From NCBI RefSeq assembly GCF_036365525.1, contig NC_090404.1, positions 9,858,001 through 9,922,000 of the forward strand: a stretch of DNA of 64,000 nt, read 5' to 3'. This DNA is from Heterodontus francisci. Its lineage: Eukaryota. The notes under the pieces are model-generated. The model was not told where the DNA came from. It worked only from the letters and a program-made list of their open reading frames with translations, and did no database searches. Position numbers and translations under genes: made by a program. Positions 1 through 64,000 of this stretch are shown here, piece after piece (positions within the stretch are counted from its first letter, which is position 1; each line of letters begins with the position of its first letter).

Positions 1-1
1 C

Positions 2-175
2 ACTGGGGAGCGGCCGTTCAGTTGTTCTATGTGTGGGAAGGAATTCACTCAAAAATCACACTTGCTGTCACACCAACGGCTTCACAGTGGGGAGAGGCCG
101 TTCTCATGCTCCATGTGTGGGAAGGGATTCGCTCAGAAATCGAGCTTGCTGGCACACCAGCGAGGTCACAAGTGA
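2..175 (+). CDS. 3' end of a C2H2 zinc-finger gene (two intact fingers, runs off window start)
   Basis: Frame from nt 2 reads [57 protein letters not shown]-stop (TGA 173-175). It is followed by the 3'UTR motif shared with the other ZNF copies in the window. Confidence 0.85.
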
Positions 176-859
176 CTACATGGATTGCATTCTGCTGTTA
201 TTGCAGCTGTTGATCAATCCAGGACAGAACCATTTTCATTCTGACAGTTGGAGTTTGTTTCTGCTGATGATCACTCCAGTAACCAGGCTAGAGTTCAGTA
301 TTCTGGATAAATGTGAAATAAATCAGCTTTTGTTTTAAAAACATTGTTATAGATTTTTATCTTTCTCACCTGAGTGTTTAGCATCACGGGGCTGGAGCTT
401 AGAAAGGACGGTCTCTGGGGAGGAACAGAACTTCAGCCTAGACATGTCTTCAGGGCCACACTGAGGGGCAAACAACTTGTCTCTTGTTTCTACTGAAAGC
501 AAAATCCCCATGTGGGTTAATCTTGAGGCATGTAAGAAATGTGTCCGAGCTGTTCTTTTCCATGGTTTAGAGCTCCTAGGTATGGAACAGAATTGCATTT
601 AGAGTCAGGAAGAACAACAGTGACTGCTGGAAACGTGCTGTTAAATCAGAGATTGGTGTAAAACTGTGATCTGTTCCTGACTGAATGTGAAATGGCAGAT
701 TTAAGTTTCCAGTCTGAAAATGACTGGTAATAATTCTATGAAGATTTAACGTGGTTATGTGACTGTCCTGAATCTACCAATTTATGATACGTGTTATTTC
801 ATTTAAAATAAACCTTTTGAAAATAAATTGCTTAAAGTCTGCATGAAAATAGAAGTGTA

Positions 860-1745
860 GGAGTTCACAGAAGCCTGTGAAGGTGTGGCAAACAGTGAGG
901 ATGATATGAACTGTCTGCAATAGGAGAATGGGCAGACAGGTGGCAGATGGAATTTAATACTGTCAAGTGAGAGATGATGCATTGGCAGAAGGTATAGGGA
1001 GAGGCAATATATACTTAATGGCACAGTTCTAAAGAATGCAGGAACAGAGGGACCTGGGGGCGGCATATGCATCAATCTTTGAAGGTGACAGAGCAAACTG
1101 AATGTATGGTTAGTAAAGCATGTGGGATCTTGGGCTTCATAAACAGAGGCATTGAGTAAAAAAGCAGGGAAGTTATGCTGAACCTTTCTAAAGCTCTGGT
1201 TAGGCCCCAACTGGAGTATTGCGTCCAGTTCTGTCCACCGCACTTCGGGAAGGATGTGAGGGTCCTTGAGAGGGTGCAGAGGAAATTTACCAGAATGGTT
1301 CCAGCGTGGAGGATTTTAGTTACAAGGTTAGGCTGGAAAAGCTGGGTTTGTTCTCCTGAGAACAAAGGAGAGTGAGGGGAGATTTATTTAAGTGTACAAG
1401 ATTATTGCAGGCTTAGATAAGTTAGACAAGGAAAAGCTGTTCTCATTAACTAATGGTATGAGGACTAAGGGACACATTGAAGGTTTTGGCCAAGAGAAAT
1501 GGGGATACGAGGAAGAACTTTGAACACAGCAGATGGTAATGACCTGGAACTTTCTGCCCACAAGGGTGGTGGAAGCAGAGACGATCACTGATTTGAAGAG
1601 GAAGTTGGATGGCCACTTGAGGGAAATGGACTTGCAGGGCTATGGGGATCAAGTGGAGGACTGAGACAGACTGGGTAGTTCTGTGAAGAGCTGGCATAGA
1701 CTTGATGGGCTGAATGGCCTCCTGTGCCATAAATGACGCTGTGAC
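860..1745 (+). mobile_element. CR1-type LINE 3' fragment, degenerate
   Basis: ORF 1175..1375 has KALVRPQLEYCVQF..LERVQRKFTRM (CR1 ORF2 C-terminus); CR1 3' tail gggctgaatggcctcctgtg. Confidence 0.85.
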
Positions 1746-2059
1746 TCTAATTGCTGGTACAATTATGCAACAGACATTTGATCTCCTGTTAAAGAACATG
1801 ATTAAAGGATTTAAGAGGGTCGATAAAGATAAATTATTTCCTTTGTTGGGGGAGCCCAGAACAAGGTGGCACAACATTAAAACTGGAGGTTGGTCATTCA
1901 GGATGGGGCGACTGGGAGGTGATATTAAGGTCGAATTAAACTGAAATGTATGATTTTCATTAATTTTACAATGAAACTCAAAAGATGTTTCAGTACATTC
2001 TTTAACTCCTGTCTGAATTTACTCTTGAGTCAGTGCTAGTGTTCTATGTGCATTTTACT

Positions 2060-2700
2060 TTTTACTGATTTCTGTAGATGGACCCCTAAATCTCTGTCCC
2101 TCCACAGTTCCTAACTTTTAATCATTTAGAAAATACTCTGATCCATCTTCCTTAGATCTAACGTGAATGACCCTCACACTTCCCCACACTGAGCTCCTTC
2201 TGTTACAGTTTTGCCCACTCACTAAATCTATCAATGACCCTGAGAAACGTTTCTCTGTCATCTACGATAATCAATGCGCCATCTAACTTAATCTGGACAA
2301 CAGACTTGGATATACGGCTCTCTATTCCTTCATCAAAGTCATTGATAAATATAGTGGAAAGCAGAGTCCTCAGTGCAGATCCCTGGGTGATACTGCTGGT
2401 CACATCTTGCCAACTGGAGTACCTACTCAATACCCTACTCCCTGTCCCCTACCTCCTAACCAATTCCATATCCAAGTCATAGGTTGCCTCTAATTTCAGG
2501 CACTTCCATGTTTTCTAACAGTCTCTTGTGTGGAAACTTATCGAATGCCTTCTTGAAGTCAATATAATTAACATCCATCGACATTCCCTTACTACTATGT
2601 TAGTGACCTCCTCAAAAATCCAACATGGTAAGTTAGATATGACTTAACCTTTTACAAATCCATCCTGTTTCTCTATGATCAGTTCATATTTGTTCAGGTG
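2060..2700 (-). mobile_element. old CR1 RT fragment
   Basis: ORF 2203..2430 WQDVTSSITQGSALRTLLSTIFINDFDEG resembles the RT GVPQGSVLGP..IYINDL motif. Confidence 0.75.
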
Positions 2701-2839
2701 ATAATGGAGTGAATGACACAGACCACACAGACCCTCTGAACCTCTCGGGACTGGAGATTTTCCCATTGATGAAACTATCATCCAACATAAGACGTAGAGT
2801 TAATCTCACTCTCTGTGTTCCCCTCCTGCACCATCTGGC

Positions 2840-3035
2840 TGTGTTTCTCTCTGTGTCTCTGTCTTCCTCTTCCTGTCCTTATCTTTCTGTCTCTCTCTCT
2901 CTCACTCCATTCTTCTGTCTTTTGTTTTGTCTCCTTTTGTGTCTCTCTTTCTCTGTATATATGTATATACATGTGTCTGTCTTTGTCTCTCGTTCTGTCA
3001 TGCTCTCATTCACTCAGTCTCACTCTCATTCTGTG
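2840..3035. repeat. CT/GT-rich low-complexity tract
   Basis: Degenerate (CT)n/(CTGT)n run. Confidence 0.7.
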
Positions 3036-3092
3036 ACATTGATTCTCCACTTCAGGCACAGTAGCTGCTATTCCAAAGTCACCGCAATACCC

Positions 3093-3472
3093 AGGGGAGG
3101 CAGTGGCATAGTGGTAATGTCACTTGGCTAGTAATCCAGAGGCCTAGGCTAATGCTTTGGAAACATGGGTTCGAATTGGCAGGTGGTGAAATTTGAATTC
3201 AGTTAATAAATCTGGAATTAAAAGCTAGTCTAATGGTGACTGTGAAAGCATTGTTGATTGTTGTAAAAACCCATCCGTTTACGAATGTTCCTTAGGGAAG
3301 GAAATCTGCTGTCCTTACCTGGTCTGACTCCAGACCCACAGCAATGTGGTTGACTCTTAAATGCCTTCTGAAATGGCCTAACAAGTCACTTAGTTGTCAA
3401 GGGCAATTAGGGATGGACAATAAATGATGGCCTAGCCAGCAACGCCCACATCCCATGAAAGAATTAAAACAA
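3093..3472 (+). mobile_element. tRNA-derived SINE with L2-type 3' tail
   Basis: A-box tggcatagtgg, B-box ggttcgaat, tail gggcaattagggatgg..cccacatcccatgaaagaattaaaa. A homologous copy lies at 43882-44215. Confidence 0.8.
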
Positions 3473-3627
3473 AACCCAAGATGAGTTCATAGTTGTGACT
3501 TCATACAGACACAATTGGATTAATGTTCCCAGTCATTTCCGATCAGGGTTCATGAAGCTGTTGGTGGATAAGAACAACATTAACCAGAGTGGAAGGAAAT
3601 GGGACTCATCCTGGTGTGAGTCAGGCA

Positions 3628-3762
3628 CTGTTCCGAAGAAGGGTCACTGACCTGAAACGTTAACTCTGCTTCTCTCTCCACAGATGCTGCCAGACCTGCT
3701 GAGTATTTACAGCATTTCTTGTTTTATTTCAGATTTCCAGCATCTGCAGTATTTTGCTTTTC
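3628..3762 (+). mobile_element. Penelope-like terminal repeat fragment with minimal hammerhead motif
   Basis: gtt-CCGAAGA-agggtcactgacct-GAAA-cgttaact followed by cagatgctgccagacctgctgag. Homologous to 10605-10705, 23095-23265, 32472-32750 and 36190-36325. Confidence 0.7.
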
Positions 3763-4399
3763 TTATATTGACTTAAAGCCCCACTGATCTTCCCTTTTTG
3801 TGATATCACCATCTTTCTACGAGTGTTAGGAAAAGGTTGATTATTGTACAGCAAAAATGCTGATTTATCCAGATATGTAAAAATTGCCACAATATAAATC
3901 CCAATTTAATTTTAAACTGCTGACAGGTTTAGCTGTGGGTTTATAATGTTGGCACCTTCAGAGAGTCTCATCGACCTAAAGACTTCTGGTAAATACATTT
4001 CCTGAGTGAATTTAACTTTGAACTGGGTTTGCACGCGTGATGCTCTTCACACTCACATTGACGGTGAGAGAGATCGCAAGGCTCGGAGAGGCACTCTGGA
4101 AGATATGTGGAGCTGGGACTTGTCCATAAGAGTAACCAAAGGTATGAAAACTGAAATTATCTATAGTTAGAAAGGAGAAAAGGCCCAAAAATAGAACAGT
4201 AGGTAACAGAACATCTTGGAGAAATTAAGCACTGACACAGTATGCATTTGGAAAAAAAATCATTTGACCAATATCAGAATATTAAACTCCAACCTGGTTA
4301 TTGGGGTCACTAACATCAGCAGAAATAAACCCCAACTATCAGAATGAACATGGTTCAGTTCTGGATGTGATTAGCAGCAGCAATAACAGCAGAATCCAA

Positions 4400-5935
4400 T
4401 CCCTGCAGTCACTTATGAGTTTGCTGCTGTTTTTACAGTTTGGATGAATAAGTGAATCCCTTCCCACATCATCTTCTTTGTCCTCCTTGTCTCAAGAGAC
4501 AATGGGTAAGCGCCTGGAGGTGGTCAGTGGTTTGTGGAGCAGTGCCTGGAGTGGCTATAAAGGCCAATTCTAGAGTGACAGACTCTTCCACAGGCGCTGC
4601 AGATAAAATTGGTTGTCGGGGCTGTTACACGGTTGGTTCTCTCCTTGCACCTCTGTCTTTTTTCCTGCCAACTGCTAAGTCTCTTTGACTCGCCACTCTT
4701 TAGTCCCACCTCTATGACTGTCCGCCAGCTCTGGCGATCTCTGGCAACTAACTCCCACGATTTGTGGTCAATGTCACAGGATTTCATGTCGTGTTTGCAG
4801 ACATCTTTAAAGCGGAGACATGGATGGCCAATGGGTCTGATACCAGTGACGAGCTCGCTGTACAATGCATCCTTGGGGATTCTACCATCTTCCATGCGGC
4901 TCACATGGCCAAGCCATCTGAAGCACCGCTGGCTCAGTAGGGTGTTATGCTGGAGATGTTGGCCATCTCGAGGACTTCTGCGTTGGAGATATGGTCCTGC
5001 CACCTGATGCCAAGGATTCTCCAGAGGCAGCGAAGATGGAATGAATTGAGACGTCGCTCTTGGCTGACATACGTTGTCCAGGCCTCGCTGCCGTAGAGCA
5101 AGGTACTGAGGACACAGGCCTGATACACTCGGACTTTTGTGTTCCGTGTCAGTGCACCATTTTCCCACACCCTCTTGGCTAGTCTGGATATAGCAACGGA
5201 CGCCTTTCCCATGCGCTTGTTGATTTCTGCATCGAGAGACAGGTTACTGGTGATAGTTGAGCCTAGGTAGGTGAACTCTTGAACCACTTCCAGAGTGTGG
5301 TCACTGATATTGATGGAGCATTTCAGACGTCCTGTCCCATGATGTTCATTTTCTTGAGGCTGATGGTTAGGCCAAATTCATTGCAGGCAGCCACAAATCT
5401 GTTGATGAGTCTCTGCAGACACTCTTCTGTGTGGGATGTTAATGCAGCATCGTCAGCAAAGAGGAGTTCCCTGATGAGGACTTTCCGTACTTTGGTCTTC
5501 GCTCTAAGATGGGCAAGGTTGAACAACCTGCCATCTGATCTTGTGTGGAGGAAAATTCCTTCTTCTGAAGTCTTGAATGCATGTGAGAGCAGCGACATAC
5601 AGAACAAGTTAACAGTCTCTCCCCAGACTGAACAGCCTGGTATGTCAGAAGTTTGACTGACAGTGAATCCCTTCCCAAATTTGGAGCAGTGAATGGCCTC
5701 TCTCTAGTGTGAATTCGCTGATGTTTCTGGAGACTTGATGAGGTAATGAATCCCTTCCCACACACCGAGCAGGTGAATGGCCTCTCCCCACTGTGGCTGT
5801 GTCGATGAGTTTTCAGTTCAGGTGGGTAATTGAATCCCCTCCCACAGTCCCCATATTTCCACGGTTTCTCTGTGGTGCAGGTGTCCTTTGTCCAACCTGG
5901 AGAGACACATCAGTTGAACCCTCATCCACACACAA
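4400..5935 (-). pseudogene. C2H2 zinc-finger pseudogene split by an RTE insertion
   Basis: Minus-strand CGKGFITSSSLQKHQRIHTRERPF (ORF 5439..5765) with frameshifts. The final finger and family 3'UTR lie at 4270-4470, on the other side of the RTE. Confidence 0.8.
4472..5592 (-). mobile_element. 5'-truncated RTE LINE
   Basis: Closely similar to the 3' part of the 6252-10044 element (LFADDA RT motif; C-terminal CSACGRVCHSRIGLYSH); frameshifted. Confidence 0.92.
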
Positions 5936-6251
5936 AATTCTTGTCTGACAAGTTGCATTTATATAGAGCCTCTAATGTAGTAAAAACATCCCAAAGCTCT
6001 TCACAGGAGAATTAACAGTTGCAACATTAACATTGATCATCCCAATGTGGCTGTGTTCATGTTTCCAATTTGGTCCCCAAAACACTGCTATAATTTCCAT
6101 ATAATAACAATTGAAATGCACATATTTTGCCAACATAAATCAGTGGCTCTGATAAATCGTCTGTTGCATCATGTAACACCTATGATTGTAAAACAGTAGA
6201 TCTTCTAGCTCAGTGTAATCCTTGCCTTGGTGGATTTACTGGGAATACAAT

Positions 6252-9200
6252 TTTTTTTTTTCTTTTGGGCCTCCTTATCTCGAGAGACAATAGATACGTG
6301 CCTGGAGGTGGTCAGTGGTTTGTGAAGCAGAGACTGGAGTGGCTATAAAGGCCAATTCTGGAGTGACAGGCTCTTCCACAGGTGCTGCAGAGAAATTTGT
6401 TTGTTGGGGCTGTTGCACAGTTGGCTCTCCCCTTGCGCCTCTGTCTTTTTTCCTGCCAACTACTAAGTCTCTTCGACTCGCCACAATTTAGCCCTGTCTT
6501 TATGGCTGCCCGCCAGCTCTGGCGAATGCTGGCAACTGACTCCCACGACTTGTGATCAATGTCACACGATTTCATGTCGCGTTTGCAGACGTCTTTATAA
6601 CGGAGACATGGACGGCCGGTGGGTCTGATACCAGTGGCGAGCTCGCTGTACAATGTGTCTTTGGGGATCCTGCCATCTTCCATGCGGCTCACATGGCCAA
6701 GCCATCTCAAGCGCCGCTGACTCAGTAGTGTGTATAAGCTGGGGATGTTGTCCACTTCAAGGACTTCTGTGTTGGAGATATAGTCCTGCCACCTGATGCC
6801 AAGTATTCTCCGAAGGCAGCGAAGATGGAATGAATTGAGACGTCGCTCTTGGCTGGCATACGTTGTCCAGGCCTCGCTGCCGTAGAGCAAGGTACTGAGG
6901 ACACAGGCCTGATACACTCGGACTTTTGTGTTCCGTGTCAGTGCGCCATTTTCCCACACTCTCTTGGCCAGTCTGAACATAGCAGTGGAAGCCTTACCCA
7001 TGCGCTTGTTGATTTCTGCATCTAGAGACAGGTTACTGGTGATAGTTGAGCCTAGGTAGGTGAACTCTTGAACCACTTCCAGAGCGTGGTCGCCAATATT
7101 AATGGATGGAGGATTTCTGACATCCTGCCCCATGATGTTCGTTTTCTTGAGGCTGATGGTTAGGCCAAATTCATTGCAGGCAGACGCAAACCTGTCGATG
7201 AGACTCTGCAGGCATTCTTCAGTGTGAGATGTTAAAGCAGCATCGTCAGCAAAGAGGAGTTCTCTGATGAGGACTTTCCGTACTTTGGACTTCGCTCTTA
7301 GACGGGCAAGGTTGAACAACCTGCCCCCTGATCTTGTGTGGAGGAAAATTCCTTCTTCAGAGGATTTGAACGCATGTGAAAGCAGCAGGGAGAAGAAAAT
7401 CCCAAAAAGTGTGGGTGCGAGAACACAGCCCTGTTTCACACCACTCAGGATAGGAAAGGGCTCTGATGAGGAGCCACCATGTTGAATTGTGCCTTTCATA
7501 TTGTCATGGAATGAGGTGATGATACTTAGTAGCTTTGGTGGACATCCGATCTTTTCTAGTAGTCTGAAGAGACCACGTCTGCTGACAAGGTCAAAGGCTT
7601 TGGTGAGATCAATGAAAGCAATGTAGAGGGGCATCTGTTGTTCACGGCATTTCTCCTGTATCTGACGAAGGGAGAACAGCATGTCAACAGTCGATCTCTC
7701 TGCACGAAAGCCACACTGTGCCTCAGGGTAGATGCGCTCGGCCAGCTTCTGGAGCCTGTTCAGAGCGACTCGAGCAAAGACTTTCCCCACTATGCTGAGC
7801 AGGGAGATTCCACGGTAGTTGTTGCAGTCACCGCGGTCACCTTTGTTTTTATAGAGGGTGATGATGTTGGCATCGCGCATGTCCTGGGGTACTGCTCCCT
7901 CGTCCCAGCACAGGCTTAGCAGTTCATGTAGTGCTGAGAGTATAGCAGGCTTGGCACTCTTGATTATTTCAGGGGTAATGCTGTCCTTCCCAGGGGCTTT
8001 TCCGCTGGCTAGGGAATCAATGGCATCACTGAGTTCCGATTTGGTTGGCTGTATGTCCAGCTCATCCATGACTGGTAGAGGCTGGGCTGCATTGAGGGCA
8101 GTCTCAGTGACAGCATTCTCCCTGGAGTACAGTTCTAGGTAGTGCTCAACCCAGCGGTCCATCTGTTTGCGTTGGTCAGTGATTATGTCCCCCGATTTAG
8201 ATTTGAGGGGGGTGATCTTCTTGATGGTTGGCCCAAGAGCTCTCTTCATGCCATCATACATTCCTCTGATGTTTCCGGTGTCTGAGGCCAGCTGAATATG
8301 ACTGCATAGGTGTTGCCAGTAGTCGTTTGCGCAACGCCTAGCTGTTCTTTGTGCAGTACTTCTGGCTGCTTTAAGTGCTGCGGATGTTAAATCGCTGGGG
8401 GCTTTCTTGTAGTTCAAAAGTGCAATGCGCTTAGCGGCTATGACAGGTTCCAGCTCTTCATTATGAGATTGAAACCAGTCTGCATTTCTCTTCGCACTTT
8501 TGCCGTAGGTGGTCAAAGCTGACTCATAGATGGCGTCTCTGATGTGGGCCCACTTGGTCTCAGCATCCCCTGTGGGAGTGTTTTGAAGGGCTGTTACAAG
8601 TGAATTTAGAAATTTTTGTAACAGCTGTGGGTGAGAAATTCTGCTCGTGTTGATGCGCGGGTGGCCCTTCTGCTTGGAATGATGCAACTTCTTTGGTCTG
8701 AGTCTAACCTTGCTGCACACCAGGGAGTGCTCGGTGTCGCAGTCCGCACTGTGGAAGCTGCGTGTGATTTGAACACTGTTTAAGGCGGCTCGCCTTGTGA
8801 CAATGAGGTCTAGCTGGTGCCAACGACGTGATCTTGGGTTCCTCCATGAAACCTGGTGACAGGGTTTAGTGTGAAAGAACGAGTTGGTGATGCAGAGGTT
8901 ATGATAGGTACACAACTCAAGCAGTCTCTGCCCGTTCTCATTCATCCTTCCAACGCCATAGCGCCCAAGGCAGGAGGGCCATGAGTCATGGTCGGCCCCA
9001 ACCCTGGCATTAAAGTCCCCCAGCAGGAATAGGTGTTCGGTGTTGGGGATGCTGCTAATGATGTTATGGAGTTGTTCATAGAACTGGTCTTTAGCTTCAG
9101 GTGCGGAACAGAGTGTTGGAGCATAGATGCTGAGTAGGTGTACTGGACCAGAGGTGGTGAGCAGTCGGATGGACAGTATGCGTTCCGAGCCATTTGAGGG

Positions 9201-10398
9201 AGGCTCTATCATGCTGAGCAAGGAGTTTCTGATGGCGAAGCCCACTCCATGCTGTCTTGGTTCTTCAGGATCCCTGCCCTGCCAGAAGAAGGTGTAGTCT
9301 TGCTCTGCTAGAGAGCCACTCGCGGGGAGGCGAGTCTCCTGAAGTGCTGCAATGTCCACATTGAGTCTACTGAGCTCGTTGTTAATGATGGCGGTCTTCC
9401 GAGAATCGTTGATTTGTGTAAGGTCTTCCGACAGGGCAGGACACATAGTTCTGACGTTCCAGCTTGCAAAGCGAAGGGCTGGTACCTTCTTTCCTTTTTT
9501 CATGTTGTTTGGTGCGGTGTATCAGTCCACCTTTCGGGCAATGACCCTGAGCTCCAAGCACCCATTGAAGCAGGCAGACTGTGGCGGGACAGAACCTTAT
9601 TGACCGGGGGCTGCCCGGTTTGAGGCGGGTGGTAGCTGTCCAGTGAGGTGCAATGACCTCTCCCACCGACAAAGGCAACCCGTGGCGCCCAGTTTCTACG
9701 CCAATTTATCTGGACTTATAACCCGTAACTGCTGCCTTCCGTGTTGTTTCAGTCGCTGTGAGGCAACTATGGAGTGACCTCTCCATGGCGCATGCCTGGG
9801 CAAATTTATGGAGGTTGAGAGTTGCCCAGTCGTCAAAACCCCCCTCTCGGCCTTTCTGGTGGGGTCCAAAGGAGTGCAGGACACGACGTTTGGCACCAGT
9901 ATGGCTGCAGGAACTGCCGGAAACATGCCAAAGGTGACACATGACCGCCTTCGGGGTTCCGCTCCGGATTTTCTGTTAGGGTTTACTCCCTTAGCCTTGG
10001 TCTCTCCCGAGACGCCCACAAGGCAGTGGGGTTGTTGGGGCCCCTACACAGGTGTAGGATGGTGCCGGTGGGAGGAGGGGATGCAAGGGGGAGGGGTAGA
10101 GGGAGGGGGTGGGGGGGGGTGCAGGGGAAGGGGGTGCGGGGTGAAGATGGGGCGGGCTGGGACGGGGTTGTGAGGGGGTGAGCTGAGAGGGTGGAGCAGG
10201 GAAGGGGACGGGGGTGGGGGGGGGTGGAAGGGGGGTAAAGGGGGGGGAGGGGGGGGGAATCTGGTGCAGGTAATAAGCCATTTCCTCAGTGCCCACCATC
10301 GACGTCCGGAAAGCTCATCCACGTCCTTCGGGAGGTGAAGCATCATTTGGCAGACTTAGAGGTGATTACATTTGTTAAGGGTTTTTTTTTTTTGCAGT
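6252..10398 (-). mobile_element. full-length RTE-clade non-LTR retrotransposon with 10-bp TSD
   Basis: A-rich 3' tail at 6251-6266; long 5'UTR; TSD GGAATACAAT at 6242-6251 and 10399-10408. Confidence 0.9.
6312..9503 (-). CDS. RTE ORF: APE endonuclease + reverse transcriptase + C-terminal CCHH zinc finger (1063 aa, uninterrupted)
   Basis: SWNVRT, LQET, GDFNA (APE); YRGISLL, AFIDLTKAFD, GVKQG, LFADDA (RT); CxxCGRxCxSRIGLYSH. Confidence 0.95.
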   Translation of the reverse strand: MKKGKKVPALRFASWNVRTMCPALSEDLTQINDSRKTAIINNELSRLNVDIAALQETRLPASGSLAEQDYTFFWQGRDPEEPRQHGVGFAIRNSLLSMIEPPSNGSERILSIRLLTTSGPVHLLSIYAPTLCSAPEAKDQFYEQLHNIISSIPNTEHLFLLGDFNARVGADHDSWPSCLGRYGVGRMNENGQRLLELCTYHNLCITNSFFHTKPCHQVSWRNPRSRRWHQLDLIVTRRAALNSVQITRSFHSADCDTEHSLVCSKVRLRPKKLHHSKQKGHPRINTSRISHPQLLQKFLNSLVTALQNTPTGDAETKWAHIRDAIYESALTTYGKSAKRNADWFQSHNEELEPVIAAKRIALLNYKKAPSDLTSAALKAARSTAQRTARRCANDYWQHLCSHIQLASDTGNIRGMYDGMKRALGPTIKKITPLKSKSGDIITDQRKQMDRWVEHYLELYSRENAVTETALNAAQPLPVMDELDIQPTKSELSDAIDSLASGKAPGKDSITPEIIKSAKPAILSALHELLSLCWDEGAVPQDMRDANIITLYKNKGDRGDCNNYRGISLLSIVGKVFARVALNRLQKLAERIYPEAQCGFRAERSTVDMLFSLRQIQEKCREQQMPLYIAFIDLTKAFDLVSRRGLFRLLEKIGCPPKLLSIITSFHDNMKGTIQHGGSSSEPFPILSGVKQGCVLAPTLFGIFFSLLLSHAFKSSEEGIFLHTRSGGRLFNLARLRAKSKVRKVLIRELLFADDAALTSHTEECLQSLIDRFASACNEFGLTISLKKTNIMGQDVRNPPSINIGDHALEVVQEFTYLGSTITSNLSLDAEINKRMGKASTAMFRLAKRVWENGALTRNTKVRVYQACVLSTLLYGSEAWTTYASQERRLNSFHLRCLRRILGIRWQDYISNTEVLEVDNIPSLYTLLSQRRLRWLGHVSRMEDGRIPKDTLYSELATGIRPTGRPCLRYKDVCKRDMKSCDIDHKSWESVASIRQSWRAAIKTGLNCGESKRLSSWQEKRQRRKGRANCATAPTNKFLCSTCGRACHSRIGLYSHSSLCFTNH

Positions 10399-11689
10399 GG
10401 AATACAATATATACTGTTACGAACATACGAATTAGGAGCAGAAGTAGGCCATTTGGCCCATCAAGCCTGCTCCGCCATTCAACAAGATCATGGCTGATCT
10501 GTTTGTGTCTCGAATTCCACACTCTCAATCTACCCCCAATAACCTTTGACTCCCTTGCCTAACAAGAATCTATCTACCTCCGCCTTAAAAATATTCAATG
10601 ACCCTGTTCTCATGAAAGGACATTGACCTGAAATGTTAACTCCCATTCTATCTCCAGATGCTGCCTGACCTGCTGAATATTTTCAGCATCTTCTGTTTTT
10701 ATTAATAACTAGGGTCCTTTGTTTCCCAGTTTTGTTTCTACTGTTGCTGCATTCAGCTGATCCCATTGTTTTTCCCTTGTATACTTTTTGCTTGTATTTT
10801 TCCTTATTTTTTTTCACTATACCTCGTCTTAATCCATTTCCTGTCTGCTTTGCATTTCTCTATCCTAAGTATTCAGACTTTGTTCCCAAAGTTGGTAAGG
10901 ATGTAAGATGTGCCATGCAGCATGATATATAACACTATTTCAGGTGGTGGGGGGAGATTACTGAGTACAATGCAATATTTCCAACTGTTTAACATCAGAA
11001 AATTAAGCTGAGATCTCCTATGTTGCAGCAGGTATTAATTCTGAAGGAGTCCCACCTGAAATTATTAATTTATCTTTCTAAATGATGATTCACCTGCTGT
11101 GTATTTGCCCATTTTTGTGTTCTTTTCAGTTTCCCGGTATTCGTGAATTTTCTTTTTGTTTAATCTCTGCTAAAACATATTCTTCTTGTGATCCTGAAAT
11201 CCAGAGGCTTTTAAGTTGGAAAAATACCCGAGTGCATGAAGGACTCAACTAGTCCTAACTATTTATGCTAGCAATAAACAAAAATCTCACGAGAGGTTTA
11301 TACGAGGAAATGTTTTTCTCCAAGACCAGGGATGGCCAAACTATTTCCCGAAGTTCACAAAGTGCCCATGAGCATGGGCTATCAGGTCCACAACAAGAAG
11401 CACCATTACTGGCTGCTCCTCACTCCCTCAGCACAGCTCCTGACTTCTCCCTGCCCTTTAGTGCCTCCCCAAACCCCCAAACCATTGCTGGTCCCTGAAT
11501 GCTGATGCTGCTGTATCAAATGATTAAACACAAATCCGCACCGTCTGCAGGAATTCCGTGCCACAGTGTGGAGTGACATTCAATCACTTAAAGCACATCA
11601 ACAAGACAAAATGAAATAGTGGTGACATTGTAGGGGCAGGAGATGGAAGCCGTAGTGACAGCAGGAAAGTGCCAGAATGATATTGGAGG

Positions 11690-12186
11690 GAGGGGGAAGG
11701 AGAGTCAGAATGAAACTGGATGGAGTGGGGGAGTGTCAATATGAAATTTGAGGATGGGGAAGGATTGTCAGTATGACATTGGAGGGGAGGAGTGTCAGTA
11801 TGATATTGGAGGGAGCAGGAAGGAGTGTCAGTATGAAATTGGAGGGAGGGGGAAGGAGTGTTAGTATGAAATTGGAGGGCGGGGAAGGAGTGTCAGTATG
11901 AAATTGGAGGGAAGGGGAAGGAGTGTCAGTATGAAATTGGAGGGCGGGGGAAGGAGTGTCAGTATGAAATTGGAGGGAGGGTGGAAGGAGTGTCAGTATG
12001 AAATTGGAGGGAGGGGGAAGGAGTGTCAGTATGAAATTGGAGGGAGGGGGAAGGATTGTCTGTATGAAATTGGAGGGAGGGGGAAGGATTGTCTGTATGA
12101 AATTGGAGGGAGGGGGAAGGAGTGTCAGTATGAAATTGGAGGGGGGGGAAGGATTGTCAGTATGAAATTGGAGGGAGGTGGAAGGA
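11690..12186. repeat. ~33-bp G-rich minisatellite (ggaaggagtgtcagtatgaaattggagggaggg)n
   Basis: About 14 tandem units visible; explains the Pro-rich pseudo-ORFs. Confidence 0.95.
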
Positions 12187-24269: not shown

Positions 24270-25370
24270 CATAGAGTCATAAAAAGTTTACGGTACAGAA
24301 AGAGGCCAATTGGCACAGCCTAATCGCACTTTCCAGCACCTGGTCCACATCCCTGCAGGTTACAGCACTTGAGGTGCATATCAAGACAACTTTTAAATGA
24401 GTTGAGGGTTTCTGCCACAACTACTCTTACCGGCAGTGAGTTACATCCTCTGGGTGAAAAGATATTTCCTCATTTCCCCTCTAATCTTTCTACCAATCAC
24501 TTTAAATCTATGCCCCCTAGTTACTGACCTCTCTGCCAAGGTAAATAGGCCCTTCACATCAATTCTATCCAAGCCCCTCACAATTTTGTACATTTCAATC
24601 AAATCTCCCTTTACCTCCTCTGTTCCAAGGAGAACAACCCCAGCCTATCCAATCGTTCCTCATAGCTGCATTTTTCCAGTCCTGGCAACACCCTCGTAAA
24701 TCTCCTCTGTTCCCTCTCTAGTGCAATTACATCCTTTCTGTAATGAGGTGACCAGAACAGCACACAGTACTCAAGTTGTGGCCTAACTAATGATTTATAC
24801 AGTTCCAGCATAACCTCCCTGCTCTTATATTCTATAACTTGGCTAATAAAAGAAAGGATTCCATATGCATTCTTAATCACCTTATCAACCTGTCTTGCTA
24901 CCTTCAGGGGTCTGTGGACATTCACTCCAAGCTCCCTCACTTCCTCTACATCTCTCAGTATTTTCCCATCAATCATATATTTCTTTGCCTTGTTTGACCT
25001 TTCCAAATGCATCACCTCACACTTCTCTGGGATGAATTCCATTTGCCACTTTTCTGCCCACCTGACCAGTCCATCGATATCTTCCTGCAGTCTACAGCTA
25101 TCCTCGTTGCTATCAACCACAGGGCCATTTTTTTTGTTATCTGCAAACTTCTTGATCATGCCCCTGACATTTGCTCCAAAATCCTTTATATATAGCACAA
25201 AAAGCAGGAGACCTAGTACTGAGCCCTGAGGAACACCACTGGAACAGCCTTCCAGGCGCAAAAACATCCGTCAACAACTACTCTTTGTTTCCTGCCACTG
25301 AGCTAATTTTGTATCCTGCTTTGCTACATTTTCTGGATGCCAGGGGCTTTTATTTTGTATAACCAGTCTG
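24270..25370 (-). mobile_element. CR1 LINE 3' fragment
   Basis: ORF 24611..25267 GVPQGSVLG..KFADN..LVRPQLEYC; catagagtcata tail at 24270. Confidence 0.9.
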
Positions 25371-26499
25371 ATGGAGGATTTCACAGGAACCTGTTAACTG
25401 CTGGTGCAATTATACAACAGTTAGATAGGAAGGGAAGCGAGTGCGGGGACAGCAGAGGATTGAACCACGGGGAGGCGGCGCCACAGCACTTTAAACAGGG
25501 AGCGCGGCCTCAGGGCCACAATTAGAATGCTCAGCTGCTCACAGTGTTTGTACACCGGGGACGGGGGAGTGAGGCAGCTGGACCCCGACTTGCTGCAAAT
25601 GGTTTAAATAAAGCTGATTTATTCGAGAGTTTGGATCTGTCTTTATTCTTGGGGAGTTGGACATCAGACTGTCTCCTGTCAATATAGAGCTGCACAATAG
25701 GCCTGCAGCATCTTTGAAAGAGCTGCCAATTAGTCCTACTCCCCAGAGCCTTGGAAACTCTTCATTTTAAATATTTATCGAATTCCCTTTGGTAAGTTAT
25801 TATTGAATCTGCTTCCACCGTCCTTTCAGGCCGTGCATTCCAGATCACAGCAACTCACTGAGTGTTTTGCCAATTATTTTGAGGTGTTCATCTGTTGTTA
25901 AATACATTTGCTCAGGAGATTTATGTTTAAAGTTAAACCAGGTTTGCAGGTGTGATGCTCTATTCACACATCGAAGGTGAGAGAGATGCTGTGGGACACG
26001 GGCTAAGTCCAGTAGCTGAAAGTGATTAACAGACTGGGTTTTGTGTTTAGTGATCCCGGGTGTGTTACCGATACCTTCCCCGGATCCCAAGGCTCGGAGA
26101 GACACTCTGGAAGGTATGAGGAACTGTGCCATGTCCATGAGAGTAACTGAAGGTATGAGAACTGAAATAATCTAGAGTTATAAAGGAGAAAAAGCCCCAA
26201 AATGGAGCAGTCGGTAACAGGACATCAATGAGTCTCCTCCTGTCCTGGAGAAGTCAAGGACTAGACAAGTGTGTGCTTGAGACAATTCTGATTTATTTGG
26301 AAAATATCAAAATTAAACTCCAGCCCAGTTGTCGGGGTTATTGACATCAGCAGAAACAAACTCCACTTTCAGAATGAACATGGTTCAGTTCTGGAAGTGA
26401 TTAACAGCAGAGTCCAATCACTGCAACAACAACAACTTGCTTTTAGATAGCATCTTCAGCATAATAAAACTTCCCAAGATGCTTTACATTGTGAAACAA

Positions 26500-26990
26500 A
26501 ATATAACATTAAGAACGTCTAGTGTAATTGAAACAGATACATGATCTAGTGTAGTATAAACAGAGATAGGGTTTAGTGTAACATAAAGAGACAGGGCCGA
26601 GTGTAATATAAACAGAGACAGGGCCGAGCATGATATAAACAGAGACAGGGTCTAGTGTAATATAAACAGAGACAGGGCCGAGCATGATATAAACAGAGAC
26701 AGGGTCTAGTGTAATATAAACAGAGACAGAACCTTAGAGTAACATAAACAGAGATGGCCCAGTGTAAAATAAAGAGAGACCTGGTCTATTACATTCTAAT
26801 TGAGATTAAGCCGAATTTAATATTAGCAGAGACATGGTCTAACATAGTATTAACAAAGATAGGACCCGATGTAATATAAATAGAGGCATTGTCTGGTGTT
26901 ATAACTGAGGCAGAACCTTGTGTAATACAGAGAGATGTTCTGCATTTCTAATTATCACAATTCCGACTGTAATATAAACAGAGACATGTC
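26500..26990 (+). repeat. ~27-bp minisatellite (tagtgtaatataaacagagacagggtc)n
   Basis: Tandem degenerate units; same family as 33330-34620 (reverse) and 44340-46690. Confidence 0.9.
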
Positions 26991-27639
26991 TCCAATAACA
27001 ACAATAACAATCTGTATTTATAAAGAGCCTTTAACTCAATGAAATATCCCATCAGCAAGCTTGAATAATGAGCTTATTGAAACATCAACGATGCAGAGAT
27101 TGATGTTACTAAGCACATAAGTCACCGTCTGCACTGTCAGAGTAGGGAAGATTATTGGTATCAATATTAATAATACTCAGATTACTGCACAGCTCTAGGT
27201 TAAGAGACCAAGTATCTTTAGAAATAATCTGAAGGTGAAATAATGGTTGAATTTATTTCAATCCGCACTTCAGGGAGGATTTTAAGGCCTTGGAGAGGGT
27301 GCAGAGGGGACTTAATAGAATTGGACCAGGGATGAGGAAGTTCAGTTCTGTGGAGAGATTAGAGAAGCTGGGATCGTTTCTCTCAGAACAGAAGGGTTTT
27401 AAAGGGAGATTTAATTGATCTAATGGATTATGAATGATTTTGATAGTGTTGATAGTGAGATACTGTTTCCACTGGCAGGAATGTCGGTAACCAAAGGACA
27501 CAGATTTAAGATAATTAGTAAATGAAGAAGGGGGGAGATGAGGAGATTTTTTATTTATGCTGTGAGTTGTTATGAGCTGGAATGAATTACCTGAAATGTC
27601 GGTGTAAACACATTCGATAGTAACCTTCAAAAGGGAATT

Positions 27640-30600
27640 ATAGAGTCATAGTCGTACAACATAGAAACAGGCCCTTTGGCCCACCGCGTCCATGCCGACC
27701 ATAATGCCTATCTATACTAATCCCACCTGCCTGCATTAATTCCATATCCCTCTATGCTTTGCTCATTCAAGTACCTGTCCAGATGCCTCTTAAATGTCGC
27801 TACCGTTTCTGCCTCCACCACCTCCTCAGGCAGCTCATTCCAGATACCCACTATTCTTTGTGTGAAAAATTTACCTCTTTGATCCCCTTTAAACCTCCTC
27901 CCTCTCACCTTAAATCTATGCCCTCTAGTTTTAGTCACCCCTACCACGGGAAACAGACTCTGGCTATCAACCCTATCTATGCCTCTCATAATTTTATATA
28001 CCTCTATCATGTCCCCTCTCAGCCTCCTTCGCTCCAGGGAAAACATACCCAGCCTCTCCAATCTCTCTTCATAACTCAAGCCCTCCAAACCAGGCAACAT
28101 CCTCGTGAATCTTTTCTGCACCCTTAATCGCACCTTTCCTGCAGTGTGGCGACCAGAACTGCACACAGTACTCCAAATGTGGCCTAACCAACGTCATGTA
28201 CAACTGTAACATGACGTCCCAACTCTTGTACTCAATGCCTCGGCCAATGAAGGCAAGCATGCCATACGCCTTCTTCACCACCCTGCCTACCTGTGTTGCC
28301 ACTTTCAGGGAACTATGTACTTGCACCCCAAGGTCTCTCTGCTCACTGTTGTTGCTATTACAGAGACTTGGTTGAGGGAAGGGCAGGATTGGCAGCTAAA
28401 TGTTCCAGGATTTAGAAGCTTCAGGCGGGATAGAGGGGGATGTAAAAGGGGTGGGGGAGTTGCATTACTGGTTAAGGAGAATATCACAGCTGTACTGCGG
28501 GAGGACACCTCGGAGGGGTCATGCAGCGAGGCAATATGGGTGGAGCTCAGGAATAGGAAGGGTGCAGTCACGATATTGGGGGTTTTCTACAGGCCTCCCA
28601 ACAGCCAGTGGGAGGTAGAGGAGCAGATATGTAGACAGATTTTGGAAAGATGTAAAGGTAACAGAGTTGTAGTGGTGGGTGAGTTTAACTTCCTCTATAT
28701 TGACTGGGACTCACTTAGTGCTAGGGGCTTAGATGGGGCAGAATTTGTAAGGAGCATCCAGGAGGGTTTCTTGAAACAATATGTCGATAGTCCAACTAGG
28801 GATGGGGCCATACTGGACCTGGTATTGGGGAATGAGCACGGCCAGGTGGTCGAAGTTTCAGCAGGGGTGCATTTTGGGACCAATGACCATAATTCCATGA
28901 GTTTTAATGTACTTGTGGATAAGGATAAGAGTCATCCTCGGGTGAAGGTGCTAGATTGGGGCAAGGCTAATTATAACAATATTATGCAGGAACTGAAGAA
29001 TTTAGATTGGGGGTGGCTGTTTCAAAGTAAATCAGCATCTGACATGTGGGAGTCTTTCAAACATCAGTTGATTAGAATCCAGGACCAGCATGTTCCTGTG
29101 AGGAAGAAGGATAGGTTTGGCAAGTTTTGGGAACGTTGGATAATGTGGGATATTGTGAGCCTGGTCAAAAAGAAAAAGGAAGCATTTGTAAGGGCTGGAA
29201 GGCTAGGAACAGACGAATCCCTTGAGGAATATAAAGACAGCAGGAAGGAACTTAAGCAAAGGAGTCAGGGGGGCTAAAAGGGGTCATGAAAAGTCATTGG
29301 CAAACAGGATTAAGGAAAATCCCAAGGCTGTTTATAAGCATATAAAGAGCAAGAGGGTAACTAGGGAAAGGGTTGGCCCACTCAAGGACAGAGAAGGGAA
29401 TCGATGTGTGGAGCCAGAGGAAATGGGCGAGGTACTAAATGATTACTTTGCATCAGTATTCACCAAAGAGAAGGACTTGGTGGATGATGAGCTGAGGGAA
29501 GAGAGTGTAGATACTCTCAGTCATCTCATTATCAAAAAGGAGGAGGTGTTGGGTGTCTTGCAAAGCATTTAGGTAGATAAATCCCCAGGGCCTGATGGGA
29601 TCTACTCCAGAATACTGAGGGAGGCAAGGGAAGGAATTTCTGGGGCCTTGACAGAAATCTTTGTATCCTCATTGGCTACATGTGAGGTCCCAGAGGATTG
29701 GAGAATAGCCAATGTTGTTCCTTTGTTTAAGAAGGGTAGCAAGGATAATCCAGGAAATTATAGGCCGGTGAGCCTTATGTCAGTGGTAGGGAAATTATTC
29801 GAGATGATTCTTCGGGGCAGGATTTACTCCCATTTGGAAACAAATGAACTTATTATCGAGAGACAGCATGGTTTTGTAAAGGGGAGGTCGTGTCTCACTA
29901 TTTTGATTGAGTTTTTTGAGGAAGTGACGAAGATAATTGATGAAGGAAGGGCAGTGGATGTTGTCTATCTGGACTTCAGTAAAGCCTTTGACAAGGTCCC
30001 TCATGGCAGACTGGTACAAAAGGTGAAGTCACACGGGATCAGAGGTGAGCTGGCAAGATGGATACAAAAGTGGCTCGGTCATAGAAGACAGAGGGTAGCA
30101 GTGGAAGGGTGCTTTTCTGAATGGAGGGATGTGACTAGTAGTGTTCCACAGGGATCAGTGCTGGGACCTTTGCTGTTTGTAGTATATATAAATGATTTGG
30201 AGGAAAATATAGCTGGTCTGATTAGTAAGTTTGCGGACGACACAAAGGTTGGTGGAGTTGCGGATAGTGATGAGAATTGTCAGAGGATACAGCAGGATAT
30301 AGATTGGTTGGAGACTTGGGTGGAGAAATGGCAGATGGAGTTTAATCTGGACAAATGTGAGGTAATGCACTTTGGAAGATCTAATGCAGGTGGGAAGTAT
30401 ACAGTAAATGGCAGAACCCTTAGGAGGCAGAGAGATCTGGGTGTACAGGTCCACAGGTCACTGAAAGTGGCAACACAGGTGGATAAGGTAGTCAAGAAGG
30501 CATACGGCATGCTTGCCTTCATCGGTCGTGGCATGCAGTATAAAAATTGGCAAGTCATGTTGCAGCTGTACAGAACCTTAGTTAGGGCACACTTAGAATA

Positions 30601-32470
30601 TTGCGTGCAATTCTGGTCGCCACACTACCAGAAGGACGTGGAGGCTTTGGAGAGGGTACAGAAGAGGTTTACCAGGATGTTGCCTGGTCTGGAGAGCATT
30701 AGTTATGAGGGGAGGTTGGATAAACTCGGATTGTTTTCACTGGAACGACGGAGGTGGTGGGGCGACATGATCGAGGTTTACAAAGTTATGAGCGGCATGG
30801 ACAGAGTGGATAGTCAGAAGATTTTTCCCAGGGTGGAAGAGTCAGTTACTAGGGGACATAGGTTTAAGGTGTGAGGGGCAAAGTTTAGAGGGGATGTGCG
30901 AGGCAAGTTTTTTACACAGAGGGTGGTGAGTGCCTGGAACATGCTGCCGGGGGAGGTGGTGGAAGCAGGTACGATAGCGACGTTTAAGAGGCATCTTGAC
31001 AAATACATGAATAGGATGGGAATAGAGGGATACGGTCCCTGGAAGTGCAGAAGGTTTTAGTTCAGGCAGGCATCAAGATCGGAGCAGGCTTGGAGGGCCG
31101 AATGGCCTGTTCCTGTGCTCTACTGTTCTTTGTTCTTTGTTCAACAACACTCCCCAGGGCCCTGCCATTCACTGTATATGTCCTGCCCTGTTTTAACTTC
31201 CCAAAATGCATCATTTTGCACTTGTCTGCATTAAATTCCATTTGTCAATCCCTTGCCCACTTTCCCAGTTGGTCTATATCCTGTTGTAACCTTAGACAAC
31301 CTTCTTCACTGTCCACAATACCACCAATTTTGGTGTCATCTGCAAACTTGCTAATCATGTCCCCTACATTCGCATCCAAGTCATTAGTATATATGACAAA
31401 CAACAGAGGGCCCAGCACCGATCCCTGCAGCACACCACTGGTCACCAGCCTCCAATCTGAAAAACAACCCTCCACTACCACCCTCTGCCTCCTATCACGA
31501 AGCCAATTTTGTATCCAATTTGCTAGCTCACCCTGGATCCCATGTGTTCGAACCTTCTGGACCAGCCTACCATGCTGGACCTTGTCAAAGGCCTTGCTAA
31601 AGTCCATGTAGACAACGTCCATCGCCCTGCCCTCATCAATCCTCTTGGTCACATCCTTGAAAAATTCAATCAAATTCGTGAGACATGATTTCCCACGCAC
31701 AAAGCCATGCTGATATCCCTAATCAGACCTTGCCTTTCCAAATGCATATAAATCCTGTCACTCAGAATCCCTTCCAATAACTTTCCCACCACTGATGCAA
31801 GGCTCCCAGGCCTGTAGTTCTCTGGCTTATCCCTCTGTCCTTCTTCAATAAAGGCACAACATTAGCTATCCTCCAGTCTTCCGGTACCTCACCCATGGCT
31901 AATGATGATACAAAAATCTCTGCCAGGACTCCAGCAGTCTCCACCTTTGCTTCCCAGAGCATCCTAGGATACACCTGGTCAGGCCCTGGGGATTTATCCA
32001 CCTTAATGTGCTTCAAAGCCTCCAACACGTCCTCCTTTGTAATGTTGATATGCTCCAGGATATCGCTGTTCCCTCCCTTGAACTCACTAGCTTCCATGAC
32101 CTTCTCAAAGGTAAATACAGATGCGAAGTATTCATTTAAGACCTCGCCCATTTCCTGTGGCTCCACACGTAGATTACCACACTGATCCGTAAGGGGACCT
32201 ACTCTCTCCCTCGCTACCCTTTTACTCTTAATATACTTATAGAATCTTTTAGGATTCTTCTTTATGTTATCTGCTAGGGAAATCTCATGGCCCCTTTTCG
32301 CCCTCCTAATTTCCTTCTTAAGTGTAGTCCTACATCCCCTATACTCCTCGAGGGACTCGCTTGATCCCAGCTGCCTAGACCTGACATATGCCTCCTTCTT
32401 TGTCCTGACCAGACCCTCAATATCCCTTGTCAACCAAGGTTCCCTAAACTTGCCAGCCTTGCCCTTCCAT
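27640..32470 (-). mobile_element. CR1 LINE (minus) split by a nested plus-strand CR1
   Basis: 3' part 27640-28344 (ORFs 27717..28166, 28069..28326) continues directly at 31141-32470 (ORFs 31245..31700, 31762..32538). Confidence 0.9.
28345..31142 (+). mobile_element. CR1 LINE ORF2 (EN+RT) with a few frameshifts/stops, nested
   Basis: VVAITETWL..GGGVALLV..FYRPPN (EN) and RT motifs in ORFs 28315..29277, 29222..29572 and 29648..30874; tail gttctttgttctttgt. Confidence 0.92.
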
Positions 32471-32471
32471 A

Positions 32472-32750
32472 CTGTGGATGCTGGAAATCTGAAATAAAAA
32501 CAAGAAATGCTGGAACCACTCAGCAGGTCTGGCAGCATCTGTGAAAAGAGAAGCAGAGTTAACGTTTCGGGTCAGTGACCCTTCTTCGGAACTGACAAAT
32601 ATTAGAAAAGTCACAGATTATAAGCAAGTGAGGTGGGGGTGGGGCAAGAGATAACAAAGGAGAAGGTGTAGATTGGACACGGCCACATAGCTGACCAAAA
32701 GGTCATGAAGCAAAGGCAAACAATACGTTAATGGTGTGTTGAAAATGTTA
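32472..32750 (-). mobile_element. Penelope-like terminal repeat with hammerhead motif
   Basis: Reverse complement of 32553-32594 is cagtt-CCGAAGA-agggtcactgaccc-GAAA-cgttaactctgc. Confidence 0.75.
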
Positions 32751-33274
32751 ACCAATGTAGATATAAAATGTCACCTGATCACCTTAACCATTTCAGTCGC
32801 AGCTTGGCTAAAGTAACTTGACTCTAATTTCAGAATCAGTAAATTGTGGATTCCACGTCAGCTTCAGAAACTGAATATATTAACCAGGCTTCCAATTGGT
32901 GCAGTGCTGAAAGGGCAATATCTTTCCAGGGACATTCTGAAACAATAATCTCTCCCCCACCCCTTTTCTGTTGAGTTGGACATTAAAGCTCCCATGATTC
33001 CACACAGTGTCCTGGTCAACATTCCTCCCTTGAACCAAGATCAACAAAAATACATTAACAGGAATTGAACCATTTTGCTCTATTCCTAATGTATCTATGC
33101 ACAAATTGGCCATGTTCACCTGGAATTAGTTACACTTTAAACCCTTTGGTACCTTCCACAGAAGGTGATGAGCTGGTACATCACTGCAAGTTGTTTCTTG
33201 ATACATTACTATCAGAAACAGTGACTAAATGCGAACTAAATCGACATTTTCACAATGGGAGCAATGACAATGTC

Positions 33275-33293
33275 TGGCCAGTAGATGGCAGTA
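33275..33293 (+). promoter_or_regulatory. CTCF motif (forward)
   Basis: TGGCCAGTAGATGGCAGTA fits the CTCF core TGGCCASYAGRKGGCRSYR; an upstream-module-like GCAATGAC lies 6 bp 5'. Confidence 0.6.
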
Positions 33294-33329
33294 AAAGACT
33301 AATTCTTGACACGAAACAGGCGCTGCCTC

Positions 33330-34620
33330 ACCGCACTGGAGCCTCTCTGTATATGTTACACTTCGACCCTGTCTCTGTATATGTTACACTTAGACCCCAT
33401 CTCTGTTTTTATTACACTAGACTCTGTCTCTGTTTATATTAAACTAGACCCCATCTCTGTTTTTATTACACTAGACTCTGTCTCTGTTTTTATTACACTG
33501 AACCCTGCCTCTGTTTATGTTAACCTAGACCCCATCTCTGTTTATATTATAATATACCCTCTCTCTGTTGATAATACACTGGACCCTATCTCTGTTTATA
33601 TTAAACTAGACCCCATCTCTGTTTTTATTACACTAGACTCTGTCTCTGTTTGTATGACACTGGACCCTGTCTCTGTTTCTATTAAATTAGATCCTGTCTC
33701 TGTTTCTATTACTCTAGATCATGTTTCTGTTTGTGTTAGACTAGACCCTATCTCTGTTTAAATTACACTAGGTCCTGTCTCTTTTCATATTTCACTGAAT
33801 CCTGTCCCTGTTTATATTAAACAAGACCCCATCTCATAGCAACATAGGCAATAGGAACAGGAGTAGGTCATGCAGCCTATCGAGGCTGCTCTGCCATTCA
33901 ACTAATTCATGACTGATCTTCTACCTCAATGCCATTTCCCCCGCTCTATCACCATATCCCTGATATCTTCAATAACGAATAATCTATCAATCTCTGTCTT
34001 GAACTTACCCAGTGACTGAGCCTCCGCAGCCCTCTGGAGTGGAAAGTTCCAAAGATTCACCACCCTCTGAGCGAAGAAATTCCTCCTAATCTCAGTCCCA
34101 AATGGCCAACCACCTCCCATGCCATCCTAGCCCCCCGGAGAGCCAGGGGTAACATCTCTCCTGCATCTACACTGTTGAGTCCTGCAATAATTTTGTATGC
34201 TTCAATGAGGTCACCGCTTATTATTCTAAACTCTAGAGAATATAGACCCAGCCTCCTAAATCTCTCGTCACAGGACAATCCCGCCATCTCAGGGATCAGT
34301 CTGATGAATGTCCATGCACTCCCTCTAAGGCAAGTATATCCTTGCTTATTATTCTTGACCATGTCTCTGTTTATATTACACATGGCCTCCGCTCACTTCA
34401 TATTGATATAACCATGTTTCTTTTTATATTGCACTAAGCCACCCCCAGCTCTCGTTTATATTACACTAGAACAAATCTAGATTTTTACTGGGCTAGACCA
34501 TGTCTCTGTTTATTTTACAGTTGGCATTGTCTCAGTTGTTACTGCACAGACCCAGTCTCAAGCTAAATTACAAGCAACCCAGTCTCAGTCAAGAATGCAG
34601 TCTATCCTGTCTCTTTTTAT
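33330..34620 (-). repeat. 27-bp minisatellite (reverse orientation), interrupted by a CR1 tail at 33835-34345
   Basis: (gaccctgtctctgtttatattacacta)n units; source of the spurious ORF 33306..33761. Confidence 0.9.
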
Positions 34621-34659
34621 ATTAGATGAGGTCCTAACTTATTCATTAAAACATCTCTA

Positions 34660-35225
34660 AGATAGATACATAGGCAACTAGATAGCTAGCTAGCTAGATA
34701 GGCAGACAGACAGATAGATAGACAGATAAACAGACAGATAGATAGATAGATAGATGGATAGACAGATAGGTAGACAGATANNNNNNNNNNNNNNNNNNNN
34801 NNNNNNNNNNNNNNNNNNNNNNNNNNNNNNNNNNNNNNNNNNNNNNNNNNNNNNNNNNNNNNNNNNNNNNNNNNNNNNNNNNNNNNNNNNNNNNNNNNNN
34901 NNNNNNNNNNNNNNNNNNNNNNNNNNNNNNNNNNNNNNNNNNNNNNNNNNNNNNNNNNNNNNNNNNNNNNNNNNNNNNNNNNNNNNNNNNNNNNNNNNNN
35001 NNNNNNNNNNNNNNNNNNNNNNNNNNNNNNNNNNNNNNNNNNATAGCTAATATAGATAGACAGATTGATCAATAGACCAATAGATAGACAGATAAGCAGA
35101 CAGATAGACAGGTAGATAGATAGAGAGATATCTAGACAGACAGATAGATCAATAGATAACTAGACAGATAGATAGATAGACAGAAAAACAGACAGCCAGA
35201 TAGACAGACGGATAGATCGATAGAT
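34660..35225. repeat. (GATA/GACA)n microsatellite surrounding an assembly gap
   Basis: Tetranucleotide repeats on both sides of the N run at 34781-35042 (262 N). Confidence 0.95.
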
Positions 35226-35254
35226 AGGAGCAGCATAAATGAAACATGCTCTTT

Positions 35255-38200
35255 CAGAGCATGACTGAGTACAGGAGCAAGGATGTCTTACTGCAGTTAT
35301 ACAGAGCTTTGGTGAGACCATGTCTGGAATATTGTGTGCAGTTTTGGTCTCCTTATCTGAGGAAGGATGTTCTTGCCATGGAGGGAGTGCAAAGAAGATT
35401 CATTGGGCTTATTCCTGGGATGGCAGGATTGACGTATGAGGACATATTGGGTCGACTAGGCCTATATTCACAATAGTTTTGAAGAATGAGAGGGGATCTC
35501 ATAGAAACCTATAAAATTCTAACAGGACTAGACAGGCTAGATGCAGGGAGGATGTTCCCGATGGCTGGGGAGTCCAGAACCAGGTGTCACAGTCTCAGGA
35601 TATGGGGTATGCCATTTAAAACCGAGATGAGGAGAAATTTCTTCACTCAGAAGGTGGTGAACTTGTGGAATTCTCTACTGCATAATGCAGTGGATGCCAA
35701 ATCATTAAATATATTCAAGAAGGAGATCGATATATTTCTTAATGCCAAATGGATAAAGGGATATGGGGAGAAAGTGGGAATGGGTACTGAATTAGACGAT
35801 GAGCCATGATCTTTTTTGAATGGTGGAGCAGGCCCGAAGGGCCAAATGGCCTACTCCTGCTCCTATTTTCTATGCTTTCTATGACTGGTCCTTTTTATTT
35901 TTATTTTATTTTATTTTGCTCCCTCTTTTTTTAACCGTGTGCCTTCCTACTCGTTTTTTCATGTGTGTGCTTTTAGCTAGGGCTGCTCATTATTCTGTCA
36001 TTAACCCTCCCTTTGCACGAATGCTTTGTCTTTCATGGCACCCTCAGCGCACTCTCTTTACCTATGACCTATTACCTTGTCAGTTAATCTCTCTGGTCCA
36101 CTGTCCCAGCACACATCTTCCCTTTTTTCCTCTTTCCCCTCCACCCCCACTTAACTTGTTTAAAACCTACTACATGTCTAACCTTTGCCAGTTCTGATTA
36201 AAGGTCACTGACCGGAAACGTTCACTCTGCTTCTCTCTCCACACATGCTGCCAGATGTACTGAGATTTTCCAGCACTTTTTGTTTGTATTTCAGATTTCC
36301 AGCATCTGCAGTATTTTGCTTTCATTTATTATTATGCAAATGCAGCATTTCTATTCAAGAAAGGGGGGTGACAGAAAGTAGGAAACCATTGGCAATTTAG
36401 CCTAACATTTGTCATTGGGAAAATACTAGAATCGATTATGAAGGAAGCAGTAGCAGGACATTTAGAAAATTATTTGTCAGACAGTGAGGATGACACCAAT
36501 CAACTGCAGCAGGACACAGATAGGCGAGCAGAATGGGCAGGCAAGTGGCAGCTGGAAGTTAATATAGAGAAATGTGAGGTAATGCATTTTGGCAAAAGGG
36601 GTAAGGAGAGGCAATATAGACTAAATGATACAGTTCTAAAGAGGGCACAAGAGCAGAGAGACCTGAGGTTCATGTGCATAGATCTTTAAAAGTGGCAGGA
36701 CACATTGAGAGTAGTTCGCAAAGCCTATGGGATCGTGGGCTTCAAAGATAAAGGTATTAAGTACAAAAGCAGGAAGGTTATGCTGAGTCTTTATAAAGCT
36801 TTGGTTAGGTTACAACTAAGGTATTGCTTCAAGTTCTGGTCACTGCACTTTTTAGAATTAGAATTAGAACATTACAGCGCAGTACAGGCCCTTCGGCCCT
36901 CGATGTTGCGCCGACCTGTGAAACCATCTGACCTACACTATTCCATTTTCATCCATATGTCTATCCAATGACCACTTAAATGCCCTTAAAGTTGGCGAGT
37001 CTACTACTGTTGCAGGCAGGGCGTTCCACGCCCCTACTACTCTCTGACTAAAGAAACTACCTCTGACATCTGTCCTATATCTATCACCCCTCAACTTAAA
37101 GCTATGTCCCCTCGTGTTTGCCATCACCATCCGAGGAAAAAGACTCTCACTATCCACCCTATCTAACCCTCTGATTATCTTATATGTCTCTATTAAGTCA
37201 CCTCTCCTCCTCCTTCTCTCCAATGAAAAACAACCTCAAGTCCCTCAGCCTTTCCTCGTAAGACCTTCCCTCCATACCAGGCAACATCCTAGTAAATCTC
37301 CTCTGCACCCTTTCCATAGCTTCCACATCCTTCCTATAATGCGGTGACCAGAACTGCACGCAATACTCCAGGTGTGGTCTCACCAGAGTTTTGTACAGCT
37401 GCAGCATGACATCGTGGCTCCGAAACTCGATCCCCCTACTAATAAAAGCTAACACACCATATGCCTTCTTAACAGCCCTATTAACCTGGGTAGCACCTTC
37501 AGGGATTTATGCACCTGGACACCAAGATCTCTCTGTTCATCTACACTACCAAGAATCTTCCCATTAGCCCAGTACTCTGCATTCCTGTTACTCCTTCCAA
37601 AGTGAATCACCTCACACTTTTCCGCATTAAACTCCATTTGCCATCTCTCAGCCCAGCTCTGCAGCCTATCTATGTCCCTCTGTATCCATCCTTTAGGAAG
37701 GATTTGAAGGTGCAGAGGCGGATTTGCCAGAATGGTTCCAGAGATAAGGGATATTAGCTACAAGGTAATGAGAAGTTGTTCTCCTTGGAGCAAAGCAGAT
37801 CGAAGGGAGATTTGATAGAGGTGTACATGATTATGACAGGTTTGGATAGAGTAGACAAAGAAATGCTGCTCCATTAGCTGATGGTACATGGACTAAGAGA
37901 TACAGATTTAAGGTTTTGTGGAAGAGATGCAATGAGTATATGAGGAAGGACTTCTTTACACATCGAGTGGTAATGACCTGGAACTTGCTGCCTATGAGAG
38001 TGGTGGAAGCAGAGATGATGAATGATTTCAAAAGGGAAATACATTTTCAGGGCTACGGGGATAGAGCTGGTGAATGGGATTGATTGGATTTCTCTACAGA
38101 GCGCCAGTATGGACTCGGTGGGTTGAATGGCCTCCTTCTGTGCTGTTATGACTCTAGGACTCTATTAAGCAATCAGGCAGATTCAACATGGTTTATGAAA

Positions 38201-39460
38201 GGGAAATTGTATTTGACAGATTTATTACAATTCTTTGAGAATGTAACAAGCCGGGTGGATAAAAGGGAACCAGTAGATACCATGCATTTGGATTTCTAAA
38301 AGGCGTCCGATAAGGTGCCACATAAAAGGTTACTATACAAGATAAGAGCTCATGGTGTTGGGGATAATATTTTAGCATGCATGGAGGATTGGCTAACTAT
38401 CAGGAAACAGAAAGTCAGGAGAAATGGGCATTTTCAGGTTGGCAAACCGTAACTAGTTGAGTGCCACAGGGATCAGTTCTGGGGCCTCAACTATTTACAA
38501 TCTATAATACTGACTTGGATGCAGGGACCAATATTGTGGACAATACGAAGACAAGTTGGAAAGCAAATTGTAAGGAGGACACAACTGCCTGCAAAGAGAT
38601 ATAGATAGGTTAAGTGAGTGGGCAAAAATTTGGCAGATGGAGCATAATGTGGGAAAATGTGAAGTTGTCCACTTGGGCAGGAAGGATAGAAAAGCAGAAC
38701 ATTATTTACATGGAGAGAGACTGCAGAATGCTGTGATACAGAGAATTCTGGGCGTCCTCGTACATGAATCACAAAAAGTTATCCTGCATGTACAGCAAGT
38801 AATTAGGAAGGCAAATAGAATATTGGTGTTAATAAGGGAATGGAGTATAAATGTAAGGAAGTATTGCTACAACTATACAGGGCACTGGTGAGACCCCACC
38901 TAGAAAACTGCATACAGTTTTGGTCTCCTTACATAAGGAGGGATGTACTTGCATTGGAAGCAGTCCAGAGAAGTTTCACTAGGCTGATTCCTTGGATGAA
39001 GGGGTTGTCGTATGAGAAAAGGTTGAGCAGGTTAGGCCTATACTGATTAGAGTTCAGAAGAATGAGAAATGATCTTATTGAAACATATAAGATTCTGAAA
39101 GTATTTGAAAGGGTAGATGCTGAGAGGATGTTCCCCTCATGAGGGAATCTAGAACTAGGGGGCACAGTTTCAAAATAAGGGGTCTCCCATTTAATATGGA
39201 GGTGAAGAGGGATTTCTTCTCTCAGAGGGTCGTTAATGTTTGGAATTCTCTTCCCCCGAGGGTAGTGGAAGCTTGGTCCTTGAATATATTCAAAGCTGAG
39301 TTAGACAAATTTTTGATCTACAGGGGGGTCAAGAGTTATGGGCGGCAGGCAGGAAAGTGGAGTGAAGGCCAGGATCAGATCAGCCATAATCTAACTGAAT
39401 GACAGAGCCAACTCGAGGGGCCGAATGGCCTTCTCCTGCTCCAATTTTTATGTTCTTATA
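35255..39460. mobile_element. pile of CR1 3' fragments (35255-35885 +, 36340-36850 +, nested 36853-37685 -, 37685-38155 +, 38170-39460 +) plus a Penelope terminal piece (35885-36325)
   Basis: Repeated LYRALVRPxLEYCVQFWSP/RGDLIETYKI motifs in the ORF track; hammerhead-like cagttctgattaaaggtcactgaccggaaacgtt at 36189-36222. Confidence 0.85.
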
Positions 39461-39605
39461 GACAGATAGATAATTAGGTAGATGGATGGATAGATAGTTA
39501 GCTGGATAGATAGATCGATGGATATATAGATAGATAGAGAGATAGATAGATGGATGGGTGGATAGACAGACAGACAGACAGATAGATATATAGATGGATG
39601 GATGA
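39460..39605. repeat. (GATA/GATG/GACA)n microsatellite
   Basis: Direct inspection. Confidence 0.9.
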
Positions 39606-40044
39606 AAGAATGCATTTAGTCTTGTGAATAACTATCAGCAGCTGTGTACAATTCTAATTGCTCCGGTATTATGTGGATAATATTTGTGTTGAAAGGATGG
39701 GGTGAATCTTGAAACAATCTCCCAGAGATGAACTGGGATTGAGGGACAGGACTCAAGGTGAGCAGTAGTTCACTGCACTTCACACTACTTAGTGACAAAC
39801 TCTGTCGTGTTAAAAGTTTACTAATTTATGTTTGTGATGTACTGTGTTAAGGATTGTTTTTTTCCCTGTACGATTTTTCTATTTAACTTTCGCCTGACCC
39901 ACTGCTTGTGTTGGACAGAATCCGGAACCGTGTCCTCACAGCATCACCAGATGGGCTGCCGTAGGGTCCTAATGACCACCCGATTACATCTCTCAACTGG
40001 TTCAGTGGTGCAACTGAAACCAGCTCACACAAAATTATTTCTAT

Positions 40045-40182
40045 GCGTGTGTGTGTGTGTGTGTGTGTGTGGTGGCCGGGGGTGGTGGTGGGGGTTATGT
40101 GTGTGGGTGGGTGTTCTGTTGGTGGGTCTGTGTGTGAGGTATATGTGTGTGTGTGTGGTGTGTGTGTGTGTGCAGTGTGTGG
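40045..40182. repeat. (TG)n-rich tract
   Basis: Direct inspection. Confidence 0.9.
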
Positions 40183-40419
40183 GTACAGCATGCCACGAAC
40201 ACACAATTCTTTACGCTTGCAATGCATTGCACCAAGATAAGTGATTATGGCCACCAAGTGTTTTTCAACATTTTATTCAATTCCGATTTATTTAAAATGT
40301 AATAAAATTGCAAATCATTTAATAACAGTAACAATTATTCACAACCCATTCTGTTGGGTGACCTTGTTTAGAAAGCAAGCTCAAACTGACCAATCCGTTA
40401 GCAAGGCGAGAACATCTGT

Positions 40420-41470
40420 CACCGAACTCACTGAACCTCTCTCTCAGAATGCACCTAACACACTGATCCTCTCTCCAATGCTCAGAATGCACCGAACTCA
40501 CTGAACCTCTCTCTCCAACTGCACCTAACACACTGATCCTCTCTCCTCTATCTCAGACTGAACACACTGAACCTCTCTCCTCTATCTCAGTGAACACACT
40601 GAACCTCTCTCCTCTCTCTCAGACTGAACTCACTGAACCTCTCTTCTATCCTCAGACTGAACTCACTGAACCTCTCTCCTCTATCTCAGACTGAACACAC
40701 TGAACCTCTCTCCTCTCTCTCAGACTGAACTCACTGAACCTCTCTCCTCTCTCTCAGACTGAACTCACTGAACCTCTCTCCTCTCTCTCAGACTGAACTC
40801 ACTGAACCTCTCTCCTCTCTCTCAGACTGAACTCACTGAACCTCTCTCCTATCCTCAGACTGAACTCACTGAACCTCTCTCCTCTCTCTCTCAGACTGAA
40901 CTCACTGAACCTCTCTCCTCTCTCTCAGACTGAACTCACTGAACCTCTCTCCTCTCTCTCAGACTGAACTCACTGAACCTCTCTCCTCTCTCTCAGACTG
41001 AACTCACTGATCCTCTCTCCAATCCTCAGACTGAACACACTGATCCTCTCTCCTCTCTCTCAGACTGAACTCACTGAACCTCTCTCCTCTCTCTCTCAGA
41101 CTGAACTCACTGAACCTCTCTCCTCTCTCTCTCAGACTGAACTCACTGAACCTCTCTCCTCTCTCTCTCAGACTGAACTCACTGAACCTCTCTCCTCTCT
41201 CTCTCAGACTGAACTCACTGAACCTCTCTCCTCTCTCTCTCAGACTGAACTCACTGAACCTCTCTCCTCTCTCTCTCAGACTGAACTCACTGAACCTCTC
41301 TCCTCTCTCTCTCAGACTGAACCCACTGAATCTCTCTCCTATCCTCAGACTGAACTCACTGAACCTCTCTCCTCTCTCTCAGACTGAACTCACTGAACCT
41401 CTCTCCTGTCCTCAGATTGCACCGAACCAATTGAACCTCTCTCCTCTCTCTCACACTGAACTCTCTCCTC
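40420..41470. repeat. 34-36-bp minisatellite (ctcagactgaactcactgaacctctctcctctct)n
   Basis: About 28 units, highly homogeneous from 40620 to 41400. Confidence 0.95.
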
Positions 41471-42844
41471 TCTCTTCCCCCCAAACCCCACCCCCCCCCC
41501 ACCCCCCCCACCACCCTCCGTCTTTCTCTCTCTCGCTTTCTCTCTCACTCAGGCAGAGCTTGACTCACTTAAAATCTTCTATTTTCAAATGATTCGCTTT
41601 GTTGAAAATTCATTTTGTTAATTTCCCCCAATTTCTCCCTGTGATTATCCTCAATCCAAATCTCCCTTCAGTGAATACATTAAAACCAAAACAAACCTCA
41701 TGTGTTTTATTCTTTAAGATGAGAAGGGAGGTCAATGCAATGTTGATCCCAGAAACAATCTGTGTGCTGGTTCTTGATGCTGTCAGAGTGAATCCACCCT
41801 CACATGCAGGAGGACTGTTCATGGTGATAACATGAAACTGACAGCTGCTGTTTCATTCTCAGGCAACACAACTTCCTGTTTCTCTGCTGCCGGTTCCAAA
41901 CCGCACATCTCACTTCTGAGCAGAAAATAAATCCAGGGGCCACAATCTGGTGGAAACATCTGCCAAGGTGGCCTATATCTGTCCACAGAGTCGGTGCAGA
42001 GTCACACAGATCACATTGTGGTGACATTTACAAATGAACCTGTTTGTGTTTCGCGTCTCCATGCCTGGACATTACTGGCGATGTCTGAGGATCAGTCACT
42101 GAGCTCGCTCTGCTCTCTGAAGCCGGGAGCTGGATGTTTTCTCCCTTTCAAGTTTATATCATTCTCGCTTTGTGTTCCTTGATTCCTCGACTTCTCAGCT
42201 TTTATCTCTATCGTGTTTCTGTCTTTTTAAAATCTCTCTCAGTCTTTATCTCATTCTCTCATATCTCCCGCCACCTGTATGTGTTCCTATTTGATGGTGG
42301 TGTTCAAAATAGTGAGGGATTTTTGATAGGTTATATGAGAAGAAACAGGGGTTGTCCTCCTTAGAGCAGAGAAAGTTAAGGGGAGATTTAATAGAAATGT
42401 GCAAAATCAGGAAGGATTTTTGATAGAATAGATATGGAGAAACTGTTTCCAATAGTAGGAGAGTTTGTAACCAGAGGACTCAGAGATTTAAGATATTTGG
42501 CAACAGAACCAGAGGGGGCGATGAGAAGAATTTTGTTTAAAACAGCGATTGATTGGTTGTGATCTAGAATGTACAGCCTGAAAGGGCGCTGGAAACAGAT
42601 TGAATAGTTCAAAGGGAATTGGATAAATACCTGACAGGAAGCTAATTAGCAGCTTTATGAGGAATGGGACTAATTGGACAGCTCACTCAGTTTTGCAGTG
42701 CTCTGAACTTTCCTCTGGTGAGATTTAGAAATTTTATTTTTCAGTCATAATGTGCCTTAAACAGAAGTTTTTAAACATTGGTTTCTACAAACTGTCAATT
42801 CCAGCCTCTCTGTTTCTGTGTAACACGGCGACTGCAAAAAAGAA

Positions 42845-43300
42845 AAATAAAGATTTACATTCATATAGTGCCTTTAATGACCGCCGTACGTCTCAAAACG
42901 CTTTGCAGCCAATGAACCTTTGAAGTGCAGTCACTGTTTCAATGTCAGAAACACAGCAGACACTTTGCAAACAGCAAACTCCCACATACAGCAGTGTGAC
43001 AATGATCAGATAATCTGCTATTGTGATGTCGATTAAGGGATAAATATTGGCCAAGACACAAGGGATAACTCCCTTGCTTACCTTCCAAACAGGGCCATGG
43101 GATCTTTTACATTCACCCAAACAAGCAGACAGGGCCTCAGTTGAACATCGCATGGGAAAGACAACACCTCTGCCACCTCAACAGTTCCTCAACAGTGCAG
43201 TGCAGGGTCACTCTTGATTTTCGTGCTCAAGCTCTGGAATGCGTCTTGAACATGGAAGCTTGTGACTCAGGGCTGAAAGTGTTGCCAACTGAGCCACAGC
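42845..43300 (-). mobile_element. DeuSINE/SacSINE1-like SINE
   Basis: Minus-strand head tggctcagttggcaacact..ctgagtca, Deu-domain-like tgagatgttcaac/tgtaaaagatcccatggc, tail aaagcgttttgagacg..ggcactatatgaatgtaaatctt. Confidence 0.7.
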
Positions 43301-43881
43301 TGACAGCTGCAGAGGGATGAGAAGGAACAGATTATTTTCAGTTCCTCTGAGACATGCACTACTACACCTCAGATATCAGAAAACTCTGGAGTCCACCAAG
43401 ACCTCAGTCAGCTCTTAGTCAGGAGGAGTCGGTCACACGTGCCTCTGTCATGATGGTTTCACTCTTATTTTATCACACAAGTCCCTGATTCACTCACCAG
43501 AACGCAGAAGCCTGCACTAGGCCCAAAATATCATTGTTTCGCCGCACCTTGTCATTCTATTGCAATCTGGTGTTTATTAGGCCACCTGCCCCCCTCAATG
43601 TAAGACTACCCATAGTAAAAACAGCTTCTGTTATTGATACACTGGATCCTGCCTCTGTGATTATTATTACAATACCAGGTCCCAGTCCTCCCCGGGCCCT
43701 GCAGTCATATTTCCCCACCCCCTTCACAAAAGCAAGGATGAAGAGATTTATTTACGAGTGTCCTGGGAAGGCCTGCCTTGCTGGACGGAGAAACTGTCCA
43801 GGATTGTTCTGTCTTCCATTCCCTTCACTTCTTCTGAGTCTAAGAAGTGAGCAAAAGGTCAGAAAGACTTGCAGTTAGTTT

Positions 43882-44215
43882 GGGAGGCAGTGACGCAGTG
43901 TTCATGTCACTGGACTAGTAATCCAGAACCCAGGCTAATGCTGTAGGGACACGGGTTCAAATCCCACCACTACAGATGGTGAAATGCGAATTCAGTTAAT
44001 CAATCTGGAATTAAAAGCTAGTCTAATGATGACCATGAAATCATTCTCGATGGTTGTAAAAACCCATCTGGTTCACTAATAACCATTACAGAAAGAAATC
44101 TGCCGTCCTTACCTGGTCAGACCTACATGGCACTCCAGACCCACTCAGTTCAAATGCAATTAGGGATGGTAATAAATGCTGACGCCCACATCCCACAAAC
44201 GAATTAAAAACAAAA
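43882..44215 (+). mobile_element. tRNA-derived SINE (same family as 3093-3472)
   Basis: gggaggcagtg..gtcactggactagtaatccaga..gggttcaaatcccacc..ctggaattaaaagctagtctaatg. Confidence 0.8.
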
Positions 44216-44339
44216 AGGAGCATCGGCCTAGATTATGTTGTCGAGTCTCCGGAGTGGCATTTCAACACACAACCATCAGATTCAGGGGTGAGAGCATCAC
44301 CAATTAGTCAATGCTGACATAATCTGTTCCCAGTTGCCA

Positions 44340-46690
44340 TTATACCAGACAGTGTCTAGTGTAATATAAACAGAGACAGGGCCCAGTGGAGTATAAACAG
44401 AGACAGGGCCTAGTTTAATACAAAACAGAGACAGGGCCCAGTGGAGTATAAACAGAGACAGGGCCCAGTGGAGTATAAACATAGACAGGGCCTAGTGCTG
44501 TAAGTTCACAGATAGGATCCAGTGTAACATAAAAGAAAGATGATGCAGTCCAGTGATAAGTGAGACAGGCTCTAGTGTAATATAAACTGATACAGGTCTA
44601 CTTAAGTATATACAGAGACCGGGTCTAGCCTAATATAAACAGGCAGGGCATAATGTAATGTAAAGAGAGTCGTGATCCAGTGCAGTAAGAACAGAGATAG
44701 GGTCCAATGTAAGATAAACAGACACAGGGTCTAATGTACTATAGATAGAGACAGGGTTTAGTGCAATATAAAGAGAGATGGAGTACAGTGTAATATAAAC
44801 AGAGACAGAGTATAGTGTAATAGATACAGAGATATGGTCTAGTATAATATAAACAGAGACAGGGTAGAGTGTAATATATACAGAGATGGGGACTAGTGTA
44901 ATATATATACAGAGACAAAGTATAGTGTAATAGATACAGAGATGTGTTCAAGTATAATATAAACAGACACAGGGTATATTGTAATATATCAAGGGATAAG
45001 GGAAGAAAGCAGGAACGGGGGTACTGAGTTTGGAAGATCAGCCATGATCGTATTGAATGGTGATGCAGGCTGCAAGGGCCGAATGGCCTACTCCTGCTCC
45101 TATTTTTCTATATTTCTAATATAAACAGAGATGGGATCTAGTGTAGTACAAACAGAGATGGGTCCAGTGTAATATAAGCAGATGCAGAGTATAGTGTAAT
45201 ATAAACAGATGCAGGGTACAGTGAAATATAAATTGAGAAGGGGTTCAGTGCAATATAAACAGAGATGGGGTCGAGTGTAATATAAATGGAGCAGGGTCTG
45301 GAGTAATATAAACAGAAACAGTGTATTGTGTAATATAAGATGAGATGGAGTCTAGTGTAATATGAACAGAGACAGAGTCTCGTGTAATATAAACATAGAC
45401 ATGGTCAATGTAATATAAAGAGAGACAGAGTCTGGTGTAATATAAACAGAGCTAGGGCCTTGTGTAATAACAATACAAACAAGGTCCAGTGTAATATGAA
45501 CAGACAGAGAGAGAGAGAGAGAGAGATCCTAGTGCAATTTTGGCACAATATTAACGAAGAGAGAGGGCTTAGACATGTTCTAGTGGAGTAATAATAGGAA
45601 CATCGTCCCGTGTAACATAAACGGAGACATTAACTGTCCAGAATTAATTGAAACTGGGTTTTTTATAGTATAAACAGACACAAGGTTTGGTGTAGCAAGA
45701 ACTGAGACTTTGCCAAATTTAATACAATCAGAAACATGGTCCTGTGTAGTAACTGCTGAGATGGGGCCTGGTGTGGAAATAACTCAGACAGTGACTGGTG
45801 TAATATGATCAGAGATAGGCTCTGTTATAATGTAAAGAGAAACAGGATCTTGTGCAGAAAAACTGAGACAGGGCCTAGTGCAGCAATTATTGATGCAGGA
45901 CCTACAGTAATATAAACCAACACTGGGTCTACTTTAGTAATTACTGAGACAGGGCCGGCAGCAGTAAAAACTGAGATTGCGTCTCGTGCATTGATAACAG
46001 GCACCATTTAGTGTAATCTAAACAGATACACGATCTAGTGTAATAGGAAGTGAGTCGACTGCAGTAATAATTGAGATGGAGTCTTGTGTAGTGTGTACAG
46101 GGACATGGTATAATGTATTCATAAGTGAAACAGGCTCTAGTATAATAAAAACTGAGACAAGACCCAGTGCAGTTTTCACTGATGGAGGACATTGTCCAAT
46201 ATAAACTGAGTCAGACCCTATTGCAGTATTTACTGATGCAGGACCTCGATTTATAGGAACTGAGACATGGAAAAGTGCAAGAAGAGGTGAGACAGGGTGC
46301 CCTGTAGGAGTAACGGAGAGATGGTTCAGTACAGTAATAACAGAGACAGGGCTTTGTGTGATAGAAACAGAACCGTGGTCTAGTGCAGGAATGACCTAGA
46401 CAGAGTATTGTGTGATGCAAGTAGAAACATGGTCCAATATATAAACACCTGAGATTGGGCCAATGCAGAAATAACTGAGGCATGGACTGTTTTTATATGA
46501 TCAGAGACAATGTTTGTTGGAATATAAATAGGAAAATGACCTTGTGAAATATAAAAAGAGACAGCATCTAGTATAATGTAGACTAAAGCAGGCTCTAGCA
46601 TCATATAAACTGGGACAGAGCCTAGTGCACTATGTACAGAGACAAGGTCTAGTGTAATATAAACAGAGACAGGGTCGAGGGCAGTAATAA
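44340..46690 (+). repeat. large 27-bp minisatellite array with a small CR1 tail at ~44990-45118
   Basis: (tagtgtaatataaacagagacagggtc)n, increasingly degenerate in the middle. Confidence 0.9.
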
Positions 46691-46734
46691 CTAAGGCCGT
46701 GTCTTTTTCACATAAATGTGAACAATCTGGCTTT

Positions 46735-46753
46735 CACTGACACCTGGTGGTTG
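46735..46753 (-). promoter_or_regulatory. CTCF motif (reverse)
   Basis: Reverse complement CAACCACCAGGTGTCAGTG sits at the position homologous to the 33275 site within the inverted duplicate. Confidence 0.45.
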
Positions 46754-47045
46754 TGTTTGGCCGTTGCTCCTATTGTGAAAATGTCGATGTCAGTTACTTT
46801 TTCTGATATTAATACACCAAGAAACAAATTGCATTGAGATACCAGCTCATCATTTTCTCTAGGGTGTCCCGAAATTTGAGGTGCGACAAATTCCAGATGA
46901 ACGTGGCCCATTTGTGCACAGAAACATCAGTAATGGAACAAAGTGGCCGAACTCCTTTAAATGTATTTTTGTTGATCTCGGTTGAAGGGGTTCCGGCACT
47001 TGTGGCAGAACCTGCCTCTCAAGGATTGACCTTAACTGGCAACAG

Positions 47046-50030
47046 CATAGAACATAGAACATAGAACATACAGCACAGAACAGGCCCTTCGGCCCACAAT
47101 GTTGTGCCGATCCTTTGTCCTCTGTCAAGGACAATTTAATCTATACCCCATCATTCTCCTTTATCCATATACCTATCCAAAAGCCTTTTGAAAGTCCCTA
47201 AAGTTTCTGACTCAACAACTTCCCCGGGCAAGGCATTCCATGCCTCGACCACTCTCTGGGTAAAGAACCTTCCCCTGACATCCCCCTTATATCTCCCACC
47301 CTTCACCTTAAATTTATGACCCCTTGTAACGCTTTGCTCCACCCGGGGAAAAAGTTTCTGACTGTCTACCCTATCTATTCCCCTGATCATCTTATAAACC
47401 TCTATCATGTCACCCCTCATCCTTCTCCTTTCTAATGAGAAGAGGCCTAGAATGTTCAGCCTTTCCTCGTAAGACTTATTCTCCATTCCAGGCAACATCC
47501 TGGTAAATCTCCTCTGCACCCTCTCCAAGGCTTCCACATCCTTCCTAAAATGAGGCGACCAGAACTGCACACAGTACTCCAAATGAGGCCTTACCAAGGT
47601 CCTGTACAGCTGCATCATCACCTCACGGCTCTTAAATTCAATCCCTCTGCTAATGAACGCTAACACCCCATATGCCTTCTTCACAGCCCTATCCACCTGA
47701 GTTGCAACTTTCAATGATCTATGCACATAGACCCCAAGGTCTCTCTGCTCCTCCACATGCCCAAGAACCCTACCGTTAACCCAGTATTTTGCATTCATGT
47801 TTGTCCTTCCAAAATGGACGACCTCACACTTTTCAGGGTTAAACTCCATCTGCCACTTTTCAGCCCAGCACTGCAACCTATCCAAGTCCCTTTGCAGACG
47901 ACAATAGCCCTCCTCGGTATCCACAACTCCACCAACCTTTGTATCATCTGCAAATTTACTGACCCACCCTTCGACTTCCTCATCCAAGTCGTTAATAAAA
48001 ATCACAAACAGGAGAGGACCCAGAACTGATCCCTGCGGCACGCCACTGGTAACTGGGCTCCAGGCTGAGTATTTACCATCTAAGACCACTCTCTGCCTTC
48101 TATCAGTTAGCCAATTCTTAATCCAACTGGCCACATTCCCCACTATCCCATGCCTCCTGACTTTCTCCATAAGTCTACCATGGGGGACCTTATCAAATGC
48201 CTTACTAAAATCCATGTACACCACATCCACTGGTTTACCCTCATCCACTTGCTTGGTCACCTGCTCAAAGAATTCAATCAGGCTTGTGAGGCAAGACCTA
48301 CCCCTCACAAAACCGTGCTGACTGTCCCGAATCAAGCAGTGTCTTTCCAGATGCTCAGAAATCCTATCCCTCAGCACCTTTTCCATCAACTTGCCTACCA
48401 CCGAAGTAAGACTAACTGGCCTGTAATTCCCAGGGTTGTTCCTATTCCCTTTCTTGAACAGGGGCACAACATTTGCCACCCTCCAATCACCTGGTACCAC
48501 CCCCGTCAGCAGAGAAGATGAAAAGATCATTGCCAGCGGCTCTGCAATTTCATCCCTTGCTTCCCATAACATCCTTGGATATACCCCGTCAGGCCCGGGA
48601 GACTTGTCTATCTTCAAGTTATTCAAAAACCCCAACACATCTTCCCTCCTAACGAGCACTTCCTCGAGCTTACCAGTCTGTTTCACACCGTCCTCTTCAG
48701 TAATACACCCCTTCTCATTCGTAAATACCGAAGAGAAGTACTCATTCAAAACCTCACTTATCTCTTCCGGCTCAACACACAGTCTCCCGCTATTGTCCTT
48801 GACCGGACCTATGGTCCCCCTAGTCATCCTCATATTTCTGACATACGCGTAAAAGGCCTTGGGGTTTTCTTTTATCCTACCCGCCAAGCATTTTTCATGC
48901 CCTCTCTTAGCTCTCCTAATCCCTTTCTTCAGATCCTTCCTGGCCATCTTGTATCCCTCCAGAGCTATGCCTGTGCCCTTTTTCCTCAACTTTATATACG
49001 CATCCTTCTTCTTCCTAACAAGACTCTCAACCTCTCTTGTCAACCACGGTTCCCTCACATGACCATCCCTTCCCTGTCTGACAGGGACATGCTTATCAAT
49101 GGCCCCTACTATCTGCTCCTTGAAAAAGTTCCACATTTCGACCGTGCCCTTCCCTGCCAGCATATGCTCCCAACTTATGCTCCTCAGTTCCTGCCTGACA
49201 GCATCATATCTACCCTTCCCCCAATTGTAAACCTTGCCCTGTTGCACATACCTATCCCTCTCCATTACCACAGTGAATGCTACAGAATTGTGATCACTAT
49301 CTCCAAAGTGCTCGCCCACCAACAGCTCTATCACTTGCCCTGGTTCATTACCTAGTACCAAATCCAATATTGCCTCCCCTCTGGTCGGGCAGTCTACATA
49401 CTGAGTCAGAAAAGCTTCCTGGACATACTGCACAAACACTACCCCATCCAAACTATTCGATCTAAAGAGTTGCCAATCAATATTTGGGAAGTTGAAATCC
49501 CCCATAATTACTACCCTGTGACTTCTGCTCCTTTCCAAAATCTGTTTCCCAATCTGCTCTTCCACCTCCCTGCTGCTATTGGGGGGCCTATAGAAAACTC
49601 CCATCAAGGTGACTGCTCCTTTCCTGTTCCTGACCTCAACCCACAGTGCCTCAGTCGGCAGATCCTCCTCGAAAATTCTTTCAGCAGTTGTTACACTATT
49701 TCTAACTAACAATGCCACCCCCCCCCCACCTCTTTTACCACCATTCCTAATCTTATGAAAACATCTATAACCAGGTACCTCCAAAAACCATTCCTCCCCC
49801 TCACCTATCCACGTTTCAGTGATGGCCACAACATCGTAGTCCCAAGTGCCCATCCACGCCTTCAATTCACTCACCTTATTCCTGATGCTTCTTGCGTTGA
49901 AGTATACGCACTTTAACCCTTCTCCGTGCCCATCTGTCCTCTGTGACAGTGCTACCTTCCCCAATACCTCACTACACTCTTTGTCTTTCTGAGTGGACCC
50001 ACTGGTCCCTGGATTACAAGTCCGGTTCCC
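47046..50030 (-). mobile_element. young CR1 LINE with complete ORF2, truncated near the ORF1/ORF2 junction
   Basis: (catagaa)n 3' tail at 47046-47070; possible short TSD CAGCA (47043-47047 / 50030-50034). Confidence 0.92.
47151..49935 (-). CDS. CR1 ORF2 endonuclease-reverse transcriptase (open frame; the annotated N-terminus to 50186 runs into flank)
   Basis: LKCVYFNARSIRNK, VAITETW, GDFNFP, SDHN, KFADDTK and LEYCVQFWSPH, all without stops. Confidence 0.9.
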
Positions 50031-53000
50031 AGCAAAGCTGCACCAAGAGAAGATACCCCTCCTAAATGGATTTTTTGCTTCGTGTCCATCATCTTTCGCA
50101 GATGGAAGGTTGTCAAACCATGGTTGAAGGGAGGATTGTTGACAAGGACAGTGTGGGGGCCATGGAAGCTTCAATGTCCACATCAACAGACAAGGAGAAG
50201 GGGAGCGATTATTGGTTCATGATATCACCTGAAAGACAGTGAGAGCGATTTCCCCCGATACTTTAAGTGCCACTGAGCCTCCAATGGAGCCAAGGTGGGA
50301 TCTCAAGCTGAAGCATTGATTTATCCCGCGTTTAACGAAAGATACCATCTTGGTAAAAGAGTTGATGCTTGTGCTCGGATCAGTCACCCGGAGGATCATT
50401 CAGCTGCTGATTGTCACTGAAATCGCCTGTTCACGCTCATCAAAGAGGCTACGCTTCATTTTGGTAACGAGCACTTGACCGATCCTCTCTATACACAACA
50501 ACCAGCTTATTGGTATAAACATGGTGTTGCAGAGTTTTTCTGCTCTACTTAAAGGTACATTGCCTTTTACTGTCCGCTTACTACAGGAAGAGGAATTTTG
50601 AAACCCATCAAGAGAATTTCTGCGACACTTTATCGACTTTGCCAACACCCTATAAACACTTATTCTTGGAATTGTCTGAGGGCCTCATCCAAAAAGTATA
50701 AGAACTGTGCAACTTGACCTGATAGGAGTCACTGAAGAAAAGAAGCGCTTTGTGATCGGCATCTTGCTGGCTGGATGAAAAGGGTGAGGACATGAGACCA
50801 TGCAGAGCAGCAGCTGCTGCAGGATAGTGAGACAGGAGGGTGAGGTGGTGTCCTTCCCCATTGCTGATACAGGACATCCCAGCTCCCCGGATCTCCTCCA
50901 GCAAGACCTACAATGCTGTGTCTGAGAATCTGTGCACCCACTCAATTAGTTCCTGAGTCACCCTGTAACCTGTCACCGTGTGGCAGTAAAGCCACCCACA
51001 CTTATAGTAGAAGTGGGTGCATGGAGCCCACATATACTGCTTCAAGAAAATTATGGTTAATTATCTGAGTGTTAAATCTGCAGGTCTCCAGCTTAGCTCC
51101 TCACGCAAGTTCAATCACGGTAATTAGCAATTGTGATCAAAATTGTGTGCCAGACATTCAAATCGAAGTGTTTCATTAGCACAGTGCCCATTTAGCCATT
51201 GTTTTCACTCTTTCACCAAAATAACCCCCAAAGTGTTTGTTATATATGCGGGTGTGTATGTGTACAAAATACATCAGGCTGTTTACATTTCCACAAATAT
51301 AACTAGTTGTCTTCACCAATTTTTTGAACCATTTATTTAATTCAAAATATAATTGCAGACCGAGGGTGATGTGCAGCTACCTAACAGTCTCTGTGTTTTA
51401 TTGTTAAGTGATCACCTCACCATCACACAGAAGCTGCTGGTATGTACCTCGTGTGTGTGATGATTTATGGAAGTGATGATAAAATGAAACTACCTGCACC
51501 TGGCGTGAAGTTCAAAAAACTGTAAATGACTGATTTATGACTTCCCCACTTTCCATAGGAACTGTAAAATGTTTAAAGAATTTGATGGTTTCTTTACAAT
51601 CGGTGCTGTTGAGGGATTCAGCTACTGATTGATGTGATTTGATGTTTATTTGCTGATGAGACTGTGTGTCTGGGCTACTTTAAATGTCTAACTGTTGTTA
51701 AACCTTTTGAAGTTTCTACCATGTTTAATCTCTGTGACATCTAGTTGCTGCAGGTTTTCTGATCTAATACAAGCAATATGTGTTTAAATACGTTTGAAAT
51801 AAAATTGTATGCAGAATGCTTCATTGGTTAAAAATAGCCTTACGATATTTTGATTTATTTTTATTTGTGGCAATTAAATTGCCATCTATCAATCTACTGC
51901 TCACGAATGCTCATTTGTAATACAATAAATTTTGATGTGATTAAGAACGACATGAATAACAAATTTGAAGCTTTGCTCAGATTTATATTAATATAACCTC
52001 ACTCATTATCATGCAGTGAAAACAGACAATATCAATGAAAGATGCTGTGGTATGAATATCAATTTACTAAACATGCACTCTATACTGACAATTCTGCTGC
52101 CATGATTTTATATTTCTGGTAATTCAGAGACAGGCAGGCTCGGTGGATTCTGTATTGAGATTTTTTTACAATGTTGCATTTGATTCTGCTGAAATGTTTG
52201 TGGAATTCAGCTGCTGCTCCATGAAACATACTGAGGTGGGGTTCAGCCCCTCAGTGATGTGAGTTAGTGTTTATCTGCTGAGGAGAATCAGTCTCTATGT
52301 TCCAAAGTAAAATTTGTGAAACTGTTTGGCGTTTCTGCTTTGTTGAAGCTCGGTGACATGGAGCGGCTGCAGGTATTCTGATCAAATAGAAACATTCTAC
52401 GTGTTTAAAACTGTTTGAAAGACGACTGTAGCCGGAAAACTGGCAGGTTTCAGAAATGAGAAAAAAAAACATTCAAAGATATTTCAAAACATTTTTTTAA
52501 AACTTCAGTGATAATTGCAGATTAAACTATAAAGCCGTGGTTTGCGACGCTCATTCAGAACGTGAAATGTTATTGCAATTACAAACTGCAAAATTAGCAA
52601 GTTTGCAGATTGTTGAGTTAAGTTAATGTAATTCAAACAATTATAATGCGGCAATATCTCCTCATTTGAAACAAATATGCTTTAATATTACCATCGATTC
52701 ATTATTCATTAATCACCTTTCGCAATTCTGGTGTGCCGTGCGCACAATTATCGTGACCAGAAAATTTCATGGGCTGGAGACAATTTTTAATTATGCTTGA
52801 AATTATTTCAATAAGAGGGCACTTATTCCAGCTCTCTGTTCATTTTGATGAGCGCTTTTGAATTAATTGCTATATTCCTGATTAAAACAGATGAATGACT
52901 GCTTGTATTTACTAATAACTTAAATAGGAGTTGGAAATTGCAGTTTGTCAGTGTAATATATCTGTCCGGTTATTACATTCTTTGCGTGCAGCCCAAACCA

Positions 53001-54924
53001 TGTTCTTCCATCAATGTCATTTGTTGTTGGATAGTGAGATAATTATCACTAATCTAATATTAACCATTTTCCCGAGACAAGAAGTCGCTGGCAGTCAAAA
53101 AATTGTTCATATGGTTTTATTTAAATTGAAGAAACTTGCAGACTGTGTAAGGCGAGAGGCAGTGAAATAACACCTTGAAATTAAAGCAGATACAATTAAT
53201 TGCAAAGTTTAATGTGAGTTTTTAATTCACTAACAACTTCCTGTCACCCACAGCTGTGCTTCACACAGGATAGAATTATAGACGAAGAACAGATTATACC
53301 TGAGTTATGCTCAATTCTTATTAAATAATAAATTGATCAACAAAATCTCGGCTACATTTGCTCATGAAGTTTCAAATGTCGCAGATGATCTGGAAGAATT
53401 AGTCTCGTCCAATTTTACAGTGATCATTTTGGAGCTTCTTTTAATAAAAAACACAATATATTTAACAACTAATTTACAGGGATTGTGTGAATCACGGGAG
53501 TAAAATATAAAAACATTGTCTGATTAAACAGCGGCAGCACAGTTACTGATCGCAAACTGTCCAAATATTTTTAATTTTTTCTTTATATAGTTAAGATTTA
53601 GACAACATTTAAACAGGAGAGTACTGCTTTCACAAACAGGCGATGTTACAGCCCATCGACAGTTAGTGAGATGTGACCCCGGCCAGGCTATTTAAAATAG
53701 TCCACTCTTAAATCAACCATGTGAAATACTCGTTGAGAATAGACGGAGTTTATGATATATCAACACATTCAGATACATGTTTAGAGGTTTGTGGATAGAA
53801 AGCAAGGCAGAAGTAGAAATTATTGTTCATTTTAAATTATTGAACTGTGATTCGACTAAAGTAAGTCATATATTTGTCAATATATCATCTATTAATATGA
53901 CGTTTATTATTTAATATTGGTGAAGTGTCATAATAATTTAATTAAAACCCCAAGGTGCCAGGGAGAAACTGGTCTTGAATTAATATTGACTAATGTTTAA
54001 AATACAGTATAAAATCAGCATACATGAATATTAACCTAGAATATAATAGTGCCAATTCATTAAACATAAATGACATCCCACAATTGAGTAGTATACTTGC
54101 CAGGATTCCAATGAGTGCAAAATCTCAAGGGTCGGAGAGAATTTTGAATTATGTCAAAAAATAATTGAGAGAACAATACATTTCTTACACAGATGTTCTT
54201 AGCTCGATAAGGTGTCACCGCAGATTTTAATGAATTAACTTTGCGTATTGTTTCACTTATTTTTTTGGTAACTTTTAATTCTGAAAGTGTATCAAACCAG
54301 TGGGTAACCGGTTTGCAAGGTAAATGTCTCATGCTTTTCTGAATTCTTACTCTGTCACTGATTTCCAGTTACGGACATCAAATTTTCCTTAAGGCAAATT
54401 GTTTTGATGCACTGATTTTAAGGGAAACTATATCTTACATGTTTTTAAGATTGCAAACAGACAGGGAGAAACAGTTGGCGGTCGAAGGGAGCTTTTGAAA
54501 TGAATATCATTTTAATTTCAAAGAGTTTATATACTTGGAGTGCTCACAATTTGACAATTGATCAATTAGAATCAAACAGCTTAACTGAAATTGACAGATT
54601 GAACAGATCTATCTACTGAAATGGTTGCACCGTTTGTGTCTGTTCTGTTTCTGTGCGCCTGCTCACTGTGTCGGGCTGAGGAGTTCCCCCAGCTAGTTGT
54701 AAACAGTCTGGTTCGCTCTACTGCATTTGAAGGAGTACAACTTAATCCATTTATTTAAGAAACTTGTACCGTTGAGAAACCTAAAAGTTTGACTTTAAGT
54801 TTGATGAGGTGCCTCAGCAATGAGATCAGTATTCCAGTCTGTGACAATCAGAAATAACAGTTCAGGGACACGACAGACAGACTGTAGAAGGAGTATTGGT
54901 CAGTTTGTCATCAGTAATGTACCT

Positions 54925-55310
54925 CCTTTGGGAGTGTTAGATTCGACAATGTAGAGGAAGCGTGACTGCATATTTACTCCATACTGTAACTGTGCTGGGA
55001 CCGTTTGCATGTGGGAAGTGTGGAGGGAGGAATCACTCTGCATCTGTACCGCGGTGAACCTATACTGCATGTATTTGATGGGACAGCATAGAGGGAACTT
55101 GATTTTATATTAAACTAGTGCTATACCCGACCCAGAGTGACAGTGCAGTGTAGAGGTGGCTTTCCACAGACTATAACACTTGCAATGTCTGACCTTACAG
55201 CTCATGACAGCACCGTACAAGCGGGTCTTTACTCAATAGCTTAACTTTCCTGTACCTGACCTGAGAGTGTTTGCCCCGCAGTCTTCAAGCAACCTTAATC
55301 TGCATCTAAC
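54925..55310. repeat. degenerate ~65-bp tandem repeat
   Basis: Recurrent tgggagtgtt..gacagtgtagagg..ttt..tatctaac..tgtacctg units. Confidence 0.55.
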
Positions 55311-55999
55311 TCATAAGCTGTGAGTTCTCGACCCAGAGATATGAAAATAAATTATTCCATTGCCCAGTTGAAACAACGCACATAAATTGATTTGAACATT
55401 CGTTCATTGCCATTTTTATAATGAATGAATAATAATTAAAATGTTAAATATTAGATAATCATTGAATGAGATTGACCTGATTTTGAGCGCACTTTCAGAA
55501 CAAACAGTTTCAGGAAGTGGCTGCAACGATCCAGAGAGCGGCGTCTGTTCTGATCTGATGGGAGGTTGGAAGTTCTTTTGGCGATTTAAGCTGAGAAAAT
55601 CGAGACTCCCGCTCCCAATAACCATCATGATAATCTCATGTTTGAAGCCAGTATTTCGTGCAAGTATTTTCAAAAGGTAACAGGCAGTGATAAACTCTGG
55701 TGAGATGCAGTCATTGGACTGGGTCACAGCAGAAGGCACAAAGCCACTGAAGTAAGCTTTTGTGAAACTTTTGAAGTGATAGAGTTAGTCTGCAATCAAC
55801 ACCAATCACAATAAGCATTAAGTCTCCGACAGTATCTGATTGACTTATTTGTATTAAATCCCTCAGATCCTCTTATTTTTAAAAATCCCGTTTCATTATA
55901 ACAAACTATAAAAATATATGTCACAGAAATGTTCAAATTTATGAAGCCTTTCCTCCCATTAAATTGCGAAGAACTTATTCTACTGAGCCGGGTAGATCA

Positions 56000-58030
56000 A
56001 ATAAGCTTAGAGCATGCAATGTGACTATTCGGCCTGTCATGCCTGTGTTGGCTCTCAAGAGCTCTCCAATTTAATTGTACAAGCCAGCGTTTTCCTCATA
56101 ACCATGCAAATTCGTCCCATTCGAGGACATGTCCAGTTGCCTTGTGCACTCCAGATGCGCCTGCAGAGAGCCTGCACGAACACGATGGACCGAATGGCCT
56201 TTTTTGGTGCTGTAACCAGTCTATAGTTATATGAAAACACTCTCTGTCTGGAAAGAAACCTCCTTCCGCAACCAACACCCGCCCACGTTCCATTTTTTTT
56301 TTTGCCAATTATTTGTTTGGTTGCTGACCCATTTGCCAGAGGAAACAGTTTCTCCCTATATGCTATATTAAAACATCCCATAATTTTGAATATACCTATT
56401 CGGTAACCATCTAAGGAGAACAATTCGGCTTGTATAATCTCTCTGCATAACTGAACTCCCTCATTTCTGATATCATCCTGGTAAACTCCCTCTACACTCC
56501 CACCAACAACCTTACTAAAGTGTGATGGCCAGAAATGTGCAAAAAATACTCCAGCCTAATCAGTGATTTGTAAAACTTTAACATGACTTCCATGTTTTTT
56601 TGTATTCGATACTTCATTTTACAGGACCAAGTATTCCATTCGCTTTCGTAAGGGCCTTCAAAACATTGTGAATATGCACCTCAGATCCCTGTACTTTTAT
56701 ACCCCTTCAAAATAGTACCATTAATATTACGTTAACTTTGCATGTTATTCTTCAAGAAGTGCAACACTTCACATTGAACCGGATTAAATTGCATTTGCTA
56801 TGTCCCTGAACATTTCACCAGTCTGTCGATGTCATCCTGAACTCTGTTACCATCCTGCTCATTATTTGCTTTGTCTCATCCTCGAACTTCGAAATTCTAC
56901 TTCCCATCCCCAAGTCCACGTCATTATATTTATGAAAAAAAGAAGCAATGACCATACGACCGACCAAAGGGCGATCACAATACTTTATTGTTTCCAGTAA
57001 GAAAAGCATTGGTTCACCATTACTCTATGCTTCTTTTAAAAAACTATAGAACAGTCGAAAATTAAGGCACAGAAGGAGGCCATTCAGCTCGTCGGGCCTG
57101 TGCTGGCTGAAAAAACCAGCCGCCCAATCTAATCCCACCTTCCAGCACCTGGTCCATAGCCTTGCCGGTTAGAGCATTTCAGGCACATGTCCAGGTACAT
57201 TTTAAAAGAATTGAGGGTTTTTTCCTCCACCACCGTTCCTGGCAGTGAATTCCAGACACCCACCAGCCCTGGGTGAAAATGTTTTTCCTCATGTTCCCTC
57301 TAATCCTTCTACCAATCAGCTTAAATCTGTGTCCCCTGGTAATTGACCTCTCGGCTATGGGAAACAGGTCCTTCCTGTCTACTCTATCTAGGCTCCTCAT
57401 AATTTTGCACACCTCAATTAGGTCACCCTTCAGCATCATCTGTTCGTAGGCAAATAACCCTAGCCTATCCAATCTTTCCTGATAGCTGCAACTTTCGAGC
57501 CCTGTCAACATTTTTGTAAATCTCTTCTGTACTCTCTCCAGAGCAATTCTGTCCTTTCTGTAATGTGGTGACCAGAACTGTGTGCAATACTCCAACTTGG
57601 CCTAACCAGCATTTTATACAGTTCCAGCATTACATCCCTGCTTTTGAATTCTATATCTCGGCCAATAAAGGAAAGCATTCATATGCCTTCTTCACCATTC
57701 TATCTATCTGTCCTGCCACCTTCAGGGACCTGTGGACATGCATTCCAAGGTCTCTCACTTCTTCAGTCCCTCTCAATATCCTATCATTTATTGTGTATTC
57801 CCTCGCTTTATTTATCCTCCCCAAATGCATTACCTCACACATATTTGGATTGGATTCCATTTGCCACTTTTCCGCCCACTCAACCAAACCATTGCTATCA
57901 TTCTGGAGTCTATGGCTATCCTCTTCACTATTGACTACATGGCCAATTTTTGTGTCATTTGCAGATTTCCCAATCATGCCTCCCACATTTAAGTCCAATC
58001 ATTAATATATCCCACAAATAGCAAGAGACC
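56000..58030 (-). mobile_element. two CR1 3' fragments (old 56000-57040; younger 57045-58030)
   Basis: ORFs 57179..57595 and 57651..57998 (EYCTQFWSPHYRKD; KSANDTKIG). Confidence 0.85.
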
Positions 58031-58247
58031 TATACCTTAGCAGGTTACCGCCATCCCTTTAATCCATGCGCTTCTATTTTCTGAACGTTCTCTTATGTGT
58101 TCTATTCTCTAATGTCATTTTAAAGCCCATATGTCCAATCTTTGCGCCACCAACATCGACAATTTCTCGGTGACCGAGCTTTCAATATCTAACCAATAAG
58201 CCTCAGGTGTTTGAATTGCTCACATAAGCCAGAAGTGAGAGTTGACC

Positions 58248-58323
58248 ATGTCAGCAATAACATTGCAGGAACTTTTGTTCTTCCTTGCATGGAGCCTACT
58301 GATATTCACTCGATGTCTAATGT
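58248..58323 (+). CDS. candidate leader (signal-peptide) exon in phase with IgM CH1
   Basis: gaccATG (A at -3); MSAITLQELLFFLAWSLLIFTRCLM plus 1 nt; donor T|GTAAGT at 58324-58329. Phase 1 matches the CH1 acceptor. Predicted from sequence only. Confidence 0.4.
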
Positions 58324-59783
58324 GTAAGTGGTGGCAATATCGGATATTTATAGCGGAAACCTGTCCTGATGTGCACATTATGGTCGGTGCAAGAAGCAAC
58401 AACAGCGACTCTAACACAATCAGCAAAACCAGTTCTCACTGGTGAGAGGTGGAAAGATACTTTGGAAAATTAAATGGACCATTTAAAGAACATTGTTCCA
58501 GATGTCCGATTTAGGAATCAAATTTAATTCGGATTATTAAGTTATTTGGAGGGAGAAGCAAACTCGGGAGAGATCCATTCAGTAGAATAATATAGAACAC
58601 AAATCACAATCCTCTCGCACTGAGAAGGAAAGTGATAGCCAAGAATCAATTCCGAGTCATCTAAAATTTTAATTCCAGAAACTCGGTTGTGTAAAAATTC
58701 TCCTTTGAAATCTGTGCACTAAATGATTCAGCCCATAATTTAAAGAAGAATTCAACTATTTATTGGAAAAGTTCTTTATTGTCATGGGGACATAGAAGAT
58801 TAAAATGAAGTCTGGTAGAGGTGTTTTGAAGAATGAATGGTTTTATACTGAAATTCCAAAACCAATTTGCCCAGATCAGTGTACTGGGCTGCAGAGGGCA
58901 CTGATTTAAAATGAGCGTCAAAAGAATGAAGAAAGAGGGTATGAATCTACTTTTCTACACAGGGGGTTGCTAGGATCTGGGATGTCCGATCAGAAAGAGG
59001 GCTGTAAACAGAATCAAAAATAGCTGGATAAAATGGAACTTTTGAAAAGAAGATTTGGAATTGGAAGGTCAGCGGGATCGCTGGAGTGATCTTTCACAGG
59101 CTTGATGGACCGAATGGCCTCCTTCTCTGCAATCATTTTTATTATTTTATAATCCTGGATCATTAACATGCCAGGATTTGTTGTTGATTTTTATGGGAAA
59201 ATAATGGAATTACTGTGCCTGGTGGTCAAGTTATGAATTTTAAGATCATTTTATTAGCACGCATTATGATGGCACGTGTTAAGAGTAGTCGCTATTTGAG
59301 GCAGGGGGTGCGGGGTGGGGGTGGGGGTGCGGGGTGCGGGGTGGGGGTGGGGGGGAGGGGTTGGAGGGGTGGGAGAACCCAGCAGTATATTTGCAGAAAG
59401 CAAATTTCCAAAAACTGCAATTAATAAATGCTGAGTGTTTTATTTTTTGACAAAGTGCTGTTGGTTTAGAAATAAATACTGGCCGATAAAGCAGGGCAAC
59501 ACCTCTTCCAGTTTAATCCAATGAAAGGTACTTTATTGAGATGACTTCAAAATGCTCTTACTTTTGTAATGTGACAGCCCCTGTCAGACAGGTGTGTTCC
59601 TGACCAGGAGACCGACAGGTGATGATCACCAAATGATGGAACTGATAGAAGCTCAAATGGGGATGAAGGTTTTAATCGAAAAATAGTGGAATCAGTTTCT
59701 AGCTAGAGTCAAATTCCCAGTTGTCTGGTTACTTAATCATGAATCACAGAGTCTAACTTGTTCAATCTGCCATTCTTTCGCAG

Positions 59784-60080
59784 CGACACCGTCTCCCGCA
59801 ATACTTTACGGCCTGTGCTCCTGTGAACAAACCAACACCGACGGCTCCTTGGCCTACGGCTGTTTGGCGATGGACTACAGCCCCGAAATCACCAGCATTA
59901 CCTGGAAGAAAGATAAAGAGCCGATCACCACTGGATTGAAGATTTACCCATCTGTGCTGAACAAGAAGGGAACCTACACCCGGAGCAGCCAGTTAACCAT
60001 CACCGAGTCAGAGGTGGGAAGCAGCAAAATCTACTGCGAGGTTCGACGCGGAGAGTCGCTCTGGATCAAGGAAATTCTAG
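59784..60080 (+). CDS. IGHM: IgM heavy chain constant exon CH1
   Basis: Acceptor ttctttcgcag; (A)[66 protein letters not shown]; donor G|gttagt; 297 nt. Confidence 0.97.
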
Positions 60081-60282
60081 GTTAGTGTTGTGGAAACTGT
60101 GAAAAACAGAAAAGCGTGAATAGAGCTTTTGCTATATCACATTTAGAGCATTGTGCAAAGTTGTGATCCCTGGAAACCCCAGTTAGTGTCTACTTGACAG
60201 CAAAGAACCTGTTAAAATATAGGTCCAGTTTTCATCAGTTATTAATTTCTTCTAAAAAATGTCTAACATGTTTTTCTTCAAG

Positions 60283-60600
60283 ATTGCAAAGGTGTCATCG
60301 TCCATCCAACTGTCATCCTCACCCAGAGTTCCAGTGAAGAAATCACAAGCAGCAGATTTGCAACTGTCTTGTGTTCAATCATCGATTTCCAGCCAGAGTC
60401 AATAACCGTGAGTTGGTTGAAGGATGGACAACCCATGGATTCGGGCTTCGTCACCTCTCCCGCCTGTGAAGTGAACGGGAACTTCTCGGCGACCAGTCGG
60501 CTGACAGTCCCCGCTGGGGAATGGTTCACCAACACGGTCTATACCTGCCAGGTCTCCCATCAAGAGGTCACCCAAAGCCGAAACATCACCGGATCTCAGG
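60283..60600 (+). CDS. IGHM: IgM heavy chain constant exon CH2
   Basis: Acceptor tttttcttcaag; [47 protein letters not shown]; donor G|gtaaga; 318 nt. Confidence 0.97.
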
Positions 60601-60979
60601 GTAAGAGACACAAACCGAGGAAGCTTCGGACCATTCTATGCTCCGATGATAATCTAATTCAACAATTTATTGGAATTAGTACAAAGTACAGATTAATTTT
60701 CCAATTCGTCATCATGAGGTTTTTTGGTTCATTCCGCTGTGAGTGCTGAATTAGGATTGCTCACAGTTCAACATGTCATCAGTTCACCAAAGAATGGTTC
60801 TTTCTGCTTTGATGTCATTTCGTGAGTGAGGTGGCCTTGATCTCAGGTTTATCATGAGTTGGCTGATCCTATTCGGAGCGGTAATTGGTGTCTGGAACCC
60901 TTTACTAGTCACACCACCGGATCAAGTGCCAGAAAGAGCATCTTCCCTATTTCGAAAACTGTGTTGAATTCTGAACTCA

Positions 60980-61470
60980 TGAGCTCAGGAAGAATATATT
61001 GGCCTTGGGAGTAGTGCAACACAATTAGACTGGAATGATAGCGGGGCTAAACGGGTTAAATTAAGAGGACAGGTTTCACAGATGAAACTGCTATCACTTT
61101 GAGTATAGTACGTTAAAGCGTGAGCTAGTTGAGGTGTTTAAGATGTTTATTGGAATTGATGGAGTAGATGGAGGAAAATATTTCCTCTGGTGAGCAGTCC
61201 AGAGCAAAGGGGCATAACTTCCAAATTAGACCAAGTTCATTCCGGGATGATATCAGGAAATCTATTCACACAGTGGGGAGCGGAAATCTGGAATTATCTC
61301 CCTCAACTCTCTCTAGAAGTCGGGCATCAATGAAAAATTTTCATGTTGAGATTGATGGATTGAAGTTAGACAAGAGTAGAAAGGGTTACATATCGGGAGA
61401 CGGTATTAAGATACAGATCAGCCATTGTCTAATTGAATGGCGAAACAAGCTCGAGGGGCTGTTTCTATTA
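60980..61470 (+). mobile_element. old CR1 3' fragment in the CH2-CH3 intron
   Basis: gagcagtccagagcaaaggggcataa..cagatcagccat..tgaatggcg..gctcgaggggctg tail. Confidence 0.65.
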
Positions 61471-62206
61471 CTGCCCTCTGGTCAGATCGCCATCTGACTC
61501 CAGACTGACACATGAGGAGTTGTCACTCGTGACAGATATCAGCAAACTGCCTGACACCGTTATTGAAAATTATTCTCCACCACTAAAAGACTCCTTGAAA
61601 CTGCATTTTCCCGACCTTTCACCCTTCCTCCGCTTGGTTCCTCCTTAATTTCATCTCCTCAAATGTCGTGACAAAGCGCCAGAAAATTAACTTTGTTTCC
61701 TGTTGGACCTAAAATTCAGAATTTCATTTGACACTCGTTTTGAGCCAGTGTGAATTCTATATAGCTCGTGTCCCTGGGTAACAGAGCCATTATAATCAGC
61801 GGAGATGTGATCCGGTGCAAGGATCGATAGATGGGAGGAAATGCGAACATACGAATTCGGAGCAGGAGCAGACCACTCGGCCCCTCGAGCTTGCTCCCGC
61901 AGGGATTTCGGGAAGAACGTTATTCAGTGTGTAACACAATTTCTCCGGCACTTATTCGATTTTTAGGCCGGGTACTTGCTTCATAGCCCATTACAGACTT
62001 CGGTGGGTGCAAGTACACCGTATATGTTAAGGCATCTCCCGGATGCTTTTTCATGTTGTTTTCCTTCCAATAAACAATATTATTTAAAGAACAGCTTGAG
62101 GTTGATATCTCGAAATCGATTTATTTTCATATAGACAGTGAAGGCTAAATATTGGTGTCTGATTCTGAATATGAATCTTTGTTTGACTTTCATTTCTGTT
62201 TTACAG

Positions 62207-62515
62207 TTCCTTGCTCAATCGGTGATCCAGTAATTAAACTACTGCCACCATCAATAGAACAGGTCTTACTGGAGGCGACGGTGACCTTAACCTGCGTCGT
62301 GTCTAATGCTCCTTATGGAGTCAACGTGTCCTGGACACAAGAAAAGAAGCCTTTGAAATCAGAGATTGCCGTCCAACCCGGAGAGGATTCCGACAGTGTG
62401 ATCAGCACCGTAGACATCTCGACACAAGCCTGGCTGAGTGGGGCTGAGTTCTACTGTGTGGTGAGCCATCAGGACCTGCCGACTCCTCTCAGAGCATCTA
62501 TCCATAAGGAAGAAG
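62207..62515 (+). CDS. IGHM: IgM heavy chain constant exon CH3
   Basis: Acceptor ctgttttacag; [50 protein letters not shown]; donor G|gtgagc; 309 nt. Confidence 0.97.
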
Positions 62516-62960
62516 GTGAGCGGTGAGATTGAAGCAATAAGGGAGAGGTTGTGCTTATTTCCAGTGTTTGTACAAGGGGCAATTCGTCCTATTAAATGGT
62601 TGAATGGATTATTCTGATAATTGAATTGTAATTCACTAATGGGCCTCTCCAGAACCATAGATGATGCATTTAAGGGGAAGCTAGATAGGTAGATGATGGA
62701 GAAAGGAATAGAAGGAGATGAAGTGTGGTGGGAGGAGGTTCGTGTGCAGCTTAAACACCAGCACAGGCTAATTGGGCCGAAAGGCCTTTTCCTGTGCTGT
62801 AAATTCTATGTAATATTCCAGAATAATCCTTTATGTTCTCAGCGAGAAGGATTGCATCCGCCTCAGCTCAGGGCTGGAAAGCAGGACATGCCCCAGAGGA
62901 GAAAGGAAAACCTTTCTGGAATTCTCCAGTTTATTGACACTTATTTTAAATTTTCTGCAG

Positions 62961-63352
62961 TTAAAGATCTGCGGGAACCGTTCGTGTCCGTCCTCCTGCC
63001 CCCGGCAGAAGATGTCTCTGCTCAGAGGTTCCTCTCCCTCACCTGCTTAGTGAGAGGTTTCTCTCCCCGAGAGATCTTCATCAAGTGGACCGTCAATGAC
63101 AAGTCGGTGAATCCCGGTAACTACAAGAACACCGAGGTGATGGCGGAGAACGACAATAGGTCCTTCTTCATCTACAGCCTGTTATCCATTGCAGCGGAGG
63201 AGTGGGCCAGCGGCGCTTCTTACTCCTGTGTGGTGGGACATGAAGCGATCCCCTTGAAGATCATCAACAGAACAGTTAATAAATCCAGCGGTAAACCCAG
63301 TTTTGTGAACATTTCCCTTGCACTGTTGGACACTGTTAATTCATGTCAATGA
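62961..63352 (+). CDS. IGHM: IgM heavy chain CH4 + secretory tailpiece
   Basis: Acceptor ttttctgcag; [58 protein letters not shown]-stop (N-glycan site NIS, penultimate Cys). The internal donor G|gtaaac after 63290 serves the TM form; TM exons are not in the window. Confidence 0.98.
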
Positions 63353-63380
63353 GAATCTCACGATTGCATTTCAATACTTA

Positions 63381-63396
63381 AATAAAAACCAATAAA
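63381..63396 (+). terminator. tandem poly(A) signals of the secretory mu mRNA
   Basis: AATAAA at 63381-63386 and 63391-63396, about 30-45 nt after the stop. Confidence 0.85.
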
Positions 63397-64000
63397 GAAC
63401 TTTTCGTCCAATCGCGATTTAAATGCACAACCGCTCAATTAATTTTGCTTCCCACATTTTCTAGGGTAGGTCTATTCATCTAAAGTAGGATTTGTGCAGG
63501 TCTCGGGCGCACGTCTTCTAAAACCAGGGCTCCCAGTTCAGATACAACACAGGATCGCGACAGAGGAAAGCTGATTCATTACAGGATTCCGTAGAGTAAC
63601 TTCGACAATGTTCCTCCCATTGGGACGAAAGCTAAGATTTTCCATTTTCTAACAAACAAAAGCAGCACAGTTAGATCTCGGTGTGCCTGCTTTTGTGTTG
63701 TCCATCCCTTCAGAATCGGGGTCAGTTTTAAGTTGCAGCACACGAAGCACTGGGAACTGAAGTGAGGGCGCCAGACGAATACCAACAATATCCAAAATCA
63801 CCCAATACATAGAGGGGAAAAGATAGTTCATCAACTCACTGTACCACCGCTTCCTAAACAGAGAGAGCAAAAGGGCAATTGTTAATCCACTGTAACTCCA
63901 CTTCTGGAATAGAGAGAGGGCAAAGGCAATTGTGAACCGTCTGTGCACCTCCCCCCAATTCCTCCAACAGATAAAGGAGCAAGGGCATTTTTTAACCCAT

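Follow-up and report, generated by a model that had tools for sequence, protein, structure and literature searches.

We confirmed that a stretch of 64,000 nucleotides from Heterodontus francisci (the window) contains an intact IgM constant region preceded by a J-C intron of about 8.4 kb, and that no V, J or leader sequence was found in the preceding 59 kb. The explanation towards which we lean, with some reserve, is that this orphan arose recently, by truncation or partial duplication, from a functional V-D-D-J-C minicluster, and that the RNA of its lineage derives from a near-identical complete twin. The break, by deletion or partial segmental duplication, would have fallen close to where the J-C intron begins and would have left the C region next to zinc-finger, tRNA and LINE DNA. 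Having neither a V promoter nor RSS-flanked segments, the locus would offer RAG nothing to join and would make no antibody by its own rearrangement. It is proposed that the exons have not yet been disrupted because the event was recent.

The preliminary description of this DNA had claimed four intact C-mu exons with open frames, AG/GT splice sites and poly(A) signals, and all of these are present (Table 1). Every exon has an AG acceptor, the three internal donors are GT, and the exon lengths keep phase 1. The coding sequence comprises 438 amino acids without an internal stop and ends in the tail cysteine, and a Pfam C1-set match was obtained in four of four exons. Amino acid identity to H. francisci IgM is 89-95% per exon, with CH1 89-90% identical to H. 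francisci P0013/P0014. The best match is the H. francisci IgM constant region (CH1 89%, CH3 93%), and the relatives are IgM rather than IgW or IgNAR. CH2 has a silent difference at 60314 and a Gln-for-His difference at 60392 whose letters occur in none of the aligned DNA paralog contigs. Transmembrane exons gave no match in 63352-64000, which is as far as the window extends. Among the three fates suggested earlier, a recent pseudogene, a recipient of switching only, or expression through a leader exon, the first fits best, with the qualification that the coding exons carry no disabling change and that the defect is the missing V-D-J.

Table 1. Features of the window that bear on the constant region and its upstream DNA
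Feature	Positions	Strand	Remarks
262-N assembly gap	34781..35042		GATA microsatellite on both sides
Young LINE	47046..50031	-	open endonuclease-reverse transcriptase frame, 1021 aa stop to stop
Low-copy DNA upstream of junction	50032..50915		run X1 contig 50114-50840, 0 differences
Single-copy junction zone, non-Ig DNA to intron	50916..51426		DNA-run contigs
Retained J-C-type intron, ~8.4 kb	51397..59783	+	5' limit approximate, ~51.3-51.7 kb
Old tandem duplication, ~250 nt, 5' intron	51562..52437	+	copies 51562-51816 and 52186-52437, ~71% alike
RSS-like site, J orientation	54631..54670	+	perfect heptamer, 24-nt spacer, nonamer with 2 mismatches
CH1 exon of C-mu	59784..60080	+	AG/GT, phase 1, open; Pfam C1-set
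CH2 exon of C-mu	60283..60600	+	open; Pfam C1-set
CH3 exon of C-mu	62207..62515	+	open; Pfam C1-set
CH4 and secretory tail of C-mu	62961..63352	+	terminal Cys; stop codon 63350-63352
Two poly(A) signals, secreted form	63381..63396	+	AATAAA at 63381 and 63391

An HMM built from 20 shark VH regions and run against all six frames of the window reached at most 2.9 bits, compared with 111-203 for the training sequences. A JH profile from 13 distinct J sequences, on which real J sequences score 47.9-62.7, had a maximum of 20.3 in the window and 15.5 on the plus strand of 44000-59783. Neither a published JH primer nor a back-translated J motif matched the window with 3 mismatches allowed, and no JH with a WGxG motif and a donor, split or germline-joined, was found there. 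Pfam was applied to 102 of the 174 open reading frames of at least 75 amino acids, namely those with two cysteines and a tryptophan, and returned no V-set domain; its sole Ig match was CH1. Leader-like exon candidates over the whole window amounted to 15 rows at 7 distinct places, none resembling a VH-type leader, and the leader and VH exon expected of a functional shark IgH minicluster were not found within about 20 kb of the C exons. The absence of V-D-J rests on these searches for V, J and leader, as D segments are too short for direct exclusion. The earlier statement that there is neither a VH nor a WGxG JH upstream is therefore upheld within the window by profile, motif and Pfam searches, and loss or displacement of the V-D-J block is likewise supported there. 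Heterodontus clusters are given in PMC2191167 as spanning about 18-20 kb, so that, reckoning back from the secretory stop, V-D-J would be expected at or downstream of about 43-45 kb. The DNA at that place consists of LINE, minisatellite and low-copy DNA.

Two kinds of candidate segment were rejected. The RSS scan of the window produced two loose matches and none at exact spacers, both at chance level: one at 33003, and the site at 54631-54670, which was equalled in 33 of 100 shuffles, has no J after it and lies outside the proposed mechanism. The claim that no RSS occurs anywhere must be relaxed to admit this one RSS-like site, while its substance stands. Both copies of the repeat of about 250 nt in the 5' intron end in a J-like donor context. 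As decayed J segments their score is 8, whereas shuffles reach a maximum of 20.3 +/- 2.1; the best score in 44-59.8 kb in this test, 19, is attained by 90.5% of 200 shuffles.

The J-C intron is homologous to the intron of other clusters, with paralog contigs (6 DNA contigs listed, from 52252 onward) aligning to it at 86-89% identity; these paralogs presumably carry J upstream. The first listed paralog-wide difference is at 51711, and RNA contigs are near-exact from 51872. We infer that the 5' limit of the intron lies about where the single-copy contig ends, a breakpoint placed to a few hundred bases by a contig alignment that does not pick up homology below 85%. AGCT density is 1-7 per kb across 50-60 kb, with no repetitive switch region. 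An AT-rich intron of J-C type running back to about 51 kb had been described as unique sequence; the intron stands, and uniqueness does not, given the paralogs and a LINE fragment at 57.1-58.0 kb. Summed contig depth would suggest about 20-27 intron paralogs and 80 CH2 paralogs, with the caveat that contig depth is not copy number.

In simulations of neutral decay, for which the indel rate was assumed, none of 1500 runs kept the exons open at 6% and 0.7% did so at 3%, as against 53-71% at 0.2-0.4%. Since the intron is 86-89% identical to its paralogs and decay would break the exons, the lineage appears to have been under selection until recently, or to be so still.

No run listed as containing matching sequence was annotated as RNA. 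Two contig runs, X5 and X6, were taken as RNA on the strength of exon joints in their contigs, between CH3 and CH4 at GT..AG and between CH1 and CH2. RNA contigs with the private letters of this lineage cover pieces of 51872-62988 in both runs. Across the eight listed contigs of the lineage, 19 of 4784 nt (0.4%) depart from the window, with at least one substitution in seven of them, whereas seven DNA contigs differ at 2 of 3288 nt (Fisher p 0.003); this comparison is biased, with 8 pieces per run listed among more than 213,000 and with DNA contigs tending to stop at variants. At position 56851 both RNA runs have the non-window letter alone. The most 5' RNA contig, 51872-52418, combines four private lineage letters with 8 other changes in 547 nt, the most of any. 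At the CH2 sites 60314 and 60392, 0.06-0.12% of RNA depth lacks the paralog letter, in equal amounts at both sites within a run; this residue is of the order of sequencing error, and its letter is not given. On these sequence comparisons, a complete twin about 99.6% alike, either a sister cluster or the other allele and with its V-D-J kept, would be the main source of the lineage-specific RNA in the two runs. The differences could also be heterozygosity of this locus, with contigs keeping one allele, and the orphan itself would then be transcribed. The 8 changes in the most 5' contig also fit hypermutation near a switch junction.

It is unlikely, though less so than the other alternatives, that the orphan is in use, with AID-dependent breaks joining the VDJ of another cluster into its intron or with sterile transcripts arising from the 5' intron. 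Nurse-shark VDJs are described as being expressed with the C regions of clusters more than 120 kb away (PMC4279169, PMC4588147, PMC5192425), and the almost whole intron, the lineage-specific RNA contigs, the small CH2 residue and the concentration of changes in the most 5' contig would all be in keeping with such use. However, the RNA contigs are not identical to the window, the residue is of about the size of sequencing error and contig depth says little about level, and neither a switch junction nor a foreign VDJ was seen among the short contigs listed. We regard as more doubtful the narrower proposal that a C-mu without V-D-J has been kept intact and is expressed only by AID-driven switching of another cluster's VDJ into its intron. 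If true, a recipient-only C-mu would lie on the same chromosome piece as a T-cell receptor locus and would be a natural intermediate between the multi-cluster arrangement and the tetrapod translocon. No recipient-only shark C locus was met in our literature search, in which the primary papers on switching were consulted through reviews.

The truncation that we favor would place the break near the 5' end of the intron, and the DNA there bears on two further alternatives. An intron giving way to LINE and minisatellite DNA had been described; both are indeed upstream, but a low-copy stretch of about 1.4 kb (50032 to about 51396) intervenes. For 50032-50915 only weak, unrelated matches were obtained in Pfam (9 frames), PDB (1 frame) and Atlas (one 49-aa piece). 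The frame of the adjoining LINE has Pfam matches to RVT_1 and Exo_endo_phos; the element is 5'-truncated at about 50031, where other copies continue differently, and near-identical RNA contigs exist. None of the contigs listed bridges 50840-50916, the LINE or the N gap. Window-exact DNA contigs are shallower upstream (depth 7.1-8.4) than within the intron (10.5-12.5), as would fit a third copy, and over 50162-50738 there is almost no RNA depth (0.4 and 2.0), as would fit an absence of read-through from upstream; contig depth is neither copy number nor expression level, and neither observation was counted as evidence.

A complete but stretched cluster, with V-D-J hidden in the 262-N gap or before the first base of the window and the intron swollen by insertions, is improbable. 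The young LINE and long minisatellites upstream are insertions of the appropriate kind, and the content of the gap is N. Against this, the gap lies 16 kb from the 5' end of the intron and is flanked by GATA microsatellite on both sides, the zinc-finger exons (at least four) and the tRNA gene found past the gap would have to be enclosed by the intron, and the cluster would far exceed the published size.

Equally improbable is an assembly artefact, in which a mis-join or haplotype switch among near-identical clusters put a normal C region behind foreign DNA. The many similar clusters, the high-copy young LINE 1.4 kb upstream, the gap and the unbridged stretch at 50840-50916 would all invite such an error. 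A mis-join at the junction is nonetheless unlikely because DNA-run contigs match the single-copy DNA almost exactly up to the zone of shared intron, with 0 differences in 511 nt over 50916-51426 in run X1 and 1 difference over 50936-51395 in run X3. A join further upstream would not restore J because there is none between 50916 and CH1. The four contig runs come from one sample, possibly the assembly's own, and so provide a test of the join rather than of other animals.

A V-less heavy chain, in which an intronic or upstream leader exon would be spliced directly to CH1, has precedents in V-less shark IgW and catfish IgD (PMC5192425) and a signal-peptide-like open reading frame beginning at 54621 in its favor, but it is very improbable, and the earlier suggestion of expression through a leader exon found no support: the window has no VH-type leader, the frame at 54621 lacks a GT[AG] phase-1 donor, donors are weak in both candidates that start at 59233 and their ATG differs in every contig aligned there (three of four runs cover it), and none of the RNA joints listed (16 of 753) links upstream DNA to CH1.

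The downstream C genes of tetrapod IgH translocons are C genes without a V-D-J of their own. The orphan is like them in this respect but lacks a repetitive switch region, a demonstrated I-exon promoter and, in the window, an upstream VDJ. With the IgM miniclusters of H. francisci (P23087/P23088; full chain UTD43067) it shares the four C exons and secretory tail, the exon phases, the per-exon identity of 89-95% and a homologous J-C intron; it differs from them in having no leader, V or J in 59 kb upstream, and its intron is 86-89% identical to the listed paralogs. Inter-cluster isotype switching in nurse shark (Zhu et al. 2012 and Zhang et al. 2013, as reviewed in PMC4279169 and PMC4588147) offers another comparison: the intact intron and C region are the kind of DNA that a switched VDJ could join, although the reported partners have their own V-D-J, the orphan has none, and no switch junction was seen. 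In V-less IgW of dogfish and nurse shark and V-less secreted IgD of catfish, as described in PMC5192425, a leader is spliced to the first C exon; these are likewise heavy-chain C domains without a V domain, but the orphan has no credible leader exon.

Incomplete shark Ig clusters are already known, with three of seven bamboo shark IgNAR clusters reported as incomplete (PMC8692893) and three nurse shark IgM pseudogenes reported (PMC5192425). The orphan is likewise a partial cluster from gain and loss in a multi-cluster family, distinguished from these by C exons without a disabling change and a nearly whole intron. If it is a young truncated copy, it would add to the signs that shark antibody clusters are gained and lost, and would warn against counting clusters by their C regions. 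Since an orphan C region cannot rearrange alone, it offers a clean natural test, in which inter-cluster switching or trans-splicing must account for any antibody transcript with its exact letters. Such transcripts would allow shark switching to be measured without the ambiguity that complete clusters bring, and would bear on the origin of V-less downstream C genes.

The 3' end of the window consists of four exons of the immunoglobulin C1-set type, each matched by the Pfam C1-set model, and as the preliminary description had claimed, they have open frames, canonical splice sites and poly(A) signals. Together they encode 438 residues with no internal stop and terminate in the cysteine of the secretory tail; AG acceptors, GT donors and phase 1 are kept throughout, and two AATAAA signals lie 3' of exon 4. 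The top database match is Heterodontus francisci IgM (CH1 89%, CH3 93%); with two chains of this species the exons share 89-95% identity. The gene belongs to the shark C-mu family. Shark C-mu CH3 also has a 70% identical match in P0027, a protein of 232 aa deposited under Aeromonas veronii on a 742-nt contig, which probably reflects contamination of the bacterial assembly by host DNA.

Features of the horn shark window (aa lengths are stop to stop)
Feature	Position	Strand
C-mu exon 1 (CH1)	59784-60080	+
C-mu exon 2 (CH2)	60283-60600	+
C-mu exon 3 (CH3)	62207-62515	+
C-mu exon 4 (CH4 + secretory tail)	62961-63352	+
Young LINE, 5'-truncated, open endonuclease-RT frame of 1021 aa	47046-50031	-
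LINE with long open endonuclease-RT frame, 1069 aa	6315-9521	-
LINE with long open endonuclease-RT frame, 808 aa	16515-18938	+
27-nt minisatellite, one family, three places, both orientations	26519-26780, 33344-33829, 44347-46676	
C2H2 zinc-finger exons, at least four, several decayed	1-180, ~5.4-5.9 kb, 14.9-15.3 kb, 23.5-24.1 kb	
tRNA-Ser gene	16094-16175	

Tested as a functional minicluster, the V-D-D-J-C unit of sharks, the locus failed. No V, J or VH leader was found in the window by pattern, profile, motif and Pfam searches, D being not directly excludable. Six-frame searches with four V/J patterns gave no match, and all 32 [WF]GxG matches were unlike a J. The window maximum with a hidden Markov model of 20 shark VH regions, stops read through, was 2.9 bits (111-203 for the training sequences), and that with a profile of 13 distinct J sequences was 20.3 (47.9-62.7 for real J). 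With three mismatches allowed, neither a published JH primer nor a back-translated J motif matched, the closest ungapped match having 7 mismatches over 23 specified bases. Pfam analysis of 102 of the 174 ORFs of at least 75 aa found LINE domains, zinc-finger domains and CH1, and no V-set. The V-less C-mu is genuine within the window, and the absence of V and J upstream reported at first reading is borne out there. Heterodontus Ig clusters are ~18-20 kb long according to PMC2191167, so V would be expected no further upstream than ~43-45 kb, measured from the secretory stop; from there on, no V-type segment was found. The initial statement that no heptamer-spacer-nonamer occurs anywhere had overlooked a site at 54631-54670, where a 24-nt spacer separates a perfect heptamer from a nonamer with two mismatches. 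This site was rejected as a real RSS, being equalled in 33 of 100 shuffles and followed by no J. A 46-codon ORF at 54621-54758 with a signal-peptide-like start overlaps this site; it lacks a good donor, and paralog contigs span the region.

The DNA 5' of CH1 is AT-rich (GC ~0.36 over 51397-55900). First described as unique, it is in fact matched at 86-89% identity by contigs of two DNA runs (six among those listed, in a comparison blind to homology below 85%), as would be expected if these derive from the J-C introns of other clusters. The earliest paralog-wide difference among those listed is at 51711, and the intron boundary is placed only to within a few hundred bases. An old tandem duplication of ~250 nt occupies the 5' part of the intron (51562-51816 and 52186-52437), with a CTGCAG|GT donor-like site in each copy and AATAAA at 51798 and 51924. 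Just 5' of it lie an E-box (51497) and, at 51540, a PU.1-like motif; together these are a possible candidate for an enhancer or switch-prone element.

Among the contigs listed, the intron is ~12% diverged from its paralogs. Neutral decay was modelled in a simple simulation with indels assumed at one tenth of substitutions: at 6% divergence, 0 of 1500 runs left all four exons open, against 0.7% of runs at 3% and 53-71% at 0.2-0.4%. Together with the intron divergence, this indicates that the lineage was under selection through most of its history. If truncation was recent, the open frames are uninformative on present function.

Two IgM-rich runs, X5 and X6, behave as RNA, as their contigs contain spliced joints. 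Eight of these contigs, among those listed, closely match the introns of this lineage (51872-62988); at four listed sites, the window's private letters, which are absent from DNA paralog contigs, are carried by one of the eight. Compared with the window, the RNA contigs show 19 differences in 4784 nt, or 11 in 4237 nt once the most 5' contig is set aside; substitutions occur in seven of the eight, and at position 56851 both runs have only a non-window letter. For the seven window-like DNA contigs the count is 2 in 3288 nt (Fisher p 0.003), although this comparison is biased by a listing of eight pieces per run out of more than 213,000 and by the tendency of DNA contigs to end at variants. The simplest reading is that the RNA would come from an expressed twin ~99.6% alike, either a sister cluster or the other allele, with its V-D-J presumed. 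We lean towards the explanation that a deletion or partial duplication recently severed a working cluster close to the 5' end of its J-C intron; the remaining C region would be unable to rearrange and not yet decayed, and RNA would be supplied mainly by the complete twin.

It is unlikely, by our estimate, that transcripts come from the orphan C-mu itself, whether it acts as a switch recipient or makes sterile RNA. The switch-recipient idea rests on work on nurse-shark VDJs, which according to reviews are expressed with C regions of other clusters (PMC4279169, PMC4588147, PMC5192425). The most 5' RNA contig carries more changes than the others, which fits hypermutation behind a VDJ and is expected from the twin and a switched allele alike. 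CH2 has two sites at which all DNA paralog contigs have a letter other than the window's; there, the paralog letter is missing from 0.06-0.12% of the RNA depth, equally at both sites within each run. This residue may be a rare transcript of the lineage, or error. A recipient-only constant gene appears less likely still.

Directly upstream of the intron is ~1.4 kb of low-copy DNA. Over 50032-50915 its reading frames are broken and it has no database matches; it may stem from a mobile element that has since decayed, or from the 5' flank of an Ig cluster; in the latter case the deletion would have removed only the V-to-J block. The adjacent young LINE has no clear target-site duplication, and since near-identical contigs occur in both RNA runs, its family is probably active. 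The minisatellite family is a possible substrate for local rearrangement, and the C-mu region adjoins the zinc-finger/tRNA cluster. We consider it improbable that V-D-J lies outside the window or within the 262-N gap at 34781-35042, which is bounded on both sides by GATA repeats.

Mis-assembly is likewise doubtful. In DNA run X1, contigs are identical to the window over 50114-50840 and 50916-51426, and a contig of the second DNA run, X3, has one difference over 50936-51395; all four runs come from a single sample, which may be that of the assembly itself. Given how 31-letter contigs behave, the X1 contig at 50916-51426 would end where sequence common to other copies starts, ~51397; reaching past that point, it would run from single-copy DNA ~30 letters into the shared intron, just below the 31-letter bridge criterion if the boundary is exactly there. 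None of the contigs listed bridges 50840-50916, the young LINE or the 262-N gap, but J would still be missing if a mis-join lay upstream of 50916. A V-less leader-C chain is very improbable, as no leader exon for one was found in the window, in contrast to the IgW transcripts and the catfish IgD described as V-less in PMC5192425, which use a leader exon.

Incomplete or silent clusters are described in other reports: three of seven bamboo shark IgNAR clusters are incomplete (PMC8692893), the nurse shark has three IgM pseudogenes (PMC5192425, PMC2435157), and an IgNAR locus is reported without expression (PMC11641339). The literature searched, with most primary shark IgH journals outside it, described neither an intact shark C-mu lacking V nor a recipient-only locus, a point to which the supplementary locus tables in PMC12227049 and PMC8692893 may be relevant. 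Most likely, the V-less C-mu is a young by-product of cluster turnover, and it is valuable as a natural test for inter-cluster switching.
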